Below are positions 1-64,000 of a stretch of DNA of 64,000 nucleotides, one piece after another. The notes below the pieces were generated by a model, which was given only the letters and a program-made list of their open reading frames with translations, ran no database searches and was not told where the DNA came from. Position 1 is the stretch's first letter. Each line of letters starts with the position of its first letter. A program made the position numbers and the translations under genes. The DNA is taken from the NCBI GenBank assembly GCA_965226795.1, contig CBDDDZ010000005.1, positions 800,001-864,000 of the forward strand, in the 5' to 3' direction. Origin of the DNA: Candidatus Latescibacterota bacterium. GTDB taxonomy: Bacteria; Latescibacterota; UBA2968; GCA-2709665.

Positions 1-78
1 TGGAAACCGAATGAACGGCGGTACAGGAAATGCGATAAGTGCAAGTTTTTGTTATAAGTAAGGGTGGGTGGAAATCGC

Positions 79-107
79 TTGACGTTGAGCCGTGAGTACG
101 TTATATT
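79..107 (+). promoter_or_regulatory. Putative sigma70 promoter of sodA
   Basis: TTGACG (79-84), 17-nt spacer, TATATT (102-107); AAGGAG RBS before ATG 179. Confidence 0.6.
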
Positions 108-178
108 TTGTTTCCTTGATTCTTCGATTATAATGTCTGGATTTGTCGTCCATCCTCATTTAACAAGGAGTGTAATCA

Positions 179-793
179 ATGGCCTATTCACTGCCCGACC
201 TGCCGTACAGTTATGATGCTCTGGAGCCCCATATCGACGCCCGGACAATGGAGATTCACCACAGCAGGCATCATAACGCCTATGTCACGAATTTGAACAA
301 CGCACTTGAGGGGCACGCCGATCTGGCCGCCCAGAGTGTTGAAGATCTCATCAGTAATCTCGATAGTGTTCCAGAGGCAATCCGAACGGCGGTCCGGAAC
401 AATGGCGGCGGCCATGCCAATCACAGTCTTTTTTGGACGGTGATGTCGCCCGGCGGCGGCGGAGAACCCTCGGGAGATCTGGCCGATGCGATCAACGACG
501 CGTTTGGCAGCCTCGATGCGGCACGCGACCAGTTCGTCCAGGCGGCGACCACCCGTTTCGGTAGCGGATGGGCGTGGGTGGTCGTGAAGGACGGCAAGCT
601 GGAGATTCTCAGCACCCCGAATCAGGACAGCCCGCTGATGACGGACGACGGCACGCCCATACTCGGGCTGGACGTCTGGGAGCACGCCTACTATCTGAAT
701 TATCAGAACCGGCGCCCCGATTATATCGTGGCCTGGGGCAACGTGATTGACTGGGACGCGGTAGCGGCCCGATTCGCGGACGCGACCTCCTAG
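179..793 (+). CDS. sodA: Mn/Fe superoxide dismutase
   Basis: [22 protein letters not shown] and DVWEHAYY motifs. GGG-H pattern favours the Mn type. Confidence 0.95.
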
Positions 794-893
794 CCCGGAC
801 CGCCGAAACCACGCGCCGGGCTTTAGTTGACGATTGTGGTCGTTTTTTTGTATACAGGGCCGGAATTTTGGAATTTCACGAAAGGATTATCCG

Positions 894-1370
894 ATGGGGC
901 TCAATGTAGGCGATCAGGCGCCCGACTTCACGTTAAAGAGCAAACGCGGCGACCTGGAAGATGTTATGTTGAGCAGTTTCAGGGGAGGCAAGAACGTCGT
1001 GTTGCTGTTTTTTCCATTGGCGTATACCTCGGTTTGTACAGACGAAATGTGTTCGGTGAGCGGAGGTCTTTCGGATTACGATGACCTTAATGCGCAGATG
1101 TTGGGCATTAGCGTGGACAGCCCGTTCGCGCAGGAGGCCTGGGCGGACCAGAATAACCTGTCTTTTCAGCTGCTGAGTGATTTTAACAAAGAGGTGAGCG
1201 CCGCCTACGGAGCTCAATATCAGGATCTTTTGGGTTTCAAGGGTGTCGCGAAACGCGCGGCATTCGTTGTAGACAAAGAAGGGATCATCCGGTACGCGGA
1301 AGTTTCGGAAGACGCTACCGTATTGCCCGACTTCGACGCTGTAAAACGCTGTCTTTCCACGATCGGTTGA
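894..1370 (+). CDS. Peroxiredoxin (AhpE/BCP-like redoxin)
   Basis: GDQAPDFTL and [13 protein letters not shown] (PxxxTxxC), ISVDS, LLSDF. Start set at ATG 894 after AAAGGA. Confidence 0.9.
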
Positions 1371-1410
1371 ACGGTAGCGTTTAGAGATCTCCCAGAAGGT
1401 TGAGGGCACA

Positions 1411-1734
1411 ATGATTACGGTTACCGAGGCTGCGGCGGTAAAGATCAAAAACCTGTTGGAACGCGAAGACGTTCCCGAATCCGGCCTCCGAATGAAAGTG
1501 GTCGGAGGCGGATGTTCCGGGTTGCAGTATCAGTTGGGCTTCGAAAACGGGCCCGGCGAAGATGACGACACCATCGAAAGCCACGGCGTCAGGGTGTTTG
1601 TGGACATGAAAAGTGCGCTCTTTCTCGCCGGGTCCGAACTGGATTACGACGATGGGCTGATGGGTGCGGGCTTCCGGGTAGTGAATCCCAATGCCAAGAA
1701 TCAGTGCGGCTGTGGGGAGTCGTTTGGTGTATGA
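1411..1734 (+). CDS. HesB/IscA/ErpA family Fe-S carrier protein
   Basis: GGGCSG...NPNAKNQCGCGESF motifs. Confidence 0.92.
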   Translation: MITVTEAAAVKIKNLLEREDVPESGLRMKVVGGGCSGLQYQLGFENGPGEDDDTIESHGVRVFVDMKSALFLAGSELDYDDGLMGAGFRVVNPNAKNQCGCGESFGV

Positions 1735-1844
1735 TGAAATGAACCGGCTTGTTTTTCTGAAGCGGTCGGTTTGTTTCCGGATTAAGGGAGGGAGGGGTCC
1801 GGGTCGGATGCCTCCCTTTGTTGTCCGATCGATCAGTTGAACCG

Positions 1845-2010
1845 GAGTCTTATGTTGTTCTTGTTGCACATTGCAAGCCTGCTCCTGCACGGGTGCCGGC
1901 TGCAATTGGCTCTATTAGGGAATTCCCGAGAACCGGCGTCGCATTGCTGCAGCGTGCAGGAGCGACAATTCACAGTGGGGCCAAATGTGCGTAAATCGAA
2001 CGACCTGGAT
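1845..2010. ncRNA. Putative 6S RNA-like rod hairpin (strand not determined)
   Basis: Nested pairing: GTTGTTC(1854-60)/GAACGAC(1998-2004), GCACATT(1866-72)/AATGTGC(1984-90), an internal bubble, GCTCCTGCACG(1881-91)/CGTGCAGGAGC(1953-63), inner GCCGG/CCGGC. Lies directly upstream of rny, a common ssrS context. Confidence 0.5.
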
Positions 2011-2039
2011 CTGAATTCTATCGAACACGGGAGGCTTCA

Positions 2040-3839
2040 ATGGCGCTGGATGCATACTCAGTTTGTCTTGCCATTGCATGCGCGTTTCTCCTCTTCGCTG
2101 CCGGGTGGTTTTTATGCGCGAGGCTCAAAGCCCGCAAGATTCAGGAAATTGAACACCACACCGAGCGTCGGATTTCAAAAATGGTTGAGAAGGCGGGCCG
2201 GGAGCGCAGAGCCACATTTCTCGAAGAGAAGAACAAGTGGTACGACGCCAAGACGACGTTCGAGCGCGAACTGGATGGCAAGAAGCGCGAAATGGAACGG
2301 CGGGATGAGGACCTCAACGAAAAAGAGAACGGCATACAGGAACAGCACGGAAACCTCAAACTGCGAAACAAGGAGCTGAATCGCTCGGAGCGGGACGTAC
2401 GGCAGCGGGCGGTACGTCTGGATCAGAATCAGCAGGAACTCGAACAGGTGCTGGTTGAGCAACGCGCCCAATTGGAACACATATCGGGCATGAATGTGGA
2501 TCGCGCCCGGGAAATGCTTCTGGAGACTATCGAGACCGATCTCCGGCATACGGCAACCGCGATGGGTATGGAGATCATCGATCAGGCCAGGGAGCGGTCC
2601 GAGCGGGAGTCGAAAAAGATCATTGCGCAGGCGATTGAACGATGTTCAACGGATCAGACCGTGCAATCGTCAATTTCGGTCGTGGCACTGCCCGACGACG
2701 ATATCAAGGGTAGGATAGTTGGTAAGGAGGGGCGGAACATTATCTCCTTCGAGGCTGCGACCGGTGTGAAGGTGATCGTTAACGATACGCCGGAAGCCGT
2801 TGTACTCTCCAGCTTCGATCCGGTAAAGCGGGATGTGGCCAGGCTGGCAATGGAGCAATTGGTCAAGGAGGGACGAATCAATCCCAGCCGGGTGGAAGAG
2901 GTTGTGGCCGATTGTGAGAATCGTATCGAGACCCTCATCGAAGAGGAGGGGCGGCGCGCGGTCAAAGAAGTGGGCATCGACAACATGCACCAGGAACTGG
3001 TAACGATGTTGGGACGCCTCAAGTATCGAACCAGTTACGGGCAAAGCGTGTTGGGGCATTCCAAAGAAGTTGCATTCCTGGCAGGCGCAATGGCTGCGGA
3101 ACTGCGAATGGACGAGATGTTGGCGCGGCGGGCCGGATTGTTGCACGACATCGGTAAGGCGGTAGATCAGGAACAGGAAGGAACGCATACGGACATCGGC
3201 GTGGCGATGGTGCGCCAACATGGCGAAGGGCCCGAGGTGGGGAATGCTATTCTTTACCATCATGGAGACGCCGAAGCCAGTTCTCCAATATCCTTCCTGG
3301 TAAAGGCTGCGGACGCCATTTCGTCCTCCCGGCCGGGGGCCCGCAGGGATGACGCGGAAGGGTATGTTCGAAGGGTGCGCGATCTGGAGGATATTGCGCG
3401 GGGCTTTAATGGCGTACGCGACGCGTATGCCATTAATGCCGGCAGGGAAATCCGGGTGATGGTGAACGCGGGCCGGGTCGACGACGAACACGCCAAGAGT
3501 CTGTCATTCGAAATTGCACAGCGCATCCGGGAGGGAATGACCTATCCCGGCGAGATTCAGGTTACGATAATAAGACAGACGGTCGCCACCCAGTGGGCGG
3601 GCCGTTCCAATAAACGGCGCAAGGGCAGATCCAGAAACAGGAGAGGAGAACGCCGATATGAAAAAGGTCGGTCACGAAATGACGCTGACCGAAAAAATGT
3701 ACCTTCCGGCAATCACAAAGGGTCTGTCTCTGACCTTCAGGCACCTGCTCGGCAAGAAGATCACGATGCAGTATCCGGAAGAAACCTGGACAAAGCCCAG
3801 CGGATACCGAGGGCTGCACAAACTAACGAAGGACGATAG
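2040..3839 (+). CDS. rny: Ribonuclease Y with a basic C-terminal extension overlapping nuoI
   Basis: N-terminal TM helix, coiled coil, KH (KGRIVGKEGRNI), HD (AGLLHDIGK), C-terminal YPGEIQVTIIR. Confidence 0.95.
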   Translation: MALDAYSVCLAIACAFLLFAAGWFLCARLKARKIQEIEHHTERRISKMVEKAGRERRATFLEEKNKWYDAKTTFERELDGKKREMERRDEDLNEKENGIQEQHGNLKLRNKELNRSERDVRQRAVRLDQNQQELEQVLVEQRAQLEHISGMNVDRAREMLLETIETDLRHTATAMGMEIIDQARERSERESKKIIAQAIERCSTDQTVQSSISVVALPDDDIKGRIVGKEGRNIISFEAATGVKVIVNDTPEAVVLSSFDPVKRDVARLAMEQLVKEGRINPSRVEEVVADCENRIETLIEEEGRRAVKEVGIDNMHQELVTMLGRLKYRTSYGQSVLGHSKEVAFLAGAMAAELRMDEMLARRAGLLHDIGKAVDQEQEGTHTDIGVAMVRQHGEGPEVGNAILYHHGDAEASSPISFLVKAADAISSSRPGARRDDAEGYVRRVRDLEDIARGFNGVRDAYAINAGREIRVMVNAGRVDDEHAKSLSFEIAQRIREGMTYPGEIQVTIIRQTVATQWAGRSNKRRKGRSRNRRGERRYEKGRSRNDADRKNVPSGNHKGSVSDLQAPARQEDHDAVSGRNLDKAQRIPRAAQTNEGR

Positions 3840-4155
3840 GGGTCGCCCGAAATGCGTCGCATGCTACATGTGCGCCACGGCCTGTCCGGCGGAATGCATC
3901 GCCATCGAGGCCGAGGAAGCGCCGTGGGAGGATCGGGAGAAACATCCCAAGCGGTTTGACATCGATATGCTGCGGTGTATTTTCTGCGGCATGTGTGTCG
4001 AGGCCTGTCCCGAAGACGCGATCGTAATGACGGAGCGGACCGAACTGGCAGCGGAAAGCCGCGCGGAACTGATCTATTCCAAAGAGCAACTGCTGGCCGT
4101 GGAAGACCGGGTGACGCTTACGCCGCCTCGAAGGCCACTTGAAAATACCCGATGA
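3658..4155 (+). CDS. nuoI: NADH-quinone oxidoreductase subunit I-like 2x[4Fe-4S] protein (orphan)
   Basis: TMQYPEE, YRGLH, CVACYMCATACP and CIFCGMCVEACP; AGGAG RBS upstream. Confidence 0.88.
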   Translation: MKKVGHEMTLTEKMYLPAITKGLSLTFRHLLGKKITMQYPEETWTKPSGYRGLHKLTKDDRGRPKCVACYMCATACPAECIAIEAEEAPWEDREKHPKRFDIDMLRCIFCGMCVEACPEDAIVMTERTELAAESRAELIYSKEQLLAVEDRVTLTPPRRPLENTR

Positions 4156-4176
4156 GTCGACGGGTGGTTGGGCTCC

Positions 4177-4557
4177 ATGGCCGAGACCTATAGTGAAATA
4201 GCCCTCGATCATTTCAGGAATCCGCGCAACGCAGGCACCATACACGATGCGGACGGCATCGGCTCCGTCGAGAATCCGGCATCGGGCGCGGTGGTATCGC
4301 TTCAACTGAAAATCGTCGATGAGCGGATCGTACGGGCTGTGTTTCAGGCCCGGGGTTGCACGGCCACAATCGCCGCCGCTTCCGTATTGACGGAAATGGT
4401 GGCGGGCCTGTCGGTTTCGGCTGCGGAGGTGGTTAACCGGGCGGATGTCGAGGCCGGGTTGGGCGGACTGCCGCCCACAAGGAAACATGCGGCCGCGCTG
4501 GCCTGCGATGCGGTCAGGGCGGCAGTAGCGGATTTCAGGGCCCGGGTGAGGGCCTGA
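4177..4557 (+). CDS. IscU/NifU-N family scaffold-like protein (two of three Cys ligands substituted)
   Basis: YSEIALDHFRNPRNAG, FQARGC, LGGLPPTRKH. Confidence 0.8.
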   Translation: MAETYSEIALDHFRNPRNAGTIHDADGIGSVENPASGAVVSLQLKIVDERIVRAVFQARGCTATIAAASVLTEMVAGLSVSAAEVVNRADVEAGLGGLPPTRKHAAALACDAVRAAVADFRARVRA

Positions 4558-4630
4558 TGGCTTTGATGTTATCGAACAGTAAAGGACAGGGTACGTCCGT
4601 TCCCTGTCCTTTTGGGCTTATTTAGCGGCC

Positions 4631-5881
4631 ATGGCGACGGATCTGGAAGCCGAACAGCGGAAGTTGACCGAGCAAATCAAGCGCAAGGCGCGAGGTATGG
4701 GTTTCAATCCGGTTGGGATTGCGCCCGCGGGGCCGCCGGAGCACTGGGGCTTTTATCTCGACTGGCTGGCGCGGGGGTATGCCGGCCAGATGGCTTATCT
4801 TGGCCGGAATCTCGAACGCAGGTCGGATCCACAGCAGGTGCTCCCGGGCGCCCGAACAGTCCTATGTGTGGGGATGAATTACAATCAGGGGACAGGCGCG
4901 CCTCCTGCGGATGGGCGGCCAAGGGGAAAGGTCTCCAGGTATGCCAGGGGCGACGACTATCACGACCTGATGACCGCCCGCCTGAAGCGTCTGCTGGAGT
5001 GGATTCAGCGTCTGCAACCGGAGGTAAGGGGACGGGTCTACGTGGATACGGGACCTGTGCTGGAGCGGGATTTCGCCGCCCTAGCCGGCCTGGGGTGGTT
5101 CGGCAAGCACACAAACCTTATCCATAAGCGCAGAGGGTCGTGGTTTTTCCTGGGAGAAATTCTGCTAACCATACCTCTGATCTACGACCGTCCCGTTGCC
5201 GACCATTGCGGGACCTGTACGCTATGTATGGATGCCTGCCCGACCGCGGCGATTCCACAGCCATTTGTGCTGGATTCCAATCGTTGTATCTCGTACCTGA
5301 CAATTGAGTTGAAAGGCGCGATTCCCAGGCCTTATCGGGAAAAAATCGGGGATTGGATCTACGGATGCGATATATGCCAGGAAGTCTGTCCGTGGAACCT
5401 GAAACATGCCAAGCCGACCGACGAGCCGACGCTGAAAGCCCGCGACGGTCTGGACGCGCCCGACCTCTCCGAATTACTGGCCATGGATCAGCCGACATTC
5501 AGCCGGAGGTTTCGCGGAAGCCCCATCAAACGCGCCAAACGGCGCGGGATCTTGCGGAACGCCGCCGTGGCTCTGGGTAATCGCGGTACGGCGGCCGATA
5601 TTCCCGCTCTTGCGGCCGTGCTATCCGATCCTGAACCCCTTGTCCGCGGGCATGCGGCCTGGGCACTGGGCCGCATCGGCGGGCCTGAAGCGCGTCGTGC
5701 GCTTTCAGTGGCCCTTGGCGCCGAGACGGACGCCGACGTCAGCGAGGAAATCAGGCTGGCGATGGACGAGATCGACAGGGGGCGCGATTCAAGCGGGCTC
5801 CACGAAATGAAGCGGGAATCTCCTAAGTCATCGAAGACGGACAATCATCCTGGAGTACCGCATGCGGCTTCTGGACATTGA
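4631..5881 (+). CDS. queG: Epoxyqueuosine reductase with C-terminal HEAT-like repeats
   Basis: YARGDDYH, YVDTGPVLER, CGTCTLCMDACP, CISYLTIE, GCDICQEVCPWN. Confidence 0.93.
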   Translation: MATDLEAEQRKLTEQIKRKARGMGFNPVGIAPAGPPEHWGFYLDWLARGYAGQMAYLGRNLERRSDPQQVLPGARTVLCVGMNYNQGTGAPPADGRPRGKVSRYARGDDYHDLMTARLKRLLEWIQRLQPEVRGRVYVDTGPVLERDFAALAGLGWFGKHTNLIHKRRGSWFFLGEILLTIPLIYDRPVADHCGTCTLCMDACPTAAIPQPFVLDSNRCISYLTIELKGAIPRPYREKIGDWIYGCDICQEVCPWNLKHAKPTDEPTLKARDGLDAPDLSELLAMDQPTFSRRFRGSPIKRAKRRGILRNAAVALGNRGTAADIPALAAVLSDPEPLVRGHAAWALGRIGGPEARRALSVALGAETDADVSEEIRLAMDEIDRGRDSSGLHEMKRESPKSSKTDNHPGVPHAASGH

Positions 5882-7238
5882 ACGACAGTCTGACATTTCC
5901 GAGGCGGATGAGGTGAACCTGCCCGTCTCCGTCGCAGGGCGTCGGGTCTATATCGAAACCTATGGCTGCCAGATGAACGTGTCCGATACGGAACTTATGA
6001 TGGGTGTTCTTAAGAAGGCCGGATTCCGTCGGGCGCTCGGTTTTGAAGACGCGGACGTGGTGCTGTTGAATACGTGCGCCATTCGAGAGCGGGCGGAGGA
6101 ACGGGTGGTGGGCCGACTTTCTCAGCTGAGCCACGCGAAGCGGACGCGCCCGGACCTCGTGCTCGGCGTGAGCGGATGCATGGCCAAGCACCTTGCCGAG
6201 CAACTTCTGAACGAATTGCCGTACGTCGATCTCGTGGTCGGTCCCGATTCCTATCGTCGACTGCCCGAGTTGATCGAAGAGGCGGCCGGAAATCCCGCAC
6301 TGGACGTGCGGCTCGACCGGCGCGAGGATTATCTGGAACTGGATCCCGTTCGACAGGAAGGTACAAATGCCTGGATTACAATCATGCGCGGTTGCGACAA
6401 GTTCTGCACCTTCTGCATTGTTCCCTACGTGCGGGGTCGGGAGCGGAGCGTGCCTGCCGCCGACCTGTTGCGGCAGGTCCGGATGGCTGCGTCGGAGGGA
6501 TTCCGGCAGGTGACCCTGCTCGGGCAGACGGTGAATTCCTACTACGACGGCGAAACGGATTTCGCCGATCTCTTAAAGATGGTGGCCGGTGTGGACGGTA
6601 TACGGCGGATTCGCTTCACGTCGCCGCATCCGAGCGATTTTTCGGAAAAACTGATCGGTACCATGGCGGAAGAGAGCAAGATCTGCCGTTTCATCCATCT
6701 GCCGGTGCAGTCCGGTTCCGACGCGGTATTGAAGGCCATGAAGCGAACCTATTCCATGGAACAGTACCTGGACCTGGTCGCGCGTCTGCGAACGGCCCTG
6801 CCGGGGCTCTGTCTGTCCACGGATGTCATCGTGGGATTCCCGGGAGAGGCGGAGCCCGATTTCGAGTCAACAATGAAGCTCATGCGGCACGTCCGGTACG
6901 ATTCGGCGTTTATGTTTAAATATTCGCCCAGGAAGGGTACGGTGGCCTACCGGGAGATTCCCGATACGGTATCGGAGACCGAAAAGGCACGGCGTCTCGA
7001 GGCCGTAATTGCCCAGCAGACAAGGATCTCAGGTGAGATCAACCGGCGCTATGTCGGACAATTACAGTACGTGCTCGTGGAGGGTGATGCGAGGCGGGGA
7101 CGAGGACAGGCGGTAGGAAAATCGGACGGATTCAAAACGGTTGTGTTTCCGAGAAACGGAATCAAAACCAATACATTCGTGAATGTCCGAATAACAGATG
7201 CAACGTCACACACGTTAATAGGTCAACCCGAACACTGA
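5862..7238 (+). CDS. miaB: tRNA i6A37 methylthiotransferase
   Basis: [26 protein letters not shown] radical SAM motif, C-terminal TRAM domain. Confidence 0.93.
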
Positions 7239-7282
7239 GCGGTCGTGCACGATTTCGCAAGAGATTGCGTCGGCATGCCTTT

Positions 7283-8170
7283 ATGATGCTACAAATCGAA
7301 AACCAGAACCCGAAGAAAAACCGGCGGTTGCCGGACTGGTTCCGGGTACCCGCGCCCGGTAGGGCCGGGTACCGGGAATTGAAGCGCCTCATGCGGGAAC
7401 TGGATCTGCACACCGTTTGCGAAAGTGCGAAGTGTCCGAATATCGGTGAATGCTGGGGGGCCGGTACGGCCACGTTCATGATTCTGGGAGACATCTGTAC
7501 TCGCAGCTGCGGGTTTTGTGCGGTGAAGACCGGGCGGCCCGAAGGTCTCGACGTGGAAGAACCCGGCCGGGTCGCCGAAGCCGTCCGGCGGCTGGGGCTG
7601 AGACACGCCGTCGTGACATCTGTGAACCGCGATGAATTGCCGGACGGGGGCGCGTCGATATTTTCAGCCACCATCCGGGCGATCCGCCGGCTTCGTCCTG
7701 AAGCCCGGGTGGAAGTGTTGATTCCTGATTTTCGGGGAAACTGGCGCGCGTTGGAGGCGGTGATGTCCGCCGGTCCGGATATTCTGAACCACAACGTGGA
7801 GACGCCGCCCAGACTGTATCGCACGATGCGCCCCCAGGCGAATTACGTGCAGTCCCTCGAATTGCTGCGCCGCGCCGGCGTGGCCAATGCCGATATCACA
7901 ACGAAGTCCGGCATTATGGTTGGCGCGGGCGAGACCATGGAAGAGGTTTACCAGACCATCGACGACATTGCTGAACAGGGAACCGATATTCTGACCGTGG
8001 GGCAATATCTGCAGCCCTCGCCCGCCCACGTACCCATTGCCAGATTTTACCATCCGGAAGAATTCGAGAAGATCCGGGTTTTTGCGCAGATGCGAGGATT
8101 CCGCCACGTGGAGTCGGGTCCGCTGGTACGGAGTTCCTACCACGCCGCAAACCACGTCGTTGCAGGGTGA
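7283..8170 (+). CDS. lipA: Lipoyl synthase
   Basis: [26 protein letters not shown]. Confidence 0.95.
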
Positions 8171-8174
8171 GACC

Positions 8175-8567
8175 GTGTTCAAGTTGAATCGATGGCGTCC
8201 GAAAGGCCAGTGCCGGACCGGTCAGTACGCCCCCGGCGGCTCTGGGCGAAACCAGCGGTTTTTTCGGGTGGCTTCGATGCGTGAAGTCCCCCCCGGCACC
8301 GGCAAGCTGGTGATGATGATGGGCCGCGAAATCGGGCTTTTCAACGTGGGCGGCAGAATTGAGGCGATTGACAATATCTGTCCACACAACCAGCGCCCCA
8401 TCGGGACAGATGGGATCAGGGGCGGCACGCTAACCTGTTTCTGGCACAACCTGAGGTTCGATCTTGAATCCGGCGCTTGTCCCGAGGCGCCGCATTTCAA
8501 AATCAGAAAATACCCGGTGCGTATCCGGCAGGATGAGATTTTCATTTCTCCCGACGCAACGGTCTGA
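8175..8567 (+). CDS. Rieske [2Fe-2S] ferredoxin
   Basis: CPH...CFWH motif. Start (GTG 8175) is approximate. Confidence 0.8.
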   Translation: MFKLNRWRPKGQCRTGQYAPGGSGRNQRFFRVASMREVPPGTGKLVMMMGREIGLFNVGGRIEAIDNICPHNQRPIGTDGIRGGTLTCFWHNLRFDLESGACPEAPHFKIRKYPVRIRQDEIFISPDATV

Positions 8568-8589
8568 CGGGTTGCCGGGCGCTTTGGCG

Positions 8590-8618
8590 TTGACTTGAAT
8601 GTTGGAGTTCAATACATT
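8590..8618 (+). promoter_or_regulatory. Putative sigma70 promoter
   Basis: TTGACT, 17 nt, TACATT upstream of the GWxTD gene. Confidence 0.45.
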
Positions 8619-8705
8619 GGCTGTTTCCGCCCGGCGCGGGAGGCTCTCCGCCCGCAGTTGATTCCTGGCCGCGAATAGTACGAACCAATCTCGGAGACCC
8701 TGGAA

Positions 8706-10082
8706 ATGAGTAACACAAAACGGATTTGGATGGGCGTCCTGCTGTTTGTGGGCGCTTCGTTCTGGTTCACGCAGGGGCACTGCGGGGAGGCGCAGCGCGT
8801 GGACCTGCCGCTGATGGGCGAAGGAGATCTGACGTTTTTTACTGACACTGCCGGATTCCAGGCGTCAGTCGGATATACCCGCCAGGAAATTTACGTTCTT
8901 CTCGACGCGAGTCAGTTGAAATTCAGACGAAAGAGAAAACGGTACGAGGCGGAGCTGGAGTTGTCCATCGCACTGGCCGACTCGGGAGGTACCGTTGTCA
9001 ACGAAGAGACCTGGAATCGAAAGGTCTGGGTCGAAAACGCCGACGATGTCGAAAGCGCGGGTTTGCCTTTTCGCGATATGATCGGATTCGACCTGAAGCC
9101 GGGCCCCTATCGGATGACGCTATCGATTCGAGACCTCAAGCAGGAAAACAAGGGTGTGGCAGAAGGGGTTTTGCAGGTCCGGGATTTTGAGAGGCAGGCC
9201 TTGAAATCCAGCGATCTCCTGTTCGCATCCGGGCTATCCAGAACGGACACGGACGGCAGGTTTTCGAGATACGGCTGGCTGGTGACCCCAAACGTGACGC
9301 GGGCCTATCCCGTCGGCGGAGATATCGAAGTCTATTTCGAGATCTATCACCTGTCACCCCCTGTGGAGGAAGCGGACAACACATTCATACTGGGTTACAG
9401 CATGCTGGATACAGCCGGAGCCGCGCTGATGACGTTTGACCACCAGCGGTTGCTGAAGCCAGGTACAAGCGCTGTAAAGACAGAGATCTTCAATACCGGG
9501 GACCTGCCCCCGGGCTCCTATTACCTTCAAGTGGAGGTGCTTGACCGAAGCAACCGGGCCGTTCACAGGGCGAGGCGGATGGTTTCGCTGGCCCGAAAGC
9601 AGGAAGTTGTTGAGTTGACGCAGGAGGAACGGGACAATATTCGCTATTACAAAGGCATTCGATATATCGCCACGGGTTCCCAGTTTAAGGAATACAGGAC
9701 ACTGAAGAATCGACGGGATCAGATGGCGTTTTTGAAGGCATTCTGGAAGGAAATGGATCCGACGCCGGCAACCGACGAGAACGAACGCCTGGTCCAGCAT
9801 ATCCAGCGAATGAGGTTTGCCGAAAACAACTACGCGGCTGGCCGGGGCAAGCGCGGATCGGATACGGATAAAGGGCGAATCTACGTCAAGTTCGGCGAGC
9901 CGAGCGACATTCAATACAATCTGGCGGCTTCCAATGAGAAGCCGTTTGAAGTCTGGACTTACGAAGATCAGCGGGGTGTCAGGTTCATCTTCAAGGATCG
10001 GCGCGGCGCAGGTGTTTTTGAACTTGTGCACTCCACGCATCCCACTGAAACGTATAACCCGCAATGGCGGATGATGGAGTAG
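8706..10082 (+). CDS. GWxTD domain-containing exported protein
   Basis: Signal peptide, Ig-like beta-rich region, FWKEMDPTPATDENE...GSDTDKGRIYVKFGEP...EVWTY. Confidence 0.75.
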   Translation: MSNTKRIWMGVLLFVGASFWFTQGHCGEAQRVDLPLMGEGDLTFFTDTAGFQASVGYTRQEIYVLLDASQLKFRRKRKRYEAELELSIALADSGGTVVNEETWNRKVWVENADDVESAGLPFRDMIGFDLKPGPYRMTLSIRDLKQENKGVAEGVLQVRDFERQALKSSDLLFASGLSRTDTDGRFSRYGWLVTPNVTRAYPVGGDIEVYFEIYHLSPPVEEADNTFILGYSMLDTAGAALMTFDHQRLLKPGTSAVKTEIFNTGDLPPGSYYLQVEVLDRSNRAVHRARRMVSLARKQEVVELTQEERDNIRYYKGIRYIATGSQFKEYRTLKNRRDQMAFLKAFWKEMDPTPATDENERLVQHIQRMRFAENNYAAGRGKRGSDTDKGRIYVKFGEPSDIQYNLAASNEKPFEVWTYEDQRGVRFIFKDRRGAGVFELVHSTHPTETYNPQWRMME

Positions 10083-10133
10083 CGCTCGGGCAGGGGCCGG
10101 AAACCTCGGGGGCGGTTCTAGGTTTGCGGTATT

Positions 10134-13100
10134 ATGTTATCGTCGAGCGGACACCCATTCAAGGGAATCACTGTGGATCCGAGATTTCTCCTGGAAGAAG
10201 GCGTCGGGATCTTTACCGGCAATGAGCTCATTGTCAAAGGCGGACTGGAGCACCGCATGGGTATGCTGACCGGCTACCCCGGTTCTCCGGTCGCGGAGGT
10301 CTTCGACGCGGCGGAACGAATCCGGGAACTGCTGGTTGAGAAGGGTGTGGTGGTGCAGATCGCCAACAACGAAGCGCTCAGCGCCGCGCGGTTGAACGGT
10401 ACCCAGATGACGCCCGTCCGCGCTATGGCGGTGATGAAGAGTGTGGGTGTACATGTGGCGTCTGACGGACTTGCTCTGGGAAATATGGCGGGTACGGCGC
10501 CCGGGGGAGCGGCCGTGGCGGTGTTTGGCGACGATACGTGGTCCGAAGGCACCCAGGTGCCGGCCGATTCCCGGTTTATCGCCAAACATCTTTATATGCC
10601 CATACTGGAGCCGAGTACGTTCCAGGAAATAAAGGACTGGATCGGAGTCGCGTTCGATCTTTCCGAAAAAACCCGCCTTTACGTGGCCCTTCTCATTACC
10701 TCCAACCAGGCGGATGGAGGGGGCACCGTCACGGTAGGGCCGAATCGTTTCCCGGAGCTGACGCCGCATACGCCCGTAACCATCGACAGCAGGTCGATTC
10801 CGCTCGACGACCGGGTGATCATTCCCCCCAGCACGGCCATCAAGGAGGAAGATGTACTTCATCGACGGATGCCGGCGTTACTCGAATACGCCCGCGAATA
10901 CAATCTGAATCGCATTCTGTATCCGCCTGTTTCGGGGAAAAAGCGAATCGGATTCATCAGTTCCAGCCTCGCCTACTGTTACCTGGAGCACGTGATGAAT
11001 ATGGTGGGCCTGGAAGGCAGCATTCCCATTTTGAAATATGGGCTGACGCATCCCGTGGACTCTGAAATTCTGAAGGCCTTCGTGGCCCTGGTCGACGAGA
11101 TATACGTGGTGGAAGAGAAGCGCGGGTTTCTGGAAGGGCAAGTCACGGCCGCGTTGCAGGGATTGTATCAGGATGGAGAAATCGGCGCGTTCCGTATCTG
11201 GGGGAAGCGCTTTCCAAATGGTCAACCGGGTTTTCCGGACAGCAAGGGTATGAATCCATCCATTCTGCTCAAGGCCGTGGCGCCCGTGTTGTTGGGCCTG
11301 AACGACCCCACCGTGCCCATTGACCGGGAGCGGATTGCGCGGGAGGTCGACCTCGTCGACGAGACGGCCAACTTCCAGGTGCAGGCGGCCGTTCGCACCC
11401 CCTCCTTCTGCCCCGGTTGCCCGCATCGGGATTCAGCCAGTGTGTTGAATCGGGTCATCGACGATTTCAGCAGTGCGGATTATATGCGGAAACACCATCA
11501 GAGAGACCCGGCGGACCTGGTGTTTCACGGAGATATCGGTTGTTATTCCCTGTTGAAATACAAGCCCTTTGACCGGCTCATGCACAATTTGTCCGGGATG
11601 GGGTTGGGCGGGGGCACAGGTGCCGGTGTCGATCCCTATATCAACAACAAGCAGCTCGTCTTTATGGGAGACTCGACCTTTTTTCACAGCGGAATGGCGG
11701 CGATTTCCGATTCGATAAAACACGGCCAGGACATTACCTACGTCATCCTGGACAATAAGACAACGGCAATGACAGGGCACCAGCCCACGCCGGGAGTAGA
11801 CGTGGATATCCTGGGCAAGCCGACGTTCGCCCAGGATATCGAACTGATTGTGCGCGGCATGGCAGGGGCGGGGGATAGTGTGTTTATCGCGCGTAGGGAT
11901 CCGGCGGAACGGACATCCTACCGACAGATACTTGAAAGCGCGCTGTTGAAGGATGGCGTTAAGATCGTTATCGCCGACAAGGAGTGTGGAATTACGTTCC
12001 ACCGCAGGCAGCGCGCCCTGCAGAACGAGATTGTGCAGGATAGGGGATACCTGCCCGAGGAACGGCATATCAACATCACGCCGGAGGTCTGCGAATATTG
12101 CCTGGAATGCACGCGGGCAACCGGCTGCAGCGGATTGACGGTCGAGGAGACGTTGCACGGGCCCAAGATCGCCACGGATCTCTCGCTGTGTGTGGCGGAC
12201 GGAGCATGTACAAGAGTGACCGTTTCAGATGGCGATGGCACTTGCCCGTCGTTTGAGGAGGTCATTGTAAAGCGCACCCGGCCAGCGCAAAGACAGACAC
12301 AAGCAGTCGACCTTTCGAATCTGCCTGCGCCCGAAGTAAAAGCATTCCACACCACCTGGTACGCGTACATAGCCGGGGTGGGGGGCATGGGCATAAATAC
12401 CATCGCCGCGATTCTCTCCGTCGCCGGCGCCCGGCAGGGTTATACCGTTCGGTTTACCAACAAAAAGGGGCTGGCCATCCGAAACGGGTCCGTGTATTCC
12501 CATGTGAGTTTTACGAAGGGCGACCGCGTGATTTCTCAAATCACGCCCTACGGACATGCCGACTTGCTTCTCGGCCTGGATATCCTTGAGGCGGTGCGTG
12601 GGCTGGAATCCAAGGGAAACGGGCGTGTCGCCAGCCCGAGACGTACGACCGCTGTGGTCGAGACAGGCAAGCGGCACACGGTACTGACACTTACCGGAGA
12701 GGACGAATTCGATACCTCTGAACTGGAGGACGTGCTGAAGCGGCACACGAAATCCGAGGGGTATTTCGGAATGGACCTGGGGGAGATCTCGGAGCGTTTC
12801 CTGGGCAACAAGATCTATGCCAACAGCATCCTTCTCGGGGTTGCCTATCAGCGGGGCGTGTTACCGCTGAAACTGGAACACGTAAAATGGTCGATGGAGC
12901 GCAACATTAAGCGCATCGACCTCGAGTCCAATTTGAAGGCGTTTGACCTCGGGCGTAAAATCGCCGTCGATCCGGAAGTTGTCGCCGAGGAGAAACCTCC
13001 GCTTTCCTACCGGGAATTGATCGAAGATAAGGCTGGCATTCTCGAACGCGGAAAGGGCAGGAAAGCGCGCGCCCCTTATCTTGAATTGGCGTCCGCGTTG

Positions 13101-13778
13101 GAGCCGTTGGCCCTGGTCGAAGAGGATCTCCGGCAGTTCGCCCTTGGCGTATACGATCTGATGCAGTGGGACGGCGCAGACTACGCCAGGTCTTACGTGC
13201 GACGGGTGCGGAAGGTGTACAAGTACGACCGGCCGGAGGAAGGGTACGAGGCAACCCGCGCCGTCATCAGGTACCTGCCTCGGGTAATGGCTTACAAGGA
13301 TGAAGTGTACGTCGCGCATCTGCTGACGAGCGAAGAGAAGTACCGGCGCGATTGCGAGCGATACAACGTGTGCGCCGAGCGCGGAGACCGGATTGCCTAC
13401 CGCCACTTCAACCGGGGAAATTTCAATATTCTGGGGTTCAACGTTTACCTCAAACTGACAACCCGGGACTGGATGCTGAAGTTGATGAAACGCATGAAGT
13501 TCCTGCGCAAATTGATGCCGTCGTGGCATAAGGAGGAGAAGGCTTACCGCGATTGGTATATCGAGTTTGTCGATCGGTTCGAATACGATCACGAGGAACG
13601 GTACGGGGAATATGTCCGCGTGTTCCGGATGCCGGACGAGGTGCGCGGTTATCGCGAGGTGATCCGTCCCAAAATCAAGGCCGCGTATCAGGCGGCGGCT
13701 GCGATGATGAACGGCGACGGACGTCCCCCGGTTACCGAACCTTATCTTTCCATCGAGCCCGTTGCTGAACGGGTCTGA
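10134..13778 (+). CDS. Indolepyruvate:ferredoxin oxidoreductase family, fused alpha/beta subunits
   Basis: GYPGSP, MKSVG, FCPGCPHR, GDIGC, MGDSTFFHSG (TPP-binding), ferredoxin Cys cluster, AGVGGMG gamma-type domain, C-terminal YKDE...VRGY region. Confidence 0.88.
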   Translation: MLSSSGHPFKGITVDPRFLLEEGVGIFTGNELIVKGGLEHRMGMLTGYPGSPVAEVFDAAERIRELLVEKGVVVQIANNEALSAARLNGTQMTPVRAMAVMKSVGVHVASDGLALGNMAGTAPGGAAVAVFGDDTWSEGTQVPADSRFIAKHLYMPILEPSTFQEIKDWIGVAFDLSEKTRLYVALLITSNQADGGGTVTVGPNRFPELTPHTPVTIDSRSIPLDDRVIIPPSTAIKEEDVLHRRMPALLEYAREYNLNRILYPPVSGKKRIGFISSSLAYCYLEHVMNMVGLEGSIPILKYGLTHPVDSEILKAFVALVDEIYVVEEKRGFLEGQVTAALQGLYQDGEIGAFRIWGKRFPNGQPGFPDSKGMNPSILLKAVAPVLLGLNDPTVPIDRERIAREVDLVDETANFQVQAAVRTPSFCPGCPHRDSASVLNRVIDDFSSADYMRKHHQRDPADLVFHGDIGCYSLLKYKPFDRLMHNLSGMGLGGGTGAGVDPYINNKQLVFMGDSTFFHSGMAAISDSIKHGQDITYVILDNKTTAMTGHQPTPGVDVDILGKPTFAQDIELIVRGMAGAGDSVFIARRDPAERTSYRQILESALLKDGVKIVIADKECGITFHRRQRALQNEIVQDRGYLPEERHINITPEVCEYCLECTRATGCSGLTVEETLHGPKIATDLSLCVADGACTRVTVSDGDGTCPSFEEVIVKRTRPAQRQTQAVDLSNLPAPEVKAFHTTWYAYIAGVGGMGINTIAAILSVAGARQGYTVRFTNKKGLAIRNGSVYSHVSFTKGDRVISQITPYGHADLLLGLDILEAVRGLESKGNGRVASPRRTTAVVETGKRHTVLTLTGEDEFDTSELEDVLKRHTKSEGYFGMDLGEISERFLGNKIYANSILLGVAYQRGVLPLKLEHVKWSMERNIKRIDLESNLKAFDLGRKIAVDPEVVAEEKPPLSYRELIEDKAGILERGKGRKARAPYLELASALEPLALVEEDLRQFALGVYDLMQWDGADYARSYVRRVRKVYKYDRPEEGYEATRAVIRYLPRVMAYKDEVYVAHLLTSEEKYRRDCERYNVCAERGDRIAYRHFNRGNFNILGFNVYLKLTTRDWMLKLMKRMKFLRKLMPSWHKEEKAYRDWYIEFVDRFEYDHEERYGEYVRVFRMPDEVRGYREVIRPKIKAAYQAAAAMMNGDGRPPVTEPYLSIEPVAERV

Positions 13779-13842
13779 TACGGAAGGCGGTGAAGGCCTG
13801 GCAGTTTTCTCCATGCGGCCTCGCACTGTCTCGGACGGAGAT

Positions 13843-14892
13843 ATGTTGAAGGTCGGTGTAGCCGGTTTGAGGCGTGGACGAAGCCTTGCAAGTACGTTCC
13901 AGAACCATCGGGAAACGCGCTTGGCGGCAATTTGCGAACCGGATGCCCAGCGGCGGGAACATGCGGCTGAGGCATTCGGCGTCGGACAGGCGTACGCCGA
14001 TTTTGACGCATTTCTGTCGGCAGACCTGGATGTGGTTGTCGTCGCGACGCCGGCGCCTCTGCATGCGATACAATCCATTCGGGCAATGGAAGCCGGAGCG
14101 CACGTCCTGAGCGAGGTGCCGGCAGCCTGGACGCTGGAGGAAAGTGACGCGCTGGCCGGGACCGTTCGTCGCACCGGACGGATCTACATGATGGCGGAGA
14201 ATATGAACTTCTACCATTATGTTCAAGACTGGAAGACAAAAATCCAGTCGGGCGCGATCGGGCGTGTTTTCTACGCGGAAGCGGAGTATATACACGATTG
14301 CCGGAAACTGATGCGGAGCCCGGGAGGACAGCTTACTTGGCGGGCGTCGATGCCGCCCATCTACTATTGTACGCATAGCCTGGGACCGGTGCTGGATATC
14401 CTCGACGACCGTTGCGTATCGGCTGTGGGCATGTCAACCGGCACGCATACCGCACCCGAGGTCGGCTCAATTGACATGGAGGTGGGGTTGTTTCGGACGG
14501 AGAAGGGATGCGTCGTCAAGATCCTGTGCGGGTTTACCGTGACCCGGGAGCCCGCGATGCACTGGCAGATTTTCTACGGTACCGAGGGCACCCTGGAAAA
14601 TAGGCGGGCGCCGTGGGAAGAGGCCAAGATTTCCCGTTCGGGGGAGGGGACAATGGTGCCAATCCCGGCGGAAGACTCGGATCCCGATGCGCCCGATGAG
14701 GCGCTTGCGGGCGGGCACGGGACGTCGGAATATTTCATGGTGGACCGGTTCGTGGCGGCGATTACCGGGCGAGGGCCCGTACCGATAGACGTATACCGAT
14801 CGCTTGACTTCTCAACACCGGGTCTGTGTGCGCACCTGTCCGCCGAGCAGGGAAGCGTGCCGGTTGACGTTCCGGATTTCAGGGTCCATTGA
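13843..14892 (+). CDS. Gfo/Idh/MocA family oxidoreductase
   Basis: N-terminal Rossmann fold, ATPAPLH, HVLSEVP, MMAEN, YCTHSLGP, GGHG. Confidence 0.85.
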   Translation: MLKVGVAGLRRGRSLASTFQNHRETRLAAICEPDAQRREHAAEAFGVGQAYADFDAFLSADLDVVVVATPAPLHAIQSIRAMEAGAHVLSEVPAAWTLEESDALAGTVRRTGRIYMMAENMNFYHYVQDWKTKIQSGAIGRVFYAEAEYIHDCRKLMRSPGGQLTWRASMPPIYYCTHSLGPVLDILDDRCVSAVGMSTGTHTAPEVGSIDMEVGLFRTEKGCVVKILCGFTVTREPAMHWQIFYGTEGTLENRRAPWEEAKISRSGEGTMVPIPAEDSDPDAPDEALAGGHGTSEYFMVDRFVAAITGRGPVPIDVYRSLDFSTPGLCAHLSAEQGSVPVDVPDFRVH

Positions 14893-15095
14893 GTCCTGCC
14901 GTCACCGGCTGGCAGGCGCCGGAGCTGGCGGAGCGGCGTACCGCATTGCGGATCCTTGTTTGCATTCTTGAATCGGTCGACCTGATTGTGTATATTCGAC
15001 GGGTGATCAGGTGGAATTTCTGAGACGGGTCCGGTCGGAGCCACCGCGGGCCGACAGCATCGAACCCAATTTTCAATTTCCAAGGAGGGCGTGTT

Positions 15096-16241
15096 TTGGC
15101 TGCTAAAGATTGGACGACGTTCAATGCTTCGGCGAATCTGCGTGTGGTGGTCACCAAGGAGCTTCCTGGCGACCGCTGGCTGAATATTCTGGAACAGGCG
15201 GGCTGCCGCGTTGAATACAATACCTCCACCCGGATATTGCAGGTGAATGAAATCGAGGCGGCAATCGGTGATCGGTGCGACGGCGTGATCGGGCAGCTTA
15301 CCGAAGATTGGGGCGAGCCTCTCTTCTCCGCACTGAAATCGGCCGGCGGCAAGGCGTACAGCAACTATGCGGTCGGTTTCAACAATGTGGATGTGGATGC
15401 GGCCACGCAGAATGGAATCCCGGTGGGAAATACACCCGGCGTGTTGACGGAGACCACCGCGGAGATGGCAGCTGCCCTTACGTTCTCGGCCGCGCGTCGC
15501 GTGGTGGAGGCCGATGAATACATGCGTGGCGGCAGGTACGAGGGATGGCTGCCTACCCTGTTCCTGGGGCAGTTGCTGAACCGGAAGACCGTGGGCGTGG
15601 TCGGTGCGGGGCGGATCGGCGCGACCTATGCCCGCATGATGGTCGAAGGTTTCAAGATGAACTTTATCTATTACGATCCCTATCCCAACGAGAGGCTCGA
15701 GAACTACATTCGGGATTACGCCGCGTTCCTGGAGGGGCAGGGTGAAGAGCCTGTTGGCGTTACCAGAGCGGACTCCGTGGCCGAGGTGTTGCGCGAGGCC
15801 GACGTGGTCAGCCTGCATCCGCTTCTCGATCCGACGACCCACCACCTGATGAACGAGGAAACTCTGAACCTGATGAAACGTGATGCGATTCTCGTGAATG
15901 CCAGCCGGGGCCCCGTCATCGACGAAAGCGCGCTCGTGGCGCACTGCAGGAAAAATCCCGACTTCCGCGTCGGGCTCGATGTCTTCGAAAATGAGCCGGA
16001 AATGAAACCCGGGTTGAATGAGTTGAACAACGTTGTGATTGTTCCCCACATCGCGTCGGCAACGAGTTGGACCCGTGAAGGCATGGCGACGCTCGCCGCT
16101 AGCAACGTGGCCGGCATTTTGAGGGGCTTTCCCACGTGGGCGGACCAGGACGACATACTGCCGTTTTTGGACGACAAGGCGCCCAACGCGTGTCCGAGTA
16201 TTGTGAATGCAAAGGAACTGGGACTGCCGGTCGCCGGGTAG
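15096..16241 (+). CDS. Hydroxypyruvate reductase / D-glycerate dehydrogenase, plant HPR1-like
   Basis: CDGVIGQLTEDWGE, NTPGVLTETTAE, GAGRIG, MMVEGFKMN, GLDVFENEP, PHIASA, TREGMATLAA. Confidence 0.88.
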   Translation: MAAKDWTTFNASANLRVVVTKELPGDRWLNILEQAGCRVEYNTSTRILQVNEIEAAIGDRCDGVIGQLTEDWGEPLFSALKSAGGKAYSNYAVGFNNVDVDAATQNGIPVGNTPGVLTETTAEMAAALTFSAARRVVEADEYMRGGRYEGWLPTLFLGQLLNRKTVGVVGAGRIGATYARMMVEGFKMNFIYYDPYPNERLENYIRDYAAFLEGQGEEPVGVTRADSVAEVLREADVVSLHPLLDPTTHHLMNEETLNLMKRDAILVNASRGPVIDESALVAHCRKNPDFRVGLDVFENEPEMKPGLNELNNVVIVPHIASATSWTREGMATLAASNVAGILRGFPTWADQDDILPFLDDKAPNACPSIVNAKELGLPVAG

Positions 16242-16342
16242 TTGAGCTGGTCCAAATGCGGAATATCAGGAGTACAGCGGCGGGGTTCTGCGCAAACAAG
16301 GCGTGAAATCCCGCCGCTCTGTTTATTCTGGCACGCCGTCGG

Positions 16343-17200
16343 TCACTCCGTTATCTTTGCGATTGCAATTCCGGATTCACCGGCAACCGAGTAGAGGAGA
16401 TAGGTGTCGTGGCCCTCCCGGTAGATCCCGGGATCGCGAAGCTGTCGCACCCGCTCGGGGGACCATCCGCGCTTCGAGGGTTGCAAAGGCAGGTCCGTGC
16501 CTTCGTAGACGGTTTCAGGTTCGAGGACGACCTCAGCCTTTGACGCCCGCCAGTTCATCCAGTCCGGTGTCAGGTCGACTCTGGACAGCAGAATGCGTTC
16601 GGGGCAATCGTGCGCGTTGGAATAGAAGACCGAGAGGGTGTTGTCATCCAGTTTCAGGGCGGTGTGGCGCTGGTCTTCGGAAAATAGCACGGGACCCGGC
16701 CGGAAGTCCGTGAGGCCATCCCGCGATCGATAGAAGATGCCGGGCATGCCCAGCGCGTACGTTGCGCCCCGCCATTGAAAGACCCGGAAGTAGGAATTGC
16801 CGAGATCTTCCGGGCGGGCCGTGAAGTGAACGCCGTCGGCAGACAGCGCGACTTTGGACTGTTGGCCACGGCCCGGTACCGGGCCGTGATAATACATTCT
16901 GATTTCACGATTCTCGTTGTCTACGTGGACGTCCGGCGAGGCGAGGTGGCCGGTCGTGTAGGCGTCGTGCAGGTGCAGCACACCCGGTTCGTAAGTGGTC
17001 CATGGGCCGGAGAGACGGTCCGAATAGGCAAGGCGGATGTACTCGCCTCGATGGTGGCCGAAATAGAGATAATACTTACCGAGGGCGTTCGGGAGCCAGT
17101 CGGGAGTCAGGACGAGCGATGGACCGTTGATGTTGGCTCCCATCCGGGAGTCCATCTGCGGGCGGACGATCGGGTTGTTCGGAAGGCGTTCAACGCGCAT
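16343..17200 (-). CDS. Five-bladed beta-propeller glycosidase-like hypothetical protein
   Basis: NINGPS, YYLYFGHH, HLASPDV, QLRDPGIY, LLYSVAGE. Start set at MRVERLPNNP. Confidence 0.6.
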   Translation of the reverse strand: MRVERLPNNPIVRPQMDSRMGANINGPSLVLTPDWLPNALGKYYLYFGHHRGEYIRLAYSDRLSGPWTTYEPGVLHLHDAYTTGHLASPDVHVDNENREIRMYYHGPVPGRGQQSKVALSADGVHFTARPEDLGNSYFRVFQWRGATYALGMPGIFYRSRDGLTDFRPGPVLFSEDQRHTALKLDDNTLSVFYSNAHDCPERILLSRVDLTPDWMNWRASKAEVVLEPETVYEGTDLPLQPSKRGWSPERVRQLRDPGIYREGHDTYLLYSVAGESGIAIAKITE

Positions 17201-17222
17201 AGACAATGTCTCCCTGAATTCT

Positions 17223-18272
17223 GTGGGTAAATGCCGCCGACCGCGGCGCTCCGGACTGTGCGGTCTTTCACCTGAACCGGGTTTTGAAGTTATCGAAAAT
17301 AGTTTCAACAGACGCCTGTCGGTAGCGCCGATGATGGATTGGACGGACAGGCACGAACGGTATTTCCTGAGGTTGTTCTCCCGGTACATACTGCTTTATT
17401 CCGAGATGATTACCGTGGATGCCGTCCTCCGTGGTCGACGCGAGCAGCTTCTGAAACATCATCGCCGGGAGCATCCGGTGGCGCTTCAACTGGGAGGAAG
17501 CGACCCGGCGGCGCTGGCGCGCTGTGCGCAGATCGGAGAAGACCTCAGGTACGACGAGATCAATCTGAACGTGGGATGCCCGAGCGACCGCGTGCAGGCC
17601 GGGCGGTTCGGCGCGTGCCTCATGGCGGAGCCCGACCTGGTCGCCCGGTGCGTGGCGGCGATGCGCGAAGCGGTTGTGATTCCGGTAACCGTTAAGACAA
17701 GGATCGGAATTGATGGTCGGGATTCATACGCCAACCTCGTAAATTTCGTACGCGCCGTTTCCGGCGGCGGATGCCGGACCTTTGTCATCCACGCCAGAAA
17801 GGCCTGGCTGCAGGGGTTGAGTCCAAAGCAGAACCGTGAGATCCCGCCATTGCGATACGACGTCGTGTATCGGTTGAAACAGGACTTCCCGGACCTCGAG
17901 GTGATTCTGAACGGAGGAATCACGACCCGAGAACAGGTGCGTCTGCACCTCGAAAACGTAGATGGCGTCATGATCGGACGCGAGGCCTATCAGAATCCCT
18001 ATTTCCTGGCTTCCATGGATCAGATGTTCTACGGCGATACGCGTCCGGTGCCCGGGCGTCGGGAGATTCTGGATCGTTTCTGCGAGTACGTCGAAGATCA
18101 GTTGCACCAGGGGATGCCGCTGGGTGGCATGACGCGGCACATCCAAGGCCTCTTCCAGGGGATGCCGGGGGCTCGCGCCTGGCGCCGTCATCTGAGTGAG
18201 AACGCGCACAGGCCGGGATCGGGTGTGGAGGTGATTCAGCAAGCCGCGAGGTTCGTCCAGGGGCCGTCATAG
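17223..18272 (+). CDS. dusA: tRNA dihydrouridine(20/20a) synthase
   Basis: SVAPMMDWTDRH, NLNVGCPSDRVQAGRFGACLM, HARKAWLQGLSPKQNREIPPL. Start uncertain (between 17223 and 17331). Confidence 0.9.
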   Translation: MGKCRRPRRSGLCGLSPEPGFEVIENSFNRRLSVAPMMDWTDRHERYFLRLFSRYILLYSEMITVDAVLRGRREQLLKHHRREHPVALQLGGSDPAALARCAQIGEDLRYDEINLNVGCPSDRVQAGRFGACLMAEPDLVARCVAAMREAVVIPVTVKTRIGIDGRDSYANLVNFVRAVSGGGCRTFVIHARKAWLQGLSPKQNREIPPLRYDVVYRLKQDFPDLEVILNGGITTREQVRLHLENVDGVMIGREAYQNPYFLASMDQMFYGDTRPVPGRREILDRFCEYVEDQLHQGMPLGGMTRHIQGLFQGMPGARAWRRHLSENAHRPGSGVEVIQQAARFVQGPS

Positions 18273-18317
18273 GTCGCTGAGAACCGCACCGCGTATGAGA
18301 GACCCTTCCCCGTATGC

Positions 18318-19103
18318 TTACTTTCGCACCGCCTGCCGGCAGGCTGCGACCACGTCGCCGTGGGATGTCGTGTATCCGATGTTGACTTCCGTGTCGATTA
18401 CGGCCGCCCGCGACAGGTCCAGGTTTTCGGATGTGTCCGCGACTTCAATGGCCGAGGTGCAGTCCCTGATAAGGATGATGTCGTAGCCGCGGTCCTTCAA
18501 TGCCCTCATACCGTAGTCCCTGAAGGGAACGCACATATTGGCGGCGAAGCCGGCGTAGAACAGGTGCAGGATCCCCCTGTGTTTCAGGAGGCGGTGCAGT
18601 TGGGCACCGCTAACGATAACGTCGTCGCCGTCGCGGGGTTCGGCTTCGGGAATGATGCGGCGGTTCTTGATAATCTCTTCGAAGACCTGATCGTGCGGAT
18701 CCTTTGGCTGTGCGAACACTTCATATTCGCCCGTTCTGGAACGGAATTCCGCGGGCGGCCAGTCGTCGCGGGGCTGCGACGGACGGCCGAAGACTTCCTC
18801 GTCGCCCGCAAAACGGGTCCACGACGCATAGCGTTTGGCGCAGTCCGGGCTGGGCGCGTGGATTACGGCCGCGCCGACGGATCGGAAGGCGTCCGCAACG
18901 GGAAGAATACGTTCAAGTGTGATGTTCCTTCCCCGCTCCAGGTGGGTGGACACAAAGTGGTCGCTCCACACGTCTACCAGCACCAGCGCGATCCGGTTCA
19001 CCGGGTATTCGTGGCGCAGGATTTTGAGATGGAAGTCTTCCTCTTTAACGTAGGCCTTCCTGGTGAGGTGGTAATACCGGACATCCAGTCGAATGGACTT
19101 CAT
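18318..19103 (-). CDS. Isochorismatase/cysteine hydrolase family protein
   Basis: ALVLVDVW, VIHAPS, YAGFAANMCV, IRDCT. Confidence 0.75.
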   Translation of the reverse strand: MKSIRLDVRYYHLTRKAYVKEEDFHLKILRHEYPVNRIALVLVDVWSDHFVSTHLERGRNITLERILPVADAFRSVGAAVIHAPSPDCAKRYASWTRFAGDEEVFGRPSQPRDDWPPAEFRSRTGEYEVFAQPKDPHDQVFEEIIKNRRIIPEAEPRDGDDVIVSGAQLHRLLKHRGILHLFYAGFAANMCVPFRDYGMRALKDRGYDIILIRDCTSAIEVADTSENLDLSRAAVIDTEVNIGYTTSHGDVVAACRQAVRK

Positions 19104-19332
19104 AGGGGTCCCTTTCGGTACTTGGCGGCGATTATTAACCTCCGAATGCATGTGCAATATGGGAACGATCAACTAACGGTGTCAAGGGTAACCCGCGGCA
19201 GGGCGGTCACCTGCATTGGATTTCCCCCGTGGGCACGGCAGAGTTCAGCGGGCTGGCGCGAATCAGGTGCGACGTGGCTGTACCACTCTGGTCAGGGGCG
19301 GTTTATCCATTGGGAGAAAGGCGGTATCTGCG

Positions 19333-20703
19333 ATGAAGAGAGAACACATATGGGCGCATCATGAGTGGGATGCAACGATTAACTGGAAAGTGATGGAGGG
19401 CGGTTATGCAGACCTGCAGAGCGTGAGACCCGGTGAGGAGATCACATTTCACATTTCAAACTCACGTTCGTACTACGAAATATTAATCTTCCGGGAAGGT
19501 GCCACGCGGGAGTTGGTCAAGACAATCGAGGGACTGCGCGGAACCCTTCAGGAGGTCCCGGAGTTGGGCTATCAGAATGGATACGGGTGGGCGCCCACGG
19601 TGTCGTTCGTCATTCCGGATACCTGGAAGAGCGGAATCTATATTGCAACTTTCCCCACCGGACAGGGGCTGCGGGAGATCCTTTTCGTATTACGCCCCAG
19701 GTCTCCGGAATCGCCAATGTTGCTGACGGTTGCGACAAATACCTACCAGGCCTACAACAACGTGGGCGGAAAGTGTTTCTACGACTATATTTCCACCGAT
19801 CGGCAGCACGCCAAGTTACTGAGTTTCGAACGCCCCCTTCAGATGGAATGTCTGGGCAACTTCTATATCTGGGATCAGTTTTTCACATCCTGGATGGATT
19901 CGGCGGGGTACCGCGTCGATTATTGTGTGAACGGCGACCACGACGCGGAACCCGATATTCTGAAAGACTACCGGGCGAATGTGCGCTTCTGTCACGATGA
20001 GTACAACAGCCGGAACGAGTGCGAACAGTTGCAGCGATTCGTTAAGGATGGGGGCAATCTGATTCTGTTCGGGGGGAATTGTTTCTGCCAGGAGATCGAG
20101 TTGAGGAATCAGGGTAGGCAGATCTATTGTGCGAAGCCCTACTATCACGATCATCCGACGCCGGAACGGCCGGAGACGTCGTTTCTGTGTTTCCTGGACG
20201 ATCTGCGCCAGCGCACGATCGGTGTGTTCTACACGTCGTTTGTCCACACAAAGACACCCGATCCGAATGTGTTTCTGGCGCCCACTACAGAGGACTGGGG
20301 ATACTACCGTGTGTGCGAACCGGACCACTGGGTGTTTGAGGGAACAGGATTGGCCGAGGGGGACGAATTCGGACGTGAGGATTCGATCGTTGGCGTGGAG
20401 GCGGATGCGGCGGACCTGAAATTCGAAAATGGACGGCCGCGGTACACCGGCACGGATGGCGTGTCGCCGGAATATAGAATTGTGGCCATTGCGGATTGTA
20501 TGACGCCCGACGGGCACCGGCTGGTGAAGGAGGGTGGGAAAGAGGGCGTCGCGCGGTGCTACGGCACGGTGGCCATCAACGAAACGGAGTACAAGGGTAC
20601 GGTATTCAATGCCGCGACAATCGAGTGGGCGCACGGGCTGTACCGTGATGGTAGCGTGGTGGCGACGATTACGCGAAACGTACTCGACAGGTTGGCGACA
20701 TAA
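19333..20703 (+). CDS. N,N-dimethylformamidase beta-subunit family domain protein
   Basis: SVRPGEEITFHIS, WKSGIY, TNTYQAYNNVGG, SFERP, HDEY, GGNL, VGVEAD, VFNAATIEW, ITRNVL. Confidence 0.75.
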   Translation: MKREHIWAHHEWDATINWKVMEGGYADLQSVRPGEEITFHISNSRSYYEILIFREGATRELVKTIEGLRGTLQEVPELGYQNGYGWAPTVSFVIPDTWKSGIYIATFPTGQGLREILFVLRPRSPESPMLLTVATNTYQAYNNVGGKCFYDYISTDRQHAKLLSFERPLQMECLGNFYIWDQFFTSWMDSAGYRVDYCVNGDHDAEPDILKDYRANVRFCHDEYNSRNECEQLQRFVKDGGNLILFGGNCFCQEIELRNQGRQIYCAKPYYHDHPTPERPETSFLCFLDDLRQRTIGVFYTSFVHTKTPDPNVFLAPTTEDWGYYRVCEPDHWVFEGTGLAEGDEFGREDSIVGVEADAADLKFENGRPRYTGTDGVSPEYRIVAIADCMTPDGHRLVKEGGKEGVARCYGTVAINETEYKGTVFNAATIEWAHGLYRDGSVVATITRNVLDRLAT

Positions 20704-20763
20704 CACGGGTCGATTGCGATCCCCGACTCATTTGATCGGAAATCTTCAAACCGGGTATCTCCA

Positions 20764-22431
20764 ATGTCGGATGGCGGCGTCCGGATCCAACTGGACCTGA
20801 AAATCCCCATGAGAGACGGGGTAAACCTTTACGGCGCGGCATATCGGCCGCTGCAAGGAGAGCGTTTTCCCGTTCTGCTGATCCGTTCGCCCTACAGTAC
20901 GCAGCACCCCAGGTACGTGGATTGGGCGGTGCGTTTTGCCAGGTCCGGATACACGGTGATTATGGTGGACAGCCGGGGGCGGTACGAGTCGGAGGGTGAG
21001 TGGCGGGCGTACGTGGACGAGGCGCGTGACGGCTATGACACCCAGCAATGGATCGGGTCGCAGGCGTGGTGCGACGGGAATATCGGAATGTTCGGGATTT
21101 CCTATCCGGGTTTCACCCAGATCCTGCCGGCGCCGTATCGCAGTCCCTACGTCAAGGGGCTCATGCCCATTGCGAATCAGGAGGACAACTACGGTCATCT
21201 GCGCTATAACGGCGTCCTGCAATTGCAGAATGCGATGAACTGGATCTGGCTCGGTGAACGGACCAACCAGAACGCACCCAGGGACCTGCTGGACTGGGAT
21301 CGGATCTACCGCCGGCTGCCGCTGGTTTCGGCAATGGATGGCATCGCGGAACGACCGTTTTTCCGAGAAGTGGTCCGGCACAACGAATTTGACGGGTTCT
21401 GGTCGTCGTACAGCATGAAGGGACGGTACAGGGACGTGCGAACGCCGGCCTATTTCGTGACGGGTTGGTACGACAATCTGGTACACGAGGGGTTCAAGTG
21501 TTTTCACGGGTGGCGAATGGAAGCAGGAGACGTCCGCACCCGGCGACTTAGCCGTCTGATGGTCGGACCCTGGACACACTCGCAGATCGGGAGCGCGGAG
21601 CCGTTCGGGGATATCGATTTCGGGTCGAATGCCGCCGTGGACATTCCCGGCGAACATCTGCGCTGGTACGATCAGCGATTGCGCGGGATCGATACCGGGA
21701 TCGATTCGGAACCGCCTGTACGTATTTTCGTGATGGGCGAGGATGTCTGGCGCTGGGAAAACGAGTGGCCGTTGGCGCGAACGAAGTACACGGCGTACTT
21801 TCTCCACAGCGGCGGCCGCGCCAATTCGCTGCTCTGCGACGGAGAACTCAAACGCGAAGCCCCGGGAGACGAGCCCGTGGATGGGTTCGACTACGATCCG
21901 GAGGATCCTGTACCGACGGTGGGCGGACAGAGCATGTTCCCCGCCAACACAGGTCCGAGGGATCGGCGGCCGGTGGAACGCCGTGAGGATGTGCTGGTAT
22001 ATACAACGGAAGCGTTGGCGTTGGAGGTGGAAGTGACCGGCCCGGTGGAGCTCATCCTGTTTGCCGCAACCGATGCACGGGATACGGATTTTACGGCCAC
22101 CCTTGTCGACGTACATCCGGACGGCAGGGCGATCCACATTACGGAGGGCATCCTGCGGGCGCGATTCCGGGAATCCTATCGCAAACCCAGTCTGATTCGG
22201 CCGGGGGCGGTGGTGGAATACAGGGTCGTTCTCTGGGAGACGAGCAATCTGTTCAGGGCTGGCCATCGGATCCGGCTGGAAATTTCCAGCAGCAATTTTC
22301 CGCGTTTCGACCGGAATCTGAATACGGGAAATACCCCGGGGCTGGACGATGATGTAAGGGTCGCCCGCCAGACAATTCATCATAGCAGCCAATATGCTTC
22401 ATACCTGCGTTTGCCGGTGATTCCCGGATGA
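20764..22431 (+). CDS. CocE/NonD family hydrolase (peptidase S15)
   Basis: IPMRDGV, RSPY, GMFGISY nucleophile, GWYD, GPWTH, SSNFPRFDRN. Confidence 0.92.
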   Translation: MSDGGVRIQLDLKIPMRDGVNLYGAAYRPLQGERFPVLLIRSPYSTQHPRYVDWAVRFARSGYTVIMVDSRGRYESEGEWRAYVDEARDGYDTQQWIGSQAWCDGNIGMFGISYPGFTQILPAPYRSPYVKGLMPIANQEDNYGHLRYNGVLQLQNAMNWIWLGERTNQNAPRDLLDWDRIYRRLPLVSAMDGIAERPFFREVVRHNEFDGFWSSYSMKGRYRDVRTPAYFVTGWYDNLVHEGFKCFHGWRMEAGDVRTRRLSRLMVGPWTHSQIGSAEPFGDIDFGSNAAVDIPGEHLRWYDQRLRGIDTGIDSEPPVRIFVMGEDVWRWENEWPLARTKYTAYFLHSGGRANSLLCDGELKREAPGDEPVDGFDYDPEDPVPTVGGQSMFPANTGPRDRRPVERREDVLVYTTEALALEVEVTGPVELILFAATDARDTDFTATLVDVHPDGRAIHITEGILRARFRESYRKPSLIRPGAVVEYRVVLWETSNLFRAGHRIRLEISSSNFPRFDRNLNTGNTPGLDDDVRVARQTIHHSSQYASYLRLPVIPG

Positions 22432-24521
22432 ATGAACTATCGTATCGAATCGGCGCTGATGTCGGCGGAACCTTCACCGATGTGATCCTCATGGATAGTG
22501 AGGGGGATATATGGACGCATAAAATACCCTCAACGCCGCCGGATTTCGAGCGGGCCGTACTGGATGCCATCGGGCGCCTGCTGCTGGAGTCCGCCGTACC
22601 GGGCCGTTCGATCGGGGACGTCTCGCATGGGACAACCGTGGCGACCAACGCCGTCCTGGAGCGTCGGGGCGCCAGGACAGCGCTGATTACCACGCGCGGA
22701 TTTCGCGACGTACTGGAATTGCGGCGTATCAGGGCGCCTCAGATGTACGATCTGTTCTTTGACAAACCCGAACCGCTGGTGGACCGGCACCTGAGGTTTG
22801 AGGTGACGGAACGCATTGCCGCCGACGGTGAAGTGCTTGTGCCCCTGCACAAAGCGGAACTCGGAGCGGTCAAAGCGGCGTTGGAACAGGAGCGGGTGGA
22901 GTCGATCGCGGTATGCACGCTTCACTCCTACGCGTATCCCTGGCACGAACATGCTATCGGCGAGTTTCTCACAAGCGCGTTTCCGGACGTACCGGTGTCT
23001 CTCTCATCGGAGATTCTGCCGGAACGGCGCGAGTACGAACGTACGGCAACCACTGTGCTGAACGCCTACGTGCGACCGGTGATGCAGCGTTATCTCCGGG
23101 CGATGCGGGATGGTTTGCTGGAGGAAGGAATTCTGGCGCCGGTGCTGATCATGCAGTCCGCGGGGGGGTTGACGCCGGAGGGTGATGCGGCGCGGCGACC
23201 GGTCTATGTACTCGAGTCCGGCCCCGCGGCGGGTGTATTTGCGGCCCGTTTCGCCGGAGCCCGGCTGGGCATCGCCGATCTTATCACGTTCGATATGGGA
23301 GGCACCACAGCAAAGGCATCCATCGTCGAAGATGGGGAGATTTCCTACAGCCCGGAATACGAGGTCGGCGCATCCGTGTCGGCCGGAAACAGGCTGGTGG
23401 GCGGGGGCGGCGAGTTGATCCGTGCGCCGAGCATCGATATCGCCGAGGTGGGATCGGGAGGAGGAAGCGTGGCGTATCTGGATCGGGCCGGCGGGTTGCG
23501 GGTCGGTCCCAGAAGCGCTGGCGCCGTGCCGGGTCCCGCCTGTTACGGCCGTGGGGGAGAGGAACCCACGGTAACGGACGCCAACGTGGTGCTCGGATAC
23601 ATCCGGCCGGGTGAACTGGCGGACGGCGAGGTCTCCGTAGACATCGAGGCCGCAAGAAGGGTCGTCCAGGATCGGATCGCAGCCCCGCTGGGTCTGGATC
23701 TGCTCGAGGCCGCGGAGGGCATCCACCGGATTGCCAATGCCCGGTCGATGCGGGCGCTTCGGGCCGTGTCCACGGAGAGGGGGCGGGATCCGAGAGCGTT
23801 CTCCCTGATCGCGTTCGGCGGCTCCGGACCGATTCATGCCGCCGGGCTGGCCACGGAACTGCGCAGCCCGAAAGTCATTGTGCCTCCGTTGCCGGGGTTG
23901 TTCAGTGCGTTGGGGCTTCTGTACTCGGGCGTGGAGCATCACGATGTGTTCAGTTGCCTGCTCTCGGGCAACGGTCTGAGTGCCGAAACGCTGGGTGCCA
24001 TTCAGAAGGATCTGAAAAAGAGGATGCTTGCCCGGTTCAAGGCCGAGGGTTATTCCGCCGAACAGGTGGAGTTGAACGACAGTGTCGACGTGCGCTTCAG
24101 AGGCCAGGCATCGGAAATCCGGATTCCGCTGCCGGAGTCGCCGGCGGCGGATGCCACGGTACAAAGCCTTTGTAAAGCGTTTGAACGTGCACACCGGCAG
24201 CAATACGGGCATTCGTCAGACCCCGATAATCCGGTTGAGGTGGTTGCCGTTCGCCTGATCGGCAGAACCGCCCAACCCGAAAGGAGCGGACGAATAAGGT
24301 CCGCGCGGCGGGGTGGGCGGAAGATGTCCGCACGTCCGGCGTATTTCGGGAAGGCCTGGGGAAGCGTGGAAACCCCCGTAATCGACCGCACGGCGCTGAC
24401 GGAGCCTCGCGATGGACCCCTGCTGATCGATGAATACGATTCCACGATTGTAGTCCCTCCGGACATGCGCGTGTATCGAGACAGGCAGGACTTTGTGGTC
24501 CTGGAATGGGCCGGGGCGTAG
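22428..24521 (+). CDS. Hydantoinase/oxoprolinase subunit A
   Basis: DVGGTFTD, HGTTVATN, ESGPAAG, DMGGTT, GPRSAGAVPGPACY. Confidence 0.92.
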   Translation: MNELSYRIGADVGGTFTDVILMDSEGDIWTHKIPSTPPDFERAVLDAIGRLLLESAVPGRSIGDVSHGTTVATNAVLERRGARTALITTRGFRDVLELRRIRAPQMYDLFFDKPEPLVDRHLRFEVTERIAADGEVLVPLHKAELGAVKAALEQERVESIAVCTLHSYAYPWHEHAIGEFLTSAFPDVPVSLSSEILPERREYERTATTVLNAYVRPVMQRYLRAMRDGLLEEGILAPVLIMQSAGGLTPEGDAARRPVYVLESGPAAGVFAARFAGARLGIADLITFDMGGTTAKASIVEDGEISYSPEYEVGASVSAGNRLVGGGGELIRAPSIDIAEVGSGGGSVAYLDRAGGLRVGPRSAGAVPGPACYGRGGEEPTVTDANVVLGYIRPGELADGEVSVDIEAARRVVQDRIAAPLGLDLLEAAEGIHRIANARSMRALRAVSTERGRDPRAFSLIAFGGSGPIHAAGLATELRSPKVIVPPLPGLFSALGLLYSGVEHHDVFSCLLSGNGLSAETLGAIQKDLKKRMLARFKAEGYSAEQVELNDSVDVRFRGQASEIRIPLPESPAADATVQSLCKAFERAHRQQYGHSSDPDNPVEVVAVRLIGRTAQPERSGRIRSARRGGRKMSARPAYFGKAWGSVETPVIDRTALTEPRDGPLLIDEYDSTIVVPPDMRVYRDRQDFVVLEWAGA

Positions 24522-24559
24522 AAATGGCCCGCGGCAGGACAAGGGAGAAACATAGTTTG

Positions 24560-26314
24560 ATGACGGAAATTGATCCTATTACCCGTGAGATCATGCAGAA
24601 TGCGCTTGCCGCGGCCGCCGATGAAATGAGCGCCGCGCTGTATCGCACGGCCTTTTCCACCATTGTGCGCGATTGCCTGGACTATTCCACCTCGTTGTGC
24701 AACGGAAACGGCCAGATGATCGCGCAGGGCGTGACGATTCCACTGCATCTGGGGTCGGTACCGTACGCGATGGCCGCAATGTTTGAACGCTTCGGCGATG
24801 ACATCGACCCTGGTGACGTGTTCATTCTGAACGATCCTTTCGACGGTGGGATGCATATTCCGGACATCTTTATTGTGCAGCCGATCTTCTGGGAAGGCGA
24901 GCGGGTGGCCTTTGCGGTGAGTACGGCACATCATCTTGACCTAGGCGGACGCCTGCCCGGAAGTTCCGCGTGCGACAACACGGAGATCTTTCAGGAAGGC
25001 CTTCGCATTCCGTGGTTGAAGCTCTATCGCCGGGGCGAGCCGGACGAGTCCATATTTTCCCTGATCCGGGCGAATGTGCGGGTACCGCAGATGACGATCG
25101 GGGATATCCGGGCGCAGTTGGCGGCCTGCCATATCGGGGAGCGGGCGGTGCATTCGCTGATTGAGCGGTACGGACGCGACATGTTCCTGGCATGCGCCCG
25201 GGACCTGATCGACTATACGGAGCGGCTGGTACGGTCGGAGATCGCGTCCTGGCCCGATGGATCCCATACCTTTACCGATTATCTGGACAGCGATGGCGTG
25301 GGCGGCCCCCGGGTGCAAATCCGGGTGACCGTGACCGTGCGGGGAGATTCGCTCACTGCCGATTTCACGGGGACGGACCCCCAGGTCTCGGGGGCGGTCA
25401 ACAGCACGCTCTCGTTTACGGCAGCCGTGGTGGCCCTGTGCGTGCGCGCCGTGATGCGGGAGGAGATTCCGAACACGGAAGGCATGTTCCGGCCGCTGGA
25501 GATCATCGCGCCCGAGGGCACGCTCGTGAATGTGCGGATGCCTGGCGCGTCCTCGATGCGCGGCGTGACGGGGTTTCGGATGGCGGACGTGGTATTCGGG
25601 GCGTTGGCCGGGCTGCTCCCCGACCGGGTGCTGGCAGCGGGCGAGGGCGGCAATACGCTGGTGATCATCGGCGGCCAACGTCAGGACCGGTCGCCCTATG
25701 TCTACTATGAGTTGCTCTCCGGAACCTGGGGCGCCCGGCCGGATCGGGACGGAAACGACGGTTTGTGCAATCCGGCGAACGTGGCCAGCAATATTCCCAT
25801 TGAACAGGCAGAGTGCGAATATCCGGTCAGGATCGACCGGTACGGACTGGTTTGCGACAGCGCGGGCGCCGGACGATATCGGGGCGGCCTGGCGATCGAG
25901 CGGGAGTGGACTCTGCTCGCGGGGGAGGCGCACCTGGCAATTCGGTCCGATCGAAGAGACCACCTGCCATACGGATTGTACGGGGGCGGGCCGGCGACAG
26001 GATCGAACAATGTGCTGTATCATAAAGATGGCAGCAAGGTGTTGCCGACCATGATATCAACGACGATGTCGGCCGGTGAGCGAATCTACCACCGCCAGGC
26101 GGGTGGAGGCGGATGGGGCGACCCGATGGAACGGGACCCCGAGGCCGTCGCGCGGGACGTAAAGAACGGGAAGGTATCCGTGAAACACGCGCGGGAGCAG
26201 TACGGCGTGGTGTTGGACCCCACGAACCTCGCGGTGTGCGAGACGGAAACCGCGGACACGCGACAACGGATGGCAGCGCCTCGTGCCCGGCGGGACGGTC
26301 GGGATCCGGATTGA
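24560..26314 (+). CDS. Hydantoinase B/oxoprolinase subunit
   Basis: IDPITREI, RTAFSTIVRD, LNDPFDGGMHIPD, HHLDLGG, FQEG, GGGGWGDP. Alternative start at 24524. Confidence 0.92.
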   Translation: MTEIDPITREIMQNALAAAADEMSAALYRTAFSTIVRDCLDYSTSLCNGNGQMIAQGVTIPLHLGSVPYAMAAMFERFGDDIDPGDVFILNDPFDGGMHIPDIFIVQPIFWEGERVAFAVSTAHHLDLGGRLPGSSACDNTEIFQEGLRIPWLKLYRRGEPDESIFSLIRANVRVPQMTIGDIRAQLAACHIGERAVHSLIERYGRDMFLACARDLIDYTERLVRSEIASWPDGSHTFTDYLDSDGVGGPRVQIRVTVTVRGDSLTADFTGTDPQVSGAVNSTLSFTAAVVALCVRAVMREEIPNTEGMFRPLEIIAPEGTLVNVRMPGASSMRGVTGFRMADVVFGALAGLLPDRVLAAGEGGNTLVIIGGQRQDRSPYVYYELLSGTWGARPDRDGNDGLCNPANVASNIPIEQAECEYPVRIDRYGLVCDSAGAGRYRGGLAIEREWTLLAGEAHLAIRSDRRDHLPYGLYGGGPATGSNNVLYHKDGSKVLPTMISTTMSAGERIYHRQAGGGGWGDPMERDPEAVARDVKNGKVSVKHAREQYGVVLDPTNLAVCETETADTRQRMAAPRARRDGRDPD

Positions 26315-26339
26315 CTGATAACAGAAAGCAGGATATATT
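26311..26339 (+). promoter_or_regulatory. Putative sigma70 promoter of ankyrin gene 1
   Basis: TTGACT, 17 nt, TATATT; the paralog at 29496 has the same layout. Confidence 0.6.
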
Positions 26340-26388
26340 TTAGTTTAATGACCGGGGTTTTCACTGAAATCAAAATCGGAGGTGGTCT

Positions 26389-27888
26389 ATGCCCTGGACG
26401 ATAGGACGGTCTGCTGTGTTGCTGATGCTGTTGGGCGCGGCAGGATGCGGCGCCTCGTTGGTGTGCCGAGCATGATCGACAGCTTGGAGGTGCAAGTCCT
26501 CTATCCAGCCTGATGGCGGCGAAGGATTAGCGAAGCGCAAGGGCGTCGTCGCGAGGCGGTGTCTGAAGGAAGCGTGTAGCAAAGTCGCGACCCGATGGAC
26601 AAGAACCGGATATGAGGCCTACCCGGCGGGACGAGCGAGCCAATGATCGCGAAGTCCACAGCCATCAAGGGCCGGGGTGGTAAATGCGGCGGGTATGCGA
26701 TGAAGGCGGTCGGTCTTACCTCGGGAGGTCTGCGTCGTGTCCGGAAAGTCCGGACTGAGCGGTAACGTAAGGGCCGTGATCGCGGCGCAGAAGTCAGCAG
26801 AGGGCATAGTAGCCGGGCGACCGGCGAAGGCCCGAACGATGGACAGGACAAGTAGGACGATACGCTCATGCGTACCATGCGGCAGAAAATCCAGATGGAA
26901 CTGGCCTTGGCGCCGGTGGCGAAGGGTGAAGCCCGGGACGCCGGTGCTGAAGGGACCGAAGTGCGCGTGGCGCGTGTCGACCCCGAACGCCCTGCGGCCC
27001 AAGCTCGGGCTCGCTCCTCTTTCGCCCGGCTTGACCGCATAAATCCATCGAACCGCCGTGTACGGACCCGTACGCACGGTGGTGTGGGAGGGGCGGAGCC
27101 GCAAGGCTCCCCCCTATCCCGATTTGGAACTGTCGAAACGCGGAGACCTGCAGGCGGTAGAGCAGGCGTTGCAACGTGGAAGCAACGTGAATGCCAGGAC
27201 GGTTCAGGGGCACAGCCCGTTGTCGCTTGCGGCCCGGGAGGGCCACCCGGACGTGGTTCGTGCCCTGATTCAGGCCGGCGCGGATCAGGACGCCGTGGCA
27301 TGGTCCTTAAGCACACATCCGCGCCCCTGTGCATTTCGCCACCAGGGGTCCGAACTCACGAGGGAACGTTTCGTGAACGCCGACAGTTCCGGGCCGCAGT
27401 CCAGGTTCATGGCCGAGAGTACGGAAATCGATGTGGTCTGGGTGCTGAAAGATGGGAAAACACCCCTGATGCTCGCCGCCGAGAGGGGTCACCTGGATGT
27501 GGTTGAAGCGCTGGTCGACAACGGTGCCGATGTGCGGTTGACAAGCGGCGGCTATTGGGCGCTCGACACAAAGCCCGATAGGGAGAGCTTCGACTTTCCT
27601 GCTTACCCGAGTGTTCCCCAGCCTCGAGATCCTGGCGACGTCTCTGGCCATTTCCTTCAACATAGCCGCTATTATAGCCATGAATCTTATGGATACGGCG
27701 ACGACGTTGAAACGGAAGACGCCTCTGGCAAACTCTCCGCCCGTGGGTTTCACGGTTATCCCCGGCGGTTTTACGACTCGCCTGACAGAAAGACCGCAAT
27801 GGATCTGGCGTATGAAAATGGTCATTTGGATATCGTCGATTTTCTCCGTAATGCCATCCGGACGAGGCCTGCATCGAGTTCAAGATAG
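26389..27888 (+). CDS. Ankyrin-repeat lipoprotein split by a group II intron: join(26389..26460,27124..27888), 278 aa after splicing
   Basis: Exon 1 is MPWTIGRSAVLLMLLGAAGCGASL (GGAGG RBS, lipobox AAG-C). Exon 2 is LELSKRGDLQAV...GHSPLSLAAREGH...GKTPLMLAAERGH. The junction matches the paralog's GCGASL-MELSQRGD. Confidence 0.85.
26461..27123 (+). mobile_element. Group IIC intron, ORF-less (reverse transcriptase/maturase deleted)
   Basis: 5' GTGTG; GGTCTTACCTCGGGAGGTCTG and GAAGTCAGCAGAGGGCATAGTAG...GAAGGCCCGAAC core segments; short domain V GAACCGCCGTGTACGGACCCGTACGCACGGTGGTGTG (CGC triad); domain VI ending CCCTATCCCGAT. Confidence 0.93.
26868..27042 (+). pseudogene. Remnant of intron-encoded protein (N-terminus joined out of frame to C-terminus)
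   Basis: MRQKIQMELALAPVAKGEA... resembles IIC IEP N-termini; KLGLAPLSPGLTA* in another frame resembles the C-terminus; no YADD or RT motifs. Confidence 0.65.
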
Positions 27889-27916
27889 GACCCTGGAGCG
27901 GTCTTCTCCGTTGGAG

Positions 27917-27990
27917 ATTCGGTCTCGTAAAAGCGTTATCTTGCGAGACCGAATTTTGTGGTATGCGCGAGTTGTGTCCATGAAGTTCGT
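27917..27990. repeat. Conserved hairpin element, copy 1 (downstream of ankyrin gene 1)
   Basis: ATTCGGTCTCGTAA...TTGCGAGACCGAAT stem followed by GTATG..AGTTGTGTCCAT..GTTCG; similar copy at 30284. Confidence 0.75.
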
Positions 27991-28084
27991 TATTGCAGGT
28001 TTGTTGGTCTAACCATAATACAATGACTTGAGTAAGAAAACGGCATTTCGTGAATTATTTTGGCTCGGCCAACGGAGCACATTG

Positions 28085-28747
28085 ATGAAATTCGTCCTTT
28101 TTTTCTTGTTCCTATACCTCGGTACCTCCCCCGTTTTTGCACAGGAATCGGACGCGGATTCCACGCGGAGTGAACGGCCGACTTTTTCGATGACGCCTAC
28201 GTGAGTAGGCTGACCCGGCGAAGGCGCACCACTCCGTGGGAGTGGCATCCATACGAAATATACACTTTCGGGGCGGTACGTAGATACCTCTATGGACCGA
28301 CCGCAGTGGCGGTTCACGGCTAATTACCGGCTGCATCATCGCCTCCAGGTCGGGGTTGAGCTGAATCCGAAAGCAAAGGAGGCAGGACCTCTTGTAACCC
28401 TGTTTTTGTTTACCGAGACCGAGACGCGGCCTGCGCTCTTCTTGGGCACGAGTTCGGATCGAATCGGTTCGCCGTCGGGCGAGCAGTCCTACTTCGCGAC
28501 CATAAGTAAATATATACCTCGGTTGCGCATTTCCTTTTACGGCAGTTTGAATTATTCGGAATGGGACGGGAAGTTCAATGTTCCCTTTGGCGCGGGGGTC
28601 GAATTGGGCAAAGGCTTTTCATTTCGACCGATGTACGACGGCGACCGGGGGCACGTGATGCTGAATTATTTCGCGGCGCAATACGGTGTCAGTTTGATGT
28701 ACGTGTGGCTCGAAACCATGGGTATTTCGTTTTCTCTCGGGTTTTAG
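28085..28747 (+). CDS. Putative UxxU selenoprotein, exported small outer-membrane beta-barrel-like (220 aa)
   Basis: GGAG RBS; signal peptide MKFVLFFLFLYLGTSPVFA-Q; in-frame TGA at 28202 and 28211 (T-U-V-G-U-P); frame continues into ORF 28292..28747 with amphipathic strands ending in ...ISFSLGF. Confidence 0.75.
28229..28245 (+). promoter_or_regulatory. SECIS-like hairpin
   Basis: CCACTCC-GTG-GGAGTGG; G-first loop 22 and 31 nt after the two TGAs. Confidence 0.6.
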
Positions 28748-28759
28748 TGTGGAGGTTCA

Positions 28760-29443
28760 ATGCGATTTCGCTATCTCTTATTTCTGATTGTTTTGGCCAG
28801 TTCGGCTTCGCTTATGGCCGAAGCTCAGATTCCCGATAAGGCACTCTGTAGTGTCTGTGCATTGAAGGGCGGCGAGACGGAGTTGGAAAAGGTCAAGGCC
28901 CATTCTGAATATGAAGGCAAGGCGTACTATTTCTGTTCTGAAAACTGCAAAAAGGAATTCGACGCAGATCCCGTGGCTTATTTGCCACCGGTTTTCCCAC
29001 GGCCTGCACCAGCCATCGTCGTTGAAACGCTGGAGGGAGGGGACAGGGCGTTGGCGGAATCGAAAGGCAAAGTCGTACTCGTGGATTTCTGGGCGACGTG
29101 GTGCAATCCCTGTCTTGAGACAATGCCCCGGTTGCAGAAACTCTACAGCGCTTATTCCGGCAGGGGTTTTGACATCTGGGGTGTGTCAATAGATGAGGAC
29201 AGAGATCGGGTTCAAAAGATCAGAAAGATGGTGGGCAAACTGGGCATTTCCTATCCCGTCTTTGTCGATGCGAAACAGACGCCTGCCTGGTATCAGTTCA
29301 AGGTGAAAGCGATTCCGGCCATGTATCTTCTCGATAGAGAGAGTCGGATCGTGGCGCAGTGGTCGGGAAAGATAGACTACGATGAAGTGGAGAAGGAAGT
29401 CTTGAGACTTCTTGAAAACGGGGTCGATGTCGAAGGGCCATGA
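28760..29443 (+). CDS. Exported YHS-domain + TlpA-like redoxin fusion
   Basis: Signal peptide; LCSVC...EYEGKAYYFCSENCKKEFDADPVAY (YHS); GKVVLVDFWATWCNPC...VKAIP (TlpA). Confidence 0.88.
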   Translation: MRFRYLLFLIVLASSASLMAEAQIPDKALCSVCALKGGETELEKVKAHSEYEGKAYYFCSENCKKEFDADPVAYLPPVFPRPAPAIVVETLEGGDRALAESKGKVVLVDFWATWCNPCLETMPRLQKLYSAYSGRGFDIWGVSIDEDRDRVQKIRKMVGKLGISYPVFVDAKQTPAWYQFKVKAIPAMYLLDRESRIVAQWSGKIDYDEVEKEVLRLLENGVDVEGP

Positions 29444-29495
29444 GCGAATTCGTCGCGGAGAATTCCGGCTATGGTATTTGGGGTCGAGATACGAT

Positions 29496-29524
29496 TTGAC
29501 CTAAAAGGCGAAGGTGGATATATT
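29496..29524 (+). promoter_or_regulatory. Putative sigma70 promoter of ankyrin gene 2
   Basis: TTGACC, 17 nt, TATATT. Confidence 0.6.
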
Positions 29525-29574
29525 TTCGATTGGAACGAGCAGGATCGATGATCGACTCACAGCGGAGGAGGCCT

Positions 29575-30252
29575 ATGTTTAGAACGATCAAGCCATTTGC
29601 ATTTCTGCTGATCGTGATGAGCGTGGGGGGTTGCGGCGCCTCGTTGATGGAATTGTCGCAGCGCGGCGACATCCAGGGCGTCCAGCGGGCCTTGCTCCGC
29701 GGAAGCGACGTGAACGCCACGACGCGTCACGGGCACACGCCATTGACGCTGGCGGCCAGGGAAGGGCACCTGGAGGTGGTTCAGGCATTGATCCAGGCCG
29801 GTGCGGATCTCGAAGCCAGGGCGTGGAGGTATATATTCGTTGCACAGGCAGAACAATATCCACGCGATCCCGAGTATGTCCGGGAACAGTTTGTCAATGT
29901 CGACAGTTCCGGTCCTCAGTCGCTGTTCATGGCTGAGCGAACAACCCGTGGTGACGCAATCCAGGTGCCGATAGACGGGAAGACAGCGATGATGTTCGCA
30001 GCTGAGATGGGCCACCTGGAAGTTGTTGAAGCGCTCATCCGGAGCGATGCGGACGTAAGTGCAAAGAGCGGCCGTTCCGGCGAACACATTTACAAGCCCA
30101 TCCGCAATCGTTACCAATCTTTTAACCGGCGGCTTAAACGTTCGAACGAAAGAAAAACCGCAATGGACTTTGCAATTGAGAACGGGCATAAGGATATCGT
30201 GAATCTTCTTATAAAGGCCGACCTGCGGTTGCTTGAAGTGAGCAACAGGTAA
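29575..30252 (+). CDS. Ankyrin-repeat lipoprotein (intron-less paralog)
   Basis: GGAGGAGG RBS, lipobox VGG-C, GHTPLTLAAREGH, GKTAMMFAAEMGH, KTAMDFAIENGH. Confidence 0.88.
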   Translation: MFRTIKPFAFLLIVMSVGGCGASLMELSQRGDIQGVQRALLRGSDVNATTRHGHTPLTLAAREGHLEVVQALIQAGADLEARAWRYIFVAQAEQYPRDPEYVREQFVNVDSSGPQSLFMAERTTRGDAIQVPIDGKTAMMFAAEMGHLEVVEALIRSDADVSAKSGRSGEHIYKPIRNRYQSFNRRLKRSNERKTAMDFAIENGHKDIVNLLIKADLRLLEVSNR

Positions 30253-30283
30253 GTGCTTTCAGTATTGGTGCCAGGTGTCGGGA

Positions 30284-30353
30284 CGGTCTCGTAATGGCGT
30301 TACCTTGCGAGACCGATTTTTTACGTATGGGCCAGTTGTGTCCATCATGTTCG
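30284..30353. repeat. Conserved hairpin element, copy 2 (downstream of ankyrin gene 2)
   Basis: CGGTCTCGTAA...TTGCGAGACCG plus GTATG..AGTTGTGTCCAT..GTTCG. Confidence 0.75.
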
Positions 30354-30372
30354 AGAATGGAATGGAACGATC

Positions 30373-31962
30373 ATGGATCTGGTCATTACTGGCGGTACGG
30401 TAATTGACGGCACGGGTGCCGCTCCAGTCTGCGCCGACGTGGCCGTGGCCGACGGCAGGATCGTCGACGTCGGCCGGTTCCGGCGGCCGGAGGGCGTACC
30501 GTGTGTGGATGCGGCCGGCTGCTACGTGGCGCCCGGGTTTATCGATATTCACAGTCATTCCGATTTCACCCTGGTCGTGGACCCGCGGGCGGTGAGTTCG
30601 GTCATGCAGGGCGTAACGCTCGAGGTGGTGGGGAACTGTGGGCATGGGTGCGCGCCGATTGGCGACCCTGCGCGTGCCAGGGCGAACATATACGGATGTA
30701 GAGCCGAGCATAAGATTGACTGGCGCACCATGGGCGAGTACCTGGATCGCCTGGAGGCGCAGCGTCCGGCCGTAAATGTCATGACGCTGGTGCCCAACGG
30801 AAATCTGAGACTGGCGGTCTGCGAGGCGGTGGATCGTCCGTCCACGCCGGACGAACACAGGACGATGAAGCGCCTGCTGGCGCAGGGGATGGAGGAGGGG
30901 GCGGCGGGATATTCCACGGGCCTTGAATACGGTCCGGAGCGGGATTGCCCCGAGAGACAGATTTCCGAGCTGTGCGCGATCGCTGCCGAATACGGCGGGA
31001 TCTACTCGACCCATACCCGCAACCGTGTGGGAGAGGCGGAGGAGACCGTCGCGGAGGCGATTCGCACGGCCGAAACGGCAGACGCGCCCCTGCAGATCTC
31101 GCATATTTCGTCCGTTGCCAGGCTCGCGGAAGACGGTCGGTGGGCGGTCGAACAGGCGCTCGAGCAGGTCGACCGGGCGCGCAGCAGCGGGCTGGACGTG
31201 CAGTTCGATATGCATACACGGCTCTTCGGGACCACCAACTTGAGCGCCGCTCTGCCGCCATGGGCGCTGGAGGGACGTTCAAAAGACATCGCGAGGCGGC
31301 TGCGGGATCCGTCCGTCCGCCGCGAGATTGAAAGCTATCAGAGTATCGTTGCTGCGCTGGCGCAGGGCGACTGGGGACGGATCGTCATCTTCCACTCCCC
31401 CGCGCAGCCCGAGCTTACGGGGAAGCGTATTGCCGAACTCACTGCCGCCGGAACCGGCAATGCGATTGACGCCGTCTGCGATATTTTGTATGCGGGAATC
31501 GACTATCTGCACGAAATTATGGTGATCGCGTTCAGTTATCGCGAGGAGGACGTTCGACCGGCATTTGAACACCCGTTCTGCATGGTCGGATCCGATGCGA
31601 CCGCGCTGGCCGCGGACGGCCCGTTGAAGGATAATACTTTCCACGGCGCCTATACGTGGGCATCATGGTTTTTTCGTCATTTCGTCCGCGAACGGAAGCT
31701 GCTCAGTCCGCAGGAGGCCGTGCGCAGGTTGACGTCGCTGCCGGCCGCGCGGTTGGGGCTGACCGACCGCGGCGCGATACGCACGGGTGCGCGGGCGGAC
31801 CTGGCCATCTTCGATCCGAGTATGTTTGCCGAGAGAGGAACCACGTTAGAGCCCAATCGGACAGCCGTGGGTATGCGGCACGTGCTGGTAAACGGCGGCT
31901 TCACATTAAGGGACGGCGCTCTCACGGGACAGCGGTACGGCCGCGTGCTTCGCCGAGCCTGA
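30373..31962 (+). CDS. N-acyl-D-amino-acid deacylase (D-aminoacylase) family
   Basis: PGFIDIHSHSD, QGVTLEVVGNCG, STGLEY, QISH, GSDA, GARADLAIFD. Confidence 0.88.
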   Translation: MDLVITGGTVIDGTGAAPVCADVAVADGRIVDVGRFRRPEGVPCVDAAGCYVAPGFIDIHSHSDFTLVVDPRAVSSVMQGVTLEVVGNCGHGCAPIGDPARARANIYGCRAEHKIDWRTMGEYLDRLEAQRPAVNVMTLVPNGNLRLAVCEAVDRPSTPDEHRTMKRLLAQGMEEGAAGYSTGLEYGPERDCPERQISELCAIAAEYGGIYSTHTRNRVGEAEETVAEAIRTAETADAPLQISHISSVARLAEDGRWAVEQALEQVDRARSSGLDVQFDMHTRLFGTTNLSAALPPWALEGRSKDIARRLRDPSVRREIESYQSIVAALAQGDWGRIVIFHSPAQPELTGKRIAELTAAGTGNAIDAVCDILYAGIDYLHEIMVIAFSYREEDVRPAFEHPFCMVGSDATALAADGPLKDNTFHGAYTWASWFFRHFVRERKLLSPQEAVRRLTSLPAARLGLTDRGAIRTGARADLAIFDPSMFAERGTTLEPNRTAVGMRHVLVNGGFTLRDGALTGQRYGRVLRRA

Positions 31963-32017
31963 CGGGCTTCAGACCCACATCGCGCTACTCCCGCATATTT
32001 CCCCGTGGAGGAGATTT

Positions 32018-33019
32018 ATGGAACGGAACCCGCTTTCCAGACGGATAGTCTGGAGGTTCAGCGGCGACAATCCGGTGGTCGCGCCGGGTCAGCTGCACGC
32101 AGATATGGATAGCCGGCGCGCCGGCGCCGCGCATGTTGTACAGGTCGGAGATCGATACCGGATGTATTACTGGGGAACCGGAACGGATGGGTACCATCAC
32201 AATCTGCTGGCCGAGAGCCATATTGATGCGCCGAACGACTGGCGGCCGCTGGGCTCCGTGCTGGACCGGCAGCCCGGCACGGCGTATAACGATCAGGGGC
32301 CGGGGTTCCCGTTCGTGGTTCCCAGGGAAGACGGCCCCTGGCTCCTGTATTTCTGCGGGTGGGGGAAACCCAGGGCGGACGGCAAACTGCCCAATACCAC
32401 GGGCGTGGCGTTCAGCGAAGACGGCGGATACCGTTTTGATTACCTGCAAAAAGAACCGATTTTGCTGATGGACCGGGACTGGGACCGAGAGGGAACCGGA
32501 AGCGTATTTGTCTTGCACGACGGCGATCGGTACCATATGTATTATACGGCTATCGGGGCCTATTTTACCCGGCCCGAGGGCGCCAGGACGGGCCACGGTG
32601 ATGTGATACCCCGCATAGGGGTCGGTTACGCGGTTTCGGCAGACGGGTTGACCTGGGCCAAGCCGCTGAATGGTCTGATGGTCAGTCCAAGGGGTTTCGA
32701 CACCGAACCCTACGAGTACATCTGTTCAAAGCCCTTCGTCTTGCGGGAACCTGATGGTTACAGGATGTGGGTGAACACGTTTGGTACGGCCTATCGGATA
32801 AGGAGTCTGGTCGGACCCGACGGACGGGACTGGCGCTGGTGCGAAAGCGGGTCCGACGGGGAGTTGGGCGTGGGCGCGCCGGGCGCGTTCGACGACAAGC
32901 AACGGTGTTACGTGAGTGTCGTTAAATGCGGCGACGAATACAGGTGCTGGTATACCGGAAACGGGTTCGGCGCCACGGGGATGGGATACGCGGTGGGAAG
33001 GGTCGAGAGTGAGGGATGA
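32018..33019 (+). CDS. Beta-propeller glycosidase-like hypothetical protein
   Basis: Repeated YRMYY/WLLYF/YHMYY/YRMW/YRCWY blades, SxDG boxes, YTGNGFG. Confidence 0.6.
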   Translation: MERNPLSRRIVWRFSGDNPVVAPGQLHADMDSRRAGAAHVVQVGDRYRMYYWGTGTDGYHHNLLAESHIDAPNDWRPLGSVLDRQPGTAYNDQGPGFPFVVPREDGPWLLYFCGWGKPRADGKLPNTTGVAFSEDGGYRFDYLQKEPILLMDRDWDREGTGSVFVLHDGDRYHMYYTAIGAYFTRPEGARTGHGDVIPRIGVGYAVSADGLTWAKPLNGLMVSPRGFDTEPYEYICSKPFVLREPDGYRMWVNTFGTAYRIRSLVGPDGRDWRWCESGSDGELGVGAPGAFDDKQRCYVSVVKCGDEYRCWYTGNGFGATGMGYAVGRVESEG

Positions 33020-33108
33020 TTCTGGATTATTCGACGTGGGCCCTGCACGCGGCGACACCATATCCGCTATAGCGTTATGATAAACGCAGGTGATCAGGAG
33101 AACGTCAC

Positions 33109-33831
33109 ATGGAACTGGACGAGTCGAAATTGCGGCAGTACGAGCACGATGGATATACAACGGTGGAAGGGCTGATATCGACCGCCGAAGCGGCTGCGGT
33201 GCGAAAACGGCTTTTGGAATTGGTGGAGGGGGAGCACGACTGGCCGGACCTGCATTTTCAGATTCTGGACCCGGCGAAGTTCCGCAGTGCAAAGGATGGG
33301 TTCGTGCCGATCGGCGTCCAGAGGCCCGCCAGACAGGAGGCCGTCTTCCGGGAGATAGCAGACCACGTCAATTTGCAGGGGGCGATGTCCCGGCTTCTGG
33401 GCGGTCCGGTGAAGCGTTTTACGGATCAGGCGTTAATCAAGAACCGGGCAATCGACGGCCAATCGTTCTATCACCAGGATTCCTACTACTGGAAGATTGA
33501 GCCTGGACGAGGGTGCAACGCCTGGATCGCGCTGGATGAGGTGGGGGTGGACGCCAGCGCCTTGGGCATCCTGCCAGGAACTCACAGGGATTGGACACTG
33601 GCGACACACGAGCGCTATTACGATGAGCCCAATTTCTACGGCGCGCGGACCGGCGAAGCGTTCACCCGGTGGCGCATTCCGACAGAGGGATTGGACCTAT
33701 CCAGGGAAGTCGTGTTGTCGATGCAGCCGGGGGACGCCGCGTTTTTCTCGAATTACACGTGGCATCGGTCAGAGGTAAACCGTTCGGGCGCGCACAAGAC
33801 GGCCTACGCGATCGCGTATCAGTTGCGATAG
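33109..33831 (+). CDS. Phytanoyl-CoA dioxygenase (PhyH) family
   Basis: YEHDGY, HQD, WIALD, LPGTH, PGDAAFF...WHRS. Confidence 0.88.
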   Translation: MELDESKLRQYEHDGYTTVEGLISTAEAAAVRKRLLELVEGEHDWPDLHFQILDPAKFRSAKDGFVPIGVQRPARQEAVFREIADHVNLQGAMSRLLGGPVKRFTDQALIKNRAIDGQSFYHQDSYYWKIEPGRGCNAWIALDEVGVDASALGILPGTHRDWTLATHERYYDEPNFYGARTGEAFTRWRIPTEGLDLSREVVLSMQPGDAAFFSNYTWHRSEVNRSGAHKTAYAIAYQLR

Positions 33832-33927
33832 TGGCCCGAAAACGGCGACCGTGGGAGCGGGGGAGATGGCGCATACGCGGCTGGAGATGCGTCCGTGTCC
33901 GTCATTGATAACATAGAGAGGGTCAGT

Positions 33928-35385
33928 ATGGTTCGAAGAAAAGTGCCGGCCCCGACCTCCAGGGTTCGGCTCGGTTTCGCCCGTGTGGATATAACGCCGC
34001 CGGTGGGGATTTATCACCGGATGTGGGGCGCGGCCAGGCACGACAGGGCAACGGGCGTTCACCGCCCGATTCTGGGTGACGTGCTGGTGTTCGGGCCGGT
34101 GGACGCGCCCGATGAAATACGGCTGGTTCGGGCGCACCTGGACCTGGTCGGTCTGGTGGCCCGGCAGCACGCGGCGCTCGTGGATTCGCTCAGCGTTGCC
34201 GCCGGGGTGGGGCAGGATCGGGTGGACGTGACGTACTCACACACCCATTCCTCCGGGTGGTACGCACCGGATCGTTTCGAAATGCCGGGGGGCGAACTGA
34301 TTGAGCCCTTTCTGAAGGACGTGGGGAAAGAGCTGGTGCGGGCTTGCGAAGAGGCGTTGGCGGGGATGCGGGAGGTGCTGATTACCTATGCGCGCGGGCA
34401 TTGCAACATGGCGGCGGACAGGGACTATCGGGATAAAGTCTTCGGAGGCTACGTATGCGGGTATAATCCGGAGGGTGAGGGTGACGATACGCTGCTGGTG
34501 GGACGGATATGCGACGGAGAGGGCAGGACTGCGGCGACGGTGGTGAATTACGGATGCCATCCGACCACGCTGGCCTGGAAAAATACCCTGATCAGCCCGG
34601 ATTACGTGGGTGCGATGCGGGAGGAAGTCGAGAGGGTAACCGGGGCGCCCTGCACGTTCGCCCTGGCGCCCTGCGGGGACCTTGGGCCCAGAGACGGGTT
34701 TGTGGGAGATCCGGAAGTCGCCGAGAAGAACGGACGCCAGCTCGGGTTTGCGGCGCTCTCCGTCGTCATGTCCATGGGGCCTCCTGGCACGGATTTCGAA
34801 TACCAGGGACCCGTAATCTCGGGCGCCACGCTTGGTACCTGGGTGCACGTGGGATTCGGAGACGGGCGCTTGCGCTCCGCTTCGGTCGTTGGCGGCGGTG
34901 TATATTCCGTGGATCTGCCGATGAAAAAACGGCCGGACAGGGAGGCGCTTCTGGAGGATCTGGCGCGGTGGTCGGAAGCCGAGCGGGCGGCCGACGAGGC
35001 GGGCGACGCCCTGAAAGCCCGATCGTGCGGCGCCCGGACGGAGCGGGCCAGGCGCTGGCTGGCGCGGATCGCGAACCTGCCGCCGGGCGAGGCATACCCG
35101 TATCGATTCTCGGTTTATCGAATGGGAGACGCGATCTGGGTGACCTGCGGCGGGGAACCGTACAGCTTTCTGCAGGTCGAGTTGCGCCGGCGATTTCCCC
35201 GGTTCGTGATTCTGGTTTCTCCACTTTCGGGCAATTTACAGGTAGCTTATCTGTTGCGGAAAGACGCGTACGGCAAGGGACTGTACCAGGAGGAGCCGTC
35301 GAGCCTGGCCCCGGGCTGCCTGGAGACCCTGACCGACGCGATTGCGGCGCGAATCGAAGAACTCGTGGTAGTAGGTCAGTCTTAA
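33928..35385 (+). CDS. Neutral ceramidase-like hypothetical hydrolase
   Basis: VDITPPVG, SHTHS, NYGCHPT, SPDYVG, GEPY. Confidence 0.6.
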   Translation: MVRRKVPAPTSRVRLGFARVDITPPVGIYHRMWGAARHDRATGVHRPILGDVLVFGPVDAPDEIRLVRAHLDLVGLVARQHAALVDSLSVAAGVGQDRVDVTYSHTHSSGWYAPDRFEMPGGELIEPFLKDVGKELVRACEEALAGMREVLITYARGHCNMAADRDYRDKVFGGYVCGYNPEGEGDDTLLVGRICDGEGRTAATVVNYGCHPTTLAWKNTLISPDYVGAMREEVERVTGAPCTFALAPCGDLGPRDGFVGDPEVAEKNGRQLGFAALSVVMSMGPPGTDFEYQGPVISGATLGTWVHVGFGDGRLRSASVVGGGVYSVDLPMKKRPDREALLEDLARWSEAERAADEAGDALKARSCGARTERARRWLARIANLPPGEAYPYRFSVYRMGDAIWVTCGGEPYSFLQVELRRRFPRFVILVSPLSGNLQVAYLLRKDAYGKGLYQEEPSSLAPGCLETLTDAIAARIEELVVVGQS

Positions 35386-35399
35386 GGGGGGAGATCGAC

Positions 35400-36284
35400 A
35401 TGGCGGAACTGGTATATGATGCCGGCACCGATACGTACCAATTCCAGACGGAAGCGATGACCGGTGAAATTCGTACGTCGGGAGACTATCACGGGGTGTG
35501 GACACTAACCGACAGGATCACTGGCAGGCAGGTGATCCATCCAAAATATTCGGCATTGAACCTCTTTCGGTTGTTCGCGGTTCACCAGGGTCTGGATCAA
35601 CCGCGCCTGATGGACCGGACGGTCGAAGCCCGCGACAACGCCGTTGAGGTGCACTGGGCGGCTACGGATACGCACCAGGGCGCTTTGACCGCCCGTTACG
35701 AGGTGTGCGAGCCGAATCACGTCGACCTGACGGTAACGGTGAGGTGCGAAGGGACCTATGCAGGATATGAGCTCTTCCTCTCCAACTATTTCGATAAGAC
35801 AATGCGGCCTCACATCTATCTCCACGGGAGCCGGTACGGCCGGGCAAGCGTGGACCCCGAACGGGTCGTTCCCATGGTGAACGATGTCTTTCGAGGAACC
35901 GTCATCGTATTTCCGCGGGACCCGCATGCCGCGCGGCGCTGCGTAGACGGGCGGTGGAATCGAAGCGAGCGCAACTCCCCCACCGTGCAGATGTGTCCGG
36001 TGCGGTACTATGGGCATCCGTTTTCCTTCCTGACGGACCCCGGGAATCGCCTGGGTATCGTGTTGATGTCCACGGCAGAGGACTGCTATGCCATCAGTAC
36101 GCGTTACCACGTGGCCGACGAAGCCGATCGCATGACGGATTACAGCGCGTTTGATTTTTCTCTCTTCGGCGACGATCTGGTGCCCGGCAGCCGACGCACG
36201 GTACGCATGCGGCTTGCTTTGACGGAGGTCGATGAGGAAATGTCCCAGCCCCTGGCTCATTATCGTGCGTTTGCTGGCGACTAA
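35400..36284 (+). CDS. Hypothetical protein (beta-rich)
   Basis: GGGGAG RBS before ATG 35400; operonic position. The upstream part of ORF 34509 is a shadow. Confidence 0.6.
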   Translation: MAELVYDAGTDTYQFQTEAMTGEIRTSGDYHGVWTLTDRITGRQVIHPKYSALNLFRLFAVHQGLDQPRLMDRTVEARDNAVEVHWAATDTHQGALTARYEVCEPNHVDLTVTVRCEGTYAGYELFLSNYFDKTMRPHIYLHGSRYGRASVDPERVVPMVNDVFRGTVIVFPRDPHAARRCVDGRWNRSERNSPTVQMCPVRYYGHPFSFLTDPGNRLGIVLMSTAEDCYAISTRYHVADEADRMTDYSAFDFSLFGDDLVPGSRRTVRMRLALTEVDEEMSQPLAHYRAFAGD

Positions 36285-36530
36285 CGGCGGATCCGTCGAT
36301 AGGCTCGAGTCGTACCTCCGCGGATTGCATCCCTTAAAACGGGCCAGGCGTACCGGGCAGGCGCGGGGCATCGCCGCCCGTTGAGTTTGTCCTTCGAAAT
36401 GGTCGAAATCATAGCCCGATTCAATTTTAGGGTTGAATCGGCGCCTTATTGTACCTATTTTTGTTACGTATCGATCCTGGCTCGGATAGGCGCCGTTTCT
36501 GCTCAACTTGGAGAGGTCGTACAAATACGG

Positions 36531-37727
36531 ATGAAGAGAATCCTCGAACATGTGTGGGCGCGGTACCTGCTGACGTTCGGCCTGCTCCTCTCTGTGGCTG
36601 ACTGCGGTAAGACACCGCCCACCGTGGACGATGATCTGTACGAAGAGTACCCGGGGTTGCCCTACGGGATCATGATCACCCTCGCCGGCACCGGAGATGC
36701 AGGCAGGAATGCCGCGGGATCGGGTCCTCTGGATACACATCTGTATTTTCCCCAGGATATGACTGTCGGTCCCGACGGGCGGACGTACATTCTGGATTGG
36801 AACAACAATCGCGTTCTAGAGATCGACAACGGAGTCGTCCGTCCTCTCGTCGGCAACGGCGAACCGGGCGATGCGCCTGCGGGTCCGGCGCTGCAGGCGG
36901 GCATCGACCACCCGACCCATATTTCGTTCGATCCTCAGGGACGGCTGATCCTTTCGGCCTGGCAGAATTCCAGGATCCTGAGGTATGATTTTACCACAGG
37001 CCGCGTCGAACCCATTGCCGGCCGGGGCGAACGCGGTTTCGGGGGCAACGGCGGCCCCGCTCGCCAGGCCTCGTTAAATCTCCCGAGTTCCACTGTCTTC
37101 GACGAATCCGGTCGGATGTATATCTCGGATCAGGGAAACCTTCGCATTCGTATGGTGGATCTGAACGGTGTGATCTCCACCGTTGCGGGAACCGGGAGGG
37201 AGGGATTTGCCGGGGACGGCGGTCCTGCGATCCTGGCGGACCTCTATGCGCCGACGGGAGACGCGGCGCAGCCGGCCGGCCGGATCGCCATGGATAGCCG
37301 GGGTAACCTTTATATCGCAGATACGTTCAACCATCGCATCCGAATGGTGGATACCACGGGCAGGATCAGCACGGTGGCCGGCGGCGGCAGTATCGGCCCG
37401 ACTGCCGGAACGTATTCCGGAGATGGCGTACCGGCGACCGAGGCCAACCTATCGCGCCCCAGCGACGTGGTCGTCGATGCGGAAGGAAACCTGTTTATCG
37501 CCGATACCGGTAACCATTGCATCCGCAAGGTGGATACCAGCGGTATTATTACCACCCTGGCCGGCCGGTGTGGCGAGCCGGGTTTCAAGGGCGACAGTGA
37601 CCATCCCCGGTGGGGGAAACTCAGGAGTCCATACGGGGTCGCGCTCGATCAGGACGAGAATCTGTACATCGCCGATACGTTCAACCATCGGATTCGCGTA
37701 GTGTACAAGGAAATCGTCGAAAGGTGA
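36531..37727 (+). CDS. NHL-repeat lipoprotein
   Basis: Signal peptide ending in Cys (SVADC); repeats of GNLYIADTFNHRIR and GFAGDGGPA. Confidence 0.88.
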   Translation: MKRILEHVWARYLLTFGLLLSVADCGKTPPTVDDDLYEEYPGLPYGIMITLAGTGDAGRNAAGSGPLDTHLYFPQDMTVGPDGRTYILDWNNNRVLEIDNGVVRPLVGNGEPGDAPAGPALQAGIDHPTHISFDPQGRLILSAWQNSRILRYDFTTGRVEPIAGRGERGFGGNGGPARQASLNLPSSTVFDESGRMYISDQGNLRIRMVDLNGVISTVAGTGREGFAGDGGPAILADLYAPTGDAAQPAGRIAMDSRGNLYIADTFNHRIRMVDTTGRISTVAGGGSIGPTAGTYSGDGVPATEANLSRPSDVVVDAEGNLFIADTGNHCIRKVDTSGIITTLAGRCGEPGFKGDSDHPRWGKLRSPYGVALDQDENLYIADTFNHRIRVVYKEIVER

Positions 37728-37792
37728 TCTTTCAATCGGTCAGCGGGCGACACCGCTTTCGGGTATGGATGTCGTTCCTTGAGGAAGTGATT

Positions 37793-38296
37793 ATGGGCAG
37801 GACGAATCTGGGTTGGATTACCGGTGCTGTGCTGGGGGCGGGCCTTATCTTCTGTCTCCCTGATGTCGGGGCCGCAAAGGAAGAGAATTCCAATCCGCTG
37901 CCTCGGGTGCAGCTTGTGACGTTAGAGGGAGATACGCTGAGTCTGACCGAAGTCTGCGAAGGCAAGACATCCTTCATTTATCTGTGGGCAACCTGGTGCA
38001 AAACCTGCAAGAAGGATATGAAGCATGTCTTCAAGTTGAGGGAAAAATTCGGAGAGAAGGTGCAGGTCTTCGGCATCGCGTGGAAGAACAGCGCCGAGGA
38101 GATTCAGACCTACTTCGCAGGCAGGAAGGAATCTCTGCACAGTTATATCGATACGGATGGAAGGGTGTTCGAGGCCTTCGAGACCCGGCTCACACCCACG
38201 GTGGTGATCGTAGACGGCCGGGGGGAGGTCCTTTTTTTCGGATACGCTTCCTTTGGAAAATTCAGAAAACTGCTGGACCAGGCATTGAAGGGTTAG
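37793..38296 (+). CDS. TlpA family disulfide reductase (exported)
   Basis: Signal peptide, YLWATWCKTC, TPTVVIVD. Confidence 0.88.
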   Translation: MGRTNLGWITGAVLGAGLIFCLPDVGAAKEENSNPLPRVQLVTLEGDTLSLTEVCEGKTSFIYLWATWCKTCKKDMKHVFKLREKFGEKVQVFGIAWKNSAEEIQTYFAGRKESLHSYIDTDGRVFEAFETRLTPTVVIVDGRGEVLFFGYASFGKFRKLLDQALKG

Positions 38297-38338
38297 TCGT
38301 CGATTGAACGCTAACCAAACCTTGGAGGAGCGTGGACG

Positions 38339-39313
38339 ATGAGATGGTTCTTGCTGGTTTTTGCGTTGGTCCTGTTCACCCCACTGTTTCCAGGAAACAG
38401 ATCTGTTCTGGCGCAACCCGGCGTAAGTTGACGTCGTCCCGTACTCCCGGGCGGGAGAATGCTCCAGGGCAGTCTGATTACCCAGGATCTTTTCGTTGTG
38501 AGCGTGAATTACGAGTATGAGTTTCTGGGCGATGCGATGTTCGGTACAGGGCCGATCCCCAACGTCAACCAGGAAGTCACCAGCATTTCAACGGTGTCGG
38601 TGTTCGCAAGTTACGGGGTCAAGGAATGGTTCGGCGCCGCCGTAGTTCTCCCGTTTCGTTCCATAACCAACGACAAATTTCTTCTACCAGGTCAGTACGA
38701 CAACCAGTATCAGGGCGGCGAGTATGTTCGGCATGCCGCCGGTCTCGGCGACGTTGTTCTGATGTTGAACTTTGCTCCCCCTCTGCCGAAAGCATTGCCC
38801 GGGCTGCTTTTTTCGGCAGGTGTCAAGCTCGCTAACGGGTCGACCCACGCGGTCGATGAGTACGGCCAGCGGTTCGCCGACTTGCTGCAGGTGGGTTCCG
38901 GCAGCGTGGACCCCATTTTCTCCGTAAGTCTGTCGCACGCCTTCAATAACCTGTTTTTCTCCGGTATGCTGTTCACACGCATTATTTCCCGCGAGAATGT
39001 ATACGGTTACAAATACGGGAACGAGTTTCAGGGCATCTTTTCGATGGAATATACGCATGGGGGCATGTTTTTTGCGGGTCTCAGCCTGAACCATGTTTAC
39101 ACGGCTCGCGATTATTTCCAATATGGAAAAATCGCCCGAAAACGCGGGGGCGCCTGGCTCTATGTCGCGCCGAAGCTGGGCGTACGGACAATGGAGAACC
39201 TGAGCCTGGAAGCGAGGTTGCCGCTTCCCGTTTTCCAGAATGTTAACGAAAGCCAGCTAACCTCCGATTATCAGCTCCATGTGGGCGCCACGTATCATTT
39301 TTTGGCTCGATAA
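38339..39313 (+). CDS. Putative selenocysteine-containing outer-membrane beta-barrel ('transporter'/MetA-pathway-like), 324 aa
   Basis: GGAGGAG RBS 8 nt before ATG; signal peptide MRWFLLVFALVLFTPLFPGNRSVLA-Q; in-frame TGA at 38429 (QPGVS-U-RRP); continues into ORF 38459 with GLGDVVL, QVGSGSVD and a C-terminal ATYHF strand. Confidence 0.72.
38440..38461 (+). promoter_or_regulatory. SECIS-like hairpin
   Basis: CGTa-CTCCC-GGGC-GGGAG-aATG; G-first loop starts 17 nt after the TGA. Confidence 0.55.
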
Positions 39314-39364
39314 GCGGCTGGAAAGGGCCGCATCGCGTGGTTGCGGTAAAGTGCGGGGGCTGAC

Positions 39365-40096
39365 GTGGCACCGAAAGAAACCGAAAAGATGTGGGCTGAA
39401 CTGGCGCCGTTCTACGACGTAATGTATCAGTGGAAGGACTATCGTGCCGAGGCGGAACGGATCCATAAATTGATTCAGGCGCATCGCATGTCGTCCGGAA
39501 ACACCCTTCTGGATGTCGCGTGCGGGACCGGGGGACACACCGAGTTTTTGCGAGAATACTTCGATGTAACCGGGATCGATCTGAATCGGGCGATGTTGAA
39601 GGTGGCTCGAAAGAAGATCCCCGGAGTCCCGTTACTTTGTCGGGATATGGCTTCTTTCGGCCTGAAGCGTCGGTTTGACGCGGTTGTCTGCCTGTTCAGT
39701 TCGATCGCCTACGTCAGGACCTACCGGAACCTGAAGCGGGCCATCGCTTGTTTTGGTAGACATTTGAAACCGGGTGGCATTCTGGTCATTGAGCCCTTTT
39801 TCAGGACAGAGACATTTCTTCCAGGAACGATCCAGGCAGGCACCCTTGAAGCCGAAGGCGTCAAGATCTCCAGGCACACCGTGAGCAGGCGTCGCGGAAA
39901 TCTGGCCGTTCTCGACTTCCATTTTCTTCTTTCAACCATGAAGGGCGTACAGTACTTTCGGGACACCCACGAATTGGCGCTCTTCGACCGGGAGCGATTC
40001 CTCGAAATTCTCTCGGACGCCGGACTTCGCACGTGGTATTACGAGGACGGATTGATGCGAGAACGAGGACTCTACGTGTCGTTGAAAGCGCTTTGA
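39365..40096 (+). CDS. Class I SAM-dependent methyltransferase
   Basis: LLDVACGTG, FDAVVCLFSSIAY, HLKPGG. Confidence 0.88.
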   Translation: MAPKETEKMWAELAPFYDVMYQWKDYRAEAERIHKLIQAHRMSSGNTLLDVACGTGGHTEFLREYFDVTGIDLNRAMLKVARKKIPGVPLLCRDMASFGLKRRFDAVVCLFSSIAYVRTYRNLKRAIACFGRHLKPGGILVIEPFFRTETFLPGTIQAGTLEAEGVKISRHTVSRRRGNLAVLDFHFLLSTMKGVQYFRDTHELALFDRERFLEILSDAGLRTWYYEDGLMRERGLYVSLKAL

Positions 40097-40465
40097 ACCA
40101 CCGGCTCTGGCGTCGGCCGACCCGGATCGCCTATGAATGTCGTTTGATACGTCCACTTTAAGACCCCATGTTAGTACGCAAAACGCCGGTCGGATGGCTT
40201 CGAACCTGAGGTCAACGCCTATGAGGCACGATCGGTCAGGTCTGACGATGCACCGTCCGGCCGGATGCACACCCCGCCCCGGATGCGGCCATGCCGTCCG
40301 CGTTCGCACCACACCGTTTGCTCCTTTCACATGACGCGCCCTTACCGTATTTTCTATCAAATTCCCATCCGTAAAGACAACAAAACGCTTCAGAGCGCCT
40401 CGTAATCGGAGAATCGCCGGGGCGAGGCCGCCGGCCCCCTGACGCGAAGCCGGGAGTGAAATCTT

Positions 40466-41830
40466 ATGGAATCGCGTAGAGACAATGGCAATGGCAGGAC
40501 CGAGCGCAACCCTCAGGTTTTGGGCAAGAATTTCATGTTTCCGCCCCACGTGATCGACGATATCCATATCAAGGCGAATCTGGGTCGGTATCGCATGCGC
40601 GGGATGGCGCTCTTCAAGCAGATTCCATCATGGGACGACCTCACGTTTCTGCCGGGCACGCTCACCCGGTTCGTGATCGAGGGATACCGTGAAAAATGCG
40701 AAACCAGGACGGTGCTGGGGCCTATGGCCAGGCGGCCGCTGGTACTGGATATTCCCGTCTACATTACGGGGATGAGCTTCGGCGCGTTGTCCTACGAGGC
40801 GAAGGTGGCGCTGGCGAGAGGGGCCACGATGGCGGGCACGGCGACCTGTTCCGGAGAAGGCGGAATGCTGCCCGACGAGCGCCGGTATTCGGAGAAGTGG
40901 CTGTACCAGTGCATTCAGTCCCGATACGGGTTCAATCCACACCATATGCGTCTTGCCGACGGCGTGGAGTTTTTTATCGGGCAGGGATGCAAGGTGGGGC
41001 TTGGCGGCCACCTGATGGGCCAGAAGGTGACCGACCAGGTGGCCGAGATGCGTTCGTTGCCGGCGGGGATCGATCAGCGTTCTCCCGCAAGGCACCCGGA
41101 CTGGCTGGGCCCCGATGATCTGGCTTTAAAGATTGAGGAGATCCGTGAGGCGACCAACTGGCAGATTCCCATTCAGTTGAAACTTGGCGCTGCGCGGGTG
41201 TACGACGACGTGCGGATGGCGGCAAAGACGGGGCCCGACAGTATATATATGGACGGGATGGAGGGGTCGACGGGAGCGGGGCCCCATCTGGCCACCGAGG
41301 AGACGGGCGTACCGGGCATCGCGGCCATCAGGCAGGCCAGAAAGGCACTGGACGACGTGGGTAAGACCGGGAAGATTACGCTCGTCTATGCCGGCGGGAT
41401 TCGCAACGGAGCCGACGTGGCCAAGGCGCTGGCGCTCGGAGCCGACGCGGTGGCGATCGGTACGGCGGCGATGGTGGCGCTGAATTGCAACAAGGACATC
41501 CCCGAAGCGGATTACGAAGGCACGGTTGGCGTACCGGCGGGATACTGCTATCACTGCCATACCGGACTGTGTCCCGTGGGCGTAGCCACCCAGGATCCGG
41601 TGCTGCGCAGCCGCCTGGACCCGGACGACGCGGCCGAACGGGTTTATAACTTCCTGCATACCCTGGCCATCGAATGCCAGATGTTCGCCAGGGCTTGCGG
41701 CAAGACCAATGTACATTCCCTGGAGCCGGAGGATCTTGCCGCGCTCACAATGGAGGCCTCCGCTATGGCGGAGGTGCCGTTGGCAGGCACCCGATATACG
41801 GTCGGGCATCCCGAGATGAACAGGTATTGA
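40466..41830 (+). CDS. mgsC: FMN-binding glutamate synthase family, N-methylglutamate synthase subunit C (GlxD)-like
   Basis: EGYREKCET, MSFGALS, GLGGHLMGQKV, DQRSPARHPDWLGPDDL, CYHCHTGLCPVGVATQDP; sits in a gmaS/tdm cluster. Confidence 0.78.
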   Translation: MESRRDNGNGRTERNPQVLGKNFMFPPHVIDDIHIKANLGRYRMRGMALFKQIPSWDDLTFLPGTLTRFVIEGYREKCETRTVLGPMARRPLVLDIPVYITGMSFGALSYEAKVALARGATMAGTATCSGEGGMLPDERRYSEKWLYQCIQSRYGFNPHHMRLADGVEFFIGQGCKVGLGGHLMGQKVTDQVAEMRSLPAGIDQRSPARHPDWLGPDDLALKIEEIREATNWQIPIQLKLGAARVYDDVRMAAKTGPDSIYMDGMEGSTGAGPHLATEETGVPGIAAIRQARKALDDVGKTGKITLVYAGGIRNGADVAKALALGADAVAIGTAAMVALNCNKDIPEADYEGTVGVPAGYCYHCHTGLCPVGVATQDPVLRSRLDPDDAAERVYNFLHTLAIECQMFARACGKTNVHSLEPEDLAALTMEASAMAEVPLAGTRYTVGHPEMNRY

Positions 41831-41926
41831 GTTCCGGAAAGGACCGCACGGGGATCTTCAGCACCGGTACAGGCCGCCCGCCAATCGGGTGGTTTCAGTG
41901 GTGGAATCCGCACACAGGAGAATCCG

Positions 41927-42343
41927 ATGGACGTAGCCAAAGACGTGAACTATTATCTGAAGTCCACGGGTCTGGACTCGGACCGAGAGAAAGAAATCGG
42001 ACAGCACATCGGATATCGGTACGATGTAAACCTACCGCCGGACTATGAGCTCCTGACCCCGTTTTTGAAGCGATACATCGAGTTGATGGGGTGGCGTGAC
42101 CTGAACTGGCTGGAAGATGTGCATATGGGATACGAAGACGGAAAGCCCGCGGTATTCGACCGGAATATCAATGGCTGGGTGCTGGTTCCGGAAGAAATGG
42201 CATTGCCCGACAACCAGCAGGAGCGTGACATGATTGCGCGGGAACTGCTCGTCAAGTTTCAAATGTCCGAGAAGCATCCGATTGTGGAACTCAGAGATGC
42301 ATACGGAATAACGCTTGAATGCGATGCCGCGTCCTCCGGGTAG
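41927..42343 (+). CDS. Hypothetical protein in methylated-amine cluster
   Basis: AGGAG RBS, protein-like composition (GYRYDVNL, LNWLEDVHMGYE); function unrecognised. Confidence 0.75.
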   Translation: MDVAKDVNYYLKSTGLDSDREKEIGQHIGYRYDVNLPPDYELLTPFLKRYIELMGWRDLNWLEDVHMGYEDGKPAVFDRNINGWVLVPEEMALPDNQQERDMIARELLVKFQMSEKHPIVELRDAYGITLECDAASSG

Positions 42344-42554
42344 CCAGTACAAACAGTCTACAGCGGTGCGCCCGGCGGCTGTACGGCAGCGCTTCTGCGA
42401 AGGACCGACCGGGGTGCAGTGCGGCGATGTACTGTCGGCGGAAATCGTTGTGACTCCTTGAAAATACGTGTCTTATGTCATTCTCAGACGGCGTGCTTCT
42501 CCCAGGGCGCGTTCGACTCTGATTGCCGGCATCAGCTAAAACCGGGGAGGCATT

Positions 42555-43949
42555 ATGAGCAAGACAAAGATGTGGGGCCCGGAGGCGTTCTGGGGAATGG
42601 ACTACGACTGGGACCCCCAATGGGTACTGACATCTGAGCAGGAGGCACTCCAGGAAAAACTGATCGAACTTTGCCGGACAACGCTGCGGGATAACGCGGT
42701 AGAGAGTGATCGCAACCTTGTGTTTCCGCGGGAAAACCTCGAGGCGCTGGCTTCGCTGGGCCTGCTCGGATTGAACGTACCACGGGAGTGGGGAGGGTTG
42801 GAAGAAAACCATACGTGTACGGCGATGGTGGTGGAGACGCTTGCGCGTTACGGGTGCGCCAGTACGGCGATGTGTTATACCATGCACATCGGCGCCGTGG
42901 CCGCGGCCATGTTCCGGGCGCACGACAACCCGACCCTTCAGGATCTCATGAAACGCCTCGACGAAGACGTGCTGGTAGGCACGTTATCCTATTCGGACCC
43001 GGAGACGGGTTCTCATTTCTGGTATCCGATATCTTCCGGGGCCGAGCGGGTGGCGGACGGCTGGAAGGTACGAAAGAAGGCGTCGTGGACGACGTCCGCG
43101 GGTTTTGCCGACTGGTACATCGTGCAGACGACGAGTCCCGATTTCGCGGGGGATTATTCGAATCTGTCCTGTTTTCTCGTGATGGCCGACGAGGTGAAAG
43201 CCGAGCCGTCCCTGTGGGATGGCCTGGGTCTGCGCGGGAACCAGTCCGGCACGCTTGAGGTTGACAACGTGACGATGCCGGAGGACAGGCTGGTCGGGCC
43301 CGTGGGAGACGGGGCGAATTCGAACGACGAAACGGTGGATCCGTTTTTCCTGTTGTGCTCATCGGCTTGCTGGAACGGCATTTCTTTGGGGATGATCGAT
43401 ATCGCCACGCGACACACGACCGCCAGGCGGCATGCGGACGTGGGTATGCGGGTGGCGGACTATCCGACGATCCAGGATTACGTGGGTGAGGCCGTGATCG
43501 ATACCAATACTTCCCGGTCCTTTGTCTACCTGATGGCCAGGGCGATGGACGATGTGACGAACCAGTGCGACTGGTCGATCCACGAGGACCTTTCCTGCAT
43601 GCCCCGGGCACAGGTGCTGCACTGGATGTGGCAGGTGAAGTTCACGGCGGCAAAGAACGTGACAAACGTCTCCGACAAGATGCTTCATGCCTGTGGCGGC
43701 ACTGGGTACAAACCCGATCTGGGGATCGAACGTTACCTGCGTGACGGTAAGGCCGGTTGGGTGATGGGCCCAACCAACGAGGTCCTCCGCCAGTTTGTGG
43801 GCAAGAGCGTGCTGTTGGGTTTTGACTCCCTGGATTATTGGAACCAGTCCGTGAACGAACGGTTATTGAGGAACGAACTCAGGAAGATGGACGGTAAGGA
43901 AAAGGAGGAACTCGCGCGGCAGCTTCTGGCCGAAGCCGATGAGGGGTGA
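42555..43949 (+). CDS. Acyl-CoA dehydrogenase-fold flavoprotein (possible monooxygenase)
   Basis: LGLLGLNVPREWGG, STAMCYTMH, SDPETGSHF, WDGLGLRGNQS, IERYLRDG; stop overlaps the tdm start (GTGA). Confidence 0.82.
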   Translation: MSKTKMWGPEAFWGMDYDWDPQWVLTSEQEALQEKLIELCRTTLRDNAVESDRNLVFPRENLEALASLGLLGLNVPREWGGLEENHTCTAMVVETLARYGCASTAMCYTMHIGAVAAAMFRAHDNPTLQDLMKRLDEDVLVGTLSYSDPETGSHFWYPISSGAERVADGWKVRKKASWTTSAGFADWYIVQTTSPDFAGDYSNLSCFLVMADEVKAEPSLWDGLGLRGNQSGTLEVDNVTMPEDRLVGPVGDGANSNDETVDPFFLLCSSACWNGISLGMIDIATRHTTARRHADVGMRVADYPTIQDYVGEAVIDTNTSRSFVYLMARAMDDVTNQCDWSIHEDLSCMPRAQVLHWMWQVKFTAAKNVTNVSDKMLHACGGTGYKPDLGIERYLRDGKAGWVMGPTNEVLRQFVGKSVLLGFDSLDYWNQSVNERLLRNELRKMDGKEKEELARQLLAEADEG

Positions 43950-46282
43950 TGCCTGCAAACGTCCAAATGACGGGAACCGGATTGCCGAGATGGACACCGG
44001 GCAGGGAGCGCTACCGGGTGCCGGGCGGCGGGGCGATCGCCCTGGCGCTGTCGCAAGGCGATCAACTGGCGGTTGTGGACGTGGAAGGGCGCCAGCGTTG
44101 CGAACTGGGCGTATTCGGCCCGGACGGGGGTGACGATCCGTCGAGGCTGGGCCTCCGGGCGGATGGCGCAATGGAAGGATTCGCGGCGGCGCTCAGGCGC
44201 GGGGACGAAAGCGCGCAGGCGGCTGATGCTGCCCTGCGGCGGAGGGGCGTCGACCTGTCGGACGCGCGGGCGGTGCAGGTTTTCGGTGGAGAGACGAAAG
44301 CGGGCACCGAAGCGTGTTTCGCCGTCGAGAGGGACGCCGTTTGCGTGATTGCGGCGCCCGGCGGTCCGATGAGGGCCGATGCCCAGGATCCCCCCACGGA
44401 CCTGGAAGTCGTGGTCAGGCGTTCCCGTGTAGAAATGTCCGAACGCCCCCCGATGCCCGCGCCCCTGGGTGACATGCGCCTGGATCGGGAGGTAGAAAGG
44501 GCGTCGGCAATCGCCTACGAGGTCAAGGCGGGAGAGTTCATCCAGGTGATCGACGTCGCTGGTCGCCAGTGTTCCGATTTTCTGGCATTCGACGCCAGGC
44601 AATTGCAGCGGGGTGTCGAGCGGGGGCTGGATGCGACCACGACGAGGACGCTCATGGGCGCGGCCTATCCCGGTCCGGGCCTGTTTTCGAAATTTTACGA
44701 CCAGGATATGCATCCGCTGGTCGAAGTCGTTCGGGATACGGTAGGGCGGCACGATACGTTTGCGCTTGCGTGCACCGCGAAATATTACGAGGATATGGGT
44801 TATCCCGGTCACGTCAACTGTACGGACAACTTCAACGTGGCATTGGATCCGTATACGATTCAGCGCCGGCGCGGCTGGCCCGCGGTGAATTTTTTCTACA
44901 ATACGAGAATCGATCAGAATAACGTCCTTTTCATGGATGAGCCATGGTCTCGTCCGGGCGATTACGTGCTGTTGAAAGCCTTAACGGACCTTGTCTGCCT
45001 GTCGTCCGCGTGCCCGGACGATATCGATCCGGCCAATGGCTGGGAGCCAACGGAGATTCAGGTTCGCGTTTACCCTGAACGGTACCGGTTTTCCAGAGGG
45101 ATTGCTCACCGGATGACGGCAGACGCCGAGCCGAGGTTGACGAGGGAGACGGCCTTCCACCAACGCACCTCTGCCTTGACTCGCCATTTTGAGGAATATC
45201 GCGGTTTTTGGCTGCCCGCCTGCTATACCGGGAAGGGCGTCGTTGAGGAATATTACGCCTGCCGCGAGGCGGCGGTGGTGATGGATCTGTCCGCGCTTCG
45301 CAAGTTCGAGGTTCTCGGGCCGGACGCCGAGGCGCTGTTGCAGCACACGCTCACACGCGACGTTCGCAGGCTTTCGGCGGGGCAGGTGACTTATTCCGCC
45401 ATGTGTTACGAAACAGGCGGGATGCTGGACGACGGCACGCTGTTTCGGTTGGGGTCCGAGAATTTCCGCTGGATCTGCGGCGACGATTACGGGGGTACGT
45501 GGTTGCGCGAGCAGGCGGGTCGCCTGGGGATGCGTGTATGGGTCAGAAATTCGACCGACCAACTCCACAATCTTGCCGTTCAGGGCCCCAGGAGCCGGGA
45601 AATTCTGCGCGAAATCATCTGGACGCCTCCGTCCCGCCCGTCACTGGACGAATTGGGCTGGTTCCGATTTACGGTGGGTCGAATTGGCGATGGAAGCGGA
45701 GCGGCGATTGTCGTATCCCGGACGGGCTACACGGGCGAACTGGGTTATGAGGTATGGTGCCATCCCCACGATGCGCCTGCGGTCTGGGATGCCATTTGGG
45801 AGGCGGGACAGCCGTATGGCCTGACACCGCTGGGATTGGAAGCCCTGGACATGCTGCGGATTGAGTCTGGTCTGGTCTTCGCGGGCTGTGAGTTTGACGA
45901 TCAGACGGACCCGTTTGAGGCGGGTATAGGCTTCACCGTTCCGCTCAAGCGCAAGAAAGACGATTTTATAGGCAAGGAGGCGCTGATTCGAAGGCGGTCG
46001 CATCCGCAACGTGTGTTGGTGGGGCTGGAGGTATCCGGAAACGAGCCAGCCGCCACCGGCGACGGCGTCTACGATGGGCGCGGCCGCGTGGGCGTGATTA
46101 CCAGCGGCAGCCGTTCGCCCATTTTGCGCAGGAATATCGCGCTATGCCGCATGGCGTTCGGGTACGCCGCGATCGGCGTGGAAGTGGAGGTGGGAAGGCT
46201 GGACGGTCATCAGAAGCGCATCCCCGCCCGGGTGGTGCGGTTTCCGTTTTACGATCCCGGGAAAACCCGGCCGCGTTCCTGA
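43946..46282 (+). CDS. tdm: Trimethylamine N-oxide demethylase (DUF1989 + GcvT domains)
   Basis: Tandem DUF1989-type region (GRQCSDF, HDTFALAC, GHVNC, SACPDDIDPANGW), then GcvT region (DLSALRKF, SRTGYTGELGYE, LRIESG). Confidence 0.85.
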   Translation: MMPANVQMTGTGLPRWTPGRERYRVPGGGAIALALSQGDQLAVVDVEGRQRCELGVFGPDGGDDPSRLGLRADGAMEGFAAALRRGDESAQAADAALRRRGVDLSDARAVQVFGGETKAGTEACFAVERDAVCVIAAPGGPMRADAQDPPTDLEVVVRRSRVEMSERPPMPAPLGDMRLDREVERASAIAYEVKAGEFIQVIDVAGRQCSDFLAFDARQLQRGVERGLDATTTRTLMGAAYPGPGLFSKFYDQDMHPLVEVVRDTVGRHDTFALACTAKYYEDMGYPGHVNCTDNFNVALDPYTIQRRRGWPAVNFFYNTRIDQNNVLFMDEPWSRPGDYVLLKALTDLVCLSSACPDDIDPANGWEPTEIQVRVYPERYRFSRGIAHRMTADAEPRLTRETAFHQRTSALTRHFEEYRGFWLPACYTGKGVVEEYYACREAAVVMDLSALRKFEVLGPDAEALLQHTLTRDVRRLSAGQVTYSAMCYETGGMLDDGTLFRLGSENFRWICGDDYGGTWLREQAGRLGMRVWVRNSTDQLHNLAVQGPRSREILREIIWTPPSRPSLDELGWFRFTVGRIGDGSGAAIVVSRTGYTGELGYEVWCHPHDAPAVWDAIWEAGQPYGLTPLGLEALDMLRIESGLVFAGCEFDDQTDPFEAGIGFTVPLKRKKDDFIGKEALIRRRSHPQRVLVGLEVSGNEPAATGDGVYDGRGRVGVITSGSRSPILRRNIALCRMAFGYAAIGVEVEVGRLDGHQKRIPARVVRFPFYDPGKTRPRS

Positions 46283-46401
46283 TCACAAAGCAAAATCTGC
46301 TTCTCTTCACCGGTCATCACGGCGGCCTCGTTCAAGGAGCCCGGATGTCCGGCGGCGGACGGCGCCGTATGCGACACCGCTTTCGTTGAAAGGGTATTGG
46401 A

Positions 46402-46890
46402 ATGGCGTTCGACCCGATGGAGCAACGCCGCATTATGGGTTGTTTTGCAACGGGCGTAACCGTTTTGACGACGGTTGCAGGCGGCGAGTCGCGGGGGATG
46501 ACGGCCAATGCGGTGACCTCGCTGTCGCTGGATCCGCCGCTGGTCATGGTGGCGGTGGACAAGGACGCGCAGATGCACGGGTACTTGAGCGGAAGCCGGT
46601 ATTTTGCATTGAATATTTTAAGTGAGGACCAGGAAGCGCTCTCCACGCAATTTGCGCGCCCCGGCCCCAAAGATTTTTCGAACGTGCCGACAACGACGGT
46701 TCGTACCGGGATGCCGGTGTTCGTGGAGGCCCTCGGTTACGTGGAGTGTCGGCTCGTGGAGGTGTTGCGGGCTGGCGATCACGATATTTTCGTTGGAGAG
46801 ATTGTGGCGGGTGATGCGGTAGACGGTCGTCCACTGTTGTTTTACCGGGGAAAGTATCGGCGGATGATGGAAGAGCCGCCGCACCTCTGA
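46402..46890 (+). CDS. Flavin reductase (HpaC/RutF-like)
   Basis: FATGVTV, GMTANAVTSLSLDPP, GDHDIFVGE, PLLFYRG. Confidence 0.92.
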   Translation: MAFDPMEQRRIMGCFATGVTVLTTVAGGESRGMTANAVTSLSLDPPLVMVAVDKDAQMHGYLSGSRYFALNILSEDQEALSTQFARPGPKDFSNVPTTTVRTGMPVFVEALGYVECRLVEVLRAGDHDIFVGEIVAGDAVDGRPLLFYRGKYRRMMEEPPHL

Positions 46891-46944
46891 TGCATTACCA
46901 TCGCATATGCATTTGCTTTCTTCAAGCTCAAACGGGGGGTAGGT

Positions 46945-48339
46945 ATGGATAACGAGCTCAGTGCGTTGACCGTCATTTTTACCGAGTTCTATTACTGGGT
47001 ATGTATTGTACTCATGTTTCTGATCCACGTCGGCTTCTGTCTATACGAAGTGGGTGTGTCCAGACGGAAAAACATGATGCACACCCTGATGAAGAACGCG
47101 ATGCTGATTCCTCTGGTGACCGTCACGTTCTATTTTTTCGGGTGGTGGATCTATTTCGCGGTTCAAAACGGGCCCGGGATCACGGGTGGGCTTATCGAAG
47201 CCGCATGGGCTGCGCCCTGGAATGAGCTTATGGGATCACATATGGGAGGAAAGCCGCACGGAGGGGGGTTGACAGGGGCCGATACGGCGCTCTGGGCGCG
47301 GTTGAACGGCGTGTTCTGGGCGGCGTTTCTGTTGTTTGCATGGACGGCGGGATCGATTCTTTCGGGCGCGGTGATTGAACGCATCCGATCCAGCGCATTC
47401 TGGATTTTTGCGGTCTTGGTGGGATCGGTCACGTGGGTAGTCGACGCGGCGTGGGGATGGTCCGCAGACGGTTGGATGGTGCAGGTACTGGGGTATCACG
47501 ATGCGTATGCCTCCGGCGTGATCCACGCGATCTGCGGCGGGTCCGCGCTGGCGATTCTCTATCACCTTGGGCCGCGCATCGGCAGGTTCAAGCCGGACGG
47601 GGCACCTAGAAATTTCCCGCCGCACAACACCTGGCTGGTGATCATCGGACTGTTTCTGATTTATACGGGATTCTGGGGCTTCTACGCGGCTTGCAACGTG
47701 CCCATTATGGACATCGATCCCGCCGACGGCCGGTCGTTCTTTTCGGCCACAACGATTTACCTTACGCCGACGACGCTTAGCGCCATCACCTTTAACTTTT
47801 TGATGTCGCTCGCCGGTGGATTGATGATGGGGTATTTCGTGTCAAAAGGCGATCCTTACTGGACCTTCTCCGGCGGGTTGGCGGGTATCATCACGGCATC
47901 GGCCGGAAACGATCTGTACCATCCGATGCAGGCGCTTCTCATCGGAGCATTCGGCACGTTCTGCATCTACAAGTTGCACAACTGGGTCGAGCGCCGTTTC
48001 AGAATTGACGATGCCGTGGGCGCCGTGGCGGTACATGGATATGCCGGGGTAATCGGGGTGATTGTCGCAGGATTCGTACTTTGGGGGTATCCGGGTGCGA
48101 ATCCCGCTTACGCCCCGATTACGCCCTGGGGACAGACGCTTGGGGCCGTCATTATGTTTTTCGTGCTGGGTTTTCTGCCCTGTTACGTCGTGGGGGCAAT
48201 CCTCAAGAAGCTGGGCGTTCTCCGCATTCCAAAGCGAATTGAACTGGCGGGTATGGATCACCGGACGATCGAGAACGAAACAGCGGACGCAATCGAACTC
48301 GTTCAGGTGGAAATTGATGAAGCTCAAGGGGGAAACTAG
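46945..48339 (+). CDS. Ammonium transporter family (putative methylamine-type Amt)
   Basis: SGAVIERI, YHDAYASGVIH, LGPRIGRF, IDDAVGAVAVHG; many TM helices. Confidence 0.88.
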   Translation: MDNELSALTVIFTEFYYWVCIVLMFLIHVGFCLYEVGVSRRKNMMHTLMKNAMLIPLVTVTFYFFGWWIYFAVQNGPGITGGLIEAAWAAPWNELMGSHMGGKPHGGGLTGADTALWARLNGVFWAAFLLFAWTAGSILSGAVIERIRSSAFWIFAVLVGSVTWVVDAAWGWSADGWMVQVLGYHDAYASGVIHAICGGSALAILYHLGPRIGRFKPDGAPRNFPPHNTWLVIIGLFLIYTGFWGFYAACNVPIMDIDPADGRSFFSATTIYLTPTTLSAITFNFLMSLAGGLMMGYFVSKGDPYWTFSGGLAGIITASAGNDLYHPMQALLIGAFGTFCIYKLHNWVERRFRIDDAVGAVAVHGYAGVIGVIVAGFVLWGYPGANPAYAPITPWGQTLGAVIMFFVLGFLPCYVVGAILKKLGVLRIPKRIELAGMDHRTIENETADAIELVQVEIDEAQGGN

Positions 48340-48348
48340 AGAGGACCT

Positions 48349-50034
48349 ATGCGCGAACATGGCATATTGCCGGACATCGAAATCGCGAGACAAGCAAATT
48401 TGCTTCACGTTGGCGAGGTTGCGCAGATATTGGGCGTGCCCGAAGATCAACTGGAGGTCTACGGCAGGTACAAGGCCAAGGTTTCGATGGACTTCTACGA
48501 CAGCCTGGCCGGAAATCCCACCGGCAAGCTGGTGCTGGTCTCGGCAATCAATCCGACGCCTTCCGGTGAGGGCAAGACAACCACAACCGTGGGTCTGGGC
48601 GATGCGCTGAATCGGCTGGGAAAGCCAACGACCATCTGTCTCCGTGAGCCTTCTCTGGGCCCCTGTTTCGGCATGAAGGGAGGCGCTGCCGGCGGCGGGG
48701 CGTCTCAGGTTGCGCCGATGGAGGACATCAACCTGCACTTTACGGGCGATATCCATGCAATCGGTGTCGCCCACAATCTGCTGGCCGCTGCGATTGACAA
48801 TCACATTCATCACCGAAACAGGCTGGACATCGATCCCCGGCGCATCCTGTGGAAGCGTGTGATGGACATGAACGACCGGGCGCTGCGGGAAACCGTCATC
48901 GGTCTGGGTGGTACGGGGAATTCCTATCCCCGTGAATCGGGGTTTGAAATTACGGTCGCTTCCGAGGTAATGGCGATCCTTTGCCTGTCCGAATCGCTTG
49001 GGGAGCTGCGGGAGCGACTGGGTAAGATCATCGTGGCGTATACACGGGCAAACGAACCGCTCACGGCAGCCGATCTCAACGTGCGCGGGGCGATGGCCGT
49101 GCTGTTGAGAGACGCATTAAAGCCGAATCTGGTCCAGACACTCGAGAACAACCCGGCCATTGTTCACGGGGGCCCGTTCGCCAATATCGCGCACGGCTGC
49201 AATTCGATAATCGCGACCAAGCTGGCGATGCGCCTTTCCGAGTATACGGTGACTGAGGCCGGCTTCGGCGCGGATCTTGGCGCGGAGAAATTCCTGAATA
49301 TCAAGTGCCGTCAGGCCGGCATCCGGCCCGACGCGGTTGTGCTGGTGGCCACCGTCCGTGGGTTGAAATACCACGGCGGAATTCCGGTCAGGCAGCTCGA
49401 ACTGCCCAACATGCCTGCGATTGAAAAAGGGTTGGAGAATCTGAAGAAGCATATCGAGAATATCCGGCTTTTCGCCCTGCCCGTCGTCGTGGCCGTAAAC
49501 GTTTTCCTGTCTGACACGTCCGAAGAAGTAAGGTTAATACAGGAAAAATCCGCCTGCCTGGGAGTCCCGATTGTGCCATCGGAACACTGGGCGCAAGGGG
49601 GGGCCGGGGCCGAAGCGCTTGCCTGCGCGGTTGTTGAAGCAGCAGAGACGGCGACCTCCGATTTCACCCTTCTCTATCCTGATAATCGGCGGTTGTGGGA
49701 CAAAGCACGAATTGTAGCCCGGAAAATTTACGGTGCCAACGATCTTATAGGAGACAAGCGCCTGAGAGCCCGTTTCAAGAGGCTCGATGAACAGGGTTAC
49801 GGGCGCCTGCCGGTATGCATGGCCAAGACACAGTATTCGCTTTCGACCGACCCGAAACTGACGGGCAGACCCACGGGTTTCGACGTGCCCATCCGCGACG
49901 TGCGGGTGTCTGCAGGGGCCGGTTTCGTGGTGGTATTCACGGGTGACGTCATGACGATGCCGGGGCTTCCCCGAAAGCCTTCGGCCGAAGCGATTGATTT
50001 TGATGAAGCCGGACAGACCGTCGGTCTGTTCTGA
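48349..50034 (+). CDS. fhs: Formate-tetrahydrofolate ligase
   Basis: [54 protein letters not shown]. Confidence 0.96.
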
Positions 50035-50179
50035 AGGCGGGGCCCATATGGATGGTGATCATCATATCCGGTGGGTAGGCAGATTGCAAATCTGGAATCT
50101 CGCGGTGTGAGACGCTTCGCTTGCGGTGCCGATTGAAACGACTCGTATTTGTACAAACACGAATGTAAGGAGGCGGCAG

Positions 50180-50410
50180 ATGAGAACGGGTCTGATAGAC
50201 ACGTGGGTGGGGAATCCGGCTGACGTGGGGCCGATGTATCCCTTTGTGGGGTACGAGGTTCCTTTCTTCGTGGTTTGTCTTGTCCTTTGGATAGCGTACA
50301 CGGTCTGGCAGATCAGGCACGAGAGAGCGAATTATCAGGACGAGCTGGATCAGTTGGCCGAGGCGAGTCCTCTCGTAACGGCAATAAGAGGTAAGGGCAG
50401 GAATTGCTAA
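50180..50410 (+). CDS. Small single-TM membrane protein
   Basis: AAGGAGG RBS; GPMYPFVG motif followed by one hydrophobic helix. Confidence 0.7.
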   Translation: MRTGLIDTWVGNPADVGPMYPFVGYEVPFFVVCLVLWIAYTVWQIRHERANYQDELDQLAEASPLVTAIRGKGRNC

Positions 50411-50436
50411 TCTTGATTCTGGAGGGAGATCTGACG

Positions 50437-51771
50437 ATGACGCTGGCACAGGTTAAAGAGTTCGTATCCAGGAACGGAATAGATTTCTTTCTGTGTTCGT
50501 TCGTAGAGATGAGCGGGATGCCAAAGGCCAAGGTGGTGCCCGTCACCCACCTCGACGACATGGCCTCGGAGGGCGCGGGATTCGCGGGGTTCGCGGCGGG
50601 CCATATGGGGCAGGGTCCGCACGATTCAGATATGATGAATATACCGGATTTCAATTCCATGACCGTTTTGCCGTGGCGTAAGAATACGGCGTGGGTGGCG
50701 GGCAATATCCAGGTCGACGGAGAGCCTTTCGGGTACTGTCCACGGACGATTCTGCAGCGGCAACTTGCAAAGGCGGAGGCGAAGGGATATCGGCTGAATC
50801 TGGGCGTGGAAGCGGAGTTCATTCTCCTGAAAAAGGACGAACAGAACAACTATGTTCTGGCTGACCCTCTGGACACGTTGGAGAAGCCCTGCTATGATCT
50901 TCTAACCTTGCATCGCAACCTGGATGTGATGACCACGCTGATCGGGTATTTGCAGGAGCTGGGATGGGAACCCTATGCCAACGACCACGAAGACGCAAAT
51001 TGCCAGTTCGAAATCAACTGGTCCTATTCCGACGCGCTGACGACCGCCGATCGGCAGACGTTTTTCAGATGGATGGTGAAAGTGAACGCGGAGGGGCACG
51101 GATACCACGCGACTTTTATGCCGAAGCCGTTTTCGCATCTCACTGGAAGCGGAGCGCATTATCACCTGAGCCTGTGGGATCCTGAGAACAGGACCAATCT
51201 GTTCCTGGATGAGGCGGATGAAAACGGGCTGTCGAAGGAAGCATACTGGTTTCTGGCGGGCATCCTCAACCACGCAAAAGGGATCTCGGCGGTTTCCGCA
51301 CCGCTGGTCAACAGCTATAAGCGTCTTACGAGAGGCGCTCCTCGTTCAGGCGCGTCCTGGGCGCCAATCTGCATCACCTATGGCGGATCAAACCGGACGC
51401 AGATGATTCGAATCCCGGACGCGGGCCGTATCGAGAATCGGGCCATCGACGGGGCGGCCAATCCCTATCTGACGGCTGCGGCGATGCTGGCGGCCGGGCT
51501 CGATGGCATCGAAAACCGGATGGAACCGGGCGAACGCAACGAGGGCAATCTCTACGAGGTGCCGGAGAGCGAGTTGAAAGCACGGGGCATCGACCTGCTG
51601 CCGGGAACCCTGGCGGAGGCGGCCGATCACCTGGCGGCCGACGATGTGGTCCGGGAAGCGCTGGGTACGGAGTATGCTGACTATTATGTGCAGGTGAAGC
51701 GCGAAGAGTGGGCGGAGTACCATCTGCACGTCGACCAGTGGGAGCGTGAACGCTATCTGCCGGTCTACTAA
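50437..51771 (+). CDS. gmaS: Gamma-glutamylmethylamide synthetase (GlnT-type GS)
   Basis: KAKVVP, GAGFAGFA, KPCYD, NDHEDANCQFEIN, ATFMPKPF, SGASWAP, NRTQMIRIP; methylamine context. Confidence 0.82.
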   Translation: MTLAQVKEFVSRNGIDFFLCSFVEMSGMPKAKVVPVTHLDDMASEGAGFAGFAAGHMGQGPHDSDMMNIPDFNSMTVLPWRKNTAWVAGNIQVDGEPFGYCPRTILQRQLAKAEAKGYRLNLGVEAEFILLKKDEQNNYVLADPLDTLEKPCYDLLTLHRNLDVMTTLIGYLQELGWEPYANDHEDANCQFEINWSYSDALTTADRQTFFRWMVKVNAEGHGYHATFMPKPFSHLTGSGAHYHLSLWDPENRTNLFLDEADENGLSKEAYWFLAGILNHAKGISAVSAPLVNSYKRLTRGAPRSGASWAPICITYGGSNRTQMIRIPDAGRIENRAIDGAANPYLTAAAMLAAGLDGIENRMEPGERNEGNLYEVPESELKARGIDLLPGTLAEAADHLAADDVVREALGTEYADYYVQVKREEWAEYHLHVDQWERERYLPVY

Positions 51772-51867
51772 TGCCAGGCGCGGGGTGTGTGCCGGCCTCG
51801 TTCCGGGCATGCGGCATTCGGCTCATCGTAAACTGTGCAGTGTTGGATAAAGTCGCGGGGTTCGTCT

Positions 51868-53211
51868 ATGGAGAATACAGCTGAGCGGCCGGTTCGAGAG
51901 GCGCCGCGGGGAGTGGGGGGATTGCTGCGGAATATCGGTCCCGGCGTGGTTGTGTCGGGTTCGGTGGTCGGGTCCGGAGAGTTGCTGGTGACCACGCGCA
52001 TGGGGGCGGAGGTGGGTTTCGTGTTCCTTTGGGGGGTGATCCTGGCATGCCTGGTCAAGTTCTTCATTCAACTGGAACTCGGGCGCCAGTGCATTCTGCA
52101 CAATAGCACGACAATACAGGTACTGGACCGCGTGCCCGGGGTACGGCTGGCGAATGCGTCCTGGGCGGCATGGTTATGCGTGCTGGGTTATTTCTCTGTG
52201 ATGATTGCCGTGATCGGCATACTTGGGTCCGTAGCCGGATTGATGGTAACCCTCTTTCCCGGCGTCCAGTATAACGTATGGGCCGTGCTGATTTTTGCGG
52301 CCATCTCGGTACTGCTTTACCGGGGCTTGTACGCCGATCTGGAGCGGATGATCACCATTCTGGTCGCGGGTTTCAGCCTTGTCGTAATCGGTTCCGTGCT
52401 GGCCATGCAGACAACGCCGTACGCCGTGGGGGGTGCGGAGGTTTTGTCGGGGTTTCGCTTTGCCTTGCCCGCGGACGGGGCGTACATCGCCCTGGCCGTA
52501 ATGGGGTCGGTTGGCGCGACTGCGGTGGAATTGTTTATGTATCCTTACTGGGTACGGGAGAAGGGCTATGCGGATTTTGTGGGGCCGCGGGAGGATACTC
52601 CCGAATGGCGGGCGCGTTATCGGGGCTGGATGCGGGTCCTGAAAACAGACGCGCTGGTGTGCACCGGGATCGCGTTGGTGATTACCTGCGCGTACTATCT
52701 GCTTGGGGCCTCGATTTTGAAGAAGCTGAACGTGATCCCCCAGGGCATGGAGGTCGTGGAGCAGGTATCGCTCATTTTTACCCAAAGCATCGGACCATGG
52801 ACCAAAAACGTGTTCATGTTCGGCGCCTTCTGTACGCTGTTTTCCACGCTGCTCGTATTCACGGCCAGTTCAGGGCGCATCAGCGTGGATTTTCTGAGGC
52901 AGACGGGCGTCGCCAGTCTGGTTAACGGGGAGGTCCGTCTTCGGCTGCTGCGTGCATTGCAGATCGCTTTCCCGTTTCTGTGGCTCTGTGTGACCGTTGC
53001 AACCCCCGATACGCCGCTCGCCCTGGTGCTTATCGGGGCCAATGCCAATAACCTGCTGCTGATTCCGATGGCCTACGGGGTGGTGCACCTGGCGATGCGC
53101 GCCGCGGACACGGAACGGATGTCGACGTGGACTGAATTGGGACTGCTGATCACGATTTGGGCGATCGTCAACTTCACAGCAATCAACCTTTATTTGAATT
53201 GGATGCGTTAA
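51868..53211 (+). CDS. NRAMP-like family transporter
   Basis: IGPGVVVSGSVVGSGEL, ELGR, YPYWVREKG; multiple TM helices. Confidence 0.78.
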   Translation: MENTAERPVREAPRGVGGLLRNIGPGVVVSGSVVGSGELLVTTRMGAEVGFVFLWGVILACLVKFFIQLELGRQCILHNSTTIQVLDRVPGVRLANASWAAWLCVLGYFSVMIAVIGILGSVAGLMVTLFPGVQYNVWAVLIFAAISVLLYRGLYADLERMITILVAGFSLVVIGSVLAMQTTPYAVGGAEVLSGFRFALPADGAYIALAVMGSVGATAVELFMYPYWVREKGYADFVGPREDTPEWRARYRGWMRVLKTDALVCTGIALVITCAYYLLGASILKKLNVIPQGMEVVEQVSLIFTQSIGPWTKNVFMFGAFCTLFSTLLVFTASSGRISVDFLRQTGVASLVNGEVRLRLLRALQIAFPFLWLCVTVATPDTPLALVLIGANANNLLLIPMAYGVVHLAMRAADTERMSTWTELGLLITIWAIVNFTAINLYLNWMR

Positions 53212-53236
53212 GGACCTGGAACGACCCGGGATCCTC

Positions 53237-53267
53237 AAGGGCGGCCGGTTGCAGCCGCCCTTTTTTT
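53237..53267 (+). terminator. Rho-independent terminator
   Basis: AAGGGCGGC-loop-GCCGCCC followed by T7, between convergent genes. Confidence 0.8.
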
Positions 53268-53316
53268 GTACCGGTCCCAGGGACTTCGGGCACGGGAAAC
53301 ACGGAGGCGGTCATTC

Positions 53317-55662
53317 CTAGGTCTCCACCCAGATGGGCGTGCTCCATCCTTTGGCGCCCATGGCATGCGCGACGTTGTTCGGGTATTGGGGGATGGGATC
53401 AGGTGACAGGACCTCGAGGTGGTAGTAGTGCTTTCCGGGGCGGTACCGTCGCAACTGGAATTCTTTTCGCTCTCCCCGGGTCTGGCCGATGAACCGGTCG
53501 TCGTGCATCAGACGCCCGTCCCTGTGGATGCGCAGGATGTATTCCCGGCCCGCTTCGCCCACAACGCGCCACTTCAGCACCGGGTCGTCCCGGACGACCC
53601 GCGAGCTGCCCATGATCTGATCGTTAAGTGTGAATTCGATCAGGATTTTCTGGCCCGCCGTTGCGTAGCAGCGTCTCGCTCTGATCGCGTTCAGGAAGGC
53701 GGCACGATCCAGGCGTTCGGCCCAGATTCCGGTGAGTGCGCCGCTCAAGCCGGGGTTGCGGTGATGGCTGTCCCCGCTACCGGTGAAGGCGAATTTATGT
53801 CCTGCGTTCAGGTATTTGAAGTAATTGTCGTAAAGGTCTATGTTGATCATCCAGGCGGCACACACGTCGACGCCCCACTCGACGTCCGTATCGTAGAGGT
53901 TCCATTTCCCGTTGTGGGGGTGGGGGAGCGGAAGGTAGCCTTTTTCTTTGAACCAGCCGAGACACTCCCTGGAGTTCTTGTGGGTATGCCGCTCACCCTT
54001 CGAGTGTTCCTCCTTGTACTTGAAGTGAAGCAGATCCATTTCCATTTCGTCTTCGTCCGACATGACCGATCGATGGTCCCGCCCGGAGTCCACCCGGTCG
54101 GTGATGGTCATTTCGTAGCCGGGAAACATGGCGAACCGTCCGGGTTCGTTGAGGACCATCGCGTTGCCTTTGACGTAGTCCCACTCGTAGTCCTTCAGGT
54201 GGCGCACGTTCTGGCGCGTCGGCAGGTTCCAGAAACAGTCGTTGTCTGAGACGGTGAGCCCGTCGATCTGCGCCTTGTGCCGGGCGTAGTGGCCCAACTC
54301 ATCCGGCTCGCCTTCCATTTCGATGGAGGCCGCCGAGTGGCAGTGCAGGTCCACCCAGAAGAGGTGGTATTTTCTGCTCTCCCCGCCGGGAAGCTCGTTC
54401 TGGGGGCGGTCCGTCTCTCGAGGTTTCTTGAACGGCAGCCGGACTTCCTTCCATTCGGTCAGGTCGATGCGGCGGTTTTCGGGGCACACAACGGGGAGGT
54501 CGGTGGAGAGGCGGACCTTTTTCAGGTACCGCTCATCGGTGATCATGTCCTGAGACAGGAGGTGGACCGTTGTCCCGACGGTGCCGTTGTGGGGAAGCTC
54601 ATAGAAGATGTTCCCTTCGGCCACAGTGCGGGGCTCCGACCAGACGCCGTCGGCGCAGGTATGGCCGAAGAGGCGGCCCCTGGAGGTGAGTGTGCCCTGC
54701 TCGCTGTCCGCCTTGGCCTCGTAGAAGAGCCAGACGCCACCGGCTTCTGCGCTTTTGAGGATGGGGAAGAGCCGTCTGCCCATGTGCCCCAGGTTGGACG
54801 GTTTCGGGAAGTCGGTCAACAGCCCGTAGTGGAGCGGCGCAATGTCGGCACCTCCGTCCCCGCCCGTCAGGGGTTCCCAGGACCGACCGTCCAGACGGGC
54901 GCCCCGCAGGGAGTACTTCTGCTGGAGGGTGCTGCTTCGGTACATCACGTCCACACCGCGCACCCACACCGCCCAGAGTGAACCGCCTGCGTCCCGGCAC
55001 AGGGTCGACCTGTTTTCCCACCCGTCGTCGCGGCTGATTCTGACCTCTTTCCGAGGCCCTGCCGGATCGACCGCACAGCCGTAGATGTCGTAGGTGCGGC
55101 CGATGTAGCTGTCCCAGATTATGTAGACGCCTTCCGACCCCCGTTCGACCATCCTTGGCCGGTAATTGTAGCGTGTCCGGTTTCCAATCGAATATGTTTC
55201 GGTCTCGCCATCGGGGAGGGTTCTGAGTATTTCGATGCGGCTGTCTCCCCTGACAGAGTGGGCCCAACAGATCCAGAGGGCGCCGCTTTCGTCGAGGAGG
55301 GCCTGCGGCTCCCAGACCTTCGCCGAGGCAGGCAGGATGTGGCGCTCCCGGCACCGGGTGAACGCGTTCCCGTCCTGTTTGCGGGTCCAAATCCCGTATT
55401 GGCGGCCGGTCTTTTCAAGCCAGACAAATACCACCTCACTCCCGTTCGGGATGCAGATGGGGCGCGTCTGCATGGTGTTGTTGGAGGATAGCGGTTCGAT
55501 GGGACCGGCGATTTCCCCGACGAATTTCCGGACAAACGTCCTGGATCCCTCGGCGCCGTAGGCTGCCCATGCGGTCCAGGACGTTTTGCCGTCCCGTAGA
55601 GTGCAGAGGTTGGGTTCGTAGCTGTCTCTTGAATAGACGCCTTCCGTGACGGCAAGGTTCAT
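53317..55662 (-). CDS. PHP-fold metallohydrolase (DUF3604/CehA-McbA-like) with N-terminal propeller repeats
   Basis: FWVDLHCHS, PGYE, PHPH, GSGDSH, ARRCYATAG, WSTPIWV. Confidence 0.7.
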   Translation of the reverse strand: MNLAVTEGVYSRDSYEPNLCTLRDGKTSWTAWAAYGAEGSRTFVRKFVGEIAGPIEPLSSNNTMQTRPICIPNGSEVVFVWLEKTGRQYGIWTRKQDGNAFTRCRERHILPASAKVWEPQALLDESGALWICWAHSVRGDSRIEILRTLPDGETETYSIGNRTRYNYRPRMVERGSEGVYIIWDSYIGRTYDIYGCAVDPAGPRKEVRISRDDGWENRSTLCRDAGGSLWAVWVRGVDVMYRSSTLQQKYSLRGARLDGRSWEPLTGGDGGADIAPLHYGLLTDFPKPSNLGHMGRRLFPILKSAEAGGVWLFYEAKADSEQGTLTSRGRLFGHTCADGVWSEPRTVAEGNIFYELPHNGTVGTTVHLLSQDMITDERYLKKVRLSTDLPVVCPENRRIDLTEWKEVRLPFKKPRETDRPQNELPGGESRKYHLFWVDLHCHSAASIEMEGEPDELGHYARHKAQIDGLTVSDNDCFWNLPTRQNVRHLKDYEWDYVKGNAMVLNEPGRFAMFPGYEMTITDRVDSGRDHRSVMSDEDEMEMDLLHFKYKEEHSKGERHTHKNSRECLGWFKEKGYLPLPHPHNGKWNLYDTDVEWGVDVCAAWMINIDLYDNYFKYLNAGHKFAFTGSGDSHHRNPGLSGALTGIWAERLDRAAFLNAIRARRCYATAGQKILIEFTLNDQIMGSSRVVRDDPVLKWRVVGEAGREYILRIHRDGRLMHDDRFIGQTRGERKEFQLRRYRPGKHYYHLEVLSPDPIPQYPNNVAHAMGAKGWSTPIWVET

Positions 55663-55796
55663 TGTGATGGCTCCCTGTCTGGTAGCGGTGCCGAGAGAGG
55701 CGCGAAGCAGTCCATGAGAGGTAACATGTCCGGGAGGGACCGGGGTCGGGATCTCCGGCGTGGATCATTCGCGGCCGGTATTTCTTGTTCGGGGTA

Positions 55797-57426
55797 CTAC
55801 CTTGATTTCCAGGGTTCTCCGCATGACGTCACTTCCTCATGGATCGTGGCGTCGGGTCCGAAGCGGATATGGCGGAAAGCGAAGGCGACGTGGTGCCTTC
55901 CGAATAGGGCGTGGGTAAGACCCCACTGGCCCATTGTGAGAATGACTGTTGCTGTCAGACCGATGAAGAGTGTGTACCCGATCCACGTGGCGTAGGTACC
56001 ATCGGACTGGATGAGCGGATGATGCGCGGCATCGGTCTCCACGATAAACGCCGCCAGGATCGTGCAGATAACCGCGTTGAGTGTAATCAGTCCCTCTGTG
56101 ACCAGTCGCTGCGGACTGAATTCTACAATCTTCAGGGCGAAGTTGAAATTGACGACCCACCACAGAAAGACCAGATAGAAAAGCTGGCCCTTGCCCAGCC
56201 ATGTATCGGGAATGAATGAAAGGGGCTGCGAGCGGTGTGTCTGCATCAGCCAGAAAACGGCGATGCCAATGGCTATGTAGATCAGTTCAAGCCATCCAAT
56301 CCAACCCCTGGACCGCACAAACCAGCCCGAAACCGGCAGACCGTAGGGTTTCTCAGGTAACGATTCCACTCGATCCACCCAGCTTGCGGAAGCTTTTCTG
56401 TGATTCAGATAGGTGAGTCCTACCAGAACGAATCCTGCCGCGAACATCCCGGTCCACTGGGGTGGAGAGATGGTATTCGAGCCGACCGGACAAATGGTCG
56501 ATAGAAGCCCCACGGAAATGGCGATCGCAATGCCGTGAAACAGGCCCTGGGTCTGTTCCATGATACTGTGCCAATTGGTATGCAATCCGGTGCGAATATT
56601 CAGCAATTTCAGGAACTGATCCAGGCTGAAGCCGATTCCTCCGATGAATCCTGTGACCAGCCCGGCAAGGGAAAGACCGTACAGGTCGTACCGCCAGCAG
56701 TAGATCAACAGGCCGGCGGTAAGGCCGACACAACCCGCCCAGTTGTCGCCCCTGGGCGGTGTCATCCGGAGCTTGAGGACGACGACAAGCACCAGAAAGG
56801 ATACGAACCATCCGACCGTAAGGTGAAGCACCAAGGAGGTGGCAACGTCAAAGCCTCCACGGAAGCAGGCGACAATAATCCCGGCGGCCATCGCCACCAG
56901 GCTCGCCAGCCAGTCGGTATCGTACCAGTAGAGAGCGGCTTTACCGGATTTTCTGGCGCCCGAATAAAGCATGTCTACCAGAACCGACTGCAGCGCCCAC
57001 CCCGAGAAGATCGCGGCCAACGGCGCAAAGAAAAGTGCAAGCCGGTCTCCGGTGAAAAATACCGGCAGTGCGGTTCCCGCGCCGCCCACAAAAGCCCACA
57101 GGAAGCCGATGACGAAAAGGTTGGCGAATCCGTAAAGCACAGAGGGCGGGTGGCCGGAGTGCGTGTAGCCTACAACGCCCATGTATGACATGCTTCCGCC
57201 GAAGGACCATCCGAGCGCGCCGAACATGGCGAAGTAGTGGACGTGCTGCATCCAGTCGGAACGGCCGGAGACCAAAACGGCCGCAATAGCCGCCAGTGCC
57301 GCCCGGTATGGCCGCGCCGTATTCGTGGCCGAAATTGCCCCGGATGCCCCATCCCACCGATAGGGAAAGGCCGCAGAAGGCCACGTGTTGCCATGTGATG
57401 CCCGCTGTTGCCAGGTGCAGGTCCAT
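55797..57426 (-). pseudogene. Multi-TM membrane protein with a +1 frameshift near 57300 (or sequencing error)
   Basis: N-terminal frame LSLSVGWGIRGNFGHEYGAAIPG continues as ALAAIAAVLVSGRSDW only if one G is removed. Confidence 0.7.
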
Positions 57427-57438
57427 ATCAGGCTGTCC

Positions 57439-59532
57439 TCAGCCGAGGTCGATAACGAGGTTTCCGTAGTTGTCTACATTCACCGTACACCCGGGGGGAA
57501 TGAGCGTTGTGGAGTCGATTTCCTCGACAATGGCGGGGCCCGGGAAGCGGTTGTTCGCCTTAAGGCGATACCGGTCATAAATCGCGGTTGTTGTCCGCCC
57601 GGCGGATCCGGGCATGTGTACATCGCGTTCAGCCTTCAGGGCGGCGTGCGCGGATGGTTTGCCCCTGGGAAGCTGCCGCCGGCTGGGGCGGGGAACGGCT
57701 CCCACGGCGGAGAGACGTACATTGACGATTTCCGTGGTTTCATCCCGGGTTGCGAAACCGTACTGGCGTCGGTGCGCGGTGAAAAAAGCGGCGTTCAGTT
57801 TCCGGGGAAGATTCTCCGACAACCGGCCGACGGGTACCCGAAGTTCGTAGGATTGGCCCGTATACCGCATATCCGCCTCCCGGATGAACCGGATATTGGA
57901 TTGGGAGACACCCTCGCTCAAAAGCAGGCGGGTCCCATTTTCTTCGAACTCACGGTAGATGCTCGAAAGGCCGGAAAGGTCCAGTTCGTCCGTCTTTGAA
58001 ATGTAGGTACGAACGTAGTCGTGACGCAGGTCGGTAACCAGCAGACCGAGCGCCGTGGTAACGCCCGGGCTGGGCGGTACAAGGACGGTGCGGATATGCA
58101 GCGCCTTTGCAAGCGCGGCGGCGTGGAGGGGGCCGGCGCCGCCGAAAGCGACCAGTACGAACGCGCGGGGGTCCACGCCTTTCTGGACCGAAACGAGTTG
58201 AAGGATGCCCGTCATGTTGGCGTTGGCGATTTCAATCAGGCCGGCGGCGGCTTCTTCGACTGGCATATTCAGCGGCCCGGCGATGCGCCGGTCGATCGCT
58301 TTTTTTGCGAGAGACTTGTGAAGGCGGAGTTCTCCGCCGAGGAAATAATCAGGATTGAGGCGGTCGAGAACTAGGTTTGCGTCCGTGAGCGTCGGTTCCG
58401 ACCCCCCTCCGCCGTAACAGGCGGGTCCCGGCGCCGCACCCGCGGATTGCGGGCCGACGGCAAGCGCCCCGCCGGGATCTACTTGGCCGATGCTTCCGCC
58501 GCCGGATCCGATTTCGACCAGATCGATGACCGGCGTTTTAACCGGATATCCCTGGCCCTTGTCCCGGGTGGTGGTTGCAACCGCCGCGTCGCCAACTTCG
58601 AATTCGGCGGCCAGGCGCGGCCGGCCGTTTTCAATGAGGGCTGCCTTCGCGGTCGTGCCGCCGATGTCCAGCGAAATAAGGTTTTCGAAACCGGCGAGTT
58701 GGCCGATGTACGTAGCGGCGATGACGCCCGCCGCCGGGCCGGATTCGATGAGTTGTACGGGCTGTTGTCTGGCGGTGCCGGAGGCGATGATCCCACCGCC
58801 CGAGGTCATCAGGAACAGGCCGGAGCCCGGGCTCACGTTCCCGAGCCGATCCTCCAGCCGTTCCACGTAGGCGCCCACAGCGGGAAGCAGGGCGGCGTTG
58901 ACGGCGGTCGTGCTGGCGCGGGTATATTCGCGGTACTCGGGACAGATGTCGGAGGAGATGCAGACGGGCAGATCGGGACAGGCTTCCCGGATGATCTCAG
59001 CGGCGCGGCGTTCGTGGGTCGTGTCTCTGTAGGCGTGCAGGAAGCAGACGAGAATCGCTTCCACGCGGTCTCTTGCCAATTTACGGGCGGCGCGGTAAAC
59101 GGCGCCTTCGTCCAACGGGACAAGCAGCCCGCCGTGGGCGTCGATGCGTTCGGGTACGCCAATGCAGAGGTGCCGCGGCACGAGCGGAGGGGGTTTGTCG
59201 TAATCGAGGTCGTAAAGGTTCGGACGGATCTGCCAGGCGATCTCAAAGAGATCGCTGAAACCCTGTGAGGCGATGAGACCTATCCGGGCGCCTTTCTGTT
59301 GAATGATCGTATTGGTTGCCACGGTGGTGCCGTGAACCACGAAACGCACCTGTGCGGACGTGAGATCCTGGTTGGCGAGGCCCCTGGTATACGCCTCCAT
59401 GAAAGCCCGTGAAGGATCGTCCGGGGTGGAGGAAACCTTAACGGGATGGAAGTCGCCGGTTTTTTCGTCCATCACCACGGCATCGGTGAACGTGCCGCCG
59501 ATGTCGATTCCGATGCGGTATGAATCATTCAT
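57439..59532 (-). CDS. Hydantoinase/oxoprolinase subunit A (second copy)
   Basis: DIGGTFTD, HGTTVATN, ESGPAAG, GPQSAGAAPGPACY. Confidence 0.92.
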   Translation of the reverse strand: MNDSYRIGIDIGGTFTDAVVMDEKTGDFHPVKVSSTPDDPSRAFMEAYTRGLANQDLTSAQVRFVVHGTTVATNTIIQQKGARIGLIASQGFSDLFEIAWQIRPNLYDLDYDKPPPLVPRHLCIGVPERIDAHGGLLVPLDEGAVYRAARKLARDRVEAILVCFLHAYRDTTHERRAAEIIREACPDLPVCISSDICPEYREYTRASTTAVNAALLPAVGAYVERLEDRLGNVSPGSGLFLMTSGGGIIASGTARQQPVQLIESGPAAGVIAATYIGQLAGFENLISLDIGGTTAKAALIENGRPRLAAEFEVGDAAVATTTRDKGQGYPVKTPVIDLVEIGSGGGSIGQVDPGGALAVGPQSAGAAPGPACYGGGGSEPTLTDANLVLDRLNPDYFLGGELRLHKSLAKKAIDRRIAGPLNMPVEEAAAGLIEIANANMTGILQLVSVQKGVDPRAFVLVAFGGAGPLHAAALAKALHIRTVLVPPSPGVTTALGLLVTDLRHDYVRTYISKTDELDLSGLSSIYREFEENGTRLLLSEGVSQSNIRFIREADMRYTGQSYELRVPVGRLSENLPRKLNAAFFTAHRRQYGFATRDETTEIVNVRLSAVGAVPRPSRRQLPRGKPSAHAALKAERDVHMPGSAGRTTTAIYDRYRLKANNRFPGPAIVEEIDSTTLIPPGCTVNVDNYGNLVIDLG

Positions 59533-61283
59533 CCAGTCGCACTCCGTTCAAGGCGCTGACGCAGAACCTTCGTCGCCTCGGGATCGACGGTCCAGGTCCT
59601 GGCATTGTAGACGACACCGTAGGTTTTGCGGGCGGCTCGAGGCGTTATTTTCTTGTCCCGGACGTCCCGGACGACGGCATCCGGGTCGCGTTCGTGTGGG
59701 TGGCCGTGGCCCCCGCCGCCCGGCGTCTGCACGCTCACGCGGCCGCCCTTGGGCACTATGATGCTCACTTTTGAGGGCAGTCTCTCGGCCTTGCCTTCCG
59801 GATCTCGGATGAACCGTGCGGGCCGGCCGTTGCCACCGCCCTCGAGCCCCCATGGAGGAAACCGCGTGCCATCCGAGAGGACGGTGAATGTGGTATCGCA
59901 GTCGGGAAATTCGAAATCCCTTCTGATGCCAAGGCCGCCGCGAAACCGGCCTGAGCCGCCGCTGTTCGTGATGAGGCCGTAGCGGGCAAAGCGGATGGGA
60001 TAATTGATTTCCACCTCTTCGATCGGCGCGTTTTCGGTGTTGTGGATGGTCGTCTGGATGGCGTCGGGGCCGTCTTTGGCGGGGCGGGCGCCGTTGCCGC
60101 CGCCAACGGTCTCCATGTAGCAGTAAAACGCTTTTTTTCTCGGGTCGATGCCGGCAAAACCCAGGTTGCAGATAATGCCTTTGCCGCAGGCGGGAATCCT
60201 GTCCGGCAACACGTTGTGCAGAGCGGTGAGGGTAAGTTCCGCCGTGAGTTGCGCCAATTCCCACGCGCCTACAACGGCTGCGGGCCACATTGCGGTGAGC
60301 ACGGTATTGTCCGGTCCGATGACTTCCAGGCATCGATAGAGGCCGTCGTTGACCAGGATGCGCGGATCGATCAGGCTCTTGATGACCACCGCAATGGCGG
60401 CCAGGGCATTGGAGCGGGTGGCGTTCAGCGGGCCGGTCTGCTGCGGCGCGGAGCCCGTGACGTCCAGTTTGGCGCTTCCATCGGCGATATGGACGGCAAC
60501 GGCGATTTTGACCGGTTTGTCGTCGAATCCGTTGTTGTCGCGAAAACCTTCGGCCTTATACACACCGGTCGGCAATGCGGCGATCTCGCGCCGCGCCCAT
60601 CGCTCCGTATAGTCGAGCAGTTCGTCGAAGAAGGCTTCGACCTGGCCGATCTCGTAACGATCGATCAGGTCGGCGATGCGTCTTGCCCCAACAAGGTTCG
60701 CTCCCATCTGCGCGCGCAGATCGCCGCCGGTCTCGTGGGGCGCGCGCACGTTTTCCAGTATCAGACCCAGGACGTTGTTGTCGATTTCCCCCCGCCGCAT
60801 GATTTTCGTGGGAGGTATGATGATGCCTTCCTGGTAGATTTCGCGGTTTACTCCCAGGCTGCACGGCGTGCTGCCCCCCACGTCGACGTGGTGAGCCATG
60901 TTGGCGAGGTACCCGAGACGGGTCGTTCCGGCATAGACCGGCGCGATCAGCGCGATATCGTTGAGGTGGCTGCTTCCGCGATGGGGATCGTTCAGGATGA
61001 GGCCATCGCCGGGCGCGAGATTCTCTGCGCCGTATTCCCGGAGGGCATTCGGGATTGCGGTCTTCATGGATGAGAGGTGCGGCGGCTGGGAGAAGGATTG
61101 CGCCACCACCCGGAATGCCGCGTCGAAGAAGGCGCAGGAAAAATCAGCCCGTGTTTTGATATTGGTGGAGTACGCGGTGCGGCGTATGGTATACGCCATC
61201 TCTTCGGTGGCGTTGAGCAGCGCGTTCTTCATCACTTCAAAGGTGATGGGGTCCATGCTGAGGTGGGACGATTGATCGGGCAT
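59529..61283 (-). CDS. Hydantoinase B/oxoprolinase subunit (second copy)
   Basis: MDPITFEV, RTAYSTNIK, NDPHRGSSHLND, HHVDVGG, YQEG, TPGGGGHG. Confidence 0.92.
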   Translation of the reverse strand: MPDQSSHLSMDPITFEVMKNALLNATEEMAYTIRRTAYSTNIKTRADFSCAFFDAAFRVVAQSFSQPPHLSSMKTAIPNALREYGAENLAPGDGLILNDPHRGSSHLNDIALIAPVYAGTTRLGYLANMAHHVDVGGSTPCSLGVNREIYQEGIIIPPTKIMRRGEIDNNVLGLILENVRAPHETGGDLRAQMGANLVGARRIADLIDRYEIGQVEAFFDELLDYTERWARREIAALPTGVYKAEGFRDNNGFDDKPVKIAVAVHIADGSAKLDVTGSAPQQTGPLNATRSNALAAIAVVIKSLIDPRILVNDGLYRCLEVIGPDNTVLTAMWPAAVVGAWELAQLTAELTLTALHNVLPDRIPACGKGIICNLGFAGIDPRKKAFYCYMETVGGGNGARPAKDGPDAIQTTIHNTENAPIEEVEINYPIRFARYGLITNSGGSGRFRGGLGIRRDFEFPDCDTTFTVLSDGTRFPPWGLEGGGNGRPARFIRDPEGKAERLPSKVSIIVPKGGRVSVQTPGGGGHGHPHERDPDAVVRDVRDKKITPRAARKTYGVVYNARTWTVDPEATKVLRQRLERSATG

Positions 61284-61462
61284 TCGCTATCTCCCTGTCA
61301 CCCTTCCCCGAGAGGGAATTGAGAGGTACCTATTGAGGAGTGTTATCCGGTACGATACGCCGGTGAATCTGGAGATCCATCCTCAAGTTCGAACCGTAAG
61401 ACTTCGTCTTCTACATGATCAGGCTTCTTGCCCGCTTCCTGCCCTCCGCCACCGGCAGAGGG

Positions 61463-64000
61463 TCACCGTTGCCAGTGACCCGAACCGAGGATCCGGAATC
61501 GATCCACGCCGGGGTGCAGAGCTGAAAAGGCGATCTCGTTACTGGCGGACAGGTGTTCGGGGGCGTCCAGGAGCAGGGCGTATCGGGTGCGGATTCGGGT
61601 ACCCCATTCGTCCAGAATGTCCTCCGGGATCAGGTCGCCCAGAGGTTGCAGGAGGGCAAGGTCTTGATCCGGTCCTACTTTGAAGATGTTGAGGTTGTTT
61701 TCCTTGCCCTGGATAACCGGGGGTGGCTCCACCCAGGCGCGGTCTCTTTCGACGGCGGTGACAAGCAGATAGCCGACGGCCAGGTGGGGAAAGCCGTCCA
61801 GATGCAGGGTAAGGGATCCGTCAGGATTCCTATCGGCGGACAGGATGGTGTAGGCGGAGGCACGTTCCCGGTGACGGATGGTGATCGTCTTTCTCATTAG
61901 TGTGTCGGGGTTCGCAATATCGGTTTCAGGCTGGATCCTCAGAGATTTCTCGACGTCGTCGAATCCGGTGAGTAGACCTTCGACGGTGGGGAAGGATTCG
62001 ATCTTGTGGCCGTCGGCTTCGGCGGCCGTTCCGCCGATCAAAGCAAGCGTGCGGAGACCGTGTGCATCAAATGATGCAAAGGCGAGTTCGCCGTCGCTGT
62101 GCAGCTCGCGGCCGTTATGGGAGATTCTGCAGGGTGCCCTGGACGTGTTGCTCAGGATCAGATCCATACCCCGGTTGTGAGTCACCTGGACAGCAGCGGC
62201 CTCTTGATTCTCACAGGATAAGCGGCTGATTTGTTTGATGAACGGGGCAACCCGGTAGGGTTCGTGGACGGCCAAAAAGGTGTCCGGGTGATGATGGTTC
62301 TGGCGGCGGACTGTGATTATTTTCATCTCTTCGCCCAGGTCGCGGTTGTCCAGCCAGCGCTGGGCGGGGCCGGTGCCCACGATGATCTCGGATCCGGGCA
62401 CGTCGAGCATGTGTAATTTCAGGAAGGCGTCCCGGTCGGTTTCCGGTGAGCCGTCTGCGTTCGGGTATTCGGTAACGTCGCCCCAGGTTGCCGTCCAGGG
62501 CCCGTCGCTTTGACCGGCGCTGAGTTGTGTAACCCGCTGGGTGCCCCACCTGGCGCCGGCCCTGGGGGTACGGCGAGATGGTGTGAAACTGAAGCCGCTG
62601 TAATGGTAAAGAGATTCCGCCGGGTCGGGCCGGTCTTTGAGGTCGACGCCTTCTGTGGAAAAACGATGCCCGTTGCCGTGGAAGGTCCAGTCGTGCACGT
62701 GGCCGCCGTTTACGCGGAAAACGTCAACAACGTAGGCATCGTCGGGGTCACTGTCAATGAGGGCAACGGTGCGCTGGTAGCGGTCGGTGCCGGGCACTTT
62801 GCCGAGTTCGTTTGCGTCCTCCTCAGCGGCATCGATGGCTTTGAAACCGGGCAGGTCCACAAAAAACCGAAGGTCTCCGCGGAGGTTGTCCGTGCCCATC
62901 GGGTCGCCGTCCGGGGTGCGTATGGTGACGGTGTTGTGGGCGGGGAAAGTCTTAATCCAATCCACCGTCATAAAGTGAGTGGAGCCCATGTAACCGAGGT
63001 CGGTGGCCAGTTCGTGGCCCTTGGCGTAGAGCGTGAGGTTGAGGGGCGCCATGTGGTAGTGACCGACACGCTCCGTAAAGTCGAGTGAGAGCGTTCGGGT
63101 ATGGTCTCCCTCGCCGCTGCGCAGGATGGCTTTGCGGTTCTGGCCCAGCAGGTGAGACGGGAGGGGCATGGGAAGCCTTAGGGAGACGACGGGATCGCCC
63201 TCCGGATCGATGTTCAGGTACTCGCGATAGGCATCCGGAATGCCTCCTCCCAGGGTTTCCGCCAGGGCGAGCTGTTCCAGGGGCATGGCGGCGCCGATCA
63301 CGCAGTCTTCCCAGGTGATGGGGCGACCGTCGGGGAACCCGGTCTTAAGGTACTGACCCAGGCCATGTTTGAAGACGGGCAGGGCAAGCAGGTTGATCCC
63401 GTTTCGTTCCCGATTGTAATAAGGGGCGGTCGGGTCAAATGCGCCCTGCTGGCCGTGGCAGGCGGCCATGACGCTTGAGATACCCCAACTGGTGTAGGAG
63501 GGAGAGCCTTCCTTGCCCAGACCGTCGCCGGTAAAGAAATTATGCAGAAAGTAGACAATGTCTCTGGCTACGTTTTCGATGATCCGGTCGTCGCCGACAA
63601 TGCGACCGAGTTGCAACCTGGGCATCTGGGTAGAGGTGGAGAGGTTGTCCGCGCCGGTGACGAGCACGTAGGGGTGCAGGGTGTATTCCAGAATGCCGCG
63701 TTTGAGTTGTTGGCCGGAGGTTTGCAATTTCAGGGAATCGCCCTCGACGGACGTGACGATGCGAAGGGCGGCGGTTTTCAGATCGGACTCGGCTTCGTCG
63801 AAGGATTCGGCAATCAGGCTGTAACCGACCATGAGATCCTGGGCCAGGCTGGCTTTCCAGTTCCACACGCCAGGGTAGATGGAAGCGCCTTTCGTACCAT
63901 AGCGGTCTCCGGGCGCGTTCAACGGGCGCTTCGGGTCGCCTTCAATATGATCGAACGGGGCGTAGAGGCGGTAGCCGGGATAGGATTTGGCGGGAGCGCC
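61463..64000 (-). CDS. Heparinase II/III-like domain protein (5' partial, runs off the window)
   Basis: EGSPSY, GHYHMAPLNLTLYAKG, DLGY, AHNTVTI, YVVDVFRV.GG..HDW.FH. The frame is open to position 64000. Confidence 0.7.
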   Translation of the reverse strand, partial: GAPAKSYPGYRLYAPFDHIEGDPKRPLNAPGDRYGTKGASIYPGVWNWKASLAQDLMVGYSLIAESFDEAESDLKTAALRIVTSVEGDSLKLQTSGQQLKRGILEYTLHPYVLVTGADNLSTSTQMPRLQLGRIVGDDRIIENVARDIVYFLHNFFTGDGLGKEGSPSYTSWGISSVMAACHGQQGAFDPTAPYYNRERNGINLLALPVFKHGLGQYLKTGFPDGRPITWEDCVIGAAMPLEQLALAETLGGGIPDAYREYLNIDPEGDPVVSLRLPMPLPSHLLGQNRKAILRSGEGDHTRTLSLDFTERVGHYHMAPLNLTLYAKGHELATDLGYMGSTHFMTVDWIKTFPAHNTVTIRTPDGDPMGTDNLRGDLRFFVDLPGFKAIDAAEEDANELGKVPGTDRYQRTVALIDSDPDDAYVVDVFRVNGGHVHDWTFHGNGHRFSTEGVDLKDRPDPAESLYHYSGFSFTPSRRTPRAGARWGTQRVTQLSAGQSDGPWTATWGDVTEYPNADGSPETDRDAFLKLHMLDVPGSEIIVGTGPAQRWLDNRDLGEEMKIITVRRQNHHHPDTFLAVHEPYRVAPFIKQISRLSCENQEAAAVQVTHNRGMDLILSNTSRAPCRISHNGRELHSDGELAFASFDAHGLRTLALIGGTAAEADGHKIESFPTVEGLLTGFDDVEKSLRIQPETDIANPDTLMRKTITIRHRERASAYTILSADRNPDGSLTLHLDGFPHLAVGYLLVTAVERDRAWVEPPPVIQGKENNLNIFKVGPDQDLALLQPLGDLIPEDILDEWGTRIRTRYALLLDAPEHLSASNEIAFSALHPGVDRFRILGSGHWQR

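Follow-up and report, generated by a model that had tools for sequence, protein, structure and literature searches.

Group IIC introns usually lie behind terminators or attC sites and generally need a maturase in vivo. They are marked by a CGC triad, a short EBS1 and a stem-loop ahead of the 5' splice site, as described in work on B.h.I1 in which exon ligation failed for a copy whose exon stem was mispaired (PMC1702495), and surveys describe them as avoiding coding sequence (PMC7306698, PMC8919778). In A.v.I2, a 4-bp domain VI helix is reported to go with protein-free branching, and the authors speculate that there is selection for resealing transcripts without protein (PMC4748821); the published self-splicing assay of A.v.I2 used 100 mM Mg and a temperature of 55 °C. 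For RmInt1, the in vivo splicing level is given as 0.07% (PMC3035460). Ankyrin and other eukaryotic-like proteins have been reported in sponge Latescibacterota (PMC12993501).

Here, we describe a class C intron that separates the predicted signal peptide from the ankyrin domain of a lipoprotein gene in a stretch of 64,000 nt of Candidatus Latescibacterota DNA (the window). It is probably an off-target insertion that largely knocks out a dispensable paralog. Wherever a habitat is given for a run containing the stretch, that run is a sponge metagenome or metatranscriptome, and the close protein homologs carry the source names of Gemmatimonadota MAGs.

The intron and its class

The intron and its parts are as follows:
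26461..27123, + strand, group IIC intron with deleted maturase gene (Rfam, sequence comparison)
26641..26644, + strand, EBS1 (CAAT), loop position from the Rfam alignment
27050..27083, + strand, catalytic domain V with CGC triad (Rfam, sequence)
27086..27120, + strand, domain VI with a bulged A at 27116, a 4-bp basal helix and 7 nt to the 3' splice site (Rfam, sequence)

The element is 663 nt long, starting with GTGTG and ending with CCCGAT. Three Rfam models match above their cut-offs (group-II-D1D4-3 at 26545-26714, 141.2 bits, E 3.3e-29; D1D4-1 at 26751-26832, 52.1 bits; Intron_gpII at 27051-27123, 43.5 bits), and the resemblance is therefore not a chance one. The GUGYG 5' end, the AY 3' end, domains I-VI, the catalytic domain V and the bulged A of domain VI are all present. 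Domain V has CGC instead of the AGC triad, a class C mark, and the EBS1-IBS1 pairing has the 3-4 bp typical of this class, with CAAT facing the final four exon-1 bases GTTG in three Watson-Crick pairs and one G-U. The intron is confirmed as group II, class IIC.

The ribozyme core looks intact and, by these comparisons, no more decayed than that of active copies. The D1D4-3 model aligns from end to end without an insert, and domain I keeps 44/48 model pairs (43/48 in an intact copy from the relative G008), with one broken pair unique to the window copy and one compensatory change. Domain V is identical among all 5 intron copies compared, and the Rfam scores equal those of active copies.

The boundaries are independently supported by the relative G013, in which the bases flanking the site are identical with nothing between them and the gene is an intact frame of 278 codons. 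The ends, the IIC class and the position between codons 24 and 25 given in the preliminary description are borne out.

The host gene

The split gene and its surroundings comprise:
26311..26339, + strand, predicted sigma-70-like promoter, 10/12 match (sequence match)
26389..26460, + strand, exon 1, 24 codons, predicted lipoprotein signal peptide with lipobox Cys, ending GCGASL (homolog alignment)
27124..27888, + strand, exon 2, 254 open codons, ankyrin repeats and two long insertions (Pfam Ank, E 6e-24)
27920..27951, + strand, inverted repeat 3' of the gene, likely transcript end, with a similar repeat behind the paralog (sequence; 84% match over 70 nt to the paralog 3' region)
29575..30252, + strand, uninterrupted paralog of 225 aa, 43% identical, of a different subfamily (sequence; covered by RNA contigs)

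RNA contig depth climbs near 26350, with a contig of run X5 starting at 26364 behind adapter letters, and the RNA contigs stop at 27890-27973, near the inverted repeat, for which a terminator scan gives no call. Exon 1 is collinear with 21 uninterrupted homologous genes from the loci of 14 relatives, and a lipobox-like pattern, in the form that we take to be the usual one, is found in 37/41 homologous proteins. In the structure model, the helix pairs are predicted with confidence, and the loops at 61-109 and 144-220 have low confidence (mean pLDDT 56.9, the loops being too poor for judging R69, R99 or Y194). The lipoprotein may be host-facing.

The intron lies between codons 24 and 25, and an unspliced message stops after 4 intron codons. 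Both exons are open, and the earlier statement that a full-length lipoprotein requires splicing holds; the companion statement that splicing restores the gene is right on paper for the reading frame, and spliced RNA was not seen.

The intact paralog lies 1.7 kb downstream. Between the two ankyrin genes, positions 28100-29450 hold a 151-aa ORF without a Pfam match and a YHS-thioredoxin gene, a block with no counterpart in 40 kb of G013. Ankyrin lipoproteins P0002-P0012 and P0044-P0048 belong to a tandem array in which several subfamilies, all with long variable loops, are represented; a number of them resemble subfamily mosaics, and others are split or internally duplicated.

Empty site and age of the insertion

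Homologs of the gene are present in 14/14 same-genus genomes, where the 14 loci hold 21 gene copies, none of them interrupted; the intron is absent from the loci of all 14 relatives. The window is syntenic with G013 on both flanks. The protein cluster of the split gene has three members from three records, each with its start inside domain V, so all three are intron-bearing, and the intron allele occurs in every same-species record examined. The insertion would accordingly date, as inferred from these genomes, to after the split from G013 and before the divergence of the strains sampled. In a metagenome contig collection, a pattern search with 34 nt of exon 1 gave no match, and a protein-based scan of the same contigs gave 247 candidates, none confirmed.

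The intron family is found in 5/14 same-genus genomes. G008 has two full intron copies with open maturase frames, and the G013 copy, with a differently placed deletion, sits behind a tRNA terminator.

Target mimicry at the insertion site

One feature of exon 1 bears on the choice of site:
26434..26454, + strand, exon-1 hairpin mimicking the IIC terminator-stem target (DNA fold), ending 6 nt before the intron

As DNA, this hairpin has a stability of -10.5 kcal/mol (z -2.6, 4/200 shuffles as good), against -4.2 kcal/mol (z +0.65) for the intron-free exon of G013. It is weaker than the stems at all five terminator sites of the family (-12.3 to -23.7 kcal/mol). As RNA, the exon stem is not significant in a 45-nt piece (z -0.38) and significant in a 30-nt piece (z -2.6). 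A terminator scan of 26200-28100 calls none, and the site offers a coding hairpin without a T run instead; sibling copies sit behind terminator hairpins, whereas the window copy does not. Seven family copies in the genus have a mappable 5' end, and the six besides the window copy follow strong hairpins.

The sequence of the EBS1 loop varies between copies: CAAT is shared by the window intron and those of G008, whereas the sibling has ATAT and the G013 copy TGAT. In 5/5 copies with an intact 5' end the loop matches the last 3 exon bases, a pattern of covariation. Related full-length introns were collected at 79 loci, 43 with both ends defined (36 were dropped, an end being unplaceable). At least 3 T within the last 8 exon bases are found in 39 of the 43, and in 21 of the 43 the hairpin reaches or exceeds the stability of -10.5 kcal/mol, placing the window site at the family median. 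Among random TTG|T sites on contig C5 (n=3000), 1.3% have such a hairpin so placed; the match at the window site is unusual, yet there are over a hundred such sites on that C5 strand. The coding location is likely explained by the exon-1 hairpin, which mimics the terminator target.

A comparable event is seen in an Acidobacteriaceae MAG, where the full-length relative L102:954-2935, whose EBS1 is identical, interrupts an EAL/HDOD gene; a coding hairpin precedes it, and two Phe codons give the T run. The N-terminal motif there is, we presume, that of the EAL/HDOD family. Four related sites have a long frame over the empty site, and only L102 was kept: L075 and L115 lack a Pfam match in that frame, and at L128 the downstream gene has its own Met. 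Judged from these loci, coding-sequence insertions are rare but recurrent in this intron family.

The maturase gene and possible helpers

Both ends of an intron-encoded RT/maturase gene can be recognised:
26868..26999, + strand, 5' remnant of the RT/maturase gene, 44 codons, 86% identical to residues 1-44 of the intact G008 protein
27000..27042, + strand, 3' remnant with the old stop codon (sequence comparison)

The intron had been called ORF-less. It does lack a full maturase ORF, and the more exact description is an internal deletion that spared 132 nt at the 5' side of the gene and 43 nt at its 3' side, joined at 26999/27000. The window intron is 93-95% identical to full-length 1.88-kb copies and corresponds to the sibling element minus ~1.2 kb of the RT/maturase gene. 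The frame of the 5' remnant continues past the deletion through domains V and VI, up to 27506.

A search of the genome for full-length siblings with an RT gene gives one, at C5:1407808-1409686 (1879 nt, 93% identical to the window copy), directly behind a terminator hairpin. Its maturase gene is divided among three frames by a 1-nt and a 2-nt insertion. Assembly error was considered and rejected for these frameshifts, with identical fragments (81 and 236 aa) recorded for a second assembly too. A tblastn search of the genome (5.41 Mb, 5 contigs, 95.9% complete) with a class C maturase returned, besides the frameshifted sibling, only RTs of another family with 30-34% identity; among the RTs, an intact one at C4:449201-450592 shares just 31% of its residues with the class C protein and is part of a different intron family. 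A candidate for a cognate trans-acting maturase was not found in this genome, and the earlier suggestion that such a protein may serve the intron is not sustained, the sole class C maturase gene being frameshifted.

In G008, the intact 462-aa maturase has the GsI-IIC RT as its best solved-structure match (6ar1, E 3.6e-136, residues 50-457). This family member is a class C RT/maturase without an endonuclease domain, of which the window copy retains remnants. The G013 copy has a different deletion, and the maturase gene was therefore lost at least twice in the family. For the window copy, a deletion after insertion is favoured by the distribution of the junction at 26999/27000, which only one copy has.

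Splicing evidence in RNA

Four of 24 runs were examined, all as contigs: RNA runs X1 and X2 from one study and X5 from another (three sponge metatranscriptomes, two studies), and DNA run X14. Contigs over the 5' border (X1 26332-26506, X2 25900-26506, X5 26364-27093) are unspliced. The 3' border is covered by contigs of X1 (27073-27973, depth 23) and X2 (27073-27933, depth 31) and also of X14, and X5 has no listed contig there. The exon-exon joint of 26460 to 27124 is seen in none of the four runs, nor is a back-joint, in contigs from which rare forms are dropped. Positions 28316-29070 have zero depth in all three RNA runs; the signal is therefore probably RNA, and DNA carry-over looks low.

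Assemblers of this kind prune short links that are several-fold weaker than their neighbours. Logan contigs are described as simplified, with single-count k-mers discarded (PMC12424806). Because rare forms are dropped, the contigs argue against splicing of a large share of the transcripts and are silent on a few percent. They lend nothing to the idea that the gene depends on splicing as a switch, being unspliced at the borders and without the joint in 4/4 runs.

Raised contig depth inside the intron was considered as a sign of excised RNA and rejected, since other family copies map there and each contig has one depth figure. Loose ends of RNA contigs at 26458-26461 (X1, X2) reveal three further family copies in the sponge community; the flanks are a hairpin with a T-run in two and a hairpin in one.

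Selection and decay of exon 2

Exon 2 is without a stop or frameshift in all three intron-bearing records. Its dN/dS to G013 is 0.22, compared with 0.08-0.19 for 8 syntenic neighbours. Polarised counts are 9 synonymous and 12 nonsynonymous changes on this branch versus 7 and 7 on the G013 branch (p 0.74), and branch omega is 0.27-0.43; together, the counts and omega show no clear relaxation.

Three substitutions, R69C, R99S and Y194D, present in both full assemblies, fall at columns invariant in 12/12 other homologs. They account for 3 of 6 unique residues, versus 19/140 (p 0.044, a post hoc test on 3 residues only), and all three score BLOSUM62 <= -1 versus 4/19 (p 0.023, also post hoc). In addition, a variant at 27475, at whole depth in X1 and X5, gives A118P at an ankyrin helix residue that is invariant in 14/14 sequences. 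The three radical substitutions and A118P hint at an early decay of exon 2 in these alignments. T34S, L42P and Q46R were dropped as signs of decay, being common to the intact homologs P0002 and P0005. The preliminary description had named missing spliced reads despite transcription, together with relaxed selection on exon 2, as the marks of a simple knockout; the former is seen in the contigs, and the signal for the latter is weak.

This subfamily (at least 68% identity) occurs in 3/14 same-genus genomes and is missing from the best loci of 11/14 relatives, and among close homologs some recorded forms are split. On these two grounds, the host gene is likely a dispensable paralog.

Interpretation

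The reading that we consider probable is a misdirected insertion. A mobile class C intron of the terminator-hairpin family would have retrohomed into the signal-peptide codons, which were likely hit since the hairpin and the EBS1 match mimic the intron target. Its own maturase gene would then have been lost by internal deletion. With that gene deleted and the gene of the sibling frameshifted, splicing would be poor and the spliced fraction low, and the paralog would be largely silenced, its protein being lost. Against a knockout stand the undecayed ribozyme, the open exon 2, the kept promoter, the presence of the allele in all same-species records examined and the 4-bp domain VI helix, and a minority spliced form may be compatible with the contig data.

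A second reading is leaky, tolerated self-splicing without a maturase, at a low rate and without regulation, that yields some full-length lipoprotein. It draws on the intact core, on EBS1 pairing with 4 exon bases here versus 3 at terminator sites, on a domain VI helix like that of A.v.I2 (PMC4748821), on an open exon 2 with omega below 1, and on the presence of the gene in RNA. We regard it as rather unlikely. The spliced joint is absent from the contigs of 4/4 runs, the published A.v.I2 reaction was run at 55 °C in 100 mM Mg, the stem in the exon has little stability as RNA, exon 2 has radical substitutions, and ribosomes on the maturase-remnant frame would run through domains V and VI. The 4-bp helix is moreover common to terminator-site copies and is therefore no adaptation to the window site. 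Should raw reads show junctions, the locus would offer a rare case of a bacterial intron that works in vivo without a maturase. A broader proposal appears improbable, namely that this class C intron, which has an A.v.I2-type domain VI, a hairpin in coding sequence and no cognate maturase, splices itself in its cold-water symbiont and has become a fixed throttle or a conditional switch on a host-facing ankyrin lipoprotein; if true, it would be a second C.te.I1-like domestication and, as far as the literature searched shows, the first from class C.

A regulated switch, in which self-splicing or a trans-acting maturase is turned on conditionally and controls display of a host-interaction protein, is what the preliminary description had proposed. 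The position between signal peptide and ankyrin domain, where the intron halts translation at once, its occurrence in all same-species records examined and the precedent of C.te.I1 (PMC4024640) speak for it. The proposal is nevertheless very hard to maintain: contigs of three RNA runs from two studies contain no spliced form, an unbroken class C maturase gene is missing from the genome (the RT on C4, though intact, being of another intron family), 0/14 relatives have the intron here, there are no alternative exons and no shifted splice site as in C.te.I1, and the position is explained by target mimicry. Equally remote is the notion that unspliced RNA yields a signal-less cytoplasmic ankyrin protein that starts at an in-frame GTG of domain V (27058 or 27079) or at a TTG, position 27124. 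From 27058 onward there is an open frame, proteins of 269 and 276 aa have been annotated by gene callers, and exon 2 lies under RNA contigs, but these starts are inside or directly behind the stable domain V/VI stems, no ribosome-binding site is visible at a proper distance, and a lipobox occurs in 37 of the 41 homologs.

Gene callers that place the start codon within domain V, and so present the product as a complete ankyrin protein of the cytoplasm, fall into an annotation trap, which inflates the counts of eukaryotic-like proteins in sponge symbionts. Read as a misdirected insertion, the locus is a clean natural case of a class C misfire onto terminator-like codons, with the empty allele, the siblings, the EBS1 covariation and RNA on hand, and with L102 as a second hit in an unrelated genome.

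Other group II introns in the lineage

Fragments of IIC introns also occur on C5 of this genome (G000): a 5' fragment behind a terminator hairpin from 547133 onward, and a decayed 3' fragment at 605355-605479. A second ORF-less group II intron of another family (G000:C5:2226337-2227092, - strand, locus L037, 756 nt, Rfam D1D4-4) splits an ABC permease gene whose empty site lies within frames of 812-831 codons in G008, G009 and G013. In G000, this permease gene has a frameshift upstream of the intron, and 601 nt of its exon 2 are 100% identical to G008.

ORF-less copies of the second family (about 690-770 nt) occur in G001, G003, G008 and G010 (L038-L062), at several sites per genome, with 26 Rfam matches in G001 and 16 in G008. 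Three RT-bearing copies with shared flanks (C4:449043-451045, C2:364397 onward and C5:752246-754098) comprise one intact frame of 463 codons and two with many small deletions; beside the copy on C5 is a transposase remnant, presumably IS1380-like. From these sequences, the second family looks like a spreading non-autonomous one, whose ORF-less copies are common in the genus. This lineage seems prone to stray introns in genes that it needs only weakly.

Comparison with known systems

In the literature searched, mostly without subscription papers, neither this intron nor any symbiont gene split by a class C intron is described. The window intron resembles B.h.I1, O.i.I1, A.v.I2 and GsI-IIC in its CGC triad, short EBS1 and pre-intron stem-loop (features as given in PMC1702495). 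The intact protein of its family is closest to the GsI-IIC RT among solved structures, and its 4-bp domain VI helix recalls the one reported for A.v.I2 (PMC4748821). It differs from terminator-targeting class C introns in that its site is within coding sequence that is transcribed, where the preceding hairpin is made of codons and no T run follows, and in having no maturase gene.

As in ORF-less introns served in trans, there is a deleted maturase gene with remnants and a related intron in the genome (as described in PMC4424553), but the related copy here is itself frameshifted. C.te.I1 of Clostridium tetani is likewise described as ORF-less, in a gene for a surface-type protein and without a cognate maturase (PMC4024640). 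According to the same account, it is a IIB intron that splices in vivo, uses a 5' splice site that has shifted and joins to several 3' exons (PMC4024640). The window copy has standard ends, no alternative exons and no spliced form in the contigs, and it is absent from the loci of 14/14 relatives.

The recA gene of Geobacillus kaustophilus reportedly hosts a group II intron. Sense-strand insertion in a protein gene is also described for Avi.groEL and RmInt1 (PMC3035460). The groEL and recA cases concern conserved housekeeping genes, whereas the gene split here is a patchily kept paralog.

Follow-up and report, generated by a model that had tools for sequence, protein, structure and literature searches.

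We found that a gene at 38339..39313 (+) of the window, which is the whole stretch of 64,000 nucleotides analysed from a contig of a Candidatus Latescibacterota bacterium, is almost certainly translated through an in-frame UGA as selenocysteine (Sec) by means of SelB and a SECIS element. The product would be a 324-aa precursor of an exported 12-stranded outer-membrane barrel of the COG4313/PF13557 type, and its N-terminal plug would contain the only selenol or thiol of the protein. The barrel is a real, uncatalogued variant built of known parts.

The ATG at 38339 is preceded, with a spacing of 8 nt, by the strong ribosome-binding site GGAGGAG (38324..38330, +), and an SD-like purine-rich stretch precedes the starts of most homologues. 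A signal peptide of 25 aa (38339..38413, +), which ends in VLA before a Gln, was predicted by eye and from hydropathy; an N-terminus with a hydrophobic core and an AxA-like end is found at 33 distinct TGA loci. When TGA was translated as U, the frame gave 324 aa with a single TGA at codon 31 (38429..38431, +), a TAA at 39311-39313, and no Cys. Homologue comparison assigns this TGA to Sec31, the sixth residue of the mature protein, in the context QPGVS-U-RRPV. The open reading frame under translation table 11 (38459-39313, 284 aa) contains the GLGD and QVGSGSVD motifs and lacks the signal peptide. The ribosome-binding site, the signal peptide followed by one in-frame TGA, the G-loop hairpin 17 nt downstream of it, the continuation of the frame into a barrel that has no signal peptide of its own, and the lack of Cys in the remainder of the protein had all been described in the original prediction, and all are present in the sequence. 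As the TGA is unchanged in the contigs from four of four sequencing runs, it is not an assembly error; sponge metagenomes are among the runs that contain the sequence. Contigs from RNA libraries span the TGA in three studies and are silent on strand, level, and co-transcription. A scan for promoters and terminators gave counts near chance, with a single weak terminator-like site at 39279-39293, and Rfam gave no match at E values up to 1 in the region 36000-40500.

The genome encodes SelA, SelB, and SelD above curated cut-offs as well as tRNA-Sec, so that the Sec genes whose absence had been named as evidence against Sec are in place; selD carries a TGA of its own. Ordinary open reading frames of the window also stop at UGA, and the anticodon of tRNA-Trp is CCA. 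The gene was matched in 18 genomes out of 41 related ones. These gave 35 matches, of which 33 have one in-frame TGA; the remaining pair consists of a weak hit and a fragment of the C-terminus. Each of the 15 genomes of the genus has two copies, about 55% identical, with the TGA in both. In the genome studied here, the paralogue (L021; G000:C5:1404237-1405202, -) is 55% identical and has the same TGA and hairpin, with a propeller lipoprotein gene about 10 nt downstream. Some 3-4 kb upstream of this paralogue on the same contig lies a reverse-transcriptase-like sequence spread across several frames, presumably of the group II intron type, beside a ribonucleotide-reductase-like gene.

The register of the TGA was the same at the 20 of 20 loci checked, which read Q[PG]GVS-TGA-RRPVLPGG; the alignment of homologue N-termini that the original prediction called for thus gave TGA throughout. 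A metagenome scan, in which the codon was left open to avoid selection for TGA, covered at least 119 loci; among the matches listed, TGA was found in 6 of the 6 true homologues and once in the other 113 loci. Searching 168 genomes of the phylum with a profile brought in two distant forms, VA-U-RRPTLP (G048, 29% identity) and DVCAG-U-SNPNLP (G131, 18% identity), and the TGA is retained in sequences down to 18-41% identity. TAA, TAG, and TGG were absent from the site in the DNA-checked homologues of the clade of the gene. Across the 33 distinct loci, which come mostly from one genus and are therefore not independent, the Arg after the TGA is encoded by all six Arg codons, and the Gly-Val-Ser before it shows synonymous variation only. 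As the codons on both sides vary synonymously, coding constraint acts on the residues that flank the TGA. The gene selA was found in 18 of 19 genomes with the TGA form; the exception is G018 (80% complete), where no hit to selA or selB exceeded the cut-off, and two genomes without selA and selB hits carry a Cys form, TCSC. This co-occurrence is weak evidence because selA is present in 131 of the 168 genomes of the phylum. From these comparisons, we infer with high confidence that Sec is incorporated at codon 31.

The bacterial SECIS consensus is a hairpin just downstream of the UGA, with a G starting the apical loop. The hairpin at 38444..38457 (+), CTCCC-GGGC-GGGAG, lies over Leu-Pro-Gly-Gly codons; its stem has 5 bp (CTCCC/GGGAG), and its loop GGGC starts 17 nt past the TGA. 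As a single sequence it does not exceed chance (z 0.15-0.70 versus shuffles), the minimum-energy structure differs from it in three of three folds, and synonymous recoding matches the stem about 13% of the time. Its agreement with the consensus, a loop started by G just downstream of the TGA, was seen by covariation at synonymous sites and by codon bias. At all 33 loci, CTC or CTT encodes the Leu of the stem, whereas these two codons make up 315 of the 997 Leu codons in the rest of the same genes; the stem codon switches jointly with the Gly codon of the opposite arm. A change of C-G to U-A on both sides was seen in 5 of 26 sequences and was matched by 2 of 500 shuffles, a test that is inflated by the kinship of the sequences; slid registers of the hairpin all pair worse. 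The case for the hairpin lies in its conservation only, and not in single-sequence folding. With the recoding of fdhA and selD in the same genome, the gene shares a UGA and, after it, a hairpin whose G-rich loop lies 18-20 nt further on. The loop of selD is GGTC, which is also found in the barrel homologue L063. The stems of fdhA and selD are longer, whereas that of the barrel gene has only 5 bp.

A genome-wide filter for a ribosome-binding site, an open reading frame, a TGA, a hairpin, and a long open reading frame left six candidates, which included fdhA, the barrel gene, and its paralogue. This filter also gave a TGA with a hairpin at G000:C2:631474 (+; VD-U-CGASSC), which we take to be UGSC-like, at G000:C2:254739 (+; GCV-U-NNG), and at G000:C5:446002 (+; EPV-U-RRAV).

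That the codon is not Sec, and that it instead arose by nonsense mutation, truly stops translation (which would resume at Met41), or is read as Trp, is very improbable in our estimation, and this reading appears to be largely refuted already. The original prediction had named Trp, Arg, or Gly in close homologues as the mark of a simple nonsense mutation; what was found is Trp in three database proteins (P0052, P0115, and P0190). These are likely gene calls made under code 4: the nearest DNA-checked relatives of P0052 (L127, 58% identical) and P0190 (L203, 80%) have TGA, and P0115 matches P0026, which is itself called from just after the site. An ATG is available for re-initiation at 38459, where gene callers place the start; however, this Met41 is missing from the register of the paralogues and from the distant forms, and the codons from the TGA to Met41 vary synonymously. 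The hairpin is weak as a single sequence, yet it covaries. A nonsense mutation is also difficult to reconcile with the TGA being kept by both paralogues of 15 genomes and by sequences of 18-41% identity, and with the lack of TAA, TAG, and TGG in the DNA-checked homologues of the clade.

The predicted structural model (pLDDT 88) has 12 strands, as counted from the DSSP string. Its best structural match was Pput2725 (PDB 4RL8), with Z 26.4, an rmsd of 2.3, and 255 aligned residues (model residues 37-321 on chain residues 1-268), followed by FapF (PDB 5O65) with Z 23.8. A sequence search of the PDB gave nothing significant, and Pfam and NCBIfam gave no family for the read-through protein. PF13557 was hit in 6 of 24 aligned homologues, not including the barrel itself; the Sec homologue L190 scores 37.9 against a cut-off of 22. 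COG4313 channels are regarded as pores that act passively, with a plug at the N-terminus as the gate. According to the available text of PMC4493636, in which we found no mention of Sec, Pput2725 is a barrel of 12 strands, the lumen of which is filled from the periplasmic side by residues 1-14. Residues 26-50 of our protein (38414..38488, +) form the putative plug: model residues 37-50 align with the plug of Pput2725, Sec31 lies 6 residues earlier, and the alignments to NalP and FadL begin at residues 30-32. These aligned ranges suggest that Sec31 would sit deeper in the lumen.

The protein thus shares with the COG4313/PF13557 channels (Pput2725, 4RL8; TcpY; SphA) the 12-stranded barrel, a mature length of about 300 aa, and an N-terminus aligned with the lumen plug. 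It differs from Pput2725 in having only 10% identity and a plug that is about 11 residues longer and contains Sec. The neighbours of the gene encode a thioredoxin and a propeller and are not aromatic-degradation genes, and uptake of hydrophobic molecules, the COG4313 role, is not suggested by the gene neighbourhood. The amyloid-secretion pore FapF shares the barrel fold and an N-terminal plug; however, the identity is 14%, the alignment starts at FapF residue 99, which leaves the long FapF N-terminus without a counterpart, and the barrel locus has no amyloid operon.

The original prediction took Sec to replace a Cys that often follows the signal peptide in this barrel family, and this held in part. 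At least one Cys occurs among the first mature residues in 72 of 94 full-length homologues, with two or more in 69, and one distant clade contains an exact Cys/Sec pair, namely, ACAGC-SNPNLP (4 proteins) and DVCAG-U-SNPNLP (L203). No Cys form was found in the clade of the gene itself, and the register relative to the common QxCC type depends on the alignment, with U placed opposite the first Cys or CC placed 2-3 columns earlier. The full-length non-Sec forms of the branch, P0024 and P0072, have Ser and Glu at the Sec position and no Cys at the tip; thus, a chalcogen is not indispensable to the barrel. As all known selenoproteins are said to have Cys homologues in the available text of PMC12013277, the missing Cys form counts against Sec. 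A tree of the barrel part, made by a quick method without bootstrap from 67 chosen rows and giving no order of events, placed the gene in a branch of 25 rows (support 89), the members of which have Sec, are N-truncated, or have a Cys-free tip.

Directly upstream of the barrel gene lies a gene for an exported TlpA/ResA-like thioredoxin with the motif WCKTC (37793..38296, +), the proposed partner of the barrel, and before it a gene for an NHL-repeat beta-propeller, a probable lipoprotein with a conserved Cys (36531..37727, +), which is the first of a conserved three-gene unit. The order of NHL propeller, TlpA (WCxxC), and barrel is kept throughout the genus (15 genomes) and also in G021 and G018, which makes 17 genomes. 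The methyltransferase gene downstream (39365-40096) was considered as a further member and rejected: it follows the barrel in the genus and is replaced in G021. At the paralogue and at three distant loci (L059, L063, and L127), a lactonase-like propeller lipoprotein gene lies downstream, and there is no thioredoxin beside the barrel. The VA-U-RRP barrel of L190 (G048; 2517-3497, +) has as its downstream neighbour a lipoprotein in which carboxypeptidase-regulatory-like repeats occur together with a stretch resembling planctomycete cytochrome c. In the case of L203 (G131:C185; 2259-3248, -), the His-rich CxxU barrel stands directly behind a MerP/CopZ-like HMA-thioredoxin fusion gene (3251-3994, -). 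Elsewhere in the window, 28085-28747 (+) encodes an exported protein whose reading frame contains TGA twice (T-U-V-G-U-P, a UxxU motif), with a hairpin past the second and no hit in Pfam or NCBIfam; a YHS-TlpA gene (28760-29443) follows, and here, too, a putative Sec protein lies beside TlpA.

A barrel with a C-terminal thioredoxin was found in 11 of 12 long homologues scanned and in three more proteins from another search (P0044, P0046, P0047, P0049, P0053, P0054, P0067, P0086, P0099, P0145, P0146, and P0206-P0208), all called without a signal peptide. No such fusion turned up in the phylum (168 genomes), nor did an additional search of proteins yield one at full length. It is our guess that these fusion proteins may also be hidden selenoproteins. 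The C-terminus of an outer-membrane barrel is periplasmic, and thus the fused thioredoxin would face the side on which the plug enters.

A redox-coupled gate or covalent catch with a selenol reset by thioredoxin is the most likely function, which we hold with somewhat less than even confidence. The selenolate, beside two conserved arginines, would react with a thiol-reactive cargo (a disulfide, a persulfide, or a thiol-bound species) on its way in, or with an oxidant, after which the plug would shift towards the periplasm. TlpA, the thioredoxin encoded alongside and supplied by a DsbD-type protein (a DsbD domain is encoded in the genome), would resolve the Se-S bond and reset the plug. In a bolder form, which we regard as unlikely, the clade would be Cys-less selenoproteins in which the lone selenol of the mobile plug ferries reducing power, or a cargo bound to it covalently, through the outer membrane, with a periplasmic thioredoxin to reset it, as an extension of the DsbD-TlpA thiol relay into the outer membrane.

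Rather unlikely is the role that the original prediction put forward beside a redox gate: Sec31 would be a soft-metal ligand (Cu+, Hg2+, or Ag+) in the plug of a channel for metal uptake or exit, and TlpA would only keep Sec reduced. This role fits the distant clades better than that of the gene. A tip with two Cys is found in the majority of distant homologues, near-invariant His columns number six in the CxxC/CxxU clade and three in the SCGxxxC clade, and L203 adjoins the HMA-thioredoxin gene, whereas in 16 sequences of the gene's own clade no His, Cys, or Met column reaches 70%, Arg, Lys, Asp, Asn, and Tyr being conserved instead, and the three-gene unit has no recognised metal-handling gene. 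For this clade, the redox gate appears to be better supported than the metal ligand by the thioredoxin neighbour and fusions. Doubtful, and behind the ligand in our ranking, is a FapF-like pore that would export the beta-propeller lipoprotein encoded next to it or dock it at the surface, with Sec making a transient or structural Se-S link to it. Both paralogues adjoin propeller lipoproteins, which differ in family (an upstream NHL one in 17 genomes, a downstream lactonase-like one beside the paralogue), the NHL protein has its conserved Cys, and the secretion pore FapF ranks second structurally; however, this argument draws entirely on gene neighbourhood, and L190 and L203 have different neighbours. 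Improbable, to our mind, is that the Sec codon serves mainly as a selenium-dependent expression switch, which would give an export-competent barrel only when Sec-tRNA is plentiful and would make the chemistry of the residue minor. The TGA does precede the entire barrel, and in the closest forms that lack Sec the residue is Ser or Glu, not Cys, but the position matches a Cys in the CxxC/CxxU clade, and the thioredoxin neighbours and fusions favour chemistry.

None of the models of NCBIfam 20.0 matches the protein or three Sec homologues. In the available text of PMC13188914, no row for PF13557/COG4313 was seen among the 119 families of Table 1, which includes two outer-membrane barrels, the GSU2204/MtrB-PioB type (NF041027) and the FCYXU TonB-dependent receptor (NF049945). 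Both are likewise outer-membrane barrels with one predicted Sec, and they belong to barrel families different from that of our protein. A Sec-bearing COG4313/PF13557 family was not found in the available parts of PMC9312934, PMC13326102, PMC12013277, and PMC5877670, and our search of the literature open without subscription gave no paper on Sec in these barrels.

The locus thus adds a clade with a lone Sec and neither Cys nor His, with two paralogues per genome, and thioredoxin fusions, and the bacterial selenoproteome would gain a family of outer-membrane channels. It also corrects a systematic annotation error: the signal peptide is missing from 35 of 37 database homologues, in most cases because the called start lies past the UGA. 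If the clade is truly Cys-free, it is the kind of family that methods based on Cys/TGA pairs overlook. With a putative selenol in the plug and a thioredoxin as neighbour or fusion partner, chemically driven gating or a thiol relay across the outer membrane becomes testable by a single substitution.
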